Shown in pieces: positions 1 to 64,000 of a DNA stretch of 64,000 bases (position 1 is its first letter; each line of letters begins with the position of its first letter). The stretch comes from Synechococcales cyanobacterium VAR_4_metabat_354 (GTDB lineage: Bacteria > Cyanobacteriota > Cyanobacteriia > Cyanobacteriales > Chamaesiphonaceae). The notes beneath the pieces were generated by a model, which saw nothing but the letters and a program-made list of their open reading frames with translations, had not been told where the DNA came from and did not search any database. Made by a program: the position numbers and the translations under genes. Location: the NCBI GenBank assembly GCA_031414775.1, contig JANOQI010000046.1, forward strand, positions 1 through 64,000. Direction: 5' to 3'.

Positions 1-1003
1 CAAGCACTCAATCGTCATTTACTTGAGCGATTTATTTCCATGTTAGACCTTGACCTGACTTTGATTAAATCCCATCCCAACTACGCCAGTCTTCTTCAGT
101 ACGGTTCTTTGACACCATAAATCTGTCCGGACTATTGTTAAATTAGATAAGTAGCTAGAAAATATTGATATTATTTTCTTCAGTGGACATATTAATAATG
201 ATGGAAATGTATTGTCCGCACTGAAATTGACTTGAATATGTTCATTTTTCATACTTAATATTATTTTATTTACGATTTTTCATGCCTATTATTATAATTT
301 CGTGAAATAAATTATATAAATGGAGAATAGGTGCTGTGTAGTTAGTATATAAAGTGATATTTTATACAAAACTGTCATAACATCGTTGATGCATTGATTC
401 TCACGTCTTTTTCTAGAACTCAAGAATGTTAACTGAGTATTGAATTACACATTATATGAATTGTTGATTATCTTACTTTTTCTTACTGACGACTCAAAAG
501 CTTAGATGCTAGCATCACTGTAACAAGTAAAATTCAACATAAATTAATGTTCCTATGAGTTATATTTTAAATTAAACTTCAAAGCCCTAAATACTTGTGA
601 ATCAAGGCTTTTAGCGCTTTTGTCTTCTAATACTTTTGTCCTGAATACTAGCTAATTTGACTATCTCAAAAATTGCTAGGTTTGATCTTGAAGGGACTTA
701 GAGGATGTTTTGATATGTCGAACTGCAAAATTGTTTAGATACACATCGTTCAAAACACGCAATAATTAAAGCAGATACTGTCAGCACTGAGTGATCGTAG
801 CCATTCACTCTTCTGCTTTAAAATTTAAGACATTAATATTATTTTTTTATCTCTGCTCAAAATCCTAATCAATTTGGTGAAATTTAGTTGCTAATAAGCC
901 AAATAAATCAATTTTGCCTTGTAAAATATTAAATTAAGTTATTCTAAATTTATATTTTTCAATGTTTGCTATATTGTAAATTATAGTAAGATAAAATAAA
1001 TTA

Positions 1004-1039
1004 GTTCCAGATATCTAAAGCTTTTAGATATTCTGGAAC
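1004..1039. promoter_or_regulatory. Imperfect 16-bp inverted repeat upstream of the HTH/exporter operon (candidate operator or RNA hairpin)
   Basis: gttccagatatctaaa (1004-1019) pairs with tttagatattctggaac (1023-1039, one extra T), 68 bp before the ATG. Confidence 0.4.
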
Positions 1040-1107
1040 ATTGAAAATAAGCCAAAAGTATATCTGCAACTTAAGCCCTATCCGTAAATATTACATAACT
1101 AACACAT

Positions 1108-1680
1108 ATGAATACCACGATAGAGTCTACTCCACAAACAAGTGAAGTTCAATTTACTGGGAAGTTTCTAACGCTCTTTCAGCGCAAGCTATTACAGAAA
1201 AGCCTGCAACAGGAATTATCAGATCACTACCGCCAGCGCATTCTAATCATGATATTGGCGGATGAAGGTAAGACTCAAACTGAGATCTGCAAAGTGTTGA
1301 ATTGCTGTCCTACTACTGCTAGACATTGGGTTTTGATCGCCAAAATTGGCATGGCTCATCAATGGCAAGAACAACCAATTGGTCGTCCACATACAGCCAA
1401 TCAGCAATATCGAGCAAGATTGAAACAGCTAGTTAGTCAAAATCCACAAAATTATGGTTATGCTTTTCAGCGCTGGACTGGATATTGGCTAAGTCGGCAT
1501 TTAGCTAAAGAATTAAATATTGAGCTTAATGAGCGTCAAGTTAACCGCATTCTCAGAGAAATGGGACTATCAACTCGTGCACAGTCTAAACTCTCCAAAG
1601 ACTCACTTTCCCCTGATCGCTCTCTAGTACCGCGCATTCTCATTGAAGATTTATCGCAGGATATTAGGAGCATGACATGA
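1108..1680 (+). CDS. Helix-turn-helix protein resembling the DNA-binding N-terminus of IS630-type transposases (no DDE domain); probable regulator
   Basis: RQRILIMILADEGKTQTEICKVLNC..TARHW HTH, then GRP linker and RWT..LSRHLAKEL..RQVNRILREMGLS winged-HTH; ATGA overlap with the downstream transporter. Confidence 0.7.
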   Translation: MNTTIESTPQTSEVQFTGKFLTLFQRKLLQKSLQQELSDHYRQRILIMILADEGKTQTEICKVLNCCPTTARHWVLIAKIGMAHQWQEQPIGRPHTANQQYRARLKQLVSQNPQNYGYAFQRWTGYWLSRHLAKELNIELNERQVNRILREMGLSTRAQSKLSKDSLSPDRSLVPRILIEDLSQDIRSMT

Positions 1681-4409
1681 CTCAGAAGCCCTTAGAAAAA
1701 CTCTCCCCAAATATTCTCAGTAATATTTGTGGTCAGGCTCTTTCTCCTCAAGATTTTCAGCAATGTTTGGGACAAGCTAAATATCTTACCCCCAAAGTTG
1801 GTAAGTTTTGGCATGGGACAGAGGCTCAGGCGGGCATTTATATTGTTATGTCCGGTAAAGTTAGACTTTTAAACAGTAATGATGAACTGATCGCCACTAT
1901 CGAACCGCAAGATTCCTTTGGAGAATTCACCCTTTTTCCAGAATGTTATTTGAATGCTTATGATGCCAGAGCTTCCCTCCATCTAGAACTATGCTTCATT
2001 CCGTCCGAGACCATTACCCCCTTTTTCTTAAGCCATCCTCCCATAAAACAGCACCTGTGGCAGCAAGCGCAAACTCGTGACAATTTACAGGTTAAATCGT
2101 CAGAGATATTCGTAGATAATGAACCAGAGCAAAGTCCAGCTTGGTCAATATCTCCCACTGGTGTTTCGGCGCTATCGCAGCCCCCTACACGGACAAAAAT
2201 TGGTAAGGCATATTTTCCTTCGTCCATCGTAGTGGCTCAGCATTTTTGGCAGCGGGTGGCTCACCGCTATCCTTTTTTCGCCCAACAAAGTGCTTCGGAC
2301 TGTGGAGCAGCCTGTCTAGTGATGGTGTCGCAGTACTGGGGTAAAAAATTCAGTATCAATAGGATTCGAGATATTGCTAACGTTGATCGCAACGGAGCTT
2401 CTTTACGAGGATTAATAACTGCTGCTGAAAGTATTGGTTTTTCAACCCGCCCGATCAAAGTCACTTTAGATCAATTAGTTAAGCAACCACTACCAGCGAT
2501 CATTCACTGGGAAGGTAATCACTATATTGTTATCTATGAAATTACACGCACAGGAATAGTTGTCGCTGATCCGGCTATTGGTCAAATCACTCTTAGCCAT
2601 ACAGAATTTCAAGAAAAATGGACAGGATATACACTAATCCTTACCCCTACAGCTCTGTTCAAAGAAGCTAAAGAGATGACTACGCCCTTTTGGCAGTTTT
2701 TTGAATTAATGAAACCCTATCGTGGGGTTTTATCAGAGGTTTTCATTGCTTCGGTCTTAATTCAGATTTTTGGGCTAATTACGCCCATTTTTACTCAGCT
2801 TATTTTAGATCGAGTAGTAGTTCAACGCTCTGAGGTTACACTATTTGCTGTTGGGTGGGGGCTACTAATTTTTGGCATTTTTAAAGTTATGACTATGGGG
2901 TTACGACAGTACCTTCTAGATCACACTGCCAACAAAATTGATTTGGCTCTGATTGTGGGCTTTATTAACCATACCTTGCGTTTGCCTCTCAGCTTTTTTG
3001 AATCTCGCTATGTAGGGGATATCATATCCAGAGTAGAGGAGAATCGCAAGATTCGACGGTTTCTATCTGGAGAATCTCTCTCAATTTTTCTTGATTTATT
3101 GACTGTATTTATCTACATCGGTTTGATGTTCTTTTACAGTTGGCAACTAGCGGCTCTAGTTTTGCTCATCATACCGCCTTTTTTCCTGCTAGCTGTGATC
3201 TCTACGCCTTTTTTGCGGAGAATTTCACGAGAAATTTTTAGCGCTGTTGCCACCGAAAGCAGTTATTTAATCGAAATACTATCTGGTATCCGAACGGTTA
3301 AATCTACCGCCGTCGAACAAACTGTCCGCTGGCACTGGGAGGGATTGTTTAATCAAGAAGTTAAAAAAATATTTTCCGGACAAGTTATTAGTAATCGCCT
3401 ACAAATATTTAGCAGTTTAATCGAGTCTCTGATGACTACTGCTACGCTCTGGTTTGGAGCTTGGTTGGTCATCCAAGGCCAGTTAACTATTGGACAGTTG
3501 ATTGCGATCAGTATGCTACTATCCAACATCATTTCTCCATTCAAAAGAATGGTCATGCTTTGGAATAGCTATCAGGAAGTGGTGATTGCGATCGAACGGA
3601 TTAGTGACGTGTTAGATACGGAGCCTGAAGAGAATAGACAGCAGTACTCTCGCCAGTCTTTACCGCCGGTCGTAGGGGAAATTGTTTTTAATAATGTTAC
3701 CTTTCGCTATCATCCAGAAAGCGATCAAAATATCCTGGAAAATATTAATTTTACGATTCAGCCAGGGCAGATGGTCGCTTTAGTTGGCAGAAGTGGTTCC
3801 GGTAAAACTACTATTTCTAAATTAATTTTAGGACTATATCCGCCAACTGATGGCAAAATCATGATTGATCGATATGATATCGCCAATATTGATCTTAGCT
3901 CTTTGCGCCATCAAGTTGGGACAGTAGACCAGGATACTTTTTTGTTTGGCGGCACTATTCGAGAAAATATTAGCTTAGGACATCCTAGCAGCACTTTACC
4001 AGAAGTGATCGAAGCTGCACGTTTGGCTGGGGCTGATGAATTCATCAAGAAACTACCAATGGGATATGAAACAATCACTGGAGAAGGCGGTGGCATGTTG
4101 TCGGGGGGGCAACGCCAACGGGTCGCGATTGCTAGGGCTTTATTGGGCAAACCGAAACTATTAATCTTTGATGAAGCTACTTCCCATCTTGATGCCGAAT
4201 CAGAACGTATTATCCAGAATAATTTGGGGGAAATTTTGCAGGGAAGAACAACTCTAGTTATTGCGCATCGCCTTTCTACTGTAAGAAATGCTGATGTGAT
4301 TCTAGTTTTAGACAAAGGGGTCCTGATTGAACAAGGGACTCATGATGAGCTGATGAGTATGCGTGGTCACTATTACTATCTCAATCATCAACAACTAGCA
4401 GTTGCTTAA
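1677..4409 (+). CDS. Peptidase C39-containing ABC exporter (HlyB/PCAT family) with N-terminal cNMP-binding-like domain
   Basis: QQSASDCGAACL catalytic Cys, IHWEGNHY His, TM domain, Walker A GRSGSGKT, signature LSGGQRQR, Walker B LIFDEATS. Confidence 0.95.
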   Translation: MTQKPLEKLSPNILSNICGQALSPQDFQQCLGQAKYLTPKVGKFWHGTEAQAGIYIVMSGKVRLLNSNDELIATIEPQDSFGEFTLFPECYLNAYDARASLHLELCFIPSETITPFFLSHPPIKQHLWQQAQTRDNLQVKSSEIFVDNEPEQSPAWSISPTGVSALSQPPTRTKIGKAYFPSSIVVAQHFWQRVAHRYPFFAQQSASDCGAACLVMVSQYWGKKFSINRIRDIANVDRNGASLRGLITAAESIGFSTRPIKVTLDQLVKQPLPAIIHWEGNHYIVIYEITRTGIVVADPAIGQITLSHTEFQEKWTGYTLILTPTALFKEAKEMTTPFWQFFELMKPYRGVLSEVFIASVLIQIFGLITPIFTQLILDRVVVQRSEVTLFAVGWGLLIFGIFKVMTMGLRQYLLDHTANKIDLALIVGFINHTLRLPLSFFESRYVGDIISRVEENRKIRRFLSGESLSIFLDLLTVFIYIGLMFFYSWQLAALVLLIIPPFFLLAVISTPFLRRISREIFSAVATESSYLIEILSGIRTVKSTAVEQTVRWHWEGLFNQEVKKIFSGQVISNRLQIFSSLIESLMTTATLWFGAWLVIQGQLTIGQLIAISMLLSNIISPFKRMVMLWNSYQEVVIAIERISDVLDTEPEENRQQYSRQSLPPVVGEIVFNNVTFRYHPESDQNILENINFTIQPGQMVALVGRSGSGKTTISKLILGLYPPTDGKIMIDRYDIANIDLSSLRHQVGTVDQDTFLFGGTIRENISLGHPSSTLPEVIEAARLAGADEFIKKLPMGYETITGEGGGMLSGGQRQRVAIARALLGKPKLLIFDEATSHLDAESERIIQNNLGEILQGRTTLVIAHRLSTVRNADVILVLDKGVLIEQGTHDELMSMRGHYYYLNHQQLAVA

Positions 4410-4466
4410 TCATTTAATCTCCTAGAACCGAATTTTAATTATAGCTAATTAACCTGAGAGGATACT

Positions 4467-6137
4467 ATGCTTAATAATTCTACTGACAGCCATGCCATTA
4501 CTTATGTTGAGAACAAAGAAGGACTAGTAAAAGTACCAGAAAAATCTTCATTGATCGATCATGAATGGTCTCCTAGTATTACCAATACCCTGAGTACTAG
4601 TCCCCAAGTATGGACAAGAGGATTACTATATCTAATCATAGCTATTATTGTAGTTGTTTTACCATGGACAGTATTTGCTAAGATCGATGAAACTGGGACA
4701 GCCAAAGGTAAAATTGAGCCGAAAGATGGTACTACGAAAATTGACTCTAATGTAGCTGGTACTGTTTCAAAAATCTTAGTTAGTGAAGGCGATACAGTTA
4801 AAGCGGGACAAGTTTTATTAACAATTGGCTCCGAGTTAGTTGAGTCTGAATTGAAACAAGCTCATGACAAACTGCAAGGGCAAATAAACCGACTCAATCA
4901 GTTGAATTTGTTAAAAGGACAATTGACTCTAACTTTATCCACTCAGCAACAACAAAATAAAGCAGCAGAGCTGGAGAAAGCCTCTCAAATTGATCAGGCA
5001 CGATATAGTTCGGCATCTGTTAAAAATACCTACCTGCCGCTAGAATCTGAAAAAAGAGCACAAGTGAGTAAAGCCCGCCAAAATTTATACTCAGCTAAAA
5101 ACTCTTATAACTTGCTGAAAGCTGAGAAGAAAGCCCAGGTTGAACAAGCACAAGTTATTTATAAAAATCAGCAAGATTCTCTCAAAACTAATGCAACCAT
5201 TCTATCTAATGCCCGACGAGAGCTATCTCGTTATATCCAAGCAAAAAAAGAAGGTATTGTTGCTGGTATCCAAGTTGCTGCTAAAGAGGATCTTGTTCAG
5301 GAAAAACAACGTGCTTATGACCAAAATAAATCGGAAATTGAGCAGACTAGACTGCGACTTAATGAACAGATTGGTAGCTATAATAAAACAATGGCACAGA
5401 CCCAAGCAGAAATTCAGCAAACCAGCCTGAATCTTGCGGAGCAAACTGGTAACTATGGTAAGGCTGTTGGACAAGCTAGATCAGATATTGAACAAGCTTC
5501 ATTGCGATCGCAGCAACAAGCGCGTAGCCTGCAAAGCTTAGTTCATAGTAATGAATTATCTTTATTGAAAATCAAAGAACAAATTAAAAGTCATGATAAT
5601 GATGCGGGCTCACTACAATCAGAAATTGCCCAATCTGAAAGCCAGGTTAAAGCTCTACAATTTCAACTCTCTCAACGAACTGTTAAGGCACCCACGAGTG
5701 GCGTTGTTTACGAATTTCCTATCAAAAAAGCTGGAGCTGTCGTCCAACAGGGTACGCCTGTTGCTGAGATTGCTTCCCAGCAATCTGGGCTGATTTTGCG
5801 AGCGATCATGCCCACCGCCGAAAGTGCTTATGTAAAAAAGGGTTTAGTTGCTAAGCTTAAATTTGATGCTTATCCATTCCAAGACTATGGAGTGGTTGCC
5901 GGAGAAATATTATCAGTTTCTCCTACTACATCTATGAAGGAAACAACTAATGGGAAAGTGGAAGCTTATAAAGTAGAAATTGGGATCAATCAAACCTGCC
6001 TTGGAAGCAATAATAAGTGTATTCCATTACATCCTGGAGACACTGCAACGGCTGAAGTAATTGTTCGGCAGCGTCGCATTATTGATTTTGTAATCGACCC
6101 CTTTAGAAAAATGCAGGAGGGTGGCCTAAAGTTGTAA
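4467..6137 (+). CDS. HlyD-family membrane fusion protein (type I secretion adaptor)
   Basis: N-terminal TM, lipoyl half-motifs (V.EGDTVKAGQVL; VKAPTSGVV), long coiled coil, KFDAYPFQDYG, PGDTATAEVIVRQRRIIDF. Confidence 0.93.
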   Translation: MLNNSTDSHAITYVENKEGLVKVPEKSSLIDHEWSPSITNTLSTSPQVWTRGLLYLIIAIIVVVLPWTVFAKIDETGTAKGKIEPKDGTTKIDSNVAGTVSKILVSEGDTVKAGQVLLTIGSELVESELKQAHDKLQGQINRLNQLNLLKGQLTLTLSTQQQQNKAAELEKASQIDQARYSSASVKNTYLPLESEKRAQVSKARQNLYSAKNSYNLLKAEKKAQVEQAQVIYKNQQDSLKTNATILSNARRELSRYIQAKKEGIVAGIQVAAKEDLVQEKQRAYDQNKSEIEQTRLRLNEQIGSYNKTMAQTQAEIQQTSLNLAEQTGNYGKAVGQARSDIEQASLRSQQQARSLQSLVHSNELSLLKIKEQIKSHDNDAGSLQSEIAQSESQVKALQFQLSQRTVKAPTSGVVYEFPIKKAGAVVQQGTPVAEIASQQSGLILRAIMPTAESAYVKKGLVAKLKFDAYPFQDYGVVAGEILSVSPTTSMKETTNGKVEAYKVEIGINQTCLGSNNKCIPLHPGDTATAEVIVRQRRIIDFVIDPFRKMQEGGLKL

Positions 6138-6219
6138 TTACTGAGCCATATTTATCAGTCTGAGAATTAATTTCTATCAATAAATATCTAAAAATATAAG
6201 TCCAAAGAAGGTATGATTC

Positions 6220-6954
6220 ATGTTGAAAAATATTACAGTTACGCCTCAAGAAATTATTCATCATTTGAAGATATCTTGTATGGTACCGCAAGTGACTGAG
6301 AAAATTGTTAGTAACAAAATAATCTCGGAAAAAGCAAGAGAAATAGGAATAAAGCCAGATAGTTCAGTTGTTCAAAAAATGGCAGATGCGATTCGTATAG
6401 ACAGTGAATTAATTAGCGCTGATGATACGTTTAAATGGTTAAAAGATAATTGCTTATCTACTAATGATTTTGAAGAGGTTGTGCTTTTATCACTATTCAC
6501 AAATGAATTAGCAAACACTCTATTTGCTAATAAAGTAAAACCATACTTCTTTGAGAATCAACTTAACTATATGGAAATTGTCATGTACGAGATTGTTCTT
6601 GACGATCATGACTTGGCAATGGAGCTTTTTTATGCTGCACAAGAAAATGAAATTAGCTTCCATGACGCAGCTCACCAATACATTCAAGACCCAGAATTGC
6701 GTCGGCATGGTGGTTATCGAGGAGTATTAATGCGTAAAGATCTAAAACCTGAGATTTTGGCGGCTGTTTGTGCAGCTAAGCCGCCTGAATTAATTAAGCC
6801 AGTTATTACATCATCAGGGGTTCATTTGATTTTTGTGGAAGAAATAATAAAACCACAATTAAGTGATCAGTTGTGCCAACAGATTTGTTTTGATCTATTC
6901 AATGAGTGGATAAGACAGGAAACTAGTAACTGGGAAGTGAATGCACAGATTTAG
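6220..6954 (+). CDS. Parvulin/rotamase-like peptidylprolyl isomerase associated with cyanobacterial T1SS clusters
   Basis: SFHDAAHQY..D..RRHGGYRG...LKPEI..AV....P....GVHLI parvulin pattern; typical position after hlyD. Confidence 0.8.
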   Translation: MLKNITVTPQEIIHHLKISCMVPQVTEKIVSNKIISEKAREIGIKPDSSVVQKMADAIRIDSELISADDTFKWLKDNCLSTNDFEEVVLLSLFTNELANTLFANKVKPYFFENQLNYMEIVMYEIVLDDHDLAMELFYAAQENEISFHDAAHQYIQDPELRRHGGYRGVLMRKDLKPEILAAVCAAKPPELIKPVITSSGVHLIFVEEIIKPQLSDQLCQQICFDLFNEWIRQETSNWEVNAQI

Positions 6955-7064
6955 AGTAAATACTAAGTGATAGCCTGATTATTAATTACTTAGTATTTAA
7001 GCTGTATTGTGAGAGAGACATCAGTCATGAACTTGTAAAGCCGTGATAATCTCACATTAATAAA

Positions 7065-7101
7065 ATTCTATCAATAGAGATTATCCTTCTATTGATAGAA
7101 T
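7065..7101. terminator. Perfect 14-bp inverted repeat between convergent genes (probable bidirectional terminator)
   Basis: attctatcaataga (7065-7078) / tctattgatagaat (7088-7101). Confidence 0.6.
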
Positions 7102-7121
7102 ACAAATGAGTGTTATGAGTA

Positions 7122-7349
7122 TTAGCCAGAAGTCGTTCTACTAACTTTAATGATGTTTGTACTATTTATACTCTTTTCATTATAAGTATTCTCGAAAGTA
7201 TAAAATGGAAAAGATATAGGGAACGAGTCTACTGATGAGAACGATATTTTTACTCGATTTAAAAATAGTCTTCCGCCAATTACTTTATCCATTTCCGAAA
7301 TAGTAAGCTCTTGATTATAACTTTGAAACAAGCTAGAAATGATAATCAT
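7122..7349 (-). CDS. Double-glycine leader secreted peptide, paralog 1 (divergent core)
   Basis: MIIISSLFQSYNQELTISEMDKVIGG leader shared with three neighbours; AGGTA RBS-like motif. Confidence 0.75.
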   Translation of the reverse strand: MIIISSLFQSYNQELTISEMDKVIGGRLFLNRVKISFSSVDSFPISFPFYTFENTYNEKSINSTNIIKVSRTTSG

Positions 7350-7848
7350 GGATCTACCTTTAATTTGTGAGTGATTATAGTATTGAACTAAATTACTAGG
7401 TTGCGTTTGATGTTTTTCTACTACTAATATCTCAGGAACCGTATAGAGCGAGATATTTTAACTGTTAACTTTTGCGGCATCAATAAACTTGAGCAATTTT
7501 ATAAATAGTCAGTTTCATGAAATAAATTGAAACTTATCTGCAACAGTGTCTAATCAGGTTGCTGATAAATTGAATGAAAGAGATTACTCGGTTGTCTGAT
7601 GGAGTAACAGGAATCAAGAGAACATTTGAAAAACTATAATAAAACCTAGACTGGGTAGCATTAAGCTTTTGCTTAATACTCTATTAGTAAAAGCCTTATA
7701 TGGGTAGTTTTCAAAGTTGACCTAAATTTGAATTTACCTGTGGAGGTAGCAATGCCAACCCCACAAGTAGCACTTAATTGAATTTCTTTAGCTTTATGAT
7801 CAATTCAACTACTTCAATGAGCAGGTCATATGGTACTTTCAATAGAAG

Positions 7849-8040
7849 CTAGAAGTTCACAACAGGACTAGCAGAATTACTGCTACCATCACTGAATATA
7901 TTAAATTGCAGGATTGGTATAATGGCAATATCAATATCAATATTTATAAAAGAACCTTTTTTACCACCCAAAACTGCTACCATTTCTGTAATAGTAACTT
8001 CCTGGATATAGCTTTCAGACAAATCAGAAATAACAATCAT
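7849..8040 (-). CDS. Double-glycine leader secreted peptide, paralog 2
   Basis: MIVISDLSESYIQEVTITEMVAVLGG leader; AGGTA RBS-like motif. Confidence 0.85.
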   Translation of the reverse strand: MIVISDLSESYIQEVTITEMVAVLGGKKGSFINIDIDIAIIPILQFNIFSDGSSNSASPVVNF

Positions 8041-8195
8041 ATCTTTACCTATTATGAGTGAGAGAAAGAATTTTCAATACTTGCATTAGTGAAGTCACTC
8101 TTACAAATATTTTTATGGTAGTAGGTAATCCTAAAGAAGAGTTATGAAGTATTGATCTTCTTTAGGACTACAAGAAGTTGTATTCAACAATCTAT

Positions 8196-8414
8196 TTACT
8201 GAGAGATGCGGACATCGGCTTCGTTATAAGAGTCATCAGAATACACATTGTATTGCTCAATGTCAACGTCAGCATCTTTAGAGGAATAATAGCCTCCATA
8301 ACACCATTTCTTTCCACAATAATCTTTCTTTCCACCGCCACCTACAATTGCTGACATTTCGGCAGTAGCAACTTCTTTGACATGGCTTTGAGACAAATTA
8401 GAGATAACAATCAT
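8196..8414 (-). CDS. Double-glycine leader secreted peptide, paralog 3
   Basis: MIVISNLSQSHVKEVATAEMSAIVGG leader; near-identical to 8607-8825. Confidence 0.88.
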   Translation of the reverse strand: MIVISNLSQSHVKEVATAEMSAIVGGGGKKDYCGKKWCYGGYYSSKDADVDIEQYNVYSDDSYNEADVRISQ

Positions 8415-8606
8415 GGTTTTTACCTTTTAGTTAAGTTGGTTAGAGAAACATTAAAATTCATGAACTCTTAAGCTTTTCGGAAACTAAGTAATGAAAGCTA
8501 AATAAGTCGTAATAGTGCAATAGCTTACTGCCACCGATATTCGGAACTTTCAGCTAGGAATACAGGTTATTTAGCTCTCGATCCTAAGCAGTAGTGGGCT
8601 TAATAT

Positions 8607-8825
8607 CTACTGAGAGATGCGGACATCTGCATCGTTATAAGAGTCTTCAGAGAATACATTGTATTGCTCAATATCAACGTCAGCGTCTTTAGAGGAGTAG
8701 TAGCCTCCACAACACCATTTCTTTCCACAATAATCTTTCTTTCCACCGCCACCTACAATTGCTGACATTTCGGCAGCAGCGACTTCTTGAACATAGCTTT
8801 GAGACAAATTAGAGATGACAATCAT
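8607..8825 (-). CDS. Double-glycine leader secreted peptide, paralog 4
   Basis: MIVISNLSQSYVQEVAAAEMSAIVGG leader; near-identical to 8196-8414 with many synonymous differences. Confidence 0.88.
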   Translation of the reverse strand: MIVISNLSQSYVQEVAAAEMSAIVGGGGKKDYCGKKWCCGGYYSSKDADVDIEQYNVFSEDSYNDADVRISQ

Positions 8826-9558
8826 GGTCTTTACCTTTTTAGTTAAGTTTGGTTAGAGAAAAGTGAATCGCTCTTCTCTTCTTACATAATGCGGCTTGTA
8901 TTTGGGTATTTCAAGAGTTATGACGGAAAATAAAAGACAAAATTCATTTATTTATCGGAGGAAGCTTTCGCTGTGAATTACAGCTACCCGAAAGACCGAA
9001 AACCCAAGCTGTGCAACGCTTTGATTTTGATTAATTATTGCAATGTAGTTAAATAATTGATGGCTTAGAGTTGTTTGATAGTCACTTGTAAAACTGAGAT
9101 TGTTGATCAAGTGTAGATATTATGTCTTTTTATCATGATGATATTTGGTGTTTTTGCTAGGAGTCGAATCTCTCAGACCCGGCTGATGAAAAAAGTAGGT
9201 GAAGTTATTAAAAAGTTGATGTGCTAGACGATGATATCGTGCTGGAAGTAAAAGACTTTTATTCTCCCCAATCGAGATTAGTCGCCCCAGTAAAATCTTC
9301 CCTATTGTAATAGCGATAGATTTAATCAACTCTGAGTATCTATCGCTATTACAAGTATCATTACCCCACACCTCTTTCAGCACTTCATGAAGACATAACC
9401 TATTTCCAGCAGAAAAGGCTTGTTTATGAATTTAAAATCACCAACAACTGTTATACTGAACAGCCAGATTCTGAATCAGTTAATAGAGTAATTAGTTTCT
9501 TGTGTCATTCATTGTGTTGGATCTTGGTTCCAACTACCTGTATAGAATATCTTCATTT

Positions 9559-10539
9559 ATGTATCAGTTCATTGCACTAACTCTCGCTTTCCTAATCAGT
9601 CTAGTAAGCGTATGGCTGATCAAAACTCGCCTCAGCAAACAATTTCTTGATATCCCCAACGAGCGTAGCTCCCATACCATCCCCACACCACGCGGCGGCG
9701 GACTAGGATTTATTATTGCCTTTGCTGTTACCCTGCCACTTTTGCTACCAGCCGCGAACTTTTTACCTATTTACTTGGTTCTTACTCCTCTTGTTGTCAT
9801 TGGCTTGATCGATGATCGGCAAGGAGTGCCTTCAAAAATTCGTTATCTAGTTCAAATCTTCACAGCTAGTATTGCGGTTTACTACTTTGGCGCATTCTCC
9901 CAACCCTGGCTGACCAACTGGGGAATCTTTGGCTCAGTAATATCGATCGGACTAACTCTCATTGCCTTTACCGCCATCATCAACTTCTATAACTTTATGG
10001 ATGGTTTGGATGGAATTGTGGCGGGCTGTAGCCTAGTCCAAGTTGTATTTCTGGCTTTCTACCTTCAACAGCCATACCTCTGGCTACTCGCTGCGGCTTT
10101 AGTTGGCTTTCTTTACTGGAACTGGTCACCAGCTAAAATCTTTATGGGCGACTCGGGTAGTACTTTTTTGGGGGCGATCATTGCTATTAGCCTTTTATCC
10201 AGCAAAGATCCTGAGATCGCTTGGTCAGGATTGGTCATTACCCTGCCGTTAGTTGCTGATACCATCTACACTCTGGTTTGCCGGTTACGCGATCGGGAAA
10301 ATATCTTTCAGGCTCATCGCCGCCATCTTTTTCAACGCCTCCAACAATCTGGGCTTACTCATGCCACCGTAGCGAGTCTTTATATCATCACCAATCTTAC
10401 GATCGGAATTTTGCTGTGGACAATGCCGATTACTGGTGCGTTTGTTAGTCTGACGTTAGTATTGGGTAACATTTTCATAGGCGAGTTCTATTTATCAAAA
10501 AGACTGCAAGCGAAAAACCCGAATAAAGTTACTGAGTAA
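9559..10539 (+). CDS. MraY/WecA-like (glycosyl transferase family 4) polyprenyl-phosphate hexosamine-1-phosphate transferase
   Basis: DIPNERSSH..PTPRGGG, GLIDD, NFYNFMDGLDG, PAKIFMGDSGS, AHRRHLFQRL; ATG at 9559 preferred to GTG at 9502. Confidence 0.92.
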   Translation: MYQFIALTLAFLISLVSVWLIKTRLSKQFLDIPNERSSHTIPTPRGGGLGFIIAFAVTLPLLLPAANFLPIYLVLTPLVVIGLIDDRQGVPSKIRYLVQIFTASIAVYYFGAFSQPWLTNWGIFGSVISIGLTLIAFTAIINFYNFMDGLDGIVAGCSLVQVVFLAFYLQQPYLWLLAAALVGFLYWNWSPAKIFMGDSGSTFLGAIIAISLLSSKDPEIAWSGLVITLPLVADTIYTLVCRLRDRENIFQAHRRHLFQRLQQSGLTHATVASLYIITNLTIGILLWTMPITGAFVSLTLVLGNIFIGEFYLSKRLQAKNPNKVTE

Positions 10540-10730
10540 CCAGTAATAACTAAATTTAAGTTAATTAAATATGAAATTATTCAGGAATATTGCTTTTGCG
10601 GTCAGTATATATAAAGACTATGTTATTTGGCACGACAATTCTTTGTATTCAGTAGAATTGAAATCCCGACTGTATAATAGTTTTGAAAAAGCCAGGGTTC
10701 AACTTACTTTAAAATTCTACTCCGATAGCA

Positions 10731-11339
10731 ATGAAATTAGCGAAACGCTTCTTGGACTTATTTGTAACAATACCTTTCTTGATTTTAGGCGCTCCTTTGT
10801 TACTAATTCTCAGTATTCTAGTCAGAATTAAGTTGGGTGCTCCGATCTTATTTCAGCAAGAGCGGCCTGGTTTAAATGGTAAACCTTTCATCATGTATAA
10901 ATTTCGCACTATGACCGATGCTCGGGATTCTTATGGTGAGTTACTGCCCGATGATGATCGATTCACGAAGTTTGGTAAATTCATCCGGAGTACAAGTTTA
11001 GATGAACTACCAGAGCTATTTAATGTCTTGAAAGGAGAGATGAGTCTAGTTGGTCCCCGCCCACTATTGATGAAATACCTGGGTAGGTATTCTCCCGAAC
11101 AATCTCGTCGCCATGAAGCAAAACCGGGGATCACTGGCTGGGCACAAGTTAATGGGCGGAATGCAATCAGCTGGAAAAAGAAATTTGAGTTAGATGTCTG
11201 GTACGTAGATAACTACAACCTGTTTTTAGACATAAAGATACTAGTTTTAACGATTAAGAAAGTCCTAATTAGAGAAGGAATATCTCAAGCTAATCACTCG
11301 ACAATGAGCGAGTTTCACGGTGATTCCCGAGATGCTTAA
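10731..11339 (+). CDS. Bacterial sugar transferase (PglC/EpsL-like priming phosphoglycosyl transferase)
   Basis: KRFLD, KFRTM, RSTSLDELPEL.NVLKGEMSLVGPRP, KPGITGWAQVNGRN. Confidence 0.93.
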   Translation: MKLAKRFLDLFVTIPFLILGAPLLLILSILVRIKLGAPILFQQERPGLNGKPFIMYKFRTMTDARDSYGELLPDDDRFTKFGKFIRSTSLDELPELFNVLKGEMSLVGPRPLLMKYLGRYSPEQSRRHEAKPGITGWAQVNGRNAISWKKKFELDVWYVDNYNLFLDIKILVLTIKKVLIREGISQANHSTMSEFHGDSRDA

Positions 11340-11617
11340 GGCGAAATTCTGATTATTTTTATCAAGAATGATATTATATTGTTAGACTCTAGTAGTAGTA
11401 CTTTATGAATATGTTCGATCTGAACAAATTCAAAAAGTATCGATTAATCTAGCTATTATTCTGACCAGATTTGACCTTGCGGCGAGGTACCTTGAACTAC
11501 AACATCGATATCTAGAAAATTGTGGTTCTTGCCCCTGAATCAGGTTCTTATGCATATACAACTAGACTCACCTCTGCTTGAATTTTGACATACTCGCTAA
11601 AAGGATTACAACGACTT

Positions 11618-12793
11618 ATGAAGCCAATTCTCCTTTCCACTCCCCACATGGGCACTGCCGAATTTGAATTTGTTCAAGAAGCTTTTGCAACTAACTGGAT
11701 TGCCCCAGTGGGTCCGCACATTGACGCTTTTGAAGAAGAACTTTGCAAAGTAACTGGTTCTAGCCATGCTGCTGCAGTTAGCTCCGGTACGGCTGCTATT
11801 CATCTGGCACTTCGCTTATTAGGAGTTAAACAAGATGATGAAGTTTTTGTCTCCAGCCTCACTTTCATTGCCTCAGCTAGTCCGGTAATTTACCAAAATG
11901 CTAGGCCAGTATTTATTGACAGCGATACTAGTACTTGGAATATGGATCCTCAGCTTCTGATTGATACATTGCATCAGCGTGCTCGTAGCGGGAAGCTGCC
12001 GAAGGCGGTATTGCTGGTTCATATTTATGGCCAAAGTGCTGACCTTGACCCGATTTTGGAAGTTTGCAACCAGTACGAAGTTCCGGTAATTGAAGATGCT
12101 GCTGAAGCACTGGGGGCTACGTACAAAGCTGGTATGGTTGGAACCTTCGGACGTATTGGCATGTACTCTTTCAATGGTAATAAAATTATCACTACCTCTG
12201 GTGGTGGCATGTTGGTGTCGGAAAATCCGGAATTTATTGAAAAGGCTAAGTTTTGGGCAACTCAAGCGCGAGATGCGGCTCCCCATTACCAACATTCGGA
12301 AACTGGCTACAACTACCGCATGAGTAATGTCTTGGCTGGTATTGGTCGTGGTCAACTTCAGGTTTTAGCTGACCGAGTGGATGCTCGTCGCCATAATTTT
12401 GAAGTCTATCATCAAGCTTTGGCTGAGATACCAGGTATTCATTTTATGCCGGAGGCATCTTTTGGGATTTCGACCCGGTGGTTGACTGCTTTGACGATCG
12501 ATCCAGAACTGTTTGGAGTCGATCGAGAATATGTTCGTCTGGCTCTCAACGAACAACGAATTGAATCTCGGCCAGTTTGGAAGCCGCTGCACTTGCAGCC
12601 TGTTTTTGAGAAATGCGAAGCGATCGGTGGCCAAGTATCTGAAGCCTTATTTGAAAATGGTCTGTGCCTACCTTCTGGCTCTAATTTGACGATGGAAGAC
12701 CTCGATCGAGTGATTCAATCGATCAAAGCTGCTTACAAGCCTGCACAGGTTTTAGGTCAGCACCGATCGCCAGCACGTCAATCTGTGCCTTAA
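11618..12793 (+). CDS. DegT/DnrJ/EryC1/StrS PLP-dependent sugar aminotransferase (PglE/EpsN-like)
   Basis: SSGTAAIHLAL, IEDAAEALG, SFNGNKIITTSGGG, GYNYRMSN, GLCLPSGS. Confidence 0.93.
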   Translation: MKPILLSTPHMGTAEFEFVQEAFATNWIAPVGPHIDAFEEELCKVTGSSHAAAVSSGTAAIHLALRLLGVKQDDEVFVSSLTFIASASPVIYQNARPVFIDSDTSTWNMDPQLLIDTLHQRARSGKLPKAVLLVHIYGQSADLDPILEVCNQYEVPVIEDAAEALGATYKAGMVGTFGRIGMYSFNGNKIITTSGGGMLVSENPEFIEKAKFWATQARDAAPHYQHSETGYNYRMSNVLAGIGRGQLQVLADRVDARRHNFEVYHQALAEIPGIHFMPEASFGISTRWLTALTIDPELFGVDREYVRLALNEQRIESRPVWKPLHLQPVFEKCEAIGGQVSEALFENGLCLPSGSNLTMEDLDRVIQSIKAAYKPAQVLGQHRSPARQSVP

Positions 12794-12856
12794 AGCTAAG
12801 ATTGTAGTCGCTGTTTTTGCTAGAATCTGGGAGCTATCGCTCTTTTGACCGCCATC

Positions 12857-14023
12857 ATGAAACTAGTTTGTCAGCAAGCCGATCTCAATTCTAGTCTCTC
12901 ATTAGTAAGTAGAGCCGTTCCCAGTAAACCTAGCCAGCCGATTTTAACCAATATCAAGCTGGAAGCTAATATCAAATTGCAGCAGGTACGGCTGACTGGA
13001 TTTGATACCAGCTTAGGTATTCAAACTAGCTTTGCCGCCGTGGTTAGTGCCGACGGCATTATTGCTTTGCCAGCCAAGTTGTTAAATGATATTGTCTCGC
13101 GCTTGCCTAGTGGCGATATTACCTTAGACGATACAGCTCGTAATGGTGATTCGCTGATGATGACTGTGCAATCAGCTACTGGTCAATATCAAGTGCGCGG
13201 TTTGAGTGCCGAAGACTTTCCCGAGCTGCCAACCTCCGCTGAAAATGAAGTCCAACAGCTGCCAACTATTGCCCTGATGGACGGATTGCGGGGTGCTTTG
13301 ATCGCTTGTAGTCAAGACGAGACCAAGCAAATTTTGACTGGAGTCAATTTCAAAGTAGAAGCAGAAAAACTAGAATTTGCCGCCACCGATGGACATCGGC
13401 TTAGTGTGGTCGAAGCATATCCTGAGAATGTGGATGGAGCTGAACCAGAGTTGGTGAAAAGTTTAGAATTAACTGTCCCAGCGCGAGCGTTAAGAGAACT
13501 AGAAAAAATGTTGGCCTCCAAACCGGCTACCGAAAAAGTTGGTTTACATTTGGGTGCCGGTCAGGTAGTTTTTGAGTGGGAGACAAGTCAGGGTCAGCAA
13601 CAACTGACTACGCGCACTCTAGATGGTAAATATCCAGACTACCGGATGCTGATTCCCCAGCGGTTTGATAAACAAGTAACGATCGATCGCAGGCAACTGG
13701 TCTCTGCTCTCGAACGGATTGCGGTATTGGCGGATCAACACAATAATCTAGTCAAATTTACGATTAGTAACAGCGAACAGTCTGTCTATTTATCAGTAGA
13801 AGCCCAAGACATTGGCAGCGGTAAAGAATCGCTCCCGGCTCAAGTGTCTGGGGAAGATTTAGAAATTGCTTTTAATGTTCGCTACTTATTAGACGGATTG
13901 AAAACTATCAGTACCCAAGAAATTTCGATCAGTTTAAACGGAGTGCTAGAACAGGTAATTTTTTCGCCATTAGGCGGGGTCAAGATGATTTATTTAGTCA
14001 TGCCCGTTCAACTTAGAAGTTAA
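12857..14023 (+). CDS. dnaN: DNA polymerase III beta sliding clamp
   Basis: MKLVCQQADL..VSRAV, AATDGHRL, GKYPDYRMLIP, IAFNVRYLLD, YLVMPVQLR. Confidence 0.97.
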   Translation: MKLVCQQADLNSSLSLVSRAVPSKPSQPILTNIKLEANIKLQQVRLTGFDTSLGIQTSFAAVVSADGIIALPAKLLNDIVSRLPSGDITLDDTARNGDSLMMTVQSATGQYQVRGLSAEDFPELPTSAENEVQQLPTIALMDGLRGALIACSQDETKQILTGVNFKVEAEKLEFAATDGHRLSVVEAYPENVDGAEPELVKSLELTVPARALRELEKMLASKPATEKVGLHLGAGQVVFEWETSQGQQQLTTRTLDGKYPDYRMLIPQRFDKQVTIDRRQLVSALERIAVLADQHNNLVKFTISNSEQSVYLSVEAQDIGSGKESLPAQVSGEDLEIAFNVRYLLDGLKTISTQEISISLNGVLEQVIFSPLGGVKMIYLVMPVQLRS

Positions 14024-14407
14024 CCTGTCGATTACTGTCAAATCCTCACTAGTCGCATGTTCATCAATAATTACGGGCTGATCTAAATTTGCTAAATCTG
14101 ACCAACTTAATTGAATGCGTGGTCCAGAGGTTGCCAGTCGAAAAACCATGCCATCAGTCGCTATCGCCTTGGAAATGGGTTGACCATCCGAGCTGTAAGT
14201 ACCATTGGTACTCATATTTACCACTCGCCACCCAGATTCATTGCGCCGCAGTTCTACATGGTGCCGAGAAACCACGGCACTGTACAAAACAACACTATTA
14301 TTGGTGGCACGACCAATGCTCACCATGGTTTCGTTCGTGAATGTCCAACTCTGAGTTGGAACTGATTTAGTGGGATGGAGTAGAGAGACGATTATCACGG
14401 TGGCCAC
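13994..14407 (-). CDS. FHA domain protein
   Basis: SIGRATNNSVVL.SAVVSRHH...STNGTY FHA motifs; follows fraH. Confidence 0.85.
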   Translation of the reverse strand: MATVIIVSLLHPTKSVPTQSWTFTNETMVSIGRATNNSVVLYSAVVSRHHVELRRNESGWRVVNMSTNGTYSSDGQPISKAIATDGMVFRLATSGPRIQLSWSDLANLDQPVIIDEHATSEDLTVIDRLTSKLNGHD

Positions 14408-14507
14408 AAGACAAAAAAATTACTGTTCGGACATTAGTAAAGTGTATGTCAGAATGTTTCCCAATTCAGCACCAAGAATAGACATTCTCAGTGCTGAACA
14501 AGCAATC

Positions 14508-15293
14508 TTACATGTTTTGAAACAGAAAAGTTACTAAATCTCCCTTACCTAAGCTAATGCGATCGCCCACTCGCAATAAATGACGATTGCCTGTCGGTAA
14601 AGCATTGTGGTTAACATAGGTACCATTGGCACTACCCATATCTTCTAAATAGACAGAGTCGCCATCAACACGAATGTCGGCGTGAACACGAGATACGACT
14701 TCTGAACAGGGAAACCCCGATACATCAATATCTGGCGGAATTTGCTCATTGGGCTTGCCAACGTGCACTACATTCAGGCTCAACGGAATTTCGATCACCT
14801 TGCCACTTTGGACATGCGTGAACTGAAAACGCTGCTGCTGAAGCTGAGTCGAAGATGGTGAAGCTGTCCCTGGAGTGGCGGGAGTCGCCACGGCTGGTGA
14901 AACTGGTAGTGCAATTTCAGGCTCAGGATGAGCCACTGGTGATATTGGCGGCAAACTGATCGATATTGGTGCGACCACTGGTTCTGAAATTAGGGGTGAG
15001 ATCGGCTCACTAACGACTGGCTCTGTAATGGCTTGTGCACTTGCTGCTCCGGCAATCACAGTGGGTGGGAGATTAGATGCTGTCGATTCACTAGATGAGG
15101 GCGGCGGACTAGTCGCTACTGGCGTTACGGAGGCGGCCAGTCCGGTACCGCACTGACCGCAAAACGTTGCATCTAACTGAACTGTTGCTCCACAGTTGGG
15201 ACAGCTCGTCGTGGCTGGCAAGGGCGTGAAGCAAGCTTCGCATTGAGTAGCACCGGAGGGATTCTGGTGGCTGCAATTAGGACAAATAGTCAT
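14508..15293 (-). CDS. fraH: Double zinc-ribbon + Pro-rich linker + FHA protein (FraH homolog)
   Basis: CPNC..CEAC..CPNC..CGQC; GKPNEQIPPDIDVSGF..SEVVSRVHADIR..GDRISLGKGDLVTFLF; adjacent to pgl/devB as in Anabaena. Confidence 0.85.
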   Translation of the reverse strand: MTICPNCSHQNPSGATQCEACFTPLPATTSCPNCGATVQLDATFCGQCGTGLAASVTPVATSPPPSSSESTASNLPPTVIAGAASAQAITEPVVSEPISPLISEPVVAPISISLPPISPVAHPEPEIALPVSPAVATPATPGTASPSSTQLQQQRFQFTHVQSGKVIEIPLSLNVVHVGKPNEQIPPDIDVSGFPCSEVVSRVHADIRVDGDSVYLEDMGSANGTYVNHNALPTGNRHLLRVGDRISLGKGDLVTFLFQNM

Positions 15294-15489
15294 AAATAGA
15301 TGGCAATTACTTAAACATTATTTTAGTACTAGAAATTTTGATCTGCTGTCAAACGATAGCCAATATTTTTGGTCTAACGCTTACTGAAAGCGAAAATCAC
15401 CAGCACGGAAGAGCCTCAATTCCAGAATAGAGGAAAAACTGCTGTATTTTATTTTTTGTTCACAAAAATCTGCGCGAAAATTGTGCTGG

Positions 15490-16212
15490 CTATGATAAAA
15501 CTTGGGCAGCTGAAGCATCTAACCACCACCATAATTCACCACTGGGCTGAATCAACTTAGCTGGATATTGCTGAGCATCAGCAGTATCTGAAAATATTTG
15601 CTGAAGTGCGGCTTGTTTATTGGCGCCAGTGACCACAAAAGCTACGCAATGCGCCTGATTAATGATGGCCGTTGTCAGTGTCAAACGCGGTTCTCCATCT
15701 TTACTTCCAACGGTTGTTAACTTTTCGATCACCCCCAAGGCCGGTGTGTGAGGAAACAAAGAAGCGGTATGACCATCTTCACCCATGCCCAGCAGCACCA
15801 AATCAAACTGGGGAATTTGGCCGAGGGGTAGTTCAAAACATTTTAATATTTCTGTTTGGTATTGGGCAGCACATTGCTCTGGCTGACCGATCTCGGTTGG
15901 CCAAGGGTGAATGTTAGCTGCTGGAATTGGCACCAGGTTTAGCCAGCTTTGACGAGCCATTAACTCATTGCTATTGGGATCGGTGGCTGGGACATAGCGC
16001 TCATCACCCCAAAATATCTGAAGCTGCTCCCAAGGTAAACTGCTATTAGCTAATGCTTGATAAATTACTTTGGGCGTGCTGCCCCCAGCCAGCGAAATAT
16101 AAGCTTGCCCGCGCTGTTCGATCGCCTTAATCACAATTGTTTGAATCCATTTGGAAATTTCAGCTACCAATACGGTGCTGTCTGGAGCTACTTTAATATT
16201 ATTTTTAGTCAT
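15490..16212 (-). CDS. pgl: 6-phosphogluconolactonase (DevB)
   Basis: LAGGSTPK, FWGDERYVP, LLGMGEDGHTASLFP, RLTLT. Confidence 0.96.
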   Translation of the reverse strand: MTKNNIKVAPDSTVLVAEISKWIQTIVIKAIEQRGQAYISLAGGSTPKVIYQALANSSLPWEQLQIFWGDERYVPATDPNSNELMARQSWLNLVPIPAANIHPWPTEIGQPEQCAAQYQTEILKCFELPLGQIPQFDLVLLGMGEDGHTASLFPHTPALGVIEKLTTVGSKDGEPRLTLTTAIINQAHCVAFVVTGANKQAALQQIFSDTADAQQYPAKLIQPSGELWWWLDASAAQVLS

Positions 16213-16455
16213 ACCCTACATGCCAGATTTCCTTTTATTGTAAATTGACTTGCTCACATCACCCATCTGAAGATCTCTAATACTTGTCGATCAAAAAGTT
16301 AATGATTGAGCAGCCAACCAGATTATCGATCGTCAAAATCTGCTACAATTCCTATCGCTGAGATCCCGGTGGTAAAAGTATTTCAGGTAGTTATATCCAA
16401 CTCTACTAATATCTACCGCACCCCAGCAAATAACCATCTACCCCCCGAAATACTC

Positions 16456-17187
16456 ATGCAATTTAACAGCAATTTAGTGACATCTTTAGCTTTTAAGACC
16501 GCTGGTATAGTTTTAATTGTATCAACACTCGTAAATATTATTTTCGCTGCTCTGCCGTACCAACCCGGTGATGTGAAGTGGTGGGCACAGTTGGGTATAG
16601 AGTTGCTTGGTCGTGGTTTTTTCTCTCTGGTGGGGGTTGTTTTTTTAATGGCTGGAAAATGGCTGGAGAATATCAACAAAGAATCTGGCCGGGGTGATCA
16701 GCAGAATTGGTTTTTTCTTAGTGCCCTGATTTCCGTGATTTTTGGGCTGATCTATTTAGCCATTATTCCTTTTCAAATCATTGCGGCTAATCAAGATCGA
16801 GATAAAGCATTTACTAATATGAATCAAGAATTAGGCCGCACGGAAGCAGCGATTAAAGAAAGACTTAGTGTTTTTGAAGATAAAACAAAAGTTCAGCAAC
16901 AAATCGCTGCCCTCGATCAGCAAATTAAGAGTGGGCAAGTTCAAGGGCCAGAATTAGAGACCTTCAAACAGGAAAAAGCTCTGTACGAAAAGTTAAGCGC
17001 TGACCCCAGCGAGTTGAAAAGAAAATCTACTGAACTGCTTGGTCAAATCAATCAAAAACGCCAGTCTGTTACCAACCAGATAACGATCGATCTATTTAGA
17101 ACTGGTATTCGAGCTAGTCTATTCAGTCTTCTGCTAGCTGCTGGGCATGTATTTATTGGTTTCGCTGGCTTGCGTCATCGGCGATAA
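16456..17187 (+). CDS. HpsJ-like cyanobacterial membrane protein
   Basis: Three N-terminal TMs (W...L..RG..LVG pattern), Q/K-rich coiled coil, C-terminal TM; ATG at 16456 preferred. Confidence 0.6.
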   Translation: MQFNSNLVTSLAFKTAGIVLIVSTLVNIIFAALPYQPGDVKWWAQLGIELLGRGFFSLVGVVFLMAGKWLENINKESGRGDQQNWFFLSALISVIFGLIYLAIIPFQIIAANQDRDKAFTNMNQELGRTEAAIKERLSVFEDKTKVQQQIAALDQQIKSGQVQGPELETFKQEKALYEKLSADPSELKRKSTELLGQINQKRQSVTNQITIDLFRTGIRASLFSLLLAAGHVFIGFAGLRHRR

Positions 17188-17311
17188 AGCCTTGCAAGAT
17201 CCGGCCAGAAGCTCTAAAACTAAAGATATTATTGTCTCGTGTCCCCAGCCCCAGTAGCGAAGAGACCGGTAGAGAGAGTTGACTAAATCTTATAAGGAGA
17301 GTTTAACCCCT

Positions 17312-18034
17312 GTGTTTCAGCGCTTTCGCCAGGACTTGAAAAACGATTTAATTGCTGGGCTGTTGGTAGTCATTCCCCTCGCCACTACTATTTGGCTGAC
17401 TATTAATATAGCTAATTGGGTCATCAACGTCCTAACCAAGATCCCCAAGCAAATTAATCCCTTCGATGGCTTGCATCCTATTTTAGTCAACTTTTTGAAC
17501 CTGCTAGTGGGTTTAGTAGTTCCTTTACTGTCTATTCTGCTGATTGGTTTAATGGCCAGGAATATTGCTGGTAAATGGCTACTCGATGTGGGCGAACGTC
17601 TACTTCAGGCCATTCCTCTAGCTGGTTCAGTATACAAAACCCTCAAGCAACTCCTCGAAACCCTCCTCAAAGATTCCAATAACCGGTTTCGGCAAGTGGT
17701 CTTGGTCGAGTACCCCCGCCGAGGGATCTGGGCTTTAGCATTTGTTACTGGCCCTTTGCACAGCGAAATCCAGTTGCAAATGCCGGAGCCGATGCTCAAT
17801 TTATTCATTCCCACCACTCCCAATCCCACCACCGGCTGGTATGCAGTAATACCTGCCCAGGATGTAGTGAACTTGTCCATGTCAGTAGAAGATGCCTTTA
17901 AGGTCATTGTTTCTGGTGGGATTGTTAGTCCTAGTATGAATTCAGCAAATGTTCTGGCACCAGCCGCTTATGGCGCGCCGATAGCAGCTAACCTAGAAAA
18001 AGATCTGATCGGGATCACAGGGGATGAACCATAA
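17312..18034 (+). CDS. DUF502 family membrane protein
   Basis: DLKNDLIAGLLVVIPLATTIWL, VLVEYPRRG, FIPTTPNPTTGW; conserved position before nusB. Confidence 0.9.
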   Translation: MFQRFRQDLKNDLIAGLLVVIPLATTIWLTINIANWVINVLTKIPKQINPFDGLHPILVNFLNLLVGLVVPLLSILLIGLMARNIAGKWLLDVGERLLQAIPLAGSVYKTLKQLLETLLKDSNNRFRQVVLVEYPRRGIWALAFVTGPLHSEIQLQMPEPMLNLFIPTTPNPTTGWYAVIPAQDVVNLSMSVEDAFKVIVSGGIVSPSMNSANVLAPAAYGAPIAANLEKDLIGITGDEP

Positions 18035-18072
18035 GTGCTAGAATTGACCGCCTCCTAAATTTCTCTTAACCC

Positions 18073-18687
18073 ATGAAACCCCGTGAAATTGCGCGTGAAC
18101 TAGCTCTGTTGGGATTGTCTCAACTACCTAGTTCTCCTGAGAAAATTGCTAGCCAAAAGCTATCCCAGTTGGTGTTAGCGGCTATCCGCACTTTGCGTAC
18201 TGAAGCGGAGGAAAGCTTGGAAACTGCTACTGCCGAACTGCAACGCAGTCACGAACGGCTGCTGCACAGCGAAACCCGCGCTAGTGATGTTCAGAGTGCC
18301 CGCACTATGCTCCAAGAGAGCTTGGAGTTAACCCAATCGGTTATTAACCGGCTGGGGCATTCCCTGCAAATGCCGGAGTTTATTCAGCTCACCAACCAAT
18401 CGGAAGTGCAGCAGTATGCTTTAGAAATTTTGGGCAGCATTGCTAAAAACAAAGTTGAAATTGATAGTTTGCTAAGTAGTCACATGGTCGATTGGCAACT
18501 GCGCCGCTTGGCCAAAATTGATCAAGATATTTTGCGAATTGCGGTGGTTGAAATCAAATATCTGGGATTGCCCGATCGAATTGCGATCAATGAGGCGATC
18601 GAACTGGCCAAACGCTACAGTGATGATGAGAGTCATCGCTTTATCAATGGTGTACTACGCAAGGTTAGTGACGCGCTGCGGGTTTAA
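18073..18687 (+). CDS. nusB: Transcription antitermination factor NusB
   Basis: REIARELAL, WQLRRLAKIDQDILR, AINEAIELAKRYS..FINGVLR. Confidence 0.96.
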   Translation: MKPREIARELALLGLSQLPSSPEKIASQKLSQLVLAAIRTLRTEAEESLETATAELQRSHERLLHSETRASDVQSARTMLQESLELTQSVINRLGHSLQMPEFIQLTNQSEVQQYALEILGSIAKNKVEIDSLLSSHMVDWQLRRLAKIDQDILRIAVVEIKYLGLPDRIAINEAIELAKRYSDDESHRFINGVLRKVSDALRV

Positions 18688-18800
18688 TGTTGTGGAAGGA
18701 TCGGGATAACCGTACTCAGACTAACCGTTAATCTTCTGCGAGGCTTAACCGGCAATCAGATATGATGTGATATCTATTTTTATAAAAACTCTTTATTTTT

Positions 18801-20279
18801 ATGGTATTCAACTGGTTCCGTCGCCAATTTAATAACTCCACGCCTGAAGAACCGACAGTGACAGAGTTGGCGCATCCTACTGAGGAGATGGCCGCAGAGG
18901 TGAGCGAATCGGCGGCAGAGCCAGAGGTGCAGCCAGAAGTCGTGGCCGTCGGTGAAAATAAGGCTGATGCTGATACCCTGGCTTGGGCGAAGGCTGCTTA
19001 CCAAAACATCAAGCAGCAACAGGCTGCTACCGTGGCAGTTGAACCAGAAGCCATAGTAGTAAAACCAGAGCCAGTAGCTGAGCAGCCGATCGATCAAATC
19101 GATCAACCAGCGGTTGTGGAAGAGTCAATGTCTGATCCTGCTGCTGTAGCGGAAGTCACTGCTGTCTCGGTGGAGAATAGTCTGCCAGCTTGGGCACAAG
19201 AGCGTTCCACCCAAGAAAGATTGGCTGCCCTCAAAGAACAGTCGATCGAAGCTCCAGTTGAAGAAGAAATTGTTCTAGATGATGACTTTTTATGGTCAGC
19301 TAAGGTCTTAGCCGATCAAGGCCGTAGCCCCGAAGAAATTTCCCTGGCGGAAATTGATTGGCTGAAAAAACTGCGCCAGGGCTTAAATAAAACTCGCCTT
19401 AGCTTAGTCAACCAAGTCAAAGGACTGATTGGTCAGGGTCCCTTAAATGCCGATGCGGTGGTGGCGATCGAAACCCTGCTGTTACAGGCAGATGTCGGAA
19501 TTGAGGCCACTGACTATATTGTAGGTGTGCTTCAAGACAAGCTTAGAGCTGAAACCTTACCGCCGGAAGAAGCGATCGCCTATCTCAAGCAAATTCTGCG
19601 CGATTTATTAGATAAGCCTTTTCAGCAAAACTATGCGATCGACTTTGTGCCCACCAAAGATATGTTGAACATTTGGCTGCTCACCGGGGTGAATGGAGTC
19701 GGTAAAACCACTACCATCGGCAAACTCGCCCACATGAGCAAATCCTCGGGTTATCGCTGCTTGATTGCCGCCGCTGATACTTTCCGAGCAGCAGCGGTCG
19801 ATCAAGTCAAGGTTTGGGGTCAACGTAGTGACATTGATGTCATTGCTAATCCTGGTCAAAACACTGATCCCGCCGCCGTGGTTTTTGATGCTATTACCGC
19901 TGCTAAAGCCCGTAAAACTGAATTGTTATTAGTAGACACCGCTGGTCGTCTTCAAAACAAAAAGAATTTGATGGATGAGCTGGGCAAAATGCGCCGAATT
20001 ATCGACAAGCAAGCTGGTGATGCCCAAATTGAGTCGCTGCTAGTGCTAGACGCGACTCTCGGTCAAAATGGTTTGCGCCAAGCGCAGGTTTTTGCGGAAG
20101 CCGCGAAGCTCAGTGGCGTGGTGCTAACCAAATTAGATGGCACCGCTAAAGGTGGGGTGGCTCTAGCCGTCGTGCAGCAGCTGGGTTTACCGATTCGGTT
20201 CATTGGTGCCGGGGAAGGAATTGAAGACCTGCGTCCCTTCTCTAGCTATGAATTTGTCGAAGCGCTGCTCAGTAGTTAA
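18801..20279 (+). CDS. ftsY: Signal recognition particle receptor FtsY
   Basis: Acidic N-terminus, GVNGVGKTTT, DTFRAAA, DTAGR, TKLDGTAKGG. Confidence 0.97.
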   Translation: MVFNWFRRQFNNSTPEEPTVTELAHPTEEMAAEVSESAAEPEVQPEVVAVGENKADADTLAWAKAAYQNIKQQQAATVAVEPEAIVVKPEPVAEQPIDQIDQPAVVEESMSDPAAVAEVTAVSVENSLPAWAQERSTQERLAALKEQSIEAPVEEEIVLDDDFLWSAKVLADQGRSPEEISLAEIDWLKKLRQGLNKTRLSLVNQVKGLIGQGPLNADAVVAIETLLLQADVGIEATDYIVGVLQDKLRAETLPPEEAIAYLKQILRDLLDKPFQQNYAIDFVPTKDMLNIWLLTGVNGVGKTTTIGKLAHMSKSSGYRCLIAAADTFRAAAVDQVKVWGQRSDIDVIANPGQNTDPAAVVFDAITAAKARKTELLLVDTAGRLQNKKNLMDELGKMRRIIDKQAGDAQIESLLVLDATLGQNGLRQAQVFAEAAKLSGVVLTKLDGTAKGGVALAVVQQLGLPIRFIGAGEGIEDLRPFSSYEFVEALLSS

Positions 20280-20387
20280 TCTTGGGTTTAGCTCTGGGGC
20301 TATTAGAAATTAATACTACCCAGAAGTAACTAATATATTGTAGGCTGCTAGGCAGCTCATTGAGTTCTATTTGCATTCTGATATTGA

Positions 20388-21752
20388 GTGACCGTGGTGA
20401 TCAATCCATTTTTCGATTTACAGGAGCCAGTTACTGACTTGGCTAACCAAAAACAAGAAAAAATTCATGAAATTCTAGAATCCTTGGGATTTGCCCTGCG
20501 CAATTTCAAGAACTTGAACCAGTATCTAGAAATTCTGCCCTCGATGATTACCCGGATTACTGATGCTGATGCTGGGCTAGTAGTTCTTTTTCGGAAAAAC
20601 GGTCAATTACCAGCTCAAGAGTTCTACTGTCGGAATAAAACTAACTGTGAACAGGTTACGCGCAGCATTGAGAAATCCCTGCGGCAGATTCTTTCAACCC
20701 TGGGTGATCGATCGAGTAATACGATTTACTGGCCAGAATTTGAAGCCGAATTACAGCAAAATTTGCTCAAGCTAGGAAATGAAGGGCGCATCAGTTTTTT
20801 TGCTGTGAAAATTGTGATGGATGATGGCGAACGCGGCTGTCTATACGTTTTCAGTGATAAACCAGATTATGTTTGGAGTAGCGATCGGCAAAAACTCTTA
20901 CAAATTGTCGCCGACCAAACGGCAGTAGCTGTAATTAATGATGAGTTAACCGTCGAACTCCGCCGCCGCGATCTTTTAAACCAAGAAGTAGAAATTGGCG
21001 CCGAGATTCAAGAACGCCTACTGCCCCGCCAGTGCCCGGATATTCCCGGCGTTGAAGTTACCGCTTGTTATCAAAATGCTAATCGGGTGAGTGGCGATTA
21101 CTATGATTTTATTCCAGCTAATTACGATCGATTGAGTAGTAGCAGTCAAAAGCTCGATCGAGATAATAAATGGAGCATTACCATCGGTGATGTGATGGGC
21201 AAAGGCGTGCCAGCTGGTCTGATCATGACTATGACCAGAGGAATGTTGCGGGCTGAAGTATTGAATGGCAACTCCCCGGCTCAGATTTTGCAGCACCTCA
21301 ACCGGGTCATGTACATTGACTTGGAAAACTCTAGCCGTTTTGTGACTTTGTTCTACTCAGAGTACGATCCCACAACCCGGATTCTTAGTTACAGTAACGC
21401 TGCTCACAATCCACCACTGTTATGGCGATCGACTAACCCCGGCCTCACGATGCTGGATACCCCCGGTATGTTGATTGGTCTCGATCCGGAAACTACCTAT
21501 GGCGAGAGCCAAGTCCAGTTAGAATCTGGTGACGTACTAATGTACTATACTGATGGACTGACTGATGCTGCCAATGAGAATGGCGAACGGTTTGATGAGG
21601 AAAATTTGCAGACAGCGTTTATTAATGCTTGCCAAAATTATCAGCACTCCCAGGCAATTATTGATCAGGTCTTTAGCAAAATTCGGACATTTGCTGGGGA
21701 TAAACAGGAACAAAGTGACGACATGACGGCGGTGGTTTTGCGGGTAGTGTAA
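20388..21752 (+). CDS. GAF + PP2C/SpoIIE (RsbU-like) Ser/Thr phosphatase
   Basis: VSGDYYDF, IGDVMGKGVPA, NAAHNPP, YTDGLTDA, DDMT. Confidence 0.92.
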   Translation: MTVVINPFFDLQEPVTDLANQKQEKIHEILESLGFALRNFKNLNQYLEILPSMITRITDADAGLVVLFRKNGQLPAQEFYCRNKTNCEQVTRSIEKSLRQILSTLGDRSSNTIYWPEFEAELQQNLLKLGNEGRISFFAVKIVMDDGERGCLYVFSDKPDYVWSSDRQKLLQIVADQTAVAVINDELTVELRRRDLLNQEVEIGAEIQERLLPRQCPDIPGVEVTACYQNANRVSGDYYDFIPANYDRLSSSSQKLDRDNKWSITIGDVMGKGVPAGLIMTMTRGMLRAEVLNGNSPAQILQHLNRVMYIDLENSSRFVTLFYSEYDPTTRILSYSNAAHNPPLLWRSTNPGLTMLDTPGMLIGLDPETTYGESQVQLESGDVLMYYTDGLTDAANENGERFDEENLQTAFINACQNYQHSQAIIDQVFSKIRTFAGDKQEQSDDMTAVVLRVV

Positions 21753-21977
21753 GGGGTGAGGCAATTTCTAATTTTAGAAAATACCCCCACTGACGACCGA
21801 TGTAATTAAAATTGTTTCGCCAATGTTATCTATAAAATAGTTTATTTTGAACTATGCCGCCTCCAATTACAAAAATTTACGTTTAGCTGTCAAAATATCT
21901 CACTTTTTCTTACTTTTAATTTAATTGATTTGGCTACAATTCAACTGGAGATGGATAAAACCCTTGGGATATTTACC

Positions 21978-22505
21978 ATGGCAAAGTACAACGTAGATGA
22001 AGTATTAGACATCATAAAAACCTTCAATCCTGAAGAGAAGAAAGACTTGCAGAATAGATTGGCAAGTGTTCTTGAGCAAACATTCCCATTGCCAAGCCAG
22101 ACGAAAGAAAGCCAGTCGCAGAGTTTTGGCGGTTTTGCCTTCGGCGGCAGTGGCAATAGTACGGCTCTCGGTATCAATCAGCAAATGGGTGGGGAATCCA
22201 ATTTCAATCAGACGAATACAAGTACAAAGGCTTCCTTGCAAAATGTTGATCTGCAAGAAGCTTTGGTGATTTTAGACAAGCTAAAGCAAGATATAGCAAG
22301 TAGTCCGGCGCTTAATTCTGTGCAGAAGGCGACGGTGGATGTGCCGCTGAAGATTATTGAAGAAGAAGCGAACAAGCCAAAACCTGATAAAAATACGATC
22401 AATCAGTCGATCGACAGTCTCAAAAAAGGTTTGGAAGAAACTGTCGGGTTAGCTGAACCATTAGTAAAATTAGCTAGTTTATTGGCTAAGGTGTGCTTGC
22501 TATGA
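21978..22505 (+). CDS. Hypothetical protein: short helical N-terminus, central Q/S/G/N-rich amyloid-like motif, helical C-terminal domain
   Basis: Open ORF from ATG 21978; stop overlaps the next ATG (ATGA 22502-22505); motif shared with the downstream STAND protein. Confidence 0.8.
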   Translation: MAKYNVDEVLDIIKTFNPEEKKDLQNRLASVLEQTFPLPSQTKESQSQSFGGFAFGGSGNSTALGINQQMGGESNFNQTNTSTKASLQNVDLQEALVILDKLKQDIASSPALNSVQKATVDVPLKIIEEEANKPKPDKNTINQSIDSLKKGLEETVGLAEPLVKLASLLAKVCLL

Positions 22506-24697
22506 ACAACCTATCCTCAGAAGAACATGAGCTAAGACAGGATCAAAAGGTTGGTAATATTTCTATTGATGGTCAAAGTAATCAGGTCACGCTGACTTTT
22601 TCTCAAACGCAAATTATTCAGATTGCCGTTGATGAAGTCAAAACTCGTCCTCTTGTTATAACTTCACCCTACAAAGGACTGAAAAAGTTTGAATCAGATG
22701 ATAAAGATCTCTTTTTTGGACGAGATCAGTTTCTGACGGGTTTAGTTAATGAACTAGAGCAAACCAACTTAATCTTGCTGTTAGGAGCATCCGGGAGTGG
22801 TAAATCTTCAGTAGTTCGAGCTGGTGTAATTCCTTGGTTAGTTGGTAAATGGGGTGCACGGTTTGTCAATCTGACATTTACGCCAGACCAAGACCCTTTT
22901 GAATCTTTGTATGCCGGTCTGCTGAGTAAATACAAGCAATCAGAAGCCCAAATTGCTCGTGAAAATAAAATAAATACTCTTACCCAAGTGGTGAAGACGC
23001 TCAAGCAGCCTGATACACAATGGCTCATCTTTATCGATCAGTTTGAGGAGTTGTTTACGACCAGTTCAGCCGAAAAGTGTAAAAACTTTATTGATGGTTT
23101 GATACAAATTACGAGGGAACTAAGTAAGGCAAACGATAGCTCGGTCAAAATTATCGGTACGATGCGAGCTGACTTTCTCGATCGATTAAGTCCTTATCCT
23201 GCTCTGGTCAAGGCAACCGATAAACATCGTCCGATGATTTCAGAAATGCAACCTGATGAATTGCGCCTGGCGATCGAACAACCTGCTGCTCATCACGGGG
23301 TGGTATTTGAAAATGGATTGGTGGAGGAAATTATCAAGGATGTGCAAGGGCAGCCTGGATATTTGCCGTTGTTGCAGTACACCCTAAATTTACTATGGCA
23401 AACAGAGCTGCAAGCGAACAGCCTCGATAACCGCACATTGAATATCAGTACCTATCGGAATTTAGGCGGTGTTCGCGGTACTCTGCAAAAGCATGTAGAG
23501 CAAGTTTATCAAGCACTATCCAAGCCAGAACAATTAGCAACTCAACAGATTTTTCTGAAACTAATCGGTATTGGTGGGGATGCTGAGTCGGAAACGGAAT
23601 GGAAGCCTGTGCGACGAAGGGCTAATCGATCAGAGTTTGATAATCAGCTAGAGCAAAAGATGATGGCTCAGTTGATCGATCAGAATTTGTTGGTTAGTAA
23701 TCGGGAAATTCAATCACAGGAGTCCACGATTGAAATTGTCCATGAAATACTTCTGACCTCTTGGACGATGTTAAGTAACTGGATTCGTGAAAATCGCCTA
23801 GCCATTTCTATTCGTAATCGACTTAATGATGATGTCAAACGTTGGCAGACTAAGAAGGCAGAAGATGAGTTGTGGAATGGATTGAAGCTAGAACAAGTTT
23901 TAAAACTCAAAAAAGATCCAATATTTAATCAAGTTTTGGGTGGTTTTAATCCGGAGGCAGATGAATTCATTGTCACCAGTGAAAAAAGACACAATCAACA
24001 ACGTCATCGAAAAGTTGCTTTAATTGTGGGCTTTTCCACCCTCGCATTATTATCAGCAACTTTATTTGTTACTCTCGGAACTCCTTTTATCGCAAAGTTA
24101 TTCAATGATTGGGGATTTGAAGAACATGAAGCAAAGCGGTTTCCTAGCGCTATACAAAAATATACTTGGTCATTTATGATGAAATCGGATAATAACGTTG
24201 CAATATTTAATCGAGGTAGGGCTTATGACGACAGTAAAGATTTTAATGCTGCGGAAATTGACTATAAAACTTCTATGGCAACAAATCCAAATCTTGTCTC
24301 TGCTTATAATAATCTAGCTCGACTGTATATTGTTAAATGGAAAGATTATCATGGAGCTATTGAATTCCTTACAAGAGGATTGAATTTTCCAAAAGAAAAA
24401 AAATTAAATGAAAAAGAGTTTCAAGAATATAAAAATGCTGAGTATGCCATGCTTAAAAACTTGGGTTGGGCACAATTTAAATTAGGAGATCAAAATGCTG
24501 AAACTAATTTGAAGAAAGCTATTGATTTAGAGCATAAGAGAGGAGCAGCACATTGTCTACTAGCAGAAGTTTTGAAAACCAAGAAGCCTGTAATTGACCC
24601 AAGAAATGAATTGCAAAATTGTATCAATTTTGGTAATCGAAAACTTCCTGAAGAAAGAGAATGGATAGACTCAGCAAAAGAACACTTAAAAATGTAA
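22502..24697 (+). CDS. nSTAND1-type NTPase with one TM helix and C-terminal TPR repeats (NLR-like)
   Basis: SPYKGL..F...D..LFFGR, Walker A GASGSGKSS, Walker B IFIDQFEELF, TMRADF, LPLLQYTL..LW, EIVHEILL..W; TM about 24014-24093; TPRs (AIFNRG.AY, AYNNLARLY, KNLGWAQ). Confidence 0.9.
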   Translation: MNNLSSEEHELRQDQKVGNISIDGQSNQVTLTFSQTQIIQIAVDEVKTRPLVITSPYKGLKKFESDDKDLFFGRDQFLTGLVNELEQTNLILLLGASGSGKSSVVRAGVIPWLVGKWGARFVNLTFTPDQDPFESLYAGLLSKYKQSEAQIARENKINTLTQVVKTLKQPDTQWLIFIDQFEELFTTSSAEKCKNFIDGLIQITRELSKANDSSVKIIGTMRADFLDRLSPYPALVKATDKHRPMISEMQPDELRLAIEQPAAHHGVVFENGLVEEIIKDVQGQPGYLPLLQYTLNLLWQTELQANSLDNRTLNISTYRNLGGVRGTLQKHVEQVYQALSKPEQLATQQIFLKLIGIGGDAESETEWKPVRRRANRSEFDNQLEQKMMAQLIDQNLLVSNREIQSQESTIEIVHEILLTSWTMLSNWIRENRLAISIRNRLNDDVKRWQTKKAEDELWNGLKLEQVLKLKKDPIFNQVLGGFNPEADEFIVTSEKRHNQQRHRKVALIVGFSTLALLSATLFVTLGTPFIAKLFNDWGFEEHEAKRFPSAIQKYTWSFMMKSDNNVAIFNRGRAYDDSKDFNAAEIDYKTSMATNPNLVSAYNNLARLYIVKWKDYHGAIEFLTRGLNFPKEKKLNEKEFQEYKNAEYAMLKNLGWAQFKLGDQNAETNLKKAIDLEHKRGAAHCLLAEVLKTKKPVIDPRNELQNCINFGNRKLPEEREWIDSAKEHLKM

Positions 24698-24731
24698 TTA
24701 ATACACCTTGAAAATTTGAGGAATATAGATT

Positions 24732-25178
24732 ATGAATTGTAAGATATTTACCCCATTTGGCTTGGGATTAGTCTTGATGTTAACTTCTATTTTGGTTGCA
24801 ATTGATGCTCATATAGCACTCTCTTGCTACGTTAATCCTTGTTGGTTTGAAGATTATGGAGGCGGAAGAAAGGGTCCTGCGTACAAAGAAATAGATTTAG
24901 CTCAAAAATTTATAGAAATAGGAAATTATAAGGAGGCCAAGGATAATCTAATCAAGGCGCTAGAAATAACAAGAAGTAGTGGTGATTTAGCAGGGCAAGC
25001 AATCGTTTATAAAGGGCTAGCAGAAGTTTCAGCTGCATCTGGAGAAAAGAAAAAAGCGACTTCATATCTTGGTAAGGCAAGTAATGTGTACAATCGCTTG
25101 GGCAATTCAACTAAGGTCATACAATTAAATCAACAGATTAAAAATATTAATAGGTTGAAAATACAGAACACTAGATAA
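24732..25178 (+). CDS. Small TPR protein with N-terminal signal peptide or TM
   Basis: Hydrophobic FGLGLVLMLTSILVAI; TPR-like GNYKEAKDNLIKALEI..GDLAGQAIVYKGLA; GAGG RBS. Confidence 0.75.
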   Translation: MNCKIFTPFGLGLVLMLTSILVAIDAHIALSCYVNPCWFEDYGGGRKGPAYKEIDLAQKFIEIGNYKEAKDNLIKALEITRSSGDLAGQAIVYKGLAEVSAASGEKKKATSYLGKASNVYNRLGNSTKVIQLNQQIKNINRLKIQNTR

Positions 25179-25315
25179 AATATTTTGTGCCAAAGGTTTA
25201 AGACAAGATCTAATAAATTACCTTGGATTTCCTTTAGTTGAAAAAATTGAGTAAAAACCAATCCGTAAAACGCTTTTAGTACAGTGGTTTATGGATTGTT
25301 CTGTTTAGGTTTATC

Positions 25316-26335
25316 CTAACTTTGCAGCTTTTTAAACGCCTGATACATCTCCGGCAACCGATTCATAATCGCTGCTGTTTTCAACCACATTTTATGCGGC
25401 ACCGCCGGATAACCCGAAACCACCGTTCCCGCCTCCACATCACTGTGAATCCCCGTCTTTGGCGAAACCATCACCCGATCTCCAATATTCACCTTATTGG
25501 CCACTCCCACCTGACCACCCATCAGCACCTGATTACCCATCGTGACACCGCCCACCAAACCCACCTGCGCCGCGATCGCACAGTTAGAACCAATCTGACA
25601 ACCATGACCAATATGCACCAAATTATCTAACTTAGTATCGCGGCCAATCCGAGTTTCCCCGACAGCTGGCCGATCGATCGCACTATTACATCCAATTTCT
25701 ACCTGATCTTCCAAAATGGTATAGCCAGACTGGGGCATCTTAAACCAGCCGGTCGCTGTGGGCACAAAGCCAAAACCCTCGGCTCCGATCACCGTACCAC
25801 TATTGATTACACAACGCTGACCAATTCGGCTCCGTTCATGAATAGTACAGTTAGCATGTAAGACCGTATCAGCACCAATTTCCACATCAGGATAGATCAC
25901 CACATTGGGATGAATCACCGCTCGATCGCCAATCTTTACTGCGCCTTGAATCACCACATGGGCACCAATATAAACATCTTGACCGACTTCCACGGCCGGA
26001 CCTACTACGGCGGTAGGATGGATGCTGGCTAGTGGTTTGAACTCTTGATAAAACAAACCAATCGACTGCGCAAATAGTAACCGTGGTTCAGGAGAAGCCA
26101 ACCAAGCTATACCCTGGGCAGTAGCCTGAGCAATGATTTCGTCGTTTTGGGGCAATACTACCGCCGTTACTAAGGTAGTAGCGAGCAACTTGGCAAATTT
26201 GGCGCTCTCAATATAACTCAGCGTCCCGGCTTGGGGCTGATCGATCGGAGATAATCCACTGATTTCGGGATCGGAGTGCGTGCTATGGCTCGATACCGCT
26301 GTCCCCAGTTTGCTGACAATCTCGCTAAACAGCAT
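25316..26335 (-). CDS. lpxD: UDP-3-O-(3-hydroxyacyl)glucosamine N-acyltransferase
   Basis: Hexapeptide repeats, GAEGFGF, IDRPAVGET, KLDNLVHIGH. Confidence 0.96.
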   Translation of the reverse strand: MLFSEIVSKLGTAVSSHSTHSDPEISGLSPIDQPQAGTLSYIESAKFAKLLATTLVTAVVLPQNDEIIAQATAQGIAWLASPEPRLLFAQSIGLFYQEFKPLASIHPTAVVGPAVEVGQDVYIGAHVVIQGAVKIGDRAVIHPNVVIYPDVEIGADTVLHANCTIHERSRIGQRCVINSGTVIGAEGFGFVPTATGWFKMPQSGYTILEDQVEIGCNSAIDRPAVGETRIGRDTKLDNLVHIGHGCQIGSNCAIAAQVGLVGGVTMGNQVLMGGQVGVANKVNIGDRVMVSPKTGIHSDVEAGTVVSGYPAVPHKMWLKTAAIMNRLPEMYQAFKKLQS

Positions 26336-26337
26336 GG

Positions 26338-27009
26338 TTATTTCCCCGCATTAATTAATCTTTGACGCAATCGATCGGGATCGCCGCGATCGACTAGCTT
26401 TCCATTTTCCAGTAAAAAAGCCCCATCGCAATAATCTAATTCTTCTAGACGATGAGTCACCCAGAGCGCGGCTAAACCTCGCGCTTTCACCAGATCTCGC
26501 ACTTGAGCCACCAAATCCAACTGAGCATCGGGGTCGAGCAGCGCTGTTGGTTCATCAAATAGCAAAACTTCACTGCGTTGGGCAATAACTCCAGCAATCG
26601 CCACTCGCTGCTTTTGGCCGCCACTCAAGGCATAAATTGGGCGGCGTATCAAATGTTCGAGATTGACTGCTGCTAACGATTCGCCCACCCGCTGGCGCAC
26701 CTCTGGATAGGAGAGCTTTTCACTGACCAAACCAAAGGCAATATCGGCACCAACGCTGGGCATCACCAGCTGATGATCCGGATTTTGCAACACAAAACCA
26801 ATCTTGCCGCGTACTTGGATCTGACCAGCGGCGGGTGCAAACAAGCCAGCAATGAGCCGCAGCAAGGTAGACTTCCCGCTGCCATTGGTACCCAAGAGCA
26901 TCCACAGTTCTCCCCGGGGCACAGTCAACGAGCAATCTTGCAGTACTGAGATCCCGGATGGCCAACTAAAGGATAGGTTTTGGATATCGATCGCAACTTC
27001 TGCCCCCAT
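26338..27009 (-). CDS. ECF/CbiO-type ABC transporter ATP-binding protein
   Basis: GTNGSGKS, QNPDHQL, LSGGQKQRVAIAG, FDEPTALLDP. Confidence 0.9.
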   Translation of the reverse strand: MGAEVAIDIQNLSFSWPSGISVLQDCSLTVPRGELWMLLGTNGSGKSTLLRLIAGLFAPAAGQIQVRGKIGFVLQNPDHQLVMPSVGADIAFGLVSEKLSYPEVRQRVGESLAAVNLEHLIRRPIYALSGGQKQRVAIAGVIAQRSEVLLFDEPTALLDPDAQLDLVAQVRDLVKARGLAALWVTHRLEELDYCDGAFLLENGKLVDRGDPDRLRQRLINAGK

Positions 27010-27013
27010 GGTT

Positions 27014-27277
27014 TTAGGCTGTAGCAAAACCGGCGGCGCGGCCAGTCGCCGGAGTGCTGGATTTGTTATAAGTTTGAACCGCTGCTATGTCACTAACAAA
27101 CACGGCAGCTTTCTTATCGGTTTGTTGTTCACAGGTCAACTCTAGGATATGTCCTGGTTGATTAGATTTGATGGCACTTAATACCTCAGCATAAAGACTA
27201 TCTGCTGCATCGGTTTCTTTGCGCTGCACGGAGATAGGCATGGCAACATTTCTTAAGACTAATTCGACAACGTACAT
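27014..27277 (-). CDS. Conserved small cyanobacterial protein (UPF0367-like)
   Basis: PISVQRKE..A..LY...LELTCE..DKK pattern recalled from cyanobacterial UPF0367; operonic with the ATPase. Confidence 0.7.
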   Translation of the reverse strand: MYVVELVLRNVAMPISVQRKETDAADSLYAEVLSAIKSNQPGHILELTCEQQTDKKAAVFVSDIAAVQTYNKSSTPATGRAAGFATA

Positions 27278-27461
27278 AGACAGCGTTGGGGGTAAATCGA
27301 TACAGAACCAGTACTTATCATAACTTATGTGGATGAGGGCGGTAATTTTTGGAGCAGTCGCTGTTTTGGTATCTCCTGATACCGGTAGGGGATGACAATG
27401 TTAGTGCAGCCATACATCAGGTAAAATCAGCTGGAGACTAAATTAATACGATTTGTTGGTT

Positions 27462-28529
27462 ATGACTAAACGCGCTTTACTCACTGGTATTACGGGTCAA
27501 GACGGCTCTTATTTGGCAGAATTGCTGTTGTCTAAGGGCTATGAAGTACATGGCATTATCCGGCGAACATCTACTTTCAATACCGATCGCATTGATCATA
27601 TCTACGAAGATCCGCATAAGGCAGACGCTAAACTCTTCTTGCACTATGGCGACCTCACTGATGGGGTGACCATTCGGCGAATTTTAGAGCAGGTTAAACC
27701 CCAAGAATTTTTCAATTTAGGTGCTCAATCTCATGTCCGGGTGAGCTTTGATGCTCCGGAATACACTGTTGACACCGTGGCCATGGGCACTCTGCGGATT
27801 TTGGAAGGAATTCGGGATTACGAGCAACGCACGGGCGAACAAATTCGCTTTTATCAAGCTGGTTCTTCAGAAATGTATGGGTTGGTACAAGAAGTACCCC
27901 AAAAAGAAAGCACGCCTTTCTATCCCCGCAGTCCCTATGCCTGTGGTAAATTGTTTGCCCATTGGCAGACGATCAATTACCGGGAGTCTTACGATATTTT
28001 TGGCTGCAACGGCATTTTGTTTAACCACGAAAGTCCTCGCCGGGGCGAAACATTTGTTACTCGCAAAATCACTCAAGCGATCGCTAAAATTGTCGCTAAA
28101 AAGCAAGACAAGATATTCCTGGGGAATTTAGATTCCAAGCGGGACTGGGGCTACGCCAAAGATTACGTCGAAGCGATGTGGCTGATGTTGCAACAAGACC
28201 AGCCCGATGACTATGTGGTAGCTACTGGCGAAACCCACTCCATTAAAGAGTTTTTGGGTGAAGCTTTTAGCTATGTAAACCTGAAGTGGGAAGACTATGT
28301 AGAATTTGACCCCCGTTACCTGCGGCCAGCTGAAGTCGAACTACTGATTGGCGACTCCAGCAAAGCTAGAGAGAAGTTAAATTGGCAGCCGTCGGTAACT
28401 TTCCAAGAGTTAGTCCATCTAATGGTGGATGCTGATTTACAAGCCTTGGGCTTACCGTCGCCCAGTGGTAAAACTACCATCCCTGACGTGGCGACGGTGC
28501 GGCAGGTGATGTCGGCGATGCACAACTAA
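27462..28529 (+). CDS. gmd: GDP-mannose 4,6-dehydratase
   Basis: [46 protein letters not shown]. Confidence 0.97.
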
Positions 28530-28548
28530 TTAAATTCAGCGGCGAACT

Positions 28549-28830
28549 TTATTTGGCTCTGGCGGTTTTCACCATTTGAATTAACATTTGGTGGGCATCT
28601 TCAGAGTCAGTTAGTTCTCGATCGAACTCCACTCGCAAGTTTTGAGTAGCGCCATCCACCTGAGCATTTAAGTTCATGCCGTGGGGATCGATCGAGGTCA
28701 TCTCGGCTTGGTTAGCTTGGGGTGCTTGGCCGTAAATTTGGGCGTAGACTAACACTGCTGAGGCGTGGTCGTCGTTCATGTGTTTGCAAATGCGATCACT
28801 AATCGCTGGAGTAATGGTTTCTGCCGCCAT
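28549..28830 (-). CDS. DUF2470 domain protein (HugZ / GluTR-binding-protein-like)
   Basis: ITPAISDRICKHMNDDHASAV..YA, IDPHGM, DSEDAHQMLI. Confidence 0.85.
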   Translation of the reverse strand: MAAETITPAISDRICKHMNDDHASAVLVYAQIYGQAPQANQAEMTSIDPHGMNLNAQVDGATQNLRVEFDRELTDSEDAHQMLIQMVKTARAK

Positions 28831-28894
28831 ATTTTTTACCAAGTAAAGGTTGAGAGATAACAGCAAAATCCTAGCGCATTCCTCAAATATCTGG

Positions 28895-30295
28895 TCAATT
28901 ACCGATCGGCAAAGCGGCCACGATTGCTTCAATTAGTTTGCCTACCGGAATGATTTCTAACCCGGCAACTGCCGGTAAGGAGGGACTTTTGGGGACGATC
29001 GCTCGTTTGAAGCCCAACTTCACTGCTTCTTTCAGGCGTAGTTCTAGCTGTGATACTGGCCGAACCTGACCACCCAATCCCACTTCCCCAATCATTACTG
29101 TCTGAGGAGCCACCACTAAATCGCGGAAACTGGCAACAATGGCGATCGCCATCCCCAGATCGACGGCTGGTTCATTCACGTTTAAGCCGCCCACTACTGA
29201 GAGATAGGCATCGAGTTTGGATAAGGGAATGCCGACTCGTTTTTCCAGCACTGCTAACACTTGCACTAATCGGTTATAGTCGATGCCTGTCGATGAACGG
29301 CGCGGCGAGGGATAGCTGGTGGGGCTGACCAGCGCTTGTAGTTCCACCAACAGTGGCCTAGTGCCTTCACAAGCCACTACCACGGCGGTGCCAGAAGATT
29401 GATCTTCGGGGTTGCCCAAAAACAGCTGGGAAGGATTAGTGACTTCCACTAGTCCCTGATCGACCATCTCAAACACGCCAATTTCGTGGGTGGCACCAAA
29501 CCGATTTTTGACCGATCGCAACAGCCGATGCACCGCAAACCTGTCGCCTTCAAAATACAGTACCGTATCTACCAAATGCTCTAGTACTTTTGGACCGGCG
29601 ATCGCGCCTTCCTTGGTGACATGACCCACCAAAAACATACTGACATCTTGGCGTTTGGCAATCTGCATCAAAGAAGCCGTACATTCGCGCACCTGTGCCA
29701 CTGAACCCGCCGCCGAGGTTAGGTTTGGTAAATAGACCGTCTGGATACTATCAATAATCGCTACTTGGGGCTGAAGCGAATTCAGTTCTTGAATAATCTC
29801 ATCCATGTCGGTTTCGGCCAGCACATACAACTTAGATTCCGGATTATTGACATCCACCCCCAGTCGTGCGGCTCGCAGCTTGATTTGTTTGCCCGATTCC
29901 TCGCCACAAATATATAAAACTCGCTGTTTCTGGGCTAGCTTACTCGCTGTTTGTAATAAAAGCGTAGATTTGCCAATTCCCGGATCGCCACCAATCAACA
30001 CCAAAGAACCGGGTACTAACCCACCACCTAACACTCGATCAAACTCGGCATAACCCGAACTCCAGCGTTGTTCCGGACTGTCACTAATCTGAGTAAAAGT
30101 CACCGCTGTGCGCGATTGCGGGGGACTAGTAGAGATCGATCGACTAACCGTCCGGCCACCGCTGGTTTTAACCGCCACTGGTAATTGCTCTACCAGAGAG
30201 TTAAAAGTCCCACAGGATGGACATTTGCCAAACCACTGACCAGATTCACCGCCACAGGAATTACAGGCATAGATCGATCGGGGTTGTTTAGCCAT
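28895..30295 (-). CDS. radA: DNA repair protein RadA/Sms
   Basis: C4 zinc finger, GGDPGIGKST, KNRFG motif, Lon-like C-terminus. Confidence 0.97.
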   Translation of the reverse strand: MAKQPRSIYACNSCGGESGQWFGKCPSCGTFNSLVEQLPVAVKTSGGRTVSRSISTSPPQSRTAVTFTQISDSPEQRWSSGYAEFDRVLGGGLVPGSLVLIGGDPGIGKSTLLLQTASKLAQKQRVLYICGEESGKQIKLRAARLGVDVNNPESKLYVLAETDMDEIIQELNSLQPQVAIIDSIQTVYLPNLTSAAGSVAQVRECTASLMQIAKRQDVSMFLVGHVTKEGAIAGPKVLEHLVDTVLYFEGDRFAVHRLLRSVKNRFGATHEIGVFEMVDQGLVEVTNPSQLFLGNPEDQSSGTAVVVACEGTRPLLVELQALVSPTSYPSPRRSSTGIDYNRLVQVLAVLEKRVGIPLSKLDAYLSVVGGLNVNEPAVDLGMAIAIVASFRDLVVAPQTVMIGEVGLGGQVRPVSQLELRLKEAVKLGFKRAIVPKSPSLPAVAGLEIIPVGKLIEAIVAALPIGN

Positions 30296-30413
30296 AATTG
30301 ATAGTAGCTTAGTACTGCTTCATCTTAGCAGTACTAATGCATCCCAGACTTGTCTACAATAGGATTGCGCTATCAATCAGCGTAATTTTATGTGATGAGG
30401 AGTTTAATTTTCC

Positions 30414-31823
30414 ATGAATAAATCAACATTAGCCATATTTCTGGCGGTAGCTAGCTTGTGTAGTAGCTTGCTGACTAGTTGTGAAGATAAAACTGCGAAA
30501 CCACCAGCAGGCACGGTCAGCCCCAGCACTTCGGCACTGGCTAGCAAGGAAGGCTTAAAAATTGGGACATTACTTTCGGCAACTGGTGACGTGGCTTCGA
30601 TCGCCGCCCCCCTACCGGAAGCAGTGAAGTTGGTAGTCAAAAAAGCCAATGACTGTGGTGGTGTTAACGGCCAACCGGTCACAGTTATTTCCGAAGACGA
30701 CCAGAGTAAGCCGGATCAGGGCGTGGCCGGTATGACCAAATTGACTGAGCTAAATAAAGTGGCAGGTGTTGTCGGTTCCTTTTCTAGTGGTGTCTCGACC
30801 GCTGCGGCCTCAGTGGCTGTGAAAAACAAAGTAATGCTGATTTCGCCCGGTAGTACTAGTCCGGTCTTTACGGAAAAAGCCAAAACAGGCTTGTATAAAG
30901 GTTTTTGGTCACGGACAGCGCCCTCTGACGTACATCAAGCTCCGGCTTTAGCCAAGCTGGCCTTCGACAAGGGCATCAAAACTGTCGCCACAATTGCCAT
31001 TAACAATGACTACGGGGTCGGCTTTGAAAAAGAATTTGTGGCCGCTTTCAAAAAGCTAGGTGGTACTGTCACAAATGAAGCTAATCCGGTGCATTACGAC
31101 CCTAAAGCCGCCTCTTTTACCTCCGAAGTAAAAGCTGTATTTGCAGGTAAGCCCCAAGCCGTCGCTGCGATCGTCTACCCAGATGAAACTGGGCCATTAA
31201 TCATCAAAGAAGCATATTCGCAGGGTTTTAGCAAAGGCGTGCAGTTACTGTTCCCAGATGCTGGTTACTCCAATGATTTTCCTACCAAAGTGGGCAAAAG
31301 CGCCGATAGCAAGTTTATCTTGGCAGGCGCAATTGGTACTGTTCCAGGAGCCAATGGCACCGCCTTTAAAGATTTTGAAACTGCTTGGAAAGGCACCGGT
31401 AAACCGTTGACTCCTTATTTGGCTCAGTCTTGGGATGCTGGCGCTTTAATGATGCTAGCTGCCCAAGCTGCCAAAGTTAACACGGGTGAGGGCATCAACA
31501 GTAAAATGCGGGAAGTCGCTAGCGGTGATGGTGAGAAGGTTTCGGATATCTGTAAAGCTTTAGCCATGGTCAAAGAAGGTAAAAAAATCAATTACGAAGG
31601 TGCCAGCGGCAACGTCGATATTGATGAGAATGGTGATGTGATTGGGAGCTACGACATTTGGCAAGTACAGCCCGATGGCACTTTGAAAGTGACTGGCAAC
31701 GTCGCTGTCGCTGATCCTAAAACTGCTGGGAAGGAAACCAAGTCCAGTGCTTCACCCGCCGCACCCAAAACGGAAGTAGCTGATCCGAAGGCGACTAAGA
31801 GTCCTACCCCAGCTAAAACTTAA
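30414..31823 (+). CDS. Branched-chain/neutral amino-acid ABC transporter substrate-binding lipoprotein (NatB-like)
   Basis: Lipobox LLTSC, GGVNG, ISPGSTSP, RTAPSD, NNDYGVG, INYEGASG. Confidence 0.88.
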   Translation: MNKSTLAIFLAVASLCSSLLTSCEDKTAKPPAGTVSPSTSALASKEGLKIGTLLSATGDVASIAAPLPEAVKLVVKKANDCGGVNGQPVTVISEDDQSKPDQGVAGMTKLTELNKVAGVVGSFSSGVSTAAASVAVKNKVMLISPGSTSPVFTEKAKTGLYKGFWSRTAPSDVHQAPALAKLAFDKGIKTVATIAINNDYGVGFEKEFVAAFKKLGGTVTNEANPVHYDPKAASFTSEVKAVFAGKPQAVAAIVYPDETGPLIIKEAYSQGFSKGVQLLFPDAGYSNDFPTKVGKSADSKFILAGAIGTVPGANGTAFKDFETAWKGTGKPLTPYLAQSWDAGALMMLAAQAAKVNTGEGINSKMREVASGDGEKVSDICKALAMVKEGKKINYEGASGNVDIDENGDVIGSYDIWQVQPDGTLKVTGNVAVADPKTAGKETKSSASPAAPKTEVADPKATKSPTPAKT

Positions 31824-31873
31824 GTAATTTAACAATTGCTGATCCTTAACCTGCTCCTTCTGGAACAGGTTTT

Positions 31874-32227
31874 TTAATGCTGTTGCAAATAAGCCGCAAA
31901 TTGCTGTTGCTGATCGGTTAGAGCCAAGAGCAACTGACCAGCATTCGTAAACTGATGATCGAGAGCTGATTCTTCCATGTTGTGAGCGATCGAACTAATC
32001 GAATTCACTCCCACATTGGCAGCGGCTCCCTTGATGTAATGAGCCAGATGCTTGAGTTTTTCGGCATCCTGTTGTTCGATTGCCGTTTGCAATGCCCCTA
32101 GTTGCTCTTCTACATCTGCCGCTAGCATGTTTAACAGTTCCCACTCAAACTCGGAATCGGCATCAGAAATTTGATGTAAGCGTTCCCAATTAATTTCTAA
32201 TGAGCTACTGGAATTAATATTAGACAT
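31874..32227 (-). CDS. Stand-alone Hpt (histidine phosphotransfer) protein
   Basis: INWERLHQISD.D.EFE.ELL; LAHYIKGAAANVG. Confidence 0.9.
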   Translation of the reverse strand: MSNINSSSSLEINWERLHQISDADSEFEWELLNMLAADVEEQLGALQTAIEQQDAEKLKHLAHYIKGAAANVGVNSISSIAHNMEESALDHQFTNAGQLLLALTDQQQQFAAYLQQH

Positions 32228-32405
32228 GACTTTCGACTATTGAGGCAGTGGATAAATGCTGGCGACAATCTGACAGCTGTAACCCTGAACTAGTTGGCCA
32301 GAAAACTGTAGATTGTGACCTGGCTATCCTAATGATATCAGTTGGTAATTAGGTATTGTCGAAAATCCCTATAATTTGATATTCTAGAAAAGTTGTCTAA
32401 AAATT

Positions 32406-32470
32406 CGCACATCTGAGATTTCGGGTGTTTCTGAACCACAGAAATGCACTCAGATGGAGGATAAACCCGG
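32406..32470 (+). promoter_or_regulatory. rpsB (S2) autoregulatory leader RNA
   Basis: catctgag(32410-17)/ctcagatg(32449-56) stem, inner tttctg/cagaaa hairpin, GGGT...GGAGG...AACCC elements as in the known S2 leader. Confidence 0.7.
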
Positions 32471-32488
32471 AAGGAGTAATAATTTAAT

Positions 32489-33274
32489 ATGGCTGTAGTA
32501 TCTCTCGCGCAAATGATGGAGTCGGGTGTTCACTTTGGGCACCAAACCCGCCGTTGGAACCCCAAAATGGCTCCTTATATTTTCACCTCTCGGAATGGGG
32601 TGCATATCATTGACTTGGTGCAGACTGCCCAGTTGATGGAAGATGCCTATGATTATATGCGGACGGCTTCCGAACAGGGCAAGCGCTTTTTGTTTGTAGG
32701 CACCAAGCGCCAAGCCGCGACCATTATTGCCCAAGAAGCCACCCGTTGTGGGGCTTCCTTCATCAATCAACGGTGGTTGGGAGGAATGCTTACCAACTGG
32801 ACAACGATCAAGGGTCGAGTCGATCGCCTCAAAGATTTAGAACGGCGTGAAGAAAGCGGTGCCTTGGATCTATTGCCCAAGAAAGAAGCTTCCGTACTGC
32901 GCCGGGAAATGTTTAAGCTCCAGAAATATCTGGGTGGTATCAAAAACATGCGCAAAATTCCGGATATCGTGATCGTAGTCGATCAACGCCGGGAATATAA
33001 CGCCATGTTAGAGTGCCAAAAGCTCAATATTCCGATCGTCTCTTTACTAGATACCAACTGCGATCCAGACATCGTCGATGTACCGATCCCAGCCAACGAT
33101 GATGCTATTCGCTCGGTTAAACTAATCTTGGGCAAACTGGCTGATGCGGTCTACGAAGGTCGTCATGGTCAGCTAGATACCGAAGATGAGTATGCTGACT
33201 ACGCTGAAGAAGACTTCGAAGACGAAGTAGCAGCTGGCGAAGCTAGCCCTAGTGAAGCTGAAAGTGCAGGGTAG
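32489..33274 (+). CDS. rpsB: 30S ribosomal protein S2
   Basis: [40 protein letters not shown]. Confidence 0.99.
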
Positions 33275-33328
33275 TTTGAAAATTCTGAACTTTCCTGTTT
33301 TGCTCCTAATCAACTCCTAAATAACAAT

Positions 33329-34276
33329 ATGGCTGAAATTACTGCAAAAATGGTTCAAGAACTACGCCAGCTGACTGGCGCAGGGATGATGGACTGTAAA
33401 AAAGCGCTCAACGAAAATGACGGTGATATCACCAAGTCATCGGAATGGCTGCGTCAGAAAGGGATGATTGCGGCTGGAAAAAAAAGCGATCGAGTGACAG
33501 CCGAAGGTTTGGTAGATAACTACATCCAAGCCGATGGTAAAGCTGGTGTCTTGCTAGAAGTTAATTGTCAAACTGACTTTGTCGCCCGTAATGATGCCTT
33601 CAAGTTGCTAGTACAGAGCTTAGCTAATCAAGCAATTACTGCTGATGATGTCGCCGCGCTGTTGGCTCAGCCTTACTCCGAAGATCCCAGCGTTAAAGTT
33701 GAAGAAGCTCTAACTAAGTCGATCGCCACTTTGGGTGAAAATCTTAACATTCGGCGGTTAGCTAACTATCAATTGGCTGCTGGCTCAACTGGGGTCATTG
33801 ATTGCTACATTCATACTGGCGGTCGGGTGGGCGTACTCTTAGAGCTAGGGACTGAAGCAGCATCTGTTGCTGACAATGCCGATTTTAAGGGCTTAGCCCG
33901 CAATTTGGCGATGCAGGTGGCAGCTTGCCCCAACGTTGAATATATCAACGTTGCGGCTATTCCGACTGAGATCTCCTCGAAGGAAAAAGAAATGGAAATG
34001 GGTCGCGATGATTTGGCTGGCAAACCAGACAATATCAAAGAAAAAATCGTTCAGGGTCGGATTGATAAACGCCTGAAAGAAATGACCCTAGTCGATCAAC
34101 CTTACATCAAAGATCAAGGTAAGACGGTGGATGAACTACTCGCAGACAGCGCTAAGCAACTCGGTGGTAGTATTTCAGTTCGACGTTTTACTCGCTTTAT
34201 TTTGGGTGAAGGTATCGAGAAGAAAGAGTCTAACTTTGCGGAAGAAGTAGCTGCTCAAATGGGTGGGAACGCCTAG
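33329..34276 (+). CDS. tsf: Elongation factor Ts
   Basis: [41 protein letters not shown]. Confidence 0.99.
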
Positions 34277-34298
34277 TTTTTTGGCTAACTACTATTAG

Positions 34299-34328
34299 AA
34301 AGGCTGGTCTTTGACCGGCCTTTTTTTC
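34299..34328 (+). terminator. Rho-independent terminator of rpsB-tsf
   Basis: aggctggtc-ttt-gaccggcct hairpin followed by a T-run. Confidence 0.85.
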
Positions 34329-34414
34329 TGCTCAAATTCACAGAACCCAAAGCACGATCGAACTGGTCTGGTTAGAATGGGTGGGACAAGTAAGTAACCG
34401 CGCCCAAACCATTC

Positions 34415-35275
34415 ATGAGTAACGATCTATATCAACAAATTCAGCAATTTTATGATGCCTCTAGTGGCTTGTGGGAAAGTATCTGGGGCGAACATATGCA
34501 TCATGGCTACTATGGTGTGGATGGCAAAAAGAAGATCGATCGTCGCCAAGCCCAGATTGACCTGATTGAAGAATTACTGCGTTGGTCTGGTTGTAATAGT
34601 TCCGATGGCCAAGCCCCCAAGATTATTGATATTGGTTGTGGTATTGGCGGTAGTAGCCTTTATTTGGCTGAAAAATTACAAGCCGAAGTAGTGGGAATTA
34701 CGCTATCGCCCGTGCAGGCCAACCGTGCTCAGGAAAGAGCCACCGCAGCTGGATTGAAAGATAAAGCTATTTTTAAAGTGGCGAATGCTTTGGCTATTCC
34801 TTATGAAGACAATACTTTTGATGTGGTTTGGACATTAGAAAGCGGCGAGCATATGCCAGATAAAACAAAATTCTTGCAAGAGTGTTATCGAGTACTGAAA
34901 CCAGGTGGTCGCTTGATTTTTGCCACTTGGTGTCATCGTTCTACCGACGGCGAGGCCGGGTTTTTAACCCCAGCTGAAATTAGACATCTCGACCAAATCT
35001 ATGAGGTCTACTGTTTACCCTACGTGATCTCACTACCAGAATATGAAGCTATCACCACTGCATGTGGCTTTCAGGGAATGCGATCGACTGATTGGTCGGT
35101 GGCCGTAGCACCTTTCTGGGAGGTGGTGATCGACTCTAGTATTACGCCAGAAGCCATTTTGGGATTATTTAAAGCGGGCTGGAAAACAATTCAAGCGGCA
35201 CTATCTCTAAAGTTAATGAGTCAAGGCTACGAAAGAGGATTAATTCGATTTGGTCTGATTACAGCCACTAAATAA
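34415..35275 (+). CDS. Gamma-tocopherol methyltransferase (SAM-dependent; Slr0089/VTE4-like)
   Basis: FYDASSGLWESIWGEHMHHGYY, DIGCGIGGS, ESGEHMPDK, TWCHR; adjacent to hppD. Confidence 0.92.
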   Translation: MSNDLYQQIQQFYDASSGLWESIWGEHMHHGYYGVDGKKKIDRRQAQIDLIEELLRWSGCNSSDGQAPKIIDIGCGIGGSSLYLAEKLQAEVVGITLSPVQANRAQERATAAGLKDKAIFKVANALAIPYEDNTFDVVWTLESGEHMPDKTKFLQECYRVLKPGGRLIFATWCHRSTDGEAGFLTPAEIRHLDQIYEVYCLPYVISLPEYEAITTACGFQGMRSTDWSVAVAPFWEVVIDSSITPEAILGLFKAGWKTIQAALSLKLMSQGYERGLIRFGLITATK

Positions 35276-35305
35276 AGAATTGATTGGAATTTCTAACTAG
35301 GTGCT

Positions 35306-36355
35306 ATGAAAATCGATCACATTCATTTTTTCGTCGAAGATGCCGCGCAAACGCGCGATTGGTTGATCCAAAAAATGGGTTTTCAATCCGGTGGTCAACG
35401 AGTAGATGAACACACCTGTACCGAACTGGTGGGTAGCGGCACAGTTTTATTTCGGGTATCCTCCGCCCGGAGTGAGTCTAGCCCGGTGGCTAACTATTTG
35501 GCCTCGCATCCGGCTGGAGTGGCAAATATTGCTTTTCTGGTTGATGATCTGGAACTATGGGCTGAAAAGATTGCTCGTTTGGATATTAATATTATTGAAG
35601 AATACGACCTATCGATCGACAATACTGAGCAGCTCACTATTCAAGGTTGGGGAGATTTTCAACACACTTTAGTTACCAATGCTAGTAATCCAATATTGGC
35701 ACCAATCGAATTGGAGCAAGATTATCAAAATCCGATTGTAGATATCGATCATGTAGTTTTAAATGTTGGTCAGCACCAATTAGCAGCAGCGACGGATTGG
35801 TATCAAAGTCTTTTCGATTTCCAAGTTCAACAATCTTTTAATATCCAAACTGGCTCTTCTGGCTTGTATAGTCAAGCCCTAGTGGATGCTACTGGTCAAA
35901 TTCAGTTCAATATCAATGAACCCAGCAGTCCCAATTCTCAAATTCAGACTTTTCTCGATGTGAATGGTGGTGCTGGTATTCAACATGTTGCGCTGCGCAC
36001 TGCTAATATTTTTCAAACTGTGACTGAGATGCGATCGCAAGATTTAGCATTTTTGCCGATTCCCCAAAGCTACTACACCAATTTAAAAAGCCGTTCCCGA
36101 CAGGCTCATAATTTTTCTCTTCAGCACCAGGAATGGCAAGATTTAGAAAAATCGGAGATCCTGTTGGACTGGCCAGAAAATAATGCTTCAGATTTGTTGA
36201 TGCAGATCTTCACACAACCAATTTTCGCCCAGCCAACTTTCTTTTTTGAAATTATTGAGCGGCGCGGTCAAGTCCAAGGATTTGGCGAGGGAAACTTTCT
36301 CGCGTTGTTTCAGGCGATCGAACAAGAAGAACTAAAAAAAGTTCATGCCGACTAA
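35306..36355 (+). CDS. hppD: 4-hydroxyphenylpyruvate dioxygenase
   Basis: IDHVVLNV, INEP, GAGIQHVAL, QIFTQPIF..PTFFFEIIERR, GFGEGNF.ALF. Confidence 0.95.
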   Translation: MKIDHIHFFVEDAAQTRDWLIQKMGFQSGGQRVDEHTCTELVGSGTVLFRVSSARSESSPVANYLASHPAGVANIAFLVDDLELWAEKIARLDINIIEEYDLSIDNTEQLTIQGWGDFQHTLVTNASNPILAPIELEQDYQNPIVDIDHVVLNVGQHQLAAATDWYQSLFDFQVQQSFNIQTGSSGLYSQALVDATGQIQFNINEPSSPNSQIQTFLDVNGGAGIQHVALRTANIFQTVTEMRSQDLAFLPIPQSYYTNLKSRSRQAHNFSLQHQEWQDLEKSEILLDWPENNASDLLMQIFTQPIFAQPTFFFEIIERRGQVQGFGEGNFLALFQAIEQEELKKVHAD

Positions 36356-36361
36356 TCGATA

Positions 36362-36433
36362 AGCGGATGATGGGACTCGAACCCACAACTTTCAGCATGG
36401 GAAGCTGACACTCTACCATTGAGTCACATCCGC
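36362..36433 (-). tRNA. tRNA-Gly (CCC)
   Basis: Reverse complement GCGGATG..ACTCAATGGTAGAGT..TCAGC-TTCCCAT-GCTGA..GTGGGTTCGAGTCCCAT-CATCCGC-T; full cloverleaf, CCA not encoded. Confidence 0.96.
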
Positions 36434-36481
36434 GCACAATATACATTATAGAATAGATTACACAACTATCGCGGTTAGAGT

Positions 36482-37651
36482 ATGAATTGGTGGCAGCAAC
36501 TAAATCGGAATGGACTCGCCCGACTGGGAGCAATTACCTTGGTGACTCTTTATGTGATCTCGATCGGAGCCGAGTTCATTGCCCCCTACGATCCCTATGC
36601 ATCTCAAAAAGACGGCTCGTTGCTGCCACCCACGCCGATTCACTTTACTAATGACCAAGGCGAAATGATGGCGCCAGTGGTTTATCCAGTCACCCAGGGA
36701 CAGACCGATCTGGCTACTGGTGATCGCAAATTGAAGATCGATCGAACCAAACCTGCACCGCTGCAATTATTTGTGGCTGGTGATGAATACAAATTATTTA
36801 CCATTAAGATTCCTAAATTCCCCAAGCTGGGTGGTACCGAAAAAAAGGGCGCCAAGCGATCGAAAAATGAAAACAATGAAGTGACCCTCTTCAAAGGATT
36901 TGATGCCAACTTACATTTATTTGGCACCAGCGATCCTACTAAGCCCGGTCGGATTAATTTATTAGGAACTGACGAACAGGGGCGCGATCAGTTTAGCCGG
37001 TTGATTTATGGCAGCCGCATCAGTCTATTCATTGGGTTAATTGGCATTTTGATCTCTTTCCCATTGGGGATGTTAATTGGCGGTGTCGCTGGTTATTTTG
37101 GTGGCTGGCTAGACACAATCTTAATGCGCGCCGCCGAAGTCCTGATGACTATGCCCAGCCTCTACTTGCTAGTGGCACTAGCCGCCATTCTACCAGCCGG
37201 AATTTCTAGCTCCCAGCGCTTTTTGTTGATTGTAATTATTACTTCTTTTATCGGTTGGGCTGGCCTGGCCAGAGTCGTGCGGGGGCAAGTGCTATCCATT
37301 AAGGAACGGGAGTTTATTCAAGCCGCTCAAGTAATGGGGGCGCATCCGTTTTACATCGTGATGCGTCATGTACTTCCCCAAACCTCGACCTACCTAGTTA
37401 TTGCCGCCACCCTCGCCATTCCAGGCTTTATCATCTCCGAATCAGTACTGAGCTTAATTGGGCTGGGCATCCAACAGCCCGATCCTTCCTGGGGAAATAT
37501 GCTCTCTTTGGCTACCAACACCTCAATTTTGACTTTTCAGCCTTGGTTGGTGTGGCCACCAGCTCTTTTGATCGCAGCTGTAGTTTTGTCCTTTAACCTC
37601 TTGGGTGATGGCTTGCGGGACGCACTCGACCCGCGTAGCATCAAGCGTTGA
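36482..37651 (+). CDS. Oligopeptide/dipeptide ABC transporter permease (OppC/DppC)
   Basis: LLGTDEQGRDQFSRL, ARVVRGQVLSIKEREF, ESVLSLIGLG..PSWG, NLLGDGLRDALDPR. Confidence 0.93.
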   Translation: MNWWQQLNRNGLARLGAITLVTLYVISIGAEFIAPYDPYASQKDGSLLPPTPIHFTNDQGEMMAPVVYPVTQGQTDLATGDRKLKIDRTKPAPLQLFVAGDEYKLFTIKIPKFPKLGGTEKKGAKRSKNENNEVTLFKGFDANLHLFGTSDPTKPGRINLLGTDEQGRDQFSRLIYGSRISLFIGLIGILISFPLGMLIGGVAGYFGGWLDTILMRAAEVLMTMPSLYLLVALAAILPAGISSSQRFLLIVIITSFIGWAGLARVVRGQVLSIKEREFIQAAQVMGAHPFYIVMRHVLPQTSTYLVIAATLAIPGFIISESVLSLIGLGIQQPDPSWGNMLSLATNTSILTFQPWLVWPPALLIAAVVLSFNLLGDGLRDALDPRSIKR

Positions 37652-37737
37652 AAATTGTTGAAATTTAATTGGCCATTCTTGGTAAATCATCTAAAGTGAA
37701 TAGAGATAATTAATCTTTTATTAATCCCCCGGTGGCT

Positions 37738-39651
37738 ATGCACCTAAGCGAACTTACTCACCCCAATCAATTGCACGGCCTACCTGTCCGTGAACTAGAA
37801 CAGATTGGTCGCGAAATCCGCGAAAAACACCTGCAAACAGTGGCGACTAGCGGTGGCCATTTAGCCCCAGGCTTGGGAGTTGTAGAACTGACGATTGCCC
37901 TCTACCAAACCCTAGATTTAGACCGCGACAAGGTGATTTGGGACGTTGGACATCAAGCCTATCCCCACAAACTTTTAACTGGTCGCTACAAAGATTTTCA
38001 TACCCTCCGTCAAAAAAATGGAGTCGCTGGCTACCTGAACCGGGGCGAGAGCAAATTTGACCACTTTGGCGCTGGCCATGCTTCCACTAGTATTTCCGCC
38101 GCTTTGGGGATGGCGATTGCCCGTGATCTCAAAGGGGAAGACTTTAAATGCGTGGCAGTGATTGGCGATGGCGCTCTGACTGGTGGCATGGCACTGGAAG
38201 CGATCAATCATGCTGGTCACTTACCGAAGACCAACATGTTGGTAGTGCTGAACGATAATGATATGTCGATCTCCCCGAATGTAGGAGCGATTTCGCGTTA
38301 TCTCAACAAAATTCGGGTTAGCCCCGAAGTGCAGTATGTTACCGATAATCTGCAAGATCAGCTCAAAAATATTCCGTTCGTGGGTCAAGCCCTCTATCCG
38401 GAACTCGATCGAGTGAAAGAAGGCATGAAGCGACTAGCCGTGCCCAAAATGGGTGCAGTGTTTGAAGAATTGGGCTTTACCTATATGGGACCAGTAGATG
38501 GTCACAACATCGAAGAGCTAATTACTACTTTCCGGGCTGCTCATAAGCATCCGGGGCCAGTGCTAGTACATGTGGCAACTACCAAGGGTAAGGGCTACGA
38601 AATAGCTGAGAAAGATCAAGTAGGCTATCATGCCCAAAATCCTTTCAACTTAGCTACGGGTAAAGCCATTCCTTCTAGCAAGCCTAAGCCACCAGGCTAC
38701 TCTAAAGTTTTTTCAGATACCCTGATCACTCTGGCTGAACATAATCCGCGCATTGTGGCGATCACGGCAGCGATGGCAACTGGTACTGGGTTAGACAAAT
38801 TCCAGGCTAAGTTTCCCAAGCAATATATTGATGTCGGCATTGCGGAACAACACGCCGTCACCTTAGCCGCTGCGATGGCTGCCGAGGGAATGCGACCGGT
38901 CGCCACAATTTATTCAACCTTCTTGCAACGGGCCTTCGATCAGATTATTCATGATGTCTGTATTCAGAATCTGCCGGTCTTTTTCTGTTTGGATCGAGCG
39001 GGAATTGTCGGGGCGGATGGTCCCACCCACCAAGGGATGTATGACATTGCCTACCTGCGTTGTATCCCAAACATGGTGCTGATGGCTCCGAAAGATGAGG
39101 GTGAATTACAGCGTATGATTGTGACCGGCATTGAATATACCGATGGCCCGATCGCCCTCCGTTATCCGCGCGGGAATGGCTATGGGGTGCCGTTGATGGA
39201 AGAAGGGTGGGAAACCCTGCCAATCGGCAAGGCCGAAATTCTGCGGCAGGGTGACGATGTATTGTTGCTCGCCTACGGCTCGATGGTACATCCAACCATG
39301 CAAGCTGCTCAACTTTTAAATGAACATGGCATCTCTGCCACCGTCATTAATGGTCGATTTGCCAAGCCTTTGGATACTGAGTTGATTCTGCCCTTAGCCC
39401 AAAAAATTGGCAAAGTAGTAACGGTGGAAGAAGGCTGTTTAGCTGGTGGCTTTGGTTCAGCGGTGGCGGAGTCTTTGCTAGATCACAATATCGTGGTGCC
39501 CTTGAAACGGATTGGAGTTCCAGATAAATTGGTTGAGCACGCTACTCCTGAGGAGTCTTTGACAGAGTTGGGTCTGACTGGTGCCCAGATTGCAGAGACA
39601 ATTCGGACTGGTTTCTTTGCTGCTCAAGTAGCGCAGCCAATTAAAGTCTAG
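37738..39651 (+). CDS. dxs: 1-deoxy-D-xylulose-5-phosphate synthase
   Basis: [48 protein letters not shown]. Confidence 0.98.
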
Positions 39652-39666
39652 AAGTATCACTATTGG

Positions 39667-39712
39667 CAGACACAAAAAATCCTCTGTTTTTACAGAGGAT
39701 TTTTTGTGTTTG
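39667..39712. terminator. Long hairpin terminator after dxs
   Basis: cagacacaaaaaatcctctgt-tttt-acagaggattttttgtgtttg. Confidence 0.85.
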
Positions 39713-39896
39713 AGAGCAGAAATATTGTCGGTAAGTTATAAATATCTCCAGTTAAGACAATCAAAATAAATAATAATAAACTAGCGAATGGTGATTGCTA
39801 ATAATAATGAGGGTACTCTAAGTTTACTTAATTCATCAATTTTTATGGTGGGAGTCTTTTCCGCCAATAGAAAATCTTATAGCAAAGATCTGTCTT

Positions 39897-41102
39897 ATGC
39901 CCTCCGAAATCAAAACTTCTGAATTGTTGACCAGGTTATCTAACAATCAAAGTACTGGTTGCTTAGAAATAACTAGTGGCTCCACTAGCTGGCATGTTTT
40001 CCTCAGATTTGGACAATTAGTGAATGTCGATTGTTCGAGTCAATCTTTGAGTCAATTGAGTCAACGTTTACGTCAGCTAGGTTATGATGCGGCAGCTATG
40101 GCTCTGAAAACCGATCCCTATCATAGTTTGTCAACAGATAGCTTAGTAAGTCAGAAATTAGATGATTTAGAGCTACAGGGCTTACTTGATCAAGGACAAC
40201 TACGCCACATAACGTTGGAATTGATGAAAGAAGCATTGGAATCTCTACTATGGATCACCGAGGGAGATAGCATCTGGCATCAAAATCAACAGATATCGAC
40301 AACAGCACCCAGCAATTCACAGACTAGCTTAAACTTAATAGCTACGTTGGACTATTACCAGCGACGACTAAAAATTTGGCAAAAATTTACCACCGTTGTC
40401 CAGTCTCCCCATCAACGTCCCTACCTGACTGCTGAAAAACTGTTAGACAAACCAGTCTTATCTGGTACATTATCGTTCACTGCCTTGCAACAAATCTCTC
40501 AATTGATGCGTGGCATCAGTTTACGGGAGTTAGCAAGGTTGCTCAAGCAAGATGAATTGAAGTTAGTTCAATTGTTAATACCTTATATCCGTCACAACTT
40601 GATTTTTTTACGGCCGCCCTCGGTGCCCTTTGATACTCTACCAACTATTCCAGAACCGCCGCTGTTGCCACTGACGATCAGTGGTGAATTGACACTGATC
40701 GATCATGAGTTAAATCCTTCCAACAATAAGTCAAAAAATTATCAAATTGCCTGCATTGATGATAGTCCACTTATTTTGGACGAAATTGAGCGATTCTTAG
40801 AGAAAAGTGGAAAATATCAACTCACTAAGTTGCTAGAACCGATCAAAGCTTCTGCGGCTATTTTCCGGCTAAAGCCAGATTTGATTTTGATGGATATCAC
40901 TATGCCAAATATCAATGGCTATAAGCTTTGCAGCTTGTTTAGAAGTAGTGAGGCACTGGCGAAAACCCCAATTATTATGGTAACTGGCAATAAAGGTTTA
41001 GTTGATCAGGTACGAGCCAAATTAGTAGGAGCCACTGATTATTTGACTAAGCCTTTTACCGAATCAGAATTACTGGCAATAATTGAAAAGAATTTAACTT
41101 GA
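39897..41102 (+). CDS. PatA-family response regulator (PATAN + REC)
   Basis: N-terminal PATAN-like region (QSTGCL..W....G; SPHQRPY), C-terminal IACIDDSP..PDLILMDITMP.INGY.LC; first gene of the Che-like operon. Confidence 0.9.
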   Translation: MPSEIKTSELLTRLSNNQSTGCLEITSGSTSWHVFLRFGQLVNVDCSSQSLSQLSQRLRQLGYDAAAMALKTDPYHSLSTDSLVSQKLDDLELQGLLDQGQLRHITLELMKEALESLLWITEGDSIWHQNQQISTTAPSNSQTSLNLIATLDYYQRRLKIWQKFTTVVQSPHQRPYLTAEKLLDKPVLSGTLSFTALQQISQLMRGISLRELARLLKQDELKLVQLLIPYIRHNLIFLRPPSVPFDTLPTIPEPPLLPLTISGELTLIDHELNPSNNKSKNYQIACIDDSPLILDEIERFLEKSGKYQLTKLLEPIKASAAIFRLKPDLILMDITMPNINGYKLCSLFRSSEALAKTPIIMVTGNKGLVDQVRAKLVGATDYLTKPFTESELLAIIEKNLT

Positions 41103-41209
41103 ATAGTGAATGTATTTGATCATGAACTGGGCATGATAAGTTTATCACTATCCTAACTATGGGTTGGTTGTAAGAATCAGTTTTTTAACTGGGAATTCGG
41201 GAATTAAAG

Positions 41210-41572
41210 ATGGCGAAGATTTTAGTAGTAGATGATATGCTGGCTGAATTAGAACTGACTTGTCAGTATTTGACTACAGCCGGACATACAACCGTTACAG
41301 CTTCTAATGGTGAAGAAGCTCTGCATAAAGCTAGGGAAAATCGGCCAGATGTGATTGTGACCGATTGGATGATGCCTGTGATGGGAGGATTAGAACTATG
41401 TCGCCATTTGAAAAAACAACCTGAGACAGCAAATATTCCGATCGTGGCCTGTACTGCCAAGAATCGAGAGGTAGATCGACTGTGGGCTATAAAGCAAGGC
41501 GTTAATGTTTATTTGACCAAACCTTACACTGCCGAAGAACTTGCCCACGCAGTTCGGGTAGCTATAGGTTGA
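41210..41572 (+). CDS. CheY-like single-domain response regulator
   Basis: ILVVDD, PDVIVTDWMMP, CTAK..DRLW..KQG..YLTKPY. Confidence 0.93.
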   Translation: MAKILVVDDMLAELELTCQYLTTAGHTTVTASNGEEALHKARENRPDVIVTDWMMPVMGGLELCRHLKKQPETANIPIVACTAKNREVDRLWAIKQGVNVYLTKPYTAEELAHAVRVAIG

Positions 41573-41577
41573 ATTTT

Positions 41578-42153
41578 ATGACAACTAACACCACCCTTTT
41601 TAGACTACAACAACTTTTACCTCATCTATTCCAACCAATTCAAGTTTCTGGCGATCCCTATCTGCGTTTTCAGCTGACCCCTGAGACTCCGGCTCTGATA
41701 TCGATGGAATGGGTACAAGAGGCGTTGCTCGTTTCGGCTAGCTCAATCTCTCCCCTCCCAAATATGCCAGTTTTTTCGATTGGCATCATGAGTGCTCGCG
41801 ATCGAGTCTTCTTGGTGGTCGATTTAGGTCAACTCTTAGGCTTAGCACCCTCGCTAGTCAATCCACGGAACTATCAAGTTATCACCATTCATTTACCCGC
41901 CGTGGGCACGGAAAATCGTACTTCATCTGAAAAATATCTCGGACTAGCTGTCCAGCGAGTGGGTGGGGTTGCTCGTTTTGAGACCAAGCCGTTGCCTATA
42001 GTTACTGAAAAGTGTCCCGTTGGTTTAGCACCTTATTTGTTAGGGAATTTCATGGAAGGAAACGAACAAATTTTAGTATTGAATATAGAAGCGATCTTAG
42101 CCAGTTCATTGTTAACCACTAATCCAATCAACCAAGTTAACTATCAAAATTAA
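41578..42153 (+). CDS. CheW-like coupling protein
   Basis: YLRFQL, ISPLPNMP, VVDLGQLLG, LGLAV..V; operon context. Confidence 0.88.
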   Translation: MTTNTTLFRLQQLLPHLFQPIQVSGDPYLRFQLTPETPALISMEWVQEALLVSASSISPLPNMPVFSIGIMSARDRVFLVVDLGQLLGLAPSLVNPRNYQVITIHLPAVGTENRTSSEKYLGLAVQRVGGVARFETKPLPIVTEKCPVGLAPYLLGNFMEGNEQILVLNIEAILASSLLTTNPINQVNYQN

Positions 42154-42210
42154 TTACAGCCCAGATTTGTTTTAAGCCAATTTCTATCCTCTTACTTGAT
42201 CTGTCAGCTT

Positions 42211-44568
42211 ATGAATACTATTAATGATTTCGTTCCCAATCCCGATGCTACTTCTCCGCAACTGCTGCAGTCTTTAAATGAGAAGAAGCTGGAGAGAAAC
42301 AATACCCTTCGTCGTCGATTGCTTTTGACAATCCTGCCGACAGTTATTGCTCCATTGATGGTGGCAAGTGCTATTGGATATACTATTATCCAACGGCGTG
42401 TGACCGATCAAGAACTACGACAACTCCAAGAGAATTCACAGCTCGTTAGTCGAGTTTCTAGTGTTTTTCTGACACAGTCTTTCAAGATTCCTAATTTGGT
42501 TGCTAACAACCCCTTGATGATTGCTGCTTTGCGTAGTCAAGCACTGCAAGCTGAAGCAAAAAAGCTTCCTCAACAGGATATCAAAAAAACGGAAGCTGAT
42601 TTTAAAGTAACTAAATTGCTGCAACCAGATGTCGAACTCAATGGTTATCTTCAAAATTCGGTCAAAGAAGCCAATTTGGCTGAGATGTTTTTGACCGAAC
42701 GCAATGGCTTTAATGTGGCCTTTAGCAACCCTACTTCGGATTTTGTGCAGAGTGATGAAAAATGGTGGCAAGAGTCTAAAGCTAATGGTCGATCGATCGA
42801 CAGTCCTAAATTTGATGATTCGGCTAATGCTGTAGTAATTGCTCTATCTCAAGCGATCAAAGATCCTCGTTCCAATCAGTTTTTAGGCGTAATTAAAGCC
42901 GGGGTGCCAGCAACCAGTCTAGACAAAAATATTGCTGGATATTTATCTGCGAATTTATCTGGTTCTCGATTAGTGCAAACCATTGATACTGGATCCAGCA
43001 AAACCATTAATACCATTTCTGCTAAAGGAATTTCCCAAGAACAACAGGAGATTATTGGGGGCAAAGCTTTAATTAAGGCATCAGAGCTTCTGGAACAGCT
43101 GGCCAAAACCCCCAGTTTCAATCCAGCTCAAATCCGTCAACAGCTGGCCGCCGAACCGGGCATGACTAATGTTTTTGTTGAGCGATCAGAGAGTGCCAGC
43201 GGTACGGAAGCCAAGGCACTACTAGAATACCAAGGCCGAATCTTTAGCTTGAGCACGATTCCTTTAACTCAGTGGGTTGCAGTTGCCTCGCTAAATACAG
43301 CTGATGTATCTGCACCAGGACAAGAATTGTTGAAAATTTTCAGCTTCACGACTCTGGTTTTGGGAGGCGTGGCGATCGGAGTGATTTTATTGCTATCGCG
43401 GCAGCTATCCCAGCCATTGGGTAATCTTACCAAAACAGCGCAACAAGTAGCCGATGGGAACTTAGAAACCCAGGCCGAGTTGGCCGGAACCGTCGAGGTG
43501 CAAACCCTTGCTCAAACCTTTAATTTTCTGGTTAGTCGCATTAAAACATTGTTAGAAGAGCAAAAACAGCAGAGTGCATCCTCGTTGGAAACAGCCATTG
43601 TTAAACTGGTCAGCGATGTAGAAGGTGCGATGGATGGAGACCTAACGGTGCGAGCTAATTTAGACTCGATGGAAATGAGTACGGTAGCAGACATCTTTAA
43701 TGCCATAATCGATAATCTTAGAGATATTGCTGTACAGGTACGGGAATCTACCGGACAGGTCAACAAATCCCTAGAAACCAATGCTGCCTCTATTTACTTG
43801 TTATCAGAAAAAGCAGTCGCAGAAGCCTCCGAAATCAGGAATACCCTGGGTTCGGTAGAACAGATGACGCAATCGATTCAAACTGTCGCGAGCAGCGCGC
43901 ATGAAGCCTCGGCGATTGCCAGCCAAGCCTATACTAATGCCCAGGAAGGTAGTGTAGTGATGGTACAGACCGTAGATAGTATTCTGAGCCTGCGGACTAC
44001 CGTCGGAGAAACAGCTAAGAAAATGAAGCGTTTAGGTGAATCTTCCCAGAAAATTTCTCAAGTAGTTTCTTTGATTGAAGAAATTGCTCTTAAAACCAAC
44101 CTCTTGGCCATTAATGCTAGTGTGGAAGCTAGCCGGGCTGGAGAACAAGGACAGGGTTTTACAGTCGTAGCCGAACAGGTGGGAGCACTAGCCGAGCAGT
44201 CGGCGGCGGCAACTCGTGAAATTGCTCAAATTGTGGCCGCAATCCAACTGGAAACTCAAGATGTCGCCACGGTAATGGAATTGGGTACATCCCAAGTGGT
44301 CGATAGTACTCGCTTAGTCGAAAGTACCAAGCAACGTCTGCTGCAAATGTTAGAAGAATCGCAAAAAATTAATCAGTTAATGAATTCTATTGCCGAAGCC
44401 ACCGTCTCTCAGTCGGCCACAGCCCAAAATGTTACTCAACTCATGCAACAAGTAACAACAGCATCGGAGGAACGATCTACTTTTTCGCGGGAAATGGCTT
44501 CCTCGATGCAGTCTACTTCTCAAGTAGCCAAGAGTCTCGAAGAAAAAGTCGCTCAGTTCCAAGTGTAG
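42211..44568 (+). CDS. Methyl-accepting chemotaxis protein with periplasmic Cache-like sensor and HAMP
   Basis: Two TMs, [12 protein letters not shown]ache motif, [37 protein letters not shown]. Confidence 0.95.
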
Positions 44569-44614
44569 ATGTTTGTTAGCTCAGCCCTTTCTGCCCAGTA
44601 ACTAGCCTGTAAAT

Positions 44615-47600
44615 GTGATGGACAACAACAACCAAATCCCCCTGAAATTTTTGGATGAATCGGAGTATTGTTGCGATCAAATCGAGTCTACTGTCCTCGG
44701 TCTAGCCAGTAAAATTCCTAATCCCCAACTCCTCGATCAAGCTCTTCGAGCAGCTCATTCAGTCAAGGGCGGGGCGGCGATGATGGGCTTTACCCCACTC
44801 AGTCGGGTAGCACATCAGCTAGAAGATTTTTTCAAAATCCTCAGAGTTCGCTATCATTCCAAATCTGTCAGTATCGTGGTAGAAACTCTTTTATTACAAG
44901 GAGTCGATTGTCTGCGCCAGATCAGCGATCTTCATCGCCAGGGACAGTTAGTGGATGAAGCTTGGCTAGCTAGTCATTCTCAACCGATTTTTGATCAATT
45001 GCGTCAGCACTTGGGCGATTTACGTCCCGAAGATGAGGATACTCTGTTATCGCAAGAAGGTGATGTCGATCCGGCTTTGCTATTGTTGGAAAGCGCTATT
45101 AAGGAAGCGATCGATCTGCTGGATGCCCAATTAAATGAGCTATCTCCCACTCAACTACTACTATCATTACAGGCTACCGCCGCTGAATTGGGTGACTTTG
45201 GTCGGATGGCTAAGTTGGATCGGTTTATTGATCTATGCCAGTCGGTTACTGATCAGAGCCAGCATATTGCTCCCGACCAAGTTTTTCAACTCGCTCATCA
45301 AGCACTCAAGGCTTGGCGTAAATCTCACTCGGTAGTATTATTGGGACGATTTGAGAAAATACCTACTAAGATTGCCGGTGTATCGATCGTCCAGCCTCAA
45401 AGACAGAGCATTGCGCCAGCTAACGTCCCCAATCCTACCCCAGATGGATTAGAACTCTTTGATGGAGACTTTCTAGAAGAGCATTGTTTTAATGCCAACA
45501 TAGATGCTTTTGATTTATCGCTATTGCAGTCCGAGATCACGAATCTGGACTTTTCTAGTGCAGCCGAATTCACTCAATTCGCTGAAATTCAACCCTCACT
45601 AGAACTACTGAGCGAGCTAGATGCTTTTGAAGTTCCAGAATTACTAAGTTTACTTGTTGCCAATGAGAATGACAACAACCAGCCATATCTTCCCACGGTC
45701 ACGCCTGCTAGCCACTCGATCGCGCCTCTTCAGCCAGCTCAAACTGTTCGGGTGCCGGTGGAGTATCTGCAACAATTTAATACTGTCTTCGGAAAATTGA
45801 TTTTAGAACGCAATGCGATCAACTTACGCCTCGGGGAAATTCAGAGTTATACGGGTCTTTTACGCAAACGAATGAAGCATTTGGAGCTATCCAACAAAGA
45901 ACTGCGCCAGTGGTATGACAAAGCCTCGATCGAAGGACTAATTCCGGTATTGGAAAATGCTCAGTCTATCCCGACTCATTCATCTCCATCGGTTACTACT
46001 GCGTCATCCGTAGCTGAGTTTGACTTACTAGAGATGGATCGTTACCACGATCTACACCTGGTTTCTCAGGATCAAATTGAAACGATCGTACAGCTCCAAG
46101 AAGTAACTACTGATATTGAGCTAAGTTTGCATGATATGACTCAATCTGTGCGAAATTTGAATCAGACTACGCGCACGTTACAGAAAAATCTCACCCGTAC
46201 TCAAATGTTACCCTTCGCTGATGTGGTCAAACGCTTTCCACGTCTGATTCGCGATTTATCTGTGCAGTTTGATAAACCGGTGACGTTGAAGATTGAGGGC
46301 GAAAATACAGGGATCGATCGAGCAATTCTGGACAATCTCAGCGACCCATTCATTCATCTACTGCGGAATGCTTTTGACCACGGTATCGAAGACGTTGCTA
46401 CGCGGTTGGCAGCAGGCAAATCAGCAGAGGGCACGATCGTCCTAGCAGCCAGTCATCGTGGTGGTGAAACCGTGATCACCATCACTGATGATGGCGGTGG
46501 GATTAAACTTCAGCGCATTCGCGAGCGGCTACAACTGATGGGTCTTCCCCCTGAAGAAGTAGCAAAAATATCGGAAGCTGAATTGCTGAATACGATTTTT
46601 GAACCGGGGTTTAGTACCGTCACTAACCCTACCGAACTCTCCGGGCGCGGCGTGGGGATGGATGTGGTTCGTACCAATATTGAAGAAATAAGAGGTGATA
46701 TTCGGGTTAAGACTCAACCAGGTGTGGGTACTACTTTTACAATTCGCGTACCTTTTGCCCTCTCGATTTTGCGGGTGATGTTATTAGAACGTGCTGGTTT
46801 TGTCTTTGCCATATCGGTAGATAGTGTAAGAGAAATTATTCGCTTCCAGCCCGATCTACTGATTGCTGATGGGCAGCAAATATCCTGGCAATCACAAGTT
46901 ATTCCGTTGATTGCTTTGGAGAAAGGGATTTTCTTTGGTCGCAACCATCGACCATTGGAGTTATCTGGTCGGCCAACGATCGATCACCCAACCGTCCTAA
47001 TTGTCGGCGAAGATCAATTATCGACAGCTTTTTATATCGATCGATTCTGGGGTGAACAAGAAGTTACCCTGCGTCCGATCGATAGCCCTATACCTTTAAC
47101 GCCGGGCTTCAGTAACTCGATTATTCTAGGTGACGGTCGAGTGGTGCCCTTGGTAGATCTGGTACAATTAGCCGTCTGGATGTCGATGAATTCTGATTTT
47201 TCAGCCGTTCCCCTACCGGAGCAAGCCCATGATACATCACTGCCTGCTGTTCCCGATCAAAAAGAGCCAGACCGGATCTTGATAATCGATGATTCAATCA
47301 ATGTCCGTCGTTATCTGGCAGTGATGCTAGAAAAAGAAGGTTATCAGGTAGAACAGGCTAAAGATGGTCAGGAGGCTGTGGAAAAGCTCATGGGTGGCCT
47401 AGTGGTGCAAGCGGCAATCTGTGACATAGAAATGCCGCGCCTTGATGGATATGGAGTGTTGGAGACGTTGCGATCGAATGAATCCTTTGCAGATCTCCCA
47501 ATTTTAATGCTCACCTCTCGGAGTAGTGAGAAACATCGATCATTAGCGATGAATTTGGGAGCTTCCGCTTATTTTTCTAAGCCCTACACCGAGCCAGATT

Positions 47601-47647
47601 TGTTGGCAGCTCTCCGCTCCTTTATTGAAATTACTAGAGTGCAATAG
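44615..47647 (+). CDS. CheA-like hybrid histidine kinase (Hpt-HATPase-CheW-REC)
   Basis: RAAHSVKGGA, HLLRNAFDHGIE, DDGGG, SGRGVGMDVV, C-terminal REC. Confidence 0.95.
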   Translation: MMDNNNQIPLKFLDESEYCCDQIESTVLGLASKIPNPQLLDQALRAAHSVKGGAAMMGFTPLSRVAHQLEDFFKILRVRYHSKSVSIVVETLLLQGVDCLRQISDLHRQGQLVDEAWLASHSQPIFDQLRQHLGDLRPEDEDTLLSQEGDVDPALLLLESAIKEAIDLLDAQLNELSPTQLLLSLQATAAELGDFGRMAKLDRFIDLCQSVTDQSQHIAPDQVFQLAHQALKAWRKSHSVVLLGRFEKIPTKIAGVSIVQPQRQSIAPANVPNPTPDGLELFDGDFLEEHCFNANIDAFDLSLLQSEITNLDFSSAAEFTQFAEIQPSLELLSELDAFEVPELLSLLVANENDNNQPYLPTVTPASHSIAPLQPAQTVRVPVEYLQQFNTVFGKLILERNAINLRLGEIQSYTGLLRKRMKHLELSNKELRQWYDKASIEGLIPVLENAQSIPTHSSPSVTTASSVAEFDLLEMDRYHDLHLVSQDQIETIVQLQEVTTDIELSLHDMTQSVRNLNQTTRTLQKNLTRTQMLPFADVVKRFPRLIRDLSVQFDKPVTLKIEGENTGIDRAILDNLSDPFIHLLRNAFDHGIEDVATRLAAGKSAEGTIVLAASHRGGETVITITDDGGGIKLQRIRERLQLMGLPPEEVAKISEAELLNTIFEPGFSTVTNPTELSGRGVGMDVVRTNIEEIRGDIRVKTQPGVGTTFTIRVPFALSILRVMLLERAGFVFAISVDSVREIIRFQPDLLIADGQQISWQSQVIPLIALEKGIFFGRNHRPLELSGRPTIDHPTVLIVGEDQLSTAFYIDRFWGEQEVTLRPIDSPIPLTPGFSNSIILGDGRVVPLVDLVQLAVWMSMNSDFSAVPLPEQAHDTSLPAVPDQKEPDRILIIDDSINVRRYLAVMLEKEGYQVEQAKDGQEAVEKLMGGLVVQAAICDIEMPRLDGYGVLETLRSNESFADLPILMLTSRSSEKHRSLAMNLGASAYFSKPYTEPDLLAALRSFIEITRVQ

Positions 47648-47830
47648 TTACTACCCATTCATTTTCTTGAATACCTGAGATCAACACGGAAAGTTGATTG
47701 ACTCACATTCCGCGCTTATTTTTTCCTTGACAAAATACCACCGTCAAAAAGATAAAATCGATTTGGATCTAATCGTTTCTTATAAATTGAAGTTGTAAAA
47801 TACGTGGTGAAACCTTTAGTCATCATGCAT

Positions 47831-48078
47831 TTAATCTTCATATATTTGTGCTTCCGGTGCATTAGAATTCTCCTCACAATAAAGATCAAAATGAGTCTTT
47901 GGTTTTTTAATAAAGTCACTTTTACGAAGAATATCGCTAATTGAAATGATTCCCAAAAGTCTGTCTTTGATCACTGGAGCACGACGAGTTTTTGCTTGAG
48001 CAAACCTTTTTCTTTCATTAATTTTACTGCTTCTGCGACGCTGGCAAAACCGCGAGTGATAACTACATCTTTGGTCAT
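47831..48078 (-). pseudogene. CBS-CP12 fusion protein pseudogene (two internal deletions, one frameshift)
   Basis: Minus strand reads MTKDVVITRGFASVAEAVKLMKEKGL, then in a shifted frame FAQAKTRRAPVIKDRLLGIISISDILRKSDFIKKPK-THFDLYCEENSNAPEAQIYED*; span of 248 nt is not a multiple of 3. Confidence 0.8.
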
Positions 48079-48089
48079 CAGAAAATTTG

Positions 48090-49358
48090 GGTAGAAACCC
48101 CGTTCTTATAGGACAGCTTTACAAAATACGTGTTAGAATGTGAGATATGGAAAAAGCCTATCGCTATCGTTTCTATCCAACTGCCGAGCAAGAAGGAATC
48201 TTGCGCCGGACTATGGGCTGTGTCCGTCTGGTGTACAACAAAGCACTAGCGGCACGGACTGAGGCATGGTACGAAAGGCAAGAGCGAGTTGACTATGTGT
48301 TAACTTCCTCCATGCTGACAGGTTGGAAAAAGCAGGAAAATCTTGATTTTCTGAACGATGTTAGTTGTGTTCCTCTTCAGCAGGGACTTAGACATCTGCA
48401 AAGAGCTTTTAGTAACTTTTGGGATGGTCGGACTAAATATCCGAACTTCAAGAAGAAACACCATGGCGGCAGTGCTGAATTCACAAAGTCCGCTTTTCGC
48501 TGGAAAGGTGGAAAACTGTTCTTGGCTAAATGCTCTGAACCGTTGCCTATTGTGTGGAGTAGAGAATTGCCGAAAAGCTGTGAACCATCTACAGTTACGG
48601 TCAAGCTGAGTGCTAGCGGCCAATGGCATGTCTCGTTGTTGGTGAATACTGACATTGAACAACTGCCAAAACTCGACAAAGCTATCGGCTTGGATGTGGG
48701 CATCAATAGCCTGATTGCAACTAGTGATGGTGATAAAATCTCGAACCCTAAGCACTTCAAACGCTTGCATAAGAGGTTGAAAAGGGCGCAGAAAGCTTTG
48801 GCTCGTAAGCAAAAGGGATCTCAAAATAGGCAGAAAGCACGGCTCAAAGTAGCCAAAGTGCATGGTCAGATTTCTGATTCCCGCAAAGATTTTTTGCATA
48901 AGCTGACAACTCAACTGGTACGTGAAAACCAAACGATAGTGGTTGAGAATTTGGCTATCAAAAATATGGTGAAAAACCATAAACTCGCCCTCTCCATTAG
49001 CGATGCTAGTTGGGGCGAATTGATTCGACAACTCGCCTACAAGTGCCAGTGGTACGGACGAGAACTGATTAAAATCGACCGTTGGTTTCCTAGCTCTAAA
49101 AGGTGTGGAAACTGCGGACATATTGTCAATAAACTGCCGTTGAATATCAGAGAGTGGGAATGTCCTAAATGTGGGATGAGCCATGACCGAGATGTTAATG
49201 CCAGTAGAAATATTTTGGCGGCAGGACTTGCCGTGTCAGTCTGTGGAGTAACCGTAAGACCAGAACAGAATAAATCTGTGAAGGCGGGTGCTGTGAAACA
49301 GAAACCTAAATAGTGATGTTTAGGAATCTCCATGCCTTTAGGCTGGGGAGGATGTCAA
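48090..49358 (+). mobile_element. IS200/IS605-family element, tnpB only (IS1341-like, non-autonomous)
   Basis: tnpB ORF, no tnpA; left-end-like gaaaccccgttcttataggacagcttt (boundary approximate); right-end hairpin ctcc.tgcctttaggc.ggggag ending gatgTCAA at 49358. Confidence 0.85.
48147..49313 (+). CDS. tnpB: RNA-guided endonuclease TnpB
   Basis: AYRYRFYPT HTH, RuvC-I GLDVG, RuvC-II VVENL, CGNC..CPKC zinc finger, RuvC-III HDRDVNASRNI. Confidence 0.96.
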   Translation: MEKAYRYRFYPTAEQEGILRRTMGCVRLVYNKALAARTEAWYERQERVDYVLTSSMLTGWKKQENLDFLNDVSCVPLQQGLRHLQRAFSNFWDGRTKYPNFKKKHHGGSAEFTKSAFRWKGGKLFLAKCSEPLPIVWSRELPKSCEPSTVTVKLSASGQWHVSLLVNTDIEQLPKLDKAIGLDVGINSLIATSDGDKISNPKHFKRLHKRLKRAQKALARKQKGSQNRQKARLKVAKVHGQISDSRKDFLHKLTTQLVRENQTIVVENLAIKNMVKNHKLALSISDASWGELIRQLAYKCQWYGRELIKIDRWFPSSKRCGNCGHIVNKLPLNIREWECPKCGMSHDRDVNASRNILAAGLAVSVCGVTVRPEQNKSVKAGAVKQKPK

Positions 49359-49444
49359 TCTGTCGATGTTGATCCGCCCAGAACATACCCAAGCACAAAT
49401 TAATACGTGACAATAATAGAATTATTGAGATTTGTGGAAGAAAT

Positions 49445-50950
49445 ATGGCGCGGGATCTACGGACATTTTTGCAGGTACTAAAAGAACGTGGTCAGCTGCG
49501 GACGATCGATACCCTAGTAGATGGCGACCTGGAAATTGCAGAGATCTCTAACCGGATGCTGCAATGTGGTGGCCCTGGCTTGCTCTTTACCAATGTTAAA
49601 GGTTCCCCCTATTCGGTGGCTGTCAATATCATGGGCACCGTGGAGCGGATCTGCTGGGCGATGAATATGGAGAAGCCCGAGGAACTAGAAACACTTGGCA
49701 AGAAGTTAGCGTTACTACAACAGCCCAAACCACCCAAGAAAGCAGGAGAAGCGATCGAATTTGCTAAAGTGCTGTTTGATGTAGTCAATGCTAGACCCAG
49801 CCGCGATTTCTTTCCACCTTGCCAACAGGTGGTGATTCAGGGCGATGCGGTAGATCTAAATACCATCCCCATGATTCGACCTTATCCCCATGATGCCGGT
49901 AAGATTGTGACGCTGGGTTTAGTAATTACTAAAGACTGTGAGACCGGTACGCCAAACGTGGGTGTTTATCGGCTCCAACTCCAGTCCAAAAACACCATGA
50001 CAGTGCAATGGCTATCGATTCGGGGTGGTGCTCGACATCTGCGTAAGGCTGCTGAACGTGGCAAAAAGCTGGAAATTGCGATCGCACTGGGGGTAGACCC
50101 ATTAATCATCATGGCTGCCGCCACGCCAATTCCAGTAGATCTTTCTGAATGGTTGTTTGCTGGGTTGTATGGTGGTTCTGGGGTGAAGTTGGCCAAGTGC
50201 CGGACGATCGATCTGGAAGTGCCTGCCGATTCGGAGTTTGTGCTGGAAGGCACAATCACGCCAGGGGAAGAAATGATGGATGGCCCCTTTGGCGATCATA
50301 TGGGCTATTACAATCAGCCCAAAGAAGGTCCGGTGATTCATTTTAATTGTATGACTCACCGCCGCGATCCGATCTATCTGACTACTTTTAGCGGTCGGCC
50401 ACCGAAAGAAGAAGCGATGATGGCGATCGCCCTCAACCGCATCTACACGCCAATTTTGCGTCAGCAAGTGCCCGAGATTGTCGATTTCTTTTTGCCGATG
50501 GAAGCCTTGAGTTATAAAGCAGCCGTGATTGCGATCGATAAGGCTTATCCTGGTCAAGCGCGGCGGGCAGCGTTGGCTTTTTGGAGTGCTTTGCCCCAGT
50601 TTACCTATACCAAGTTTGTGATTGTAGTGGATAAAGACATCAATATCCGCGATCCGCGCCAGGTAGTGTGGGCACTAAGTTCTAAGGTTGACCCTCAACG
50701 AGACGTATTTATTATTGCTGATACGCCTTTCGATAAGTTGGATTTCGCCACACCAAAGGTGGGTTTGGGGAGCCGGATGGGGATTGATGCTACGACTAAA
50801 GTTTATCCAGAAACTGAGGCGGAATGGGGGGAACCGTTAGAGTCGGATGTGGATATCGCCAAGCTGGTAGATCAGCGCTGGACGGAATATGGTTTGGCGG
50901 ATATCAATTTAAATGAAGTAAATGCCAATCTCTTTGGCTACGACGTTTGA
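49445..50950 (+). CDS. ubiD: UbiD-family (4-hydroxy-3-polyprenylbenzoate) decarboxylase
   Basis: NVGVYRLQ, DGPFGDHMGYY, GRPPKEE, KFVIVVD, MGIDAT. Confidence 0.93.
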   Translation: MARDLRTFLQVLKERGQLRTIDTLVDGDLEIAEISNRMLQCGGPGLLFTNVKGSPYSVAVNIMGTVERICWAMNMEKPEELETLGKKLALLQQPKPPKKAGEAIEFAKVLFDVVNARPSRDFFPPCQQVVIQGDAVDLNTIPMIRPYPHDAGKIVTLGLVITKDCETGTPNVGVYRLQLQSKNTMTVQWLSIRGGARHLRKAAERGKKLEIAIALGVDPLIIMAAATPIPVDLSEWLFAGLYGGSGVKLAKCRTIDLEVPADSEFVLEGTITPGEEMMDGPFGDHMGYYNQPKEGPVIHFNCMTHRRDPIYLTTFSGRPPKEEAMMAIALNRIYTPILRQQVPEIVDFFLPMEALSYKAAVIAIDKAYPGQARRAALAFWSALPQFTYTKFVIVVDKDINIRDPRQVVWALSSKVDPQRDVFIIADTPFDKLDFATPKVGLGSRMGIDATTKVYPETEAEWGEPLESDVDIAKLVDQRWTEYGLADINLNEVNANLFGYDV

Positions 50951-51001
50951 GCCGATTCTTGGTGTTGTTAATTTATAGCATGACTAGTCAATAAAAAAAT
51001 A

Positions 51002-51274
51002 ATGGAAAGCACATTGTTTGATCGAGTATTTCGAGATAGTAAAGGCCAGATTATTCTGGCTCAGATGCCAAATCTGCCACTGATTGTCTGGATTATAAGT
51101 AGTCTATTAAAGATAATTTTTACAACCGGTAAAATCAATATCGGACTGGACGCACTAGCCTTCGGCTCTCTATTTACATGGGCTTGGGAAGAACTATTCC
51201 AAGGTGTTAATTATTTCCGTAGATCGTTAGGTCTGATCGTAATTATTGGTATGATTATGTCGAGAATCAAATGA
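51002..51274 (+). CDS. Small hypothetical membrane protein
   Basis: FRDSKGQIILAQMPNLPL..TWAWEELFQGVNYFRR.LG; hydrophobic segments. Confidence 0.75.
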   Translation: MESTLFDRVFRDSKGQIILAQMPNLPLIVWIISSLLKIIFTTGKINIGLDALAFGSLFTWAWEELFQGVNYFRRSLGLIVIIGMIMSRIK

Positions 51275-51293
51275 GTAAATAGACTCATTTCTT

Positions 51294-54200
51294 ATGAATC
51301 CTGACTCACCAGCTCAGCAACCGATCTTTGAATCTAGCGAAATCGACACCATGTCGCAAGACTTTAATGAATTGCCATCTACGATAGCAGGTGAGGCTCC
51401 CTTTCCGGTGGTCGGTGTCGCTGCTTCCGCTGGCGGCTTAGAAGCATTTACGCAGCTACTGAGTCATCTGCCGATCGATACTGGTATGGCCTTTGTCCTG
51501 ATTCAGCATCTAGCACCTGATCGCGAGAGTTTATTAACTGAGATTCTAGCTAGGTCAACCACCATGCCGGTGCGCGAAGTAGAGAACGGCATAGCAGTTG
51601 AGCCAAATCAGGTCTATGTGATTCCACCCAACACCAAAATGATTTTGCTGAAGGGCATCCTCCAACTATCGCCCCGGGAGAAGATGTTTGGTAAATATAT
51701 GCCTGGTGATGCTTTTTTTATCTCTCTAGCGGCTGATCGCGGGCACCAATCGATCGCCGTGGTTTTGTCGGGAGCCGATGGCGATGGCTCACTCGGACTC
51801 AAGGCCATCAAAGCAGCTGGCGGCATGACTTTTGCCCAGTGTGAAGACACCGCCAAATTTGATAGTATGCCCAACGCCGCTATTGCCACTGGGAATGTTG
51901 ATTTTGTGCTGTCGCCTGCCCAAATTGCCGAAGAACTGGGCAACCTCAGTCGCAATCCGCTCTGGACTTGCCCACTGCCCTTGATTTCAACCATGGAATC
52001 TTTAGCACTACCCAACGCCTTGACAACGATTTTGGGGTTGCTGAAATCGACCACGGGCGTGGACTTTAGTAGCTACAAGCCCAAAACGCTCCATCGGCGG
52101 ATTCAGCGCCGCATGTTGTTACGTAAGCTTGCCCAGTTGAAGGACTATGCTAGCTATTTACAAACACATCCGGCAGAAGTTAAGGCACTATATGAAGAAA
52201 TCCTGATCCATGTCACCAGCTTTTTTCGCGATCCGGCAGCCTTTGAATTGCTCAAGATACAAGTCTTCCATACCATTACCCAAAATAAGTCGGCAGAGTT
52301 TCCGATTCGGATCTGGGTGGCAGGCTGTTCTACGGGTGAAGAGGTTTATTCGATCGCGATTTGTCTGCTGGAGTTTTTGGCCGATCGAGTTACTCAACCA
52401 CCCATCCAGATTTTTGCCACCGATATTAGTGAGTTAGCGATCGATAAAGCTCGGTCGGGCATTTATGCCGAAAATCAAATGGTGGGGGTCTCGCCAGAGC
52501 GTCGCCGCCGCTTCTTTTATGCGATTGAGGGCGGCAATTACCACATTAGTAAGGTGGTACGCGAACTCTGTGTGTTTGCCCGTCAAGATTTGGGCAGCGA
52601 TCCACCTTTTTCCAATGTCGATTTAATTAGCTGCCGCAACGTGCTGATTTATTTGGGTGATTCGCTGCAAAAGCGGATTATGCCGATCTTTCACTATAGC
52701 CTCAACCCAACTGGCTTTTTGCTGCTGGGCACCTCCGAAAGTACCGGTAAATTTTCAGATTTATTTAGATTAGTTGATAAAAAATACCGGATTTATGCCA
52801 AGCAGCCCACCGCCACTCGACCCACGTTTTCGTTTATGCCTAGCAGCTACTCCATCATCAATGGGAGTAGTAGCATCAGTGCCGCTTTGGCTGGTGAACC
52901 GCTGATGCGGCTGGCCACCGAAGAATTTGACTTGCAAAAAAAAGTCGATCAAATAATTGCTAACCACTATACACCAGTCGGCGTTGTGGTTGACGACAAA
53001 ATGCAGGTGTTGCAAGTGCGGGGGGATATCGATCGCTACCTTAAATTGGTAGCAGGAATGGCGAATTTCAACCTATTCAACTTAGTGCGATCGGAATTAC
53101 TGGCCGAGTTGCGAACCGCCGTCTATCAGGCTCAACGCAGCAATCTACCAGTAACCAAAAATGGATTACGGTTAGAAGAAAGCCCCTCTCTTGCCCTGGG
53201 GGAAAGATCCAGCATTATTAATCTCCAGGTGATTCCTTTTAACGTTCCAAATGCTAAAGAACGGTGCTTTTTAGTACTGTTTGAAGAATCTACTGCTATA
53301 AGCAGTAGCTCTTTCCCTGTCGATGCGACGACTCTTCCCGGCGATTTGGAGCAGGAAAATATGCGACTGCGCCAGGAACTGGCTGCGGCTAATCAGGAAA
53401 AGATGGCGACTCAAGAGTATTTACAGGCCATAATTCAAGAGCACGAGAATGGCAATCAAGACCTCAAAGTTGCCAATGAAGAAATTTTATCCAGTAATGA
53501 AGAACTACAAAGTACCAATGAAGAGTTAGAAACTGCCAAAGAAGAAATTCAGGCCACTAATGAAGAACTCAATACCATTAATGAAGAACTGCGTCGTCGC
53601 AATTTAGAACTAGCTCAGGTCAACAATGACCTCACTAATTTCTTAGCTAGCATCAATATCCCCGTCTTGATGTTGACTAACGACCTCCGCATTCGACGGT
53701 TTACCCCGACAGCGCAGCGGTTATTCAACTTTATCCCCACTGATACCGGCAGACCGCTCAGTGACATTAGAACCAATCTCCAGATTCCAGGCTTAGAAAC
53801 GTTGATTGCCGAAGTACTAGAGTCTCTCAGCGTCAAAGAGCTAGATGTCCAAACCCAAGATGGCTATTGGTATACGCTCCGCATCCGTCCCTACCGCACC
53901 ACCGAAAACCAGATCGATGGCGTAGTGCTGGTATTAATGGATATTGACTCTCTGAAGCGCAGTGTTGCCAGCGTCGAAGCCGCCCGGAATTATGCCGAAG
54001 CGATTGTCACCACGGTACAAGTGCCCCTCATTGTGCTGGAATCTGATTTCCGCGTAAATACCGCCAATCGCTCGTTCTGTAAAACCTTCCAGGTTTCCCC
54101 CAGCGAAACAGCTCGATCGCTGATTTTCGATCTGGGTAATGGTCAATGGAATATTCCAGGACTACGGTCACTGTTGGAAGATATTTTGGCTAACAATACA

Positions 54201-55553
54201 ATCTTGCAAAACTTTGAGGTTCAGCATCAATTTGAGCGAATTGGCCAAAAAAACATGCTGCTGAATGCTTGGAAGATTATTGACGGCGGCGATACCCCCC
54301 GAATATTGTTGTCGATCGAAGACATTACCGAGCGCCGACAGTTTGAAATTCAGCGGACACAGCTACTCACCCAGGAGCGATTAGCTCGTCAGCAAGCCGA
54401 GACTGCTAATCGAACGAAAGATGATTTTCTGTCTAACCTGTCCCATGAACTACGCAACCCACTAACTGCGATCATTGGTTGGGCGCAGTTACTCCAGACT
54501 CATAAATTAGACCAGGCGCTGATCGATCGCGGTTTAACAATCATCTATCGCAGTGCCAAGGCTCAATCTCAGCTCATTGAAGACATGCTGGATCTCTCCC
54601 GGATTGCCAGCGGTAAATTACAGCTCACCCCACTACGAATCGATTTAGCCTCAGTCATAGAAGCAGCGGTCGATTCTGTCAAACTTTCTGCTGATGCTAA
54701 ATCGATTCAAATTGTTTCCCAGCTGACCCCCACCACGATGATGGGAGATGTCGATCGATTACAGCAAGTGCTGTGGAATTTGCTTTCTAATGCCATTAAG
54801 TTCACGCCCACGGGCGGACGGGTGGACATCACCTTAGCAGCGGTGCAGACTAACGCCGAGATTCGAGTCAGCGATAATGGACAAGGCATCTGGGCAGAGC
54901 TGTTACCCTACGTGTTCGATCGCTTTCGGCAAGGAGATTCCAGCACCACTAAAACCAGTCAGGGCTTAGGATTGGGTTTATCGATCGTCCGGCACATTGT
55001 CGAACTGCACGGTGGCACCGTGCGCGCCGCAAGCCCCGGCGAAGGACAGGGCACTACCATCATCTTGCAGTTTCCCTTAGCAGTTAATCGATCGAGTGAT
55101 TTAAAACCCGCCGTGGTAAAGCCGCTAAAGATTGTAAATCCGGACGTTTCTTCTCTGGAAGGCTTACATATTCTGGCAGTTGATGATGAGGTAGATATCC
55201 TCGACCTGATCAAGTACATTTTGGAAAGTGTGGGCGCCACAGTAACTACTGTCGTTTCTGCAAAGCAAGCGATGACGACTCTACTAGCATCTCCAGGCAA
55301 ATATGATGCCCTCTTAGCTGATATTGGAATGCCCGACGAAGATGGCTTCACCTTGATTCATCAAGTAAGAGCATTGGAGCCTGAGACTGGCGGCCAGATA
55401 CCAGCAGCAGCAATTACGGCGTATATTGGCGACAGAGAAAAGCAACTAGCAATCAATGCTGGGTTCCAAATACACCTAGCCAAACCCATTGAATCAGCTC
55501 AGCTGCTCCGATTGGTGGCACAATTGACTGGGCGACTACCAGAAAGTAAATAA
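51294..55553 (+). CDS. CheB-CheR-PAS-histidine kinase-REC hybrid protein
   Basis: CheB GVAASAGG/IQHL/SGADGDG, CheR VTSFFRD/RIWVAGCSTGEE/ISCRNVLIY, NEELQSTNEEL coil, SHELRNPL, NLLSNAIKFT, REC. Confidence 0.95.
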   Translation: MNPDSPAQQPIFESSEIDTMSQDFNELPSTIAGEAPFPVVGVAASAGGLEAFTQLLSHLPIDTGMAFVLIQHLAPDRESLLTEILARSTTMPVREVENGIAVEPNQVYVIPPNTKMILLKGILQLSPREKMFGKYMPGDAFFISLAADRGHQSIAVVLSGADGDGSLGLKAIKAAGGMTFAQCEDTAKFDSMPNAAIATGNVDFVLSPAQIAEELGNLSRNPLWTCPLPLISTMESLALPNALTTILGLLKSTTGVDFSSYKPKTLHRRIQRRMLLRKLAQLKDYASYLQTHPAEVKALYEEILIHVTSFFRDPAAFELLKIQVFHTITQNKSAEFPIRIWVAGCSTGEEVYSIAICLLEFLADRVTQPPIQIFATDISELAIDKARSGIYAENQMVGVSPERRRRFFYAIEGGNYHISKVVRELCVFARQDLGSDPPFSNVDLISCRNVLIYLGDSLQKRIMPIFHYSLNPTGFLLLGTSESTGKFSDLFRLVDKKYRIYAKQPTATRPTFSFMPSSYSIINGSSSISAALAGEPLMRLATEEFDLQKKVDQIIANHYTPVGVVVDDKMQVLQVRGDIDRYLKLVAGMANFNLFNLVRSELLAELRTAVYQAQRSNLPVTKNGLRLEESPSLALGERSSIINLQVIPFNVPNAKERCFLVLFEESTAISSSSFPVDATTLPGDLEQENMRLRQELAAANQEKMATQEYLQAIIQEHENGNQDLKVANEEILSSNEELQSTNEELETAKEEIQATNEELNTINEELRRRNLELAQVNNDLTNFLASINIPVLMLTNDLRIRRFTPTAQRLFNFIPTDTGRPLSDIRTNLQIPGLETLIAEVLESLSVKELDVQTQDGYWYTLRIRPYRTTENQIDGVVLVLMDIDSLKRSVASVEAARNYAEAIVTTVQVPLIVLESDFRVNTANRSFCKTFQVSPSETARSLIFDLGNGQWNIPGLRSLLEDILANNTILQNFEVQHQFERIGQKNMLLNAWKIIDGGDTPRILLSIEDITERRQFEIQRTQLLTQERLARQQAETANRTKDDFLSNLSHELRNPLTAIIGWAQLLQTHKLDQALIDRGLTIIYRSAKAQSQLIEDMLDLSRIASGKLQLTPLRIDLASVIEAAVDSVKLSADAKSIQIVSQLTPTTMMGDVDRLQQVLWNLLSNAIKFTPTGGRVDITLAAVQTNAEIRVSDNGQGIWAELLPYVFDRFRQGDSSTTKTSQGLGLGLSIVRHIVELHGGTVRAASPGEGQGTTIILQFPLAVNRSSDLKPAVVKPLKIVNPDVSSLEGLHILAVDDEVDILDLIKYILESVGATVTTVVSAKQAMTTLLASPGKYDALLADIGMPDEDGFTLIHQVRALEPETGGQIPAAAITAYIGDREKQLAINAGFQIHLAKPIESAQLLRLVAQLTGRLPESK

Positions 55554-55615
55554 TAAGGAATCTTCTGATTCTTAAAGGGTCATCAAACTCTCTAACCAAT
55601 GTTGTCGTTGTAAAG

Positions 55616-57385
55616 CTATATAGTTGCTGCTGGCCAGGTAAATGAAAATTCACTACCTTTTCCGACCTCTGATGTAACCCAGACCGCACCACCCCGACTT
55701 TCTACAATTTTTTTGACGATCGATAAACCAATTCCTGTTCCTTTGGGATCATCACGCCCTACTAAGGTTTGAAAAATGCCAAAGATCTTTTGATGATTTT
55801 CTGGCGCAATCCCTGGTCCATCGTCAATTACGGTAAATTGCCAAAAAGGTGATTGATCGATCACTTTAATTTCCACTTGGCCATGCGGATGCTGGTGGTA
55901 CTTAATGGCGTTACCAATCAGGTTGGCCAGAACTTGCTTCAGAAGCATAACTGGAGTTGTGATTGTCGGTAAATCAGCTGGAAATTTAATCTGAAACTCA
56001 GCAGGCGGTGCTAGCATATCAACTATCTCGGCTAATAGTTGGCTGATATTTACGGGTACGGAGTCGGTATGTTCTCTGCCCACTAACGCATACTGAAGTA
56101 AACCATTAATCAGTGCATTCATTTGCACTACCCGCGACTGGATTAGTTCTAGCTGGTGTTGATTTTCGGCCGGCAGTTGCCCTTCTAAATCTTGCACCAA
56201 CCAATCGGCCAGATTGGAAATGCCCCGCAACGGGGCTTTGAGATCGTGAGAGGCAATATGCGAAAAATCATCTAATGCTTGGTTGCGCTCTTCTAATAAA
56301 CCGGTGGCTTGCGATAGCAGTAAATTACTCTGTTCAATTTCTTCTAACTGATCGCGCAGTTGATATTCGATTACTTTCTGATTTTCGAGGGTGGCTTGCA
56401 GGTCTGATAATAACTCCGCCTGCTGAATCGCAATCGCAATTTGTAACGATAGTTCATCGAGTAAATTCAGCTCACCCCTTTCCCATTCATGCACTTTTTT
56501 ACAGTGATGAGCAATTAGTAAGCCCCACAACCTCGGTGGACTAAATGGGAGGATGTCTCGGCAGAGAATCGGGACGACTAATACGGCCTTAACCTGAAAC
56601 TGCCGATGCATTTGCACTTGCCAGTCGAGCGGATTAGCAAGTTCAACATTGGAGATCACCAGACTATGACCCTGTAAATAACTGGCGACCTGAGTTGCTT
56701 GCTCGTGCGGTGAGTGATTATTCCCAATCCAACTACCCAGGGCTGGCAGACAATCAGGCAAGACAGATTCAGCAATAATAGTGCCACTTAAATCATGGCC
56801 AGTGCGGTAAATTAGAGTCCGATCGCAGTTTAAAATTTCCCGAGCACCCTCTACCGCCGCTTGGAGAATGCTCGGTAGCTCAACGGCATGGCTAATTTTG
56901 AGAGCAATGGTCGCAAACAACTCTCGTTGTTGGCGCTGTTGCTCGATCTGAGTTTGCAAATTTCGTTCAGTTAGAACATTACTCACGGTGTTTACTAACT
57001 TTTGAGCAGTAAGATACCTTTTAACGAGATAATCTTTTACGCCATATTTCATAACCTCCACCGCCACCGTTTCATTACCTTGGCCAGTCAGCATAATTAC
57101 CAGCGGTAAAGTCCCGGACTGCTTAACTAGATCTCGGAGAAAGTCTAGCCCATCTGCATCAGGAAGTAAGTAGTCTAACAAAATGATATCAGGATGATCT
57201 CGATCGCAAACCTGAAGGGCATCTTCTGCTGATTCGCACTCTAAGATATGACAGCCCAAGTTAGGGGCAGATTCTAAATAGCGACGGTAAGTAGACCTGT
57301 CGATCTCCGAGTCGTCCACTATCAAGATCAGGCAGTCGGACAGCAGTACATTGTCACAAAGTCTAGGTTGGCTAGTGAAAGTCAT
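55616..57385 (-). CDS. REC-GAF-histidine kinase
   Basis: LIVDDS..LLDYLLPD REC; GAF (DRTLIY..IAESV..VKAVLVVPI..LWGLLIAHHC); ASHDLKAPL, NLIGNAIKY, GTGIGL; start at 57385 or 57442. Confidence 0.92.
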   Translation of the reverse strand: MTFTSQPRLCDNVLLSDCLILIVDDSEIDRSTYRRYLESAPNLGCHILECESAEDALQVCDRDHPDIILLDYLLPDADGLDFLRDLVKQSGTLPLVIMLTGQGNETVAVEVMKYGVKDYLVKRYLTAQKLVNTVSNVLTERNLQTQIEQQRQQRELFATIALKISHAVELPSILQAAVEGAREILNCDRTLIYRTGHDLSGTIIAESVLPDCLPALGSWIGNNHSPHEQATQVASYLQGHSLVISNVELANPLDWQVQMHRQFQVKAVLVVPILCRDILPFSPPRLWGLLIAHHCKKVHEWERGELNLLDELSLQIAIAIQQAELLSDLQATLENQKVIEYQLRDQLEEIEQSNLLLSQATGLLEERNQALDDFSHIASHDLKAPLRGISNLADWLVQDLEGQLPAENQHQLELIQSRVVQMNALINGLLQYALVGREHTDSVPVNISQLLAEIVDMLAPPAEFQIKFPADLPTITTPVMLLKQVLANLIGNAIKYHQHPHGQVEIKVIDQSPFWQFTVIDDGPGIAPENHQKIFGIFQTLVGRDDPKGTGIGLSIVKKIVESRGGAVWVTSEVGKGSEFSFTWPAATI

Positions 57386-57516
57386 ATTTAGAAAAGAGTA
57401 AATGCAGTCTGCTTGATCATTATCACCATACATTTTGTACATATGGGTTATTCGTCATGATGTTTTTCGATTCTCGATCAGCAATAGTGCAAAACAACTA
57501 GGCTGATCGGCTAGCT

Positions 57517-58068
57517 TCACCGTTTTAACAGGTGGCGATTCGCCCCTGAAGAAACGCTGCTCACATCAGAGACCGGCAAAATTATGGCTTTGAACCAGTA
57601 ATCTAGCAGCATCTGCATTGATTCTTTCAGCTCATTAATGTTCATTGGTTTTAGCATGTAGCTATTAGCGCCTGCCTGATAACAAGCTGCGATATCTTTG
57701 GGATTGGAGGAAGTACTAAGTATCACTACTGGAATTGTTTTGAGAGCTTCACTCTGTTTAATAGTTGTTAGTACCTCGCGGCCATCTGTCCCCGGCAGAT
57801 TGAGGTCTAAGATAATCAGATCGGGGTATGGCATATCACTAACATCGCTATATTTCCCTGCTCGATCTAGGCAATCCAAAGCATCATCACCATCAATACA
57901 GCGGTGGATAGCTAGTGGCAAAGAATTATACTGGCGGCTAACCTCGATGCCGCTGCGTATCAAAATCCGCTCCCGAGGAAAATCAATAATGCGGCTCAAC
58001 GCTTCAAAGTCTTCGTCACTATCTTCCACGATTAGTAAACTTAGTCGCTGCTGTTGGTTTCTTGTCAT
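57517..58068 (-). CDS. Rcp1/RcpB-like response regulator cognate to the phytochrome
   Basis: LIVEDSDED, ILDLNLPGTDGREVL, STSSNPKDI..CY..GANSY..KP; ATGA overlap with the phytochrome gene. Confidence 0.9.
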   Translation of the reverse strand: MTRNQQQRLSLLIVEDSDEDFEALSRIIDFPRERILIRSGIEVSRQYNSLPLAIHRCIDGDDALDCLDRAGKYSDVSDMPYPDLIILDLNLPGTDGREVLTTIKQSEALKTIPVVILSTSSNPKDIAACYQAGANSYMLKPMNINELKESMQMLLDYWFKAIILPVSDVSSVSSGANRHLLKR

Positions 58069-60374
58069 GGCCGTTGCCCCAGAGTGAAGTAGAAAGTACT
58101 GCCTGCGCCGAGAGTAGAGGTTACGGCGATATTTCCCCCATGACGTTCCACAATCTTTTTTGCGATTGTTAGACCAGCACCAGCGCCAGCGCCCCCACCA
58201 TATTTATAAGCGGGGTGTAGTCGCTTGAAAATTTTAAAGATTGTCTCCAAATGTTTAGTACGAATTCCAATTCCGTTATCTCTAACGAAAAAGATAGTCT
58301 GGGCGGGATCAACCTGGAGCGTTTCTGGCAGCTGTGGGTCAATTTCGGTAGGCAAGATGTACCCAATCTCCACCCATTTAGCCGGCCTGTCATTGTATTC
58401 GATCGCATTACTAATCAGGTTGGTAAACAGCTCAATCACCTGCGTTCGATCGCATTGAAAAATCGGTAATGGGCGGGGTATCCGAAAGTCGGCGGCAGCG
58501 GGGCGGCTAATTTCGATGACATCTAGCACACTCTGCACTACTTCACCCAGATCGATCGCCTCAAACAGCAGTTCGGCGCGACCAAACTGGGAATAGTGCA
58601 GCAAAGAATCAATTAAATCTTCCATACGCCGCGTTAGCCGCATCAAAGTATCTAGTTTGCGGGTGCCATCGGCTCCTAATTGCTGGCCATAATCTTCAAT
58701 TAAAAAAGTAGAATAGTTATGGATACCACGTAGTGGTTCTTTGAGATCGTGAGAGGCGATATAAGCAAAAGAATCCAACTCGATGTTGCTGCGCTCCAGT
58801 TCCTTATTTAGTAAGGCTAGTTCATCGGCCTTTTGGAGCACAATCCCAATGATGCGGCTGCGCAGTTCTAGAGCGGCATCAATTTCGTAGGCTTTCCAAG
58901 GCAGCGCAGTGAGCTGGATTGTTTCTTTCCACAGCTCGAAGGATTTTCGGGGCTTGAGCTGGCGATCGACATCCGTTCCATCAGTGCCAGCGGTCTTATG
59001 CGGTTCGCCAGCCCAATCAATAGTTTGAATCACTTCTGGCCGGAACCAGAGCAAATAAGTCTGCTGTACTCGGGCAATTCGCAGCGCTAGCAGCCCGCTT
59101 GCTACATCTTTGTAAGGAGCGAACTGCGGATAGTCTGTCACCAAGGTATTGGTGCTGTAGATGGCATCTTCGCCGATACGTTGGTTAACCCATTCTATTA
59201 AACCGGCAATTGTAGCGGCTGGTGGGGTATTACCAAAAGTTGAAACCTTACTACCTTCACAAAAAATGACACTAGCAGCCCCCAGTAAATCCATCAAATC
59301 GCGCTGGTTTTGATGGAATCCATCACCGAGGGTTTGACAGTTGGCAATGGTATTCACAAACCGTGCTTGGACTGCCTGGAGTTTTATTTTGGAGTCTAAA
59401 TCTTCATTATTGGCTTTCGATGTCACCTCAAACGAAATCACCTGACCCAGAAACTCACAGATCGTGCGGGTCTCGTACGAGAGTCTTTTGGGAGAGCGAT
59501 GATGACAAGCCAGCAGCCCCCATAATTGGTGGTCATGCAACAAAGAAATAGACATGGATGCGCGCACGCCCATGTTTTCTAAATATTCGGTGTGCAGGGG
59601 CGAGACGCTGCGCAGTACGGACAGGCTCAGATCGAGCGGCGCAGACGTAATGGGATTTAGCTCGGGTTCTAAGTAAACTTGATCAGACAAGGCATCTGGG
59701 ATAATGCGGAGCAAACTGAGGCGATAGAGTTCTTTGGCCTGCTGAGGGATATCGTTAGCTGGGTAGTGCAAACCCAAAAACGACCCAGAATCGGTACTTT
59801 TATTTTCGGCAATGACATGGCCGGAACCATCTTTGTGAAAGCGATAAAGCATTACTCGATCGAACCCGGTAATGTTGCGGATGACGGTGACGGCTTGCTG
59901 TGCGACTTCCGTTAGGTTCTGCGTATTTTGCAAATGGTCGAGCGGTGCTTTGACAAATTTATAGAAGTCAAAGAAGCTGACGGCTTGTTGTTCGATCGAT
60001 CGTTCCAGCTCTAAAATAATCACCCGATCAGTCCGATGTACAACCCCTTCAAATGCCTGGGGCTGACCACCCACCGAGAGCATCAGCCGCAGCGGATTAA
60101 CATTTTCAAACTCGGCATTTAAACAATCCCGGATCGTTGAAATCTGCTCTGGCTGCATCAAAATCGAGAGCGGCTGTCCCAGCAAAGCAATAGGTTCCTT
60201 GCCCAGAAAAGCTGCTGAGTTTTGACTGATCTGTAAAATCACCAAATCAGCTTCTGTAAATGTCAGCAGAACACCATGGGATTGAATCGCATTGGAGATG
60301 TGAATCGGTTCTCGATCGCAAGTAGTCAAAGATAAATCGGACTGTGCCAATTCCGGATCGGTAAGATTCGTCAT
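58065..60374 (-). CDS. Bacteriophytochrome-type (CphB/AphB-like) PAS-GAF-PHY histidine kinase
   Basis: TTCDREPIH N-terminal Cys, YPANDIP, LRSVSPLH, PRKSF tongue, ASHDLKEPLRG; start at 60374 or 60413. Confidence 0.95.
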   Translation of the reverse strand: MTNLTDPELAQSDLSLTTCDREPIHISNAIQSHGVLLTFTEADLVILQISQNSAAFLGKEPIALLGQPLSILMQPEQISTIRDCLNAEFENVNPLRLMLSVGGQPQAFEGVVHRTDRVIILELERSIEQQAVSFFDFYKFVKAPLDHLQNTQNLTEVAQQAVTVIRNITGFDRVMLYRFHKDGSGHVIAENKSTDSGSFLGLHYPANDIPQQAKELYRLSLLRIIPDALSDQVYLEPELNPITSAPLDLSLSVLRSVSPLHTEYLENMGVRASMSISLLHDHQLWGLLACHHRSPKRLSYETRTICEFLGQVISFEVTSKANNEDLDSKIKLQAVQARFVNTIANCQTLGDGFHQNQRDLMDLLGAASVIFCEGSKVSTFGNTPPAATIAGLIEWVNQRIGEDAIYSTNTLVTDYPQFAPYKDVASGLLALRIARVQQTYLLWFRPEVIQTIDWAGEPHKTAGTDGTDVDRQLKPRKSFELWKETIQLTALPWKAYEIDAALELRSRIIGIVLQKADELALLNKELERSNIELDSFAYIASHDLKEPLRGIHNYSTFLIEDYGQQLGADGTRKLDTLMRLTRRMEDLIDSLLHYSQFGRAELLFEAIDLGEVVQSVLDVIEISRPAAADFRIPRPLPIFQCDRTQVIELFTNLISNAIEYNDRPAKWVEIGYILPTEIDPQLPETLQVDPAQTIFFVRDNGIGIRTKHLETIFKIFKRLHPAYKYGGGAGAGAGLTIAKKIVERHGGNIAVTSTLGAGSTFYFTLGQRP

Positions 60375-60553
60375 GCGCTCTTTAACTTGCGAGATGATAT
60401 CCAATGAAGTCATACTGACACCTGCTCGATTCTAGTTCCGATGCTGCCTACATTATCGCACTTGCTCGCAACAGCAAGGCCGCAAAGGTTTTGATCTCTA
60501 TCGATCGGCAGAGCTGATGCCTAGAAAATAGTAGTTAAAATCTATCGTTTGGT

Positions 60554-61636
60554 TTATTTCTCTGTTGAAATAATATGAATATCAACATTTTTGAGCAAAC
60601 GCAGGATCTTCTGTGTCAAGGAGCCTTTCCAGAAGATGTGCCAGCGCGATTTCTGACTTTCACCGATAACAATTTGGGTAATTCGATACTGTTGGGCAGT
60701 CTGCGCGATGGCCTTGACCACATGATAGTCTCGTAGATGAATAAACTCACCGCCAAATTCTTGACAGAGCCGTTCGCAGGTGGCAATGTGTAAGCTTTCT
60801 GATTTCGTTAAAAATCGATCTGGATCATTGACAAATAATACATAAAATTGACCGTGCATATATCCGGCAATTCGCGCTCCTCGCCGCAGTAATTGGATGG
60901 AATTGGGATAGGTAGAAACACAAGCTAATACTCGTTCGTGAATGTTGCATGTCGCCTGAGTATTAGGATTGCCATTAAACTGCTCGGTGTCTTCAATATT
61001 ATTGGCGACTTCTCGCAATGCCAACTCCCGCAGAGCTACCAAATGGCGACGCTGAAAAAAATTATTCAGAGATCTGTCGATCTTTTCGGGGGCATAAATC
61101 TTCCCATCGCGGAGTCGTTCTTGCAGGGTTTCTGGAGTGACGTCAACAACGATAACCTCATCAGCAGTTTCCAATATTCGATCGGGAATTCTTTCTCTGA
61201 CTACAATGCCAGTTAGTTGGGCAACTATATCATTTAAGCTTTCGAGATGTTGGATATTGACAGTGGAATAAACATCAATACCGGCGGCTAAAATGTATTC
61301 GACATCCTGATAACGTTTTTCTCGCTCGGAGCCAGGAATATTGGTATGTGCTAACTCGTCAATTAACACTAATTGCGGTTGACGATCAAGGATGGCGGCA
61401 ACATCCATCTCGGTAAGAGTGACATTTTGCCAGGTAATTTGCTGGCGGAGAATTTGCTCCAATCCGATCGCTTTAGCGGCTGTTTCGTCTCGGTTGTGCG
61501 TCTCCAGCAAACCGATCACCACGTCAATTCCTTCGGCACGCAGTTGATGTCCTTCTTCTAACATCCGGTAGGTTTTACCGACACCAGGACTCATGCCGAT
61601 AAAAATTTTGTGTTTGCCACGCCGATAGGTTTCCAT
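60554..61636 (-). CDS. kdpD: Short cyanobacterial KdpD (KdpD N-terminal + USP domain, no TM or kinase)
   Basis: GKHKIFIGMSPGVGKTYRML, LIDELAHTN, TVNIQHLESLND, ALRELALR. Confidence 0.93.
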   Translation of the reverse strand: METYRRGKHKIFIGMSPGVGKTYRMLEEGHQLRAEGIDVVIGLLETHNRDETAAKAIGLEQILRQQITWQNVTLTEMDVAAILDRQPQLVLIDELAHTNIPGSEREKRYQDVEYILAAGIDVYSTVNIQHLESLNDIVAQLTGIVVRERIPDRILETADEVIVVDVTPETLQERLRDGKIYAPEKIDRSLNNFFQRRHLVALRELALREVANNIEDTEQFNGNPNTQATCNIHERVLACVSTYPNSIQLLRRGARIAGYMHGQFYVLFVNDPDRFLTKSESLHIATCERLCQEFGGEFIHLRDYHVVKAIAQTAQQYRITQIVIGESQKSRWHIFWKGSLTQKILRLLKNVDIHIISTEK

Positions 61637-61655
61637 TGATATCGCAGTTGTGTAG

Positions 61656-62291
61656 TTAATTTAGAGCATCTAGGGCTAAGTTCAATTTCAGTACATTTAC
61701 ACCAGGTTCGCCGAAGATGCCGAGGGATCGATTATCGGTATTCTGGGCGATGAGGGTTTGTAGTTGATCGGGTGATAGCTTACGCATTTGGGCAATGTGT
61801 TGAATCTGTGCTCGTGCGGCCTCGGGGGTAATATGCGGGTCGAGACTGGAACCGGAGGTATAAAGTAAATCGGCGGTGGGTTGGATACCGACCTGTTGCA
61901 GCCTGGGGAGATCGCCAGCAATTGCTTTTTGGGGATCGGGGTCACTTTTGCCTTTGATCCGATCGAGCAAGGCTGGATTACTAGGCGCGAGATTACTGGC
62001 TCCAGAAATGCCTGTTTTAAGAATTCCAGCCTCGTCTGTTTTGGGGTCAGCGGTGCTATAACTAGTGCTGCTAGGACGATTATTAAAATACCTGTCGCTG
62101 GTAAATGGTTGACCAATTAATGCTGAACCAATTACTTGACCTTGAGCATTTTTAATTAAACTACCATTCGCTTGATAAGGGAAGGCGATCTGGGAGATTG
62201 CTAACATTGCAAATGGATAAATCACTGCGACTAATAGCCAGAGAACTAATGTCGATCGAATTGCTCTCACAATTTCACGTACTGGATTCAT
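61656..62291 (-). CDS. kdpC: K+-transporting ATPase subunit C
   Basis: FPYQANGSL, GSALIGQPF, SGASNLAPSN, TSGSSLDPHI, GEPGVNVLKLNLALD. Confidence 0.97.
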   Translation of the reverse strand: MNPVREIVRAIRSTLVLWLLVAVIYPFAMLAISQIAFPYQANGSLIKNAQGQVIGSALIGQPFTSDRYFNNRPSSTSYSTADPKTDEAGILKTGISGASNLAPSNPALLDRIKGKSDPDPQKAIAGDLPRLQQVGIQPTADLLYTSGSSLDPHITPEAARAQIQHIAQMRKLSPDQLQTLIAQNTDNRSLGIFGEPGVNVLKLNLALDALN

Positions 62292-62296
62292 AATTT

Positions 62297-62527
62297 TTAA
62301 AACCGTTCTGGTTGAAACATCACCATAAATAAATAGATCGAAAGACTCACAGTGCCCATCCCTAAAATACCTAGAGCATAAATTTGCGGACGGGAGAAGG
62401 TATCACCGGTGGCGGCCAACACGCTGGAGGCCAGTACTAAGTTAAAACATAGTGCCAAAAACAAATAAGTGGGATATTTCCGCCGACACCAAGCTTGCCA
62501 AACTGTGACCAAATTTTCAGAAATCAT
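62297..62527 (-). CDS. KdpF-like / cyanobacterial KdpG small hydrophobic subunit
   Basis: Two hydrophobic segments, C-terminal YLFMVMFQPERF resembling KdpF; lies between kdpB and kdpC. Confidence 0.8.
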   Translation of the reverse strand: MISENLVTVWQAWCRRKYPTYLFLALCFNLVLASSVLAATGDTFSRPQIYALGILGMGTVSLSIYLFMVMFQPERF

Positions 62528-62540
62528 ACGTTTATATTAG

Positions 62541-64000
62541 CTAGATAATAGGAAGTAAAACATCAATGATTTTAATCGCGATAAACGGGGCAATTACACC
62601 GCCTAATCCGTAGATTAAAATATTACGTTGCAATAATTGGTCGGCAGTTAATGGACGAAATTTAACTCCATTGAGAGCCAGGGGAATTAAGATGGGAATA
62701 ATTAGAGCGTTGTAGATTAGTGCGGCGAGAATAGCCGATTGGGGACTCTTTAAACCCATTACATTTAATGTCCCAATGCCAGCGGCGGCAAAGATGGTGG
62801 GAATAATCGCGAAGTATTTGGCGATATCATTAGCGATCGAGAAAGTCGTTAAGGCACCACGGGTAATTAGTAGTTGCTTGCCGATTGCCACCAAATCGAT
62901 CAACTTGGTTGGATCAGAGTCTAGATCAACCATATTGGCCGCTTCTTTGGCTGCTTGGGTACCGGAGTTCATCGCTACCCCGACATTTGCTTGGGCGAGG
63001 GCAGGCGCGTCGTTGGTACCATCGCCAGTCATGGCTACCAGCTTACCTTGGGATTGTTCGCGCTTAATTACGTCGATTTTATCTTCCGGTGTGGCTTCGG
63101 CGATAAAGTCATCGACTCCCGCTTCTTGGGCAATCACCGAGGCGGTGATCCGGTTATCGCCAGTGAGCATAATCGTTTTGACACCCATCCGCCGCAGTTG
63201 ATCGAAACGTTCTTTCAGTCCAGATTTGACAATATCTTTGAGATAAATTACGCCGTACAAGTCCCCATCCTGACACACGCCGAGGGGAGTTCCACCTAGT
63301 TTTGAGACTTGCTCGTAGGCGGTATCAAATTCGCTGGGAATAGTACCGCCACGGGAACGCACAAACCCCCGAATTGCATCGATCGCCCCTTTGCGAATTT
63401 CGATACCATTAGGTAAATCGGTACCGCTCATGCGGGTTCGAGCTGAGAATTCTACCCCCGTTGCTTGCGCTGGATCCACATCAATTTTTGTACCTAATTT
63501 TTCGGCGAGTTGGACGATCGATTTACCTTCAGGTGTTTCGTCAAACAAGCTTCCAGCTAGAGCTACAGCCGCCAGTTCTTGGACAGAATGATCGTTGACG
63601 GGGATAAATTCATCAGCCAATCGATTCCCCAGGGTGATTGTACCCGTTTTATCGAGAATCAATGTATTGACATCGCCGCAGGCTTCCACCGCCCGCCCAG
63701 ATGTAGCGATCACATTAAATTGCGCTACCCGATTCATCCCTGCAATCCCGATCGCACTTAGCAATCCACCAATTGTAGTCGGAATCAACGCGACTAATAA
63801 TGATACTAAAATCGCAATCGTCACTGGTGTTTTGACATAGTTTGCTAGTGGCGACAGAGTGGCTACCACAATCAAAAATACCTGTGTCAGCACCGCCAGA
63901 AATACCGTCAGGGCAATCTCATTCGGCGTTTTCGAGCGTTTGGCACCCTCTACCAAGGCGATCATTCGATCAATAAATCCCTGCCCTGGATCGGCAGTAA
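62541..64000 (-). CDS. kdpB: K+-transporting ATPase subunit B (5' part outside the window)
   Basis: [14 protein letters not shown] phosphorylation motif, [15 protein letters not shown]. Confidence 0.97.

Follow-up and report, generated by a model that had tools for sequence, protein, structure and literature searches.

A candidate amyloid-signalling pair of an nSTAND1-TPR receptor and a small helical-bundle protein in a cyanobacterial gene cassette

Receptor, effector and shared motif

We analysed a 64,000-nucleotide stretch of cyanobacterial DNA (the window), in which a low-GC cassette (21753..25315) has a SpoIIE/GAF phosphatase gene on one side and lpxD on the other. On the plus strand the cassette carries a small partner gene, referred to as the effector gene (21978..22505, 175 aa), followed by a receptor gene (22502..24697, 731 aa) and a gene for a 148-aa TPR protein (24732..25178), the hydrophobic N-terminus of which is predicted to be a signal or anchor. 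The effector and receptor genes overlap by ATGA at 22502-22505, which combines the stop of the former with the start of the latter. A promoter and terminator scan was no richer than shuffled sequence (11 vs 9.3 and 1 vs 2.7), and the listing gave no RNA holder for this stretch.

The receptor is composed of an N-terminal motif, an nSTAND1 NTPase domain, a predicted transmembrane helix and TPR repeats. The motif copy occupies residues 13-35 (22538..22606; QDQKVGNISIDGQSNQVTLTFSQ) and the NTPase domain residues 56-455 (22667..23866; PF20703, E 4e-110, 369 bits vs a cut-off of 27.1), with Walker A at residues 95-103 and Walker B at residues 176-183. Only 55 residues are found ahead of the domain, and the N-terminus of the NTPase has no effector besides the motif. 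The predicted transmembrane helix at residues 505-523 (24014..24070; mean KD 2.3) is the single hydrophobic segment; of 14 homologous receptors that are complete, 13 have a comparable one. This helix is preceded by a basic stretch, and the TPR repeats (residues 567-627, 24200..24382), which form the putative sensor, are therefore expected to face away from the cytoplasm. In homologues, WD40, pentapeptide or other domains take the place of the TPR sensor. The 148-aa TPR protein, which was present only in the closest orthologous cassette, is possibly an accessory of this sensor.

The effector starts with a helical hairpin (residues 1-35, 21978..22082), modelled by AlphaFold2 as helices 6-14 and 18-35. 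Its Q/N/G/S-rich motif copy at residues 46-68 (22113..22181; QSQSFGGFAFGGSGNSTALGINQ) has the sequence pattern of a strand, a glycine turn and a second strand, and it is followed by an extension (residues 69-79, 22182..22214) with a further unit of the G-G-x-x-h-x-Q type, which has a receptor counterpart in some homologous pairs (L014, L015 and L017) and none in the window pair. The constant C-terminal segment forms a four-helix bundle (residues 89-175, 22242..22502) according to AlphaFold2 and the alignment of homologues. In the model the motif lies within a low-confidence stretch (36-84), with the hairpin before and the bundle after it. An earlier note on this DNA had described the gene overlap, a motif between two helical regions, and an nSTAND1-TPR receptor with only the motif ahead of its NTPase; all of these features were recovered, the overlap to the nucleotide.

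The most hydrophobic helix of the bundle is the last one (mean KD 0.83 vs -0.29 to 0.08 for the others), and its best 19-mer (KD 1.54) is below a typical transmembrane helix. P161 is kept in 51 of 53 homologues, and Trp is found at position 173 in 43 of them, where the window copy has Cys. The near-invariant positions (M, L, L, K, E, P, L, L and P) include none that looks catalytic. No Pfam or NCBIfam family matched the 175-aa partner and neither did the Pfam models of EAD or EACC1, while HetE-N, among 25 families listed, was matched by 0/53 homologues at E<=0.05. A structural search with the bundle gave only generic, unrelated four-helix bundles as top matches (Z about 10-11.5, the best at 10.6-11.5; rmsd about 2-2.5, 83-98 residues). 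HeLo, MLKL and Bab had no entry among the best 50 fold matches listed for the bundle, Foldseek gave none at E<=0.001, and a PDB sequence search none below E 0.05.

Motif match in the window pair and co-variation in homologous pairs

The two motif copies of the window align ungapped over 23 residues, with 7/23 identical positions and four hydrophobic pairs (F/V, F/I, F/I and I/F), and this match was the best local alignment of the two regions. Peptides, positions and counts were exactly those of the earlier note. As a single pair the match is weak, with a BLOSUM62 score of 35 and 30% identity, and the score is lower than the cut-off of 40 used by Dyrka et al. A score of 35 was reached by 54/10,000 shuffles and, in a second run, by 15/5,000 (p about 0.003-0.005). 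Among 21 receptor N-termini the cognate one ranked sixth for the window effector motif, which scored 52 against one non-cognate receptor. Run against all 5,563 ORFs in the genome, an HMM of 53 effector-side rows, none of them a receptor sequence, had the adjacent receptor as its top non-self match (E 0.042, with the next one at 0.88), and no third motif-bearing protein was found at E<0.8. In the reverse direction, the receptor-side HMM missed the effector at E<=3. A complex prediction with three effector motifs and the receptor N-terminus was uninformative (score 0.01) and is given no weight. Both copies are of the long-turn variant, so that their turn-length state is concordant.

It is very improbable that the family is functional while the copy in the window is in decay or has slipped out of register. 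The low score, an identity below the published cross-seeding range, the exchange of the conserved Trp for Cys, and the occurrence of broken or truncated family members (L019, L045, L054 and L064) are consistent with decay. However, both ORFs are intact and the Walker A and B motifs are in place, the orthologous cassette L024 is intact with an effector 91% identical, the turn length agrees, and other pairs are similarly weak (L005, L056 and L114, with scores of 30, 35 and 32).

Homologues of the close family were found in 22/301 genomes of the order (26/401 in a larger sample), and the wider bundle family in 50/251. An nSTAND1 gene abuts 45 of 55 distinct homologues, 43 times downstream and twice upstream; around five homologues, at least 1.5 kb on each side contains no nSTAND1. 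In 21 non-redundant pairs (under 60% identity) the motif score was 61.0 for cognate and 31.9 for non-cognate combinations (z=10.2; 0/20,000 permutations). The excess was similar at identity limits of 80% (n=26) and 50% (n=18), with z=9-11, and two control regions gave no cognate excess (z about 0). The score of 40 was reached by 17 of the 21 pairs; the cognate partner was top-ranked in only 9/21, and in two of four later unselected pairs. The median cognate identity of 46% lies in the range of 43-56% published for BASS pairs that cross-seed. A one-residue indel in the turn agreed in 20 of the 21 pairs, and the short-turn variant (h-x-h-G-D/S-G-N) was found in both partners of the same seven. 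The two turn-length states also occur inside one NTPase clade with a support of 98/100. As the NTPase and bundle trees were poorly resolved (3/16 starred branches each), tree congruence is not claimed. The expectation of the earlier note that homologous genes would be neighbours, with the motif kept and co-varying within pairs, was thus confirmed.

A chance likeness of Q/N/G/S linkers, genome composition, or a recent DNA duplication or gene conversion is hardly credible as the source of these matches. The p value of the window match alone would leave some room for chance, and shared composition lifts the non-cognate motif scores (to 32, compared with 20 in control regions); against this stand the cognate excess, the indel concordance, and orthogonal pairs in one genome. 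A second pair of the same genome (C33, with a Bell-type layout by eye) has a different motif, and the C46/C33 two-by-two test, with cognate scores of 82 and 35 and cross scores of 24 and 25, ruled out genome-wide composition as the cause. Two G290 pairs failed to separate (85, 66, 61 and 62). Identical residues shared their codon in 115/255 cases vs 118.4 expected; this count is no higher than expected and there was therefore no DNA copying between the motifs, by which gene conversion was rejected; it likewise speaks against a recent DNA duplication. By sequence analysis, the linked genes share a motif on which selection acts jointly at the level of the protein.

Modular layout of the effector family

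According to sequence comparison, the conserved effector unit is the motif plus the C-terminal four-helix bundle, placed behind a swappable front module. The front module is a helical hairpin, CHAT, CHAT with TRADD-N, a Bab/Bell-type HetE-N domain (ahead of motif and bundle in P0081), or is absent. Sub-HMMs found motif and bundle together in 70 of 119 representatives, and hairpin and motif without the bundle in two. The bundle was also found behind AbiTii, COR-B and pentapeptide domains. Distant bundle relatives are paired with NACHT/TPR proteins via other matched motifs, and four distant pentapeptide-fused tails had no matching neighbour. Longer fused forms (325-2000 aa) were not found, in a search that was weak because known CHAT fusions were missed as well. 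An internal Shine-Dalgarno sequence ahead of the motif in long fusions was unsupported (3/17 vs 3/49).

The earlier note had regarded the central position of the motif as atypical. This stood in so far as the motif is not C-terminal, with the ~87-aa bundle coming after it; the central place itself is due to the modular layout, in which motif and bundle are constant and the hairpin can be swapped or absent.

It is rather unlikely that templating is real and the bundle is not the killer. The bundle would then solubilise the motif or cap fibrils, and the hairpin-type protein would be an amplifier, an adaptor or a decoy like the non-toxic HET-s, with the effector encoded elsewhere. The retention of the bundle behind so many front domains argues for such a role, as do the lack of conserved catalytic-looking residues and the occurrence of orphan copies, and a regulatory role would fit the CHAT and HetE-N proteins with a bundle equally well. 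However, the effector-side HMM found no third motif protein in the genome of the window at E<0.8, and several receptors (L015, L040, L107 and L108) have no visible partner other than a minimal motif-plus-bundle protein.

Comparison with known systems and proposed mechanism

As described by Dyrka et al. (10.1101/2020.01.06.895854), Bell/BASS1-10 systems consist of adjacent, often 4-bp-overlapping cyanobacterial effector and STAND genes, with a ~25-aa Q/N/G/V/I-rich motif at the receptor N-terminus that matches a motif of the partner, as here. CHAT as an alternative effector and a similar pair identity are likewise common to both. In the Bell systems, however, the motif is C-terminal to the Bell domain and the hydrophobic helix is N-terminal, whereas here the motif is N-terminal to the bundle and the hydrophobic helix comes last. 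Their receptors are NB-ARC or NACHT proteins, in contrast to the nSTAND1-TM receptor of the window, and the partner here has a 35-aa amphipathic hairpin without the N-terminal hydrophobic (MEPIS-type) helix of the ~80-100-aa Bell domain. By this comparison the partner is not a Bell system, and its layout is back-to-front relative to Bell/HET-S.

BASS motifs are described as rich in Q, N, G, V and I and poor in K, P and L, and the motifs here are likewise (Q 14.4, S 13.7, G 10.8, N 10.5, V 7.9 and I 7.0%; K 1.8, P 2.3 and L 3.0%). Compared by eye with the BASS1-10 example sequences in the PMC8086366 supplement, no family looked identical to the motif, and the short-turn variant resembled BASS3 examples of the V-Q-I-G-D-G-N type. 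The G-h-Q-h-G core of BASS3/PP/RHIM was present in 0/42 close-family motifs; the distant bundle relative L108 has a RHIM-like G-V-Q-I-G core.

The E. coli anti-phage system Bab/Agp (BASS11; 10.1101/2024.11.07.622273) also has two adjacent genes with a common amyloid motif and a small helical effector. Its motif, however, is C-terminal and its killing helix N-terminal, and Agp is a TPR-GreA/B-PIN protein, not a STAND as here. The source data of PMC8195603 show HetE-N in the place of Bab, upstream of genes for TPR+GreAB-C+PIN. In fungal NWD2/HET-S (PMC7889193) an N-terminal NLR motif matches the motif of the adjacent gene and orthogonal pairs occur within one genome, as here; unlike here, the HeLo domain is N-terminal, there are two C-terminal pseudo-repeats, and the receptor is a cytosolic NACHT-WD protein. 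The nSTAND1 conflict systems with EAD/Death-like adaptors or EACC1 (PMC8195603, PMC7159879) share the NTPase clade and often have a TM with beta-propeller or TPR. The earlier note had considered a membrane-anchored nSTAND1 atypical, which did not hold: one of the source-data files of PMC8195603 has 461 instances of 'nSTAND1+TM'. CASPASE and nSTAND1 are listed there both as a fusion (CASPASE+nSTAND1) and as a split arrangement (CASPASE -> nSTAND1). Linkage in these systems is described as being through globular adaptors or proteolysis, unlike the motif pair here. In PMC8195603 the word 'amyloid' is confined, within the main text, to the title of a reference, and it is absent from PMC7159879. 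We found no literature description of the motif-plus-bundle layout; the supplements of Dyrka or Ibarlosa or the source data of PMC8195603 could list such pairs.

One improbable alternative is that the matched motifs interact through ordinary beta strands in a finite assembly (by beta-augmentation or as a short homotypic solenoid), serving as adaptors like the EAD/Death-like domains and forming no self-propagating amyloid. Co-variation is evidence of matched selection but not of fibrils; in nSTAND1 systems, adjacent genes that encode homotypic adaptor pairs are a known theme (PMC8195603), and the effectors mostly have one clear motif copy. However, the motifs are of 20-35 residues, unstructured in monomer models and BASS-like in composition and spacing, whereas the described EADs are globular domains; in addition, BASS motifs picked by the same genomic logic are reported to have formed fibrils.

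We favour BASS-like amyloid templating between the nSTAND1 receptor motifs and the effector motif, with nucleation and templating steps, at a probability of about 0.75. Every genomic prediction of the earlier note was borne out, and the mechanism is drawn by analogy with BASS, HET-S and Bab. The TPR domain beyond the membrane anchor would bind a ligand, probably invader- or damage-related. The nSTAND1 domain would oligomerise, and the clustered N-terminal motifs would nucleate a cross-beta or beta-solenoid fold that templates the internal matching motif of the small protein. Stacking may then cluster or open the bundle beside the motif, and its hydrophobic last helix would damage the membrane, leading to abortive cell death. 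CHAT proteases or a Bab/Bell-type domain would be gathered by such stacking in relatives. The whole chain, a templating NLR/effector system with the bundle as killing output, falls a little short of an even chance.

More tentatively still, the family may represent a second, widespread bacterial class of amyloid-controlled effectors with reversed polarity, in which an amyloid motif at the N-terminus or inside the protein precedes a four-helix bundle that ends in a hydrophobic helix. Such effectors would be grafted behind CHAT, TRADD-N, HetE-N, pentapeptide, COR or AbiTii domains and wired to nSTAND1, NACHT or TPR sensors via many orthogonal motifs, one of them RHIM-like. If so, the class would be a mirror image of Bell/HeLo/MLKL, and in the version of the window the receptor, anchored in the membrane, would convert a signal that originates outside the cytoplasm into an amyloid switch inside it. 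Published searches for bacterial amyloid signalling are described as addressing effector C-termini next to NB-ARC/NACHT genes, and screens restricted in this way would have missed reversed-polarity effectors. A 2021 review (PMC7889193) names the C-terminus bias as a gap and suggests that RHIM alone might act centrally; the window family, which supplies numerous matched pairs from nature, falls in this gap. Amyloid specificity could be addressed with the indel that co-varies and with the orthogonal same-genome pairs, and the bundle would be a new cell-death domain if it kills, or a natural amyloid regulator if it caps or solubilises the motif.

The GC content of the cassette is 38%, compared to 46-49% in the flanks, and its insertion site is empty (31 bp) in one genome of the same genus (L066). 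The distribution of the cassette is patchy and plasmid copies occur; the neighbouring genes are housekeeping genes and form no defence island. Atlas feature neighbours of the partner include DUF4404 and DUF5955 clusters at 0.85-0.89, which is under 0.9 and serves as a lead. PDC-M14B models, a PADLOC candidate, matched the bundle region of 48/53 homologues with their C-terminal ~100 aa (best E 1e-9), which is a partial match and likewise a lead. The literature searched names neither PDC-M14B nor the two DUF families. The patchy low-GC cassette, the plasmid copies and the partial PADLOC match would be indirectly consistent with a role in defence.

Matched motifs in the effector and its receptor

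On the forward strand of the window, the small ORF encoding the effector (21978-22505, 175 aa) overlaps the receptor gene (22502-24697, 731 aa) by ATGA, and a third gene (24732-25178) codes for a TPR protein whose N-terminus is hydrophobic. The receptor carries an nSTAND1 domain (aa 56-455; PF20703, E 4e-110) with Walker A and B, a single hydrophobic segment (aa 505-523) and TPRs. A 23-aa motif is common to the effector (22113-22181) and the receptor N-terminus (22538-22606), with 7/23 positions identical and four hydrophobic pairs; on re-reading, the peptides, coordinates, identity and overlap reported in the earlier note were exact. The small protein matched no family in Pfam and NCBIfam. 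AlphaFold2 predicted a helical hairpin (residues 6-35), a low-confidence stretch including the motif (36-84) and a confident four-helix bundle (83-174).

Taken alone, the match in the window is modest (score 35, reached in 54 of 10,000 shuffles). From 49 loci with both parts, truncated-bundle loci were left out and the remainder was reduced to 21 pairs of <60% identity. The mean score was 61.0 for cognate and 31.9 for non-cognate combinations (z 10.2; 0/20,000 permutations), and alternative sets of 26 and 18 pairs gave z 10.7 and 9.0. Control regions of the same pairs (bundle against receptor, linker against P-loop) gave z about 0, with no cognate excess. The own receptor ranked first in 9/21 pairs and within the top three in 17/21. 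In a joint alignment built blind to pairing, the glycine turn showed an indel of one residue, which was present in both partners of 9 pairs, absent from both in 11 and discordant in one (Fisher p 3e-5, which is overstated because kin are not independent). A single NTPase clade (98/100 support) holds both states, with the indel at L002, L017, L048 and L056 and without it at L005 and L034. Conservation and co-variation within homologous pairs, as proposed earlier, were thus borne out, the indel being concordant in 20/21; judged from these alignments the shared motif is real and under matched selection, and a match by chance is scarcely credible.

The same codon was used at 115/255 identical residues (118.4 expected), so the match is maintained at the protein level, and DNA copying was ruled out as its source. 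An HMM from effector motifs alone found the adjacent receptor as best non-self match among 5,563 ORFs (E 0.042); the reverse HMM from receptor-side motifs did not retrieve the effector. Four later, unselected close-family pairs scored 57, 32, 37 and 64, two of them ranking first, and two plasmid pairs scored 50 and 61. Two observations count against our interpretation. The window pair itself is weak (rank 6/21, with a non-cognate receptor scoring 52), as a decaying copy might be, a reading we consider very unlikely. The two pairs in genome G290 showed no discrimination between each other.

Among 55 distinct effector sequences from all loci, close relatives included, nSTAND1 lay directly downstream in 43 and upstream in 2, so that the genes are usually neighbours (45/55), as had been predicted. 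It was absent in 10, five of them at most ~620 bp from the locus end and five with none for at least 1.5 kb on both sides. Receptor C-termini differ (TPR, WD40, pentapeptide, others), and a hydrophobic segment follows the NTPase in 13/14 complete receptors. The earlier note had called a membrane-anchored nSTAND1 atypical; this does not hold, as the anchor is common among nSTAND1 proteins in the portion of the source data of PMC8195603 consulted. Gene order is inverted, receptor first, at L071:5674-6722 and L074:4305-8143, and the L071 receptor, cut to 121 aa, retains a matching motif. At L023 and L069:3793-4881 a CHAT-type effector with an extra motif-like stretch upstream is flanked by a NACHT gene, which has a similar stretch at its N-terminus, and an nSTAND1 gene, with a caspase gene next in line; two receptors may thus be wired to one effector.

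Candidate amyloid-type signalling and known systems

Matched selection acting on a Q/N/G/S-rich motif, short and unstructured, at a STAND N-terminus and in the adjacent protein is, by analogy, what characterises amyloid signalling pairs. The composition fits that described for BASS, and the median cognate identity of 46% lies within the 43-56% of tested BASS pairs (10.1101/2020.01.06.895854, in part). A ligand would be bound at the receptor TPRs, upon which nSTAND1 would oligomerise, as is established for NLR/Avs proteins (PMC10907252, PMC13601566, in part); the receptor motifs would nucleate a cross-beta structure and template the partner's internal motif, and the bundle would be released or clustered. 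We put amyloid-type templating between the two motifs at about 75%, and a finite, non-amyloid beta interaction is improbable. More tentative, at slightly under even odds, is the complete chain in which the bundle is the killer. In its main rival templating holds, but the bundle is a solubilising or capping domain and the small protein an adaptor or decoy; persistence of the bundle behind CHAT and HetE-N speaks for this rather unlikely reading. The system is best filed as a putative amyloid-signalling NLR variant with an inverted, putative effector.

The system would work like Bell/BASS, Bab/Agp and NWD2/HET-S. Bell family membership was rejected because the effector motif is not C-terminal and an N-terminal hydrophobic helix is lacking. 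Compared by eye with example sequences of BASS1-10, the motifs looked identical to no family; the short-turn variant resembles BASS3 examples (PMC8086366, in part) except for the Gln of the G-h-Q-h-G core, a core found in 0/42 close-family motifs. HetE-N1 genes upstream of TPR+GreAB-C+PIN genes (PMC8195603) hold the position of Bab in Bab/Agp (10.1101/2024.11.07.622273), as far as the parts consulted go. In the sections available, the screen of Dyrka et al. covered Bell-protein C-termini beside NB-ARC/NACHT genes (10.1101/2020.01.06.895854), a search bias that Daskalov and Saupe point out (PMC7889193), and Kaur et al. listed split CASPASE -> nSTAND1 loci, 'amyloid' occurring in their main text only in a reference title (PMC8195603). 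No description of the motif-then-bundle layout was found in the literature searched, although one may exist in supplements or subscription papers outside that search; related work, consulted in part, includes PMC12261475, PMC13506858, 10.64898/2026.10.19.760177, PMC9815663, PMC7159879, 10.1101/2025.11.14.688446 and 10.1101/2024.01.29.577857.

A second pair in the same genome, outside the window (G000:C33:46171-48658, locus L139), comprises a helical protein of 150 aa, hydrophobic at its N-terminus and bearing a C-terminal motif, encoded 28 bp before another nSTAND1. By eye this is a Bell-type partner serving an nSTAND1 receptor; it had no Pfam match. Its motif and the nSTAND1 N-terminus scored 82 (0/5,000 shuffles), and cross scores with the window pair were 24 and 25.

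Effector architecture and distant relatives

Sub-HMMs on 119 representatives found hairpin, motif and bundle in 49, motif and bundle without hairpin in 21 and the bundle alone in 40, many of the latter being fragments or distant relatives. Front domains in 38 scanned representatives were CHAT in ten (nine above the curated cut-off), TRADD-N in two (one with CHAT), and HetE-N, AbiTii and COR-B in one each. Minimal motif-bundle genes are present on long contigs (L015). Searching with distant small relatives gave matches in 50/251 genomes. At six of 13 distant loci examined a neighbour's N-terminus matched a different motif (NACHT in three cases; nSTAND1, TPR-like and unannotated in one each), four had none within 1.5 kb and three were cut by contig ends. 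Ten pairs pooled gave 54.2 against 25.2, with 7 ranked first, a partly selected figure because the six distant partners were chosen by eye. Homology of the distant bundles is supported, not strongly, by HHalign (82%, E 1e-5 for L108). From these layouts, the constant effector unit is the motif, then the bundle.

The last helix of the bundle is the most hydrophobic (KD 1.54, below a typical membrane span), with Pro161 in 51/53 and Trp173 in 43/53. Fold searches with the bundle returned only generic bundles among the matches listed. In P0081, HetE-N (Bab/Bell-type) precedes motif and bundle, placing both candidate effector domains on one chain.

Membrane pentapeptide-repeat proteins ending in motif and bundle occur at L022, L041, L097, L098, L101, L103, L105, L106 and G000:C24:23169-25289. 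In 9/10 examined, a Met lies 127-146 residues from the C-end, just ahead of the motif (Met background 0.87% per residue), and Shine-Dalgarno sequences are rare. This may be an internal start yielding a free motif-bundle protein, or a fusion scar. At L098:1-3351 such a gene lies 13 bp 5' of a NACHT gene whose N-terminus closely repeats the motif (score 87); of the distant relatives, this pair is best suited to peptide work. L108:1-1836 has a minimal motif-bundle gene with a G-V-Q-I-G core; two genes downstream (one NACHT by Pfam, one cut) have the matching motif at their N-termini, twice in the first. P0111, P0118, P0119, P0121, P0128 and P0132 are ~120-aa proteins that combine a Gly/Asn-rich stretch at the N-terminus with a related bundle. 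Atlas neighbours of this kind (carrying DUF4404 or DUF5955) are from Chloroflexota, Actinomycetota and Pseudomonadota, so the module may reach far outside the cyanobacteria.

Genomic setting and distribution

Effector homologues were found in 22/301 genomes of the order, 10/401 of the phylum, 22 metagenome loci and three plasmids, and in only one of 9 other same-genus genomes; the cassette is patchy and mobile. In the window its three genes span 3.56 kb at 38% GC (flanks 46-49%), with a GAF/SpoIIE phosphatase gene at one end and lpxD at the other, and the neighbours are housekeeping genes. The lpxD search covered five same-genus genomes without the effector, two of which were examined at the locus. 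In one, both flanking genes are 31 bp apart. In the other (L065, G125:C6:91204-96094), different cargo lies behind lpxD, comprising a gene for a periplasmic-binding-domain protein and two genes apparently of sugar-phosphate metabolism. It is bounded by a duplicate of the lpxD 3' end (53 codons, 96% identical), and the lpxD 3' end looks like an integration hotspot in the genus.
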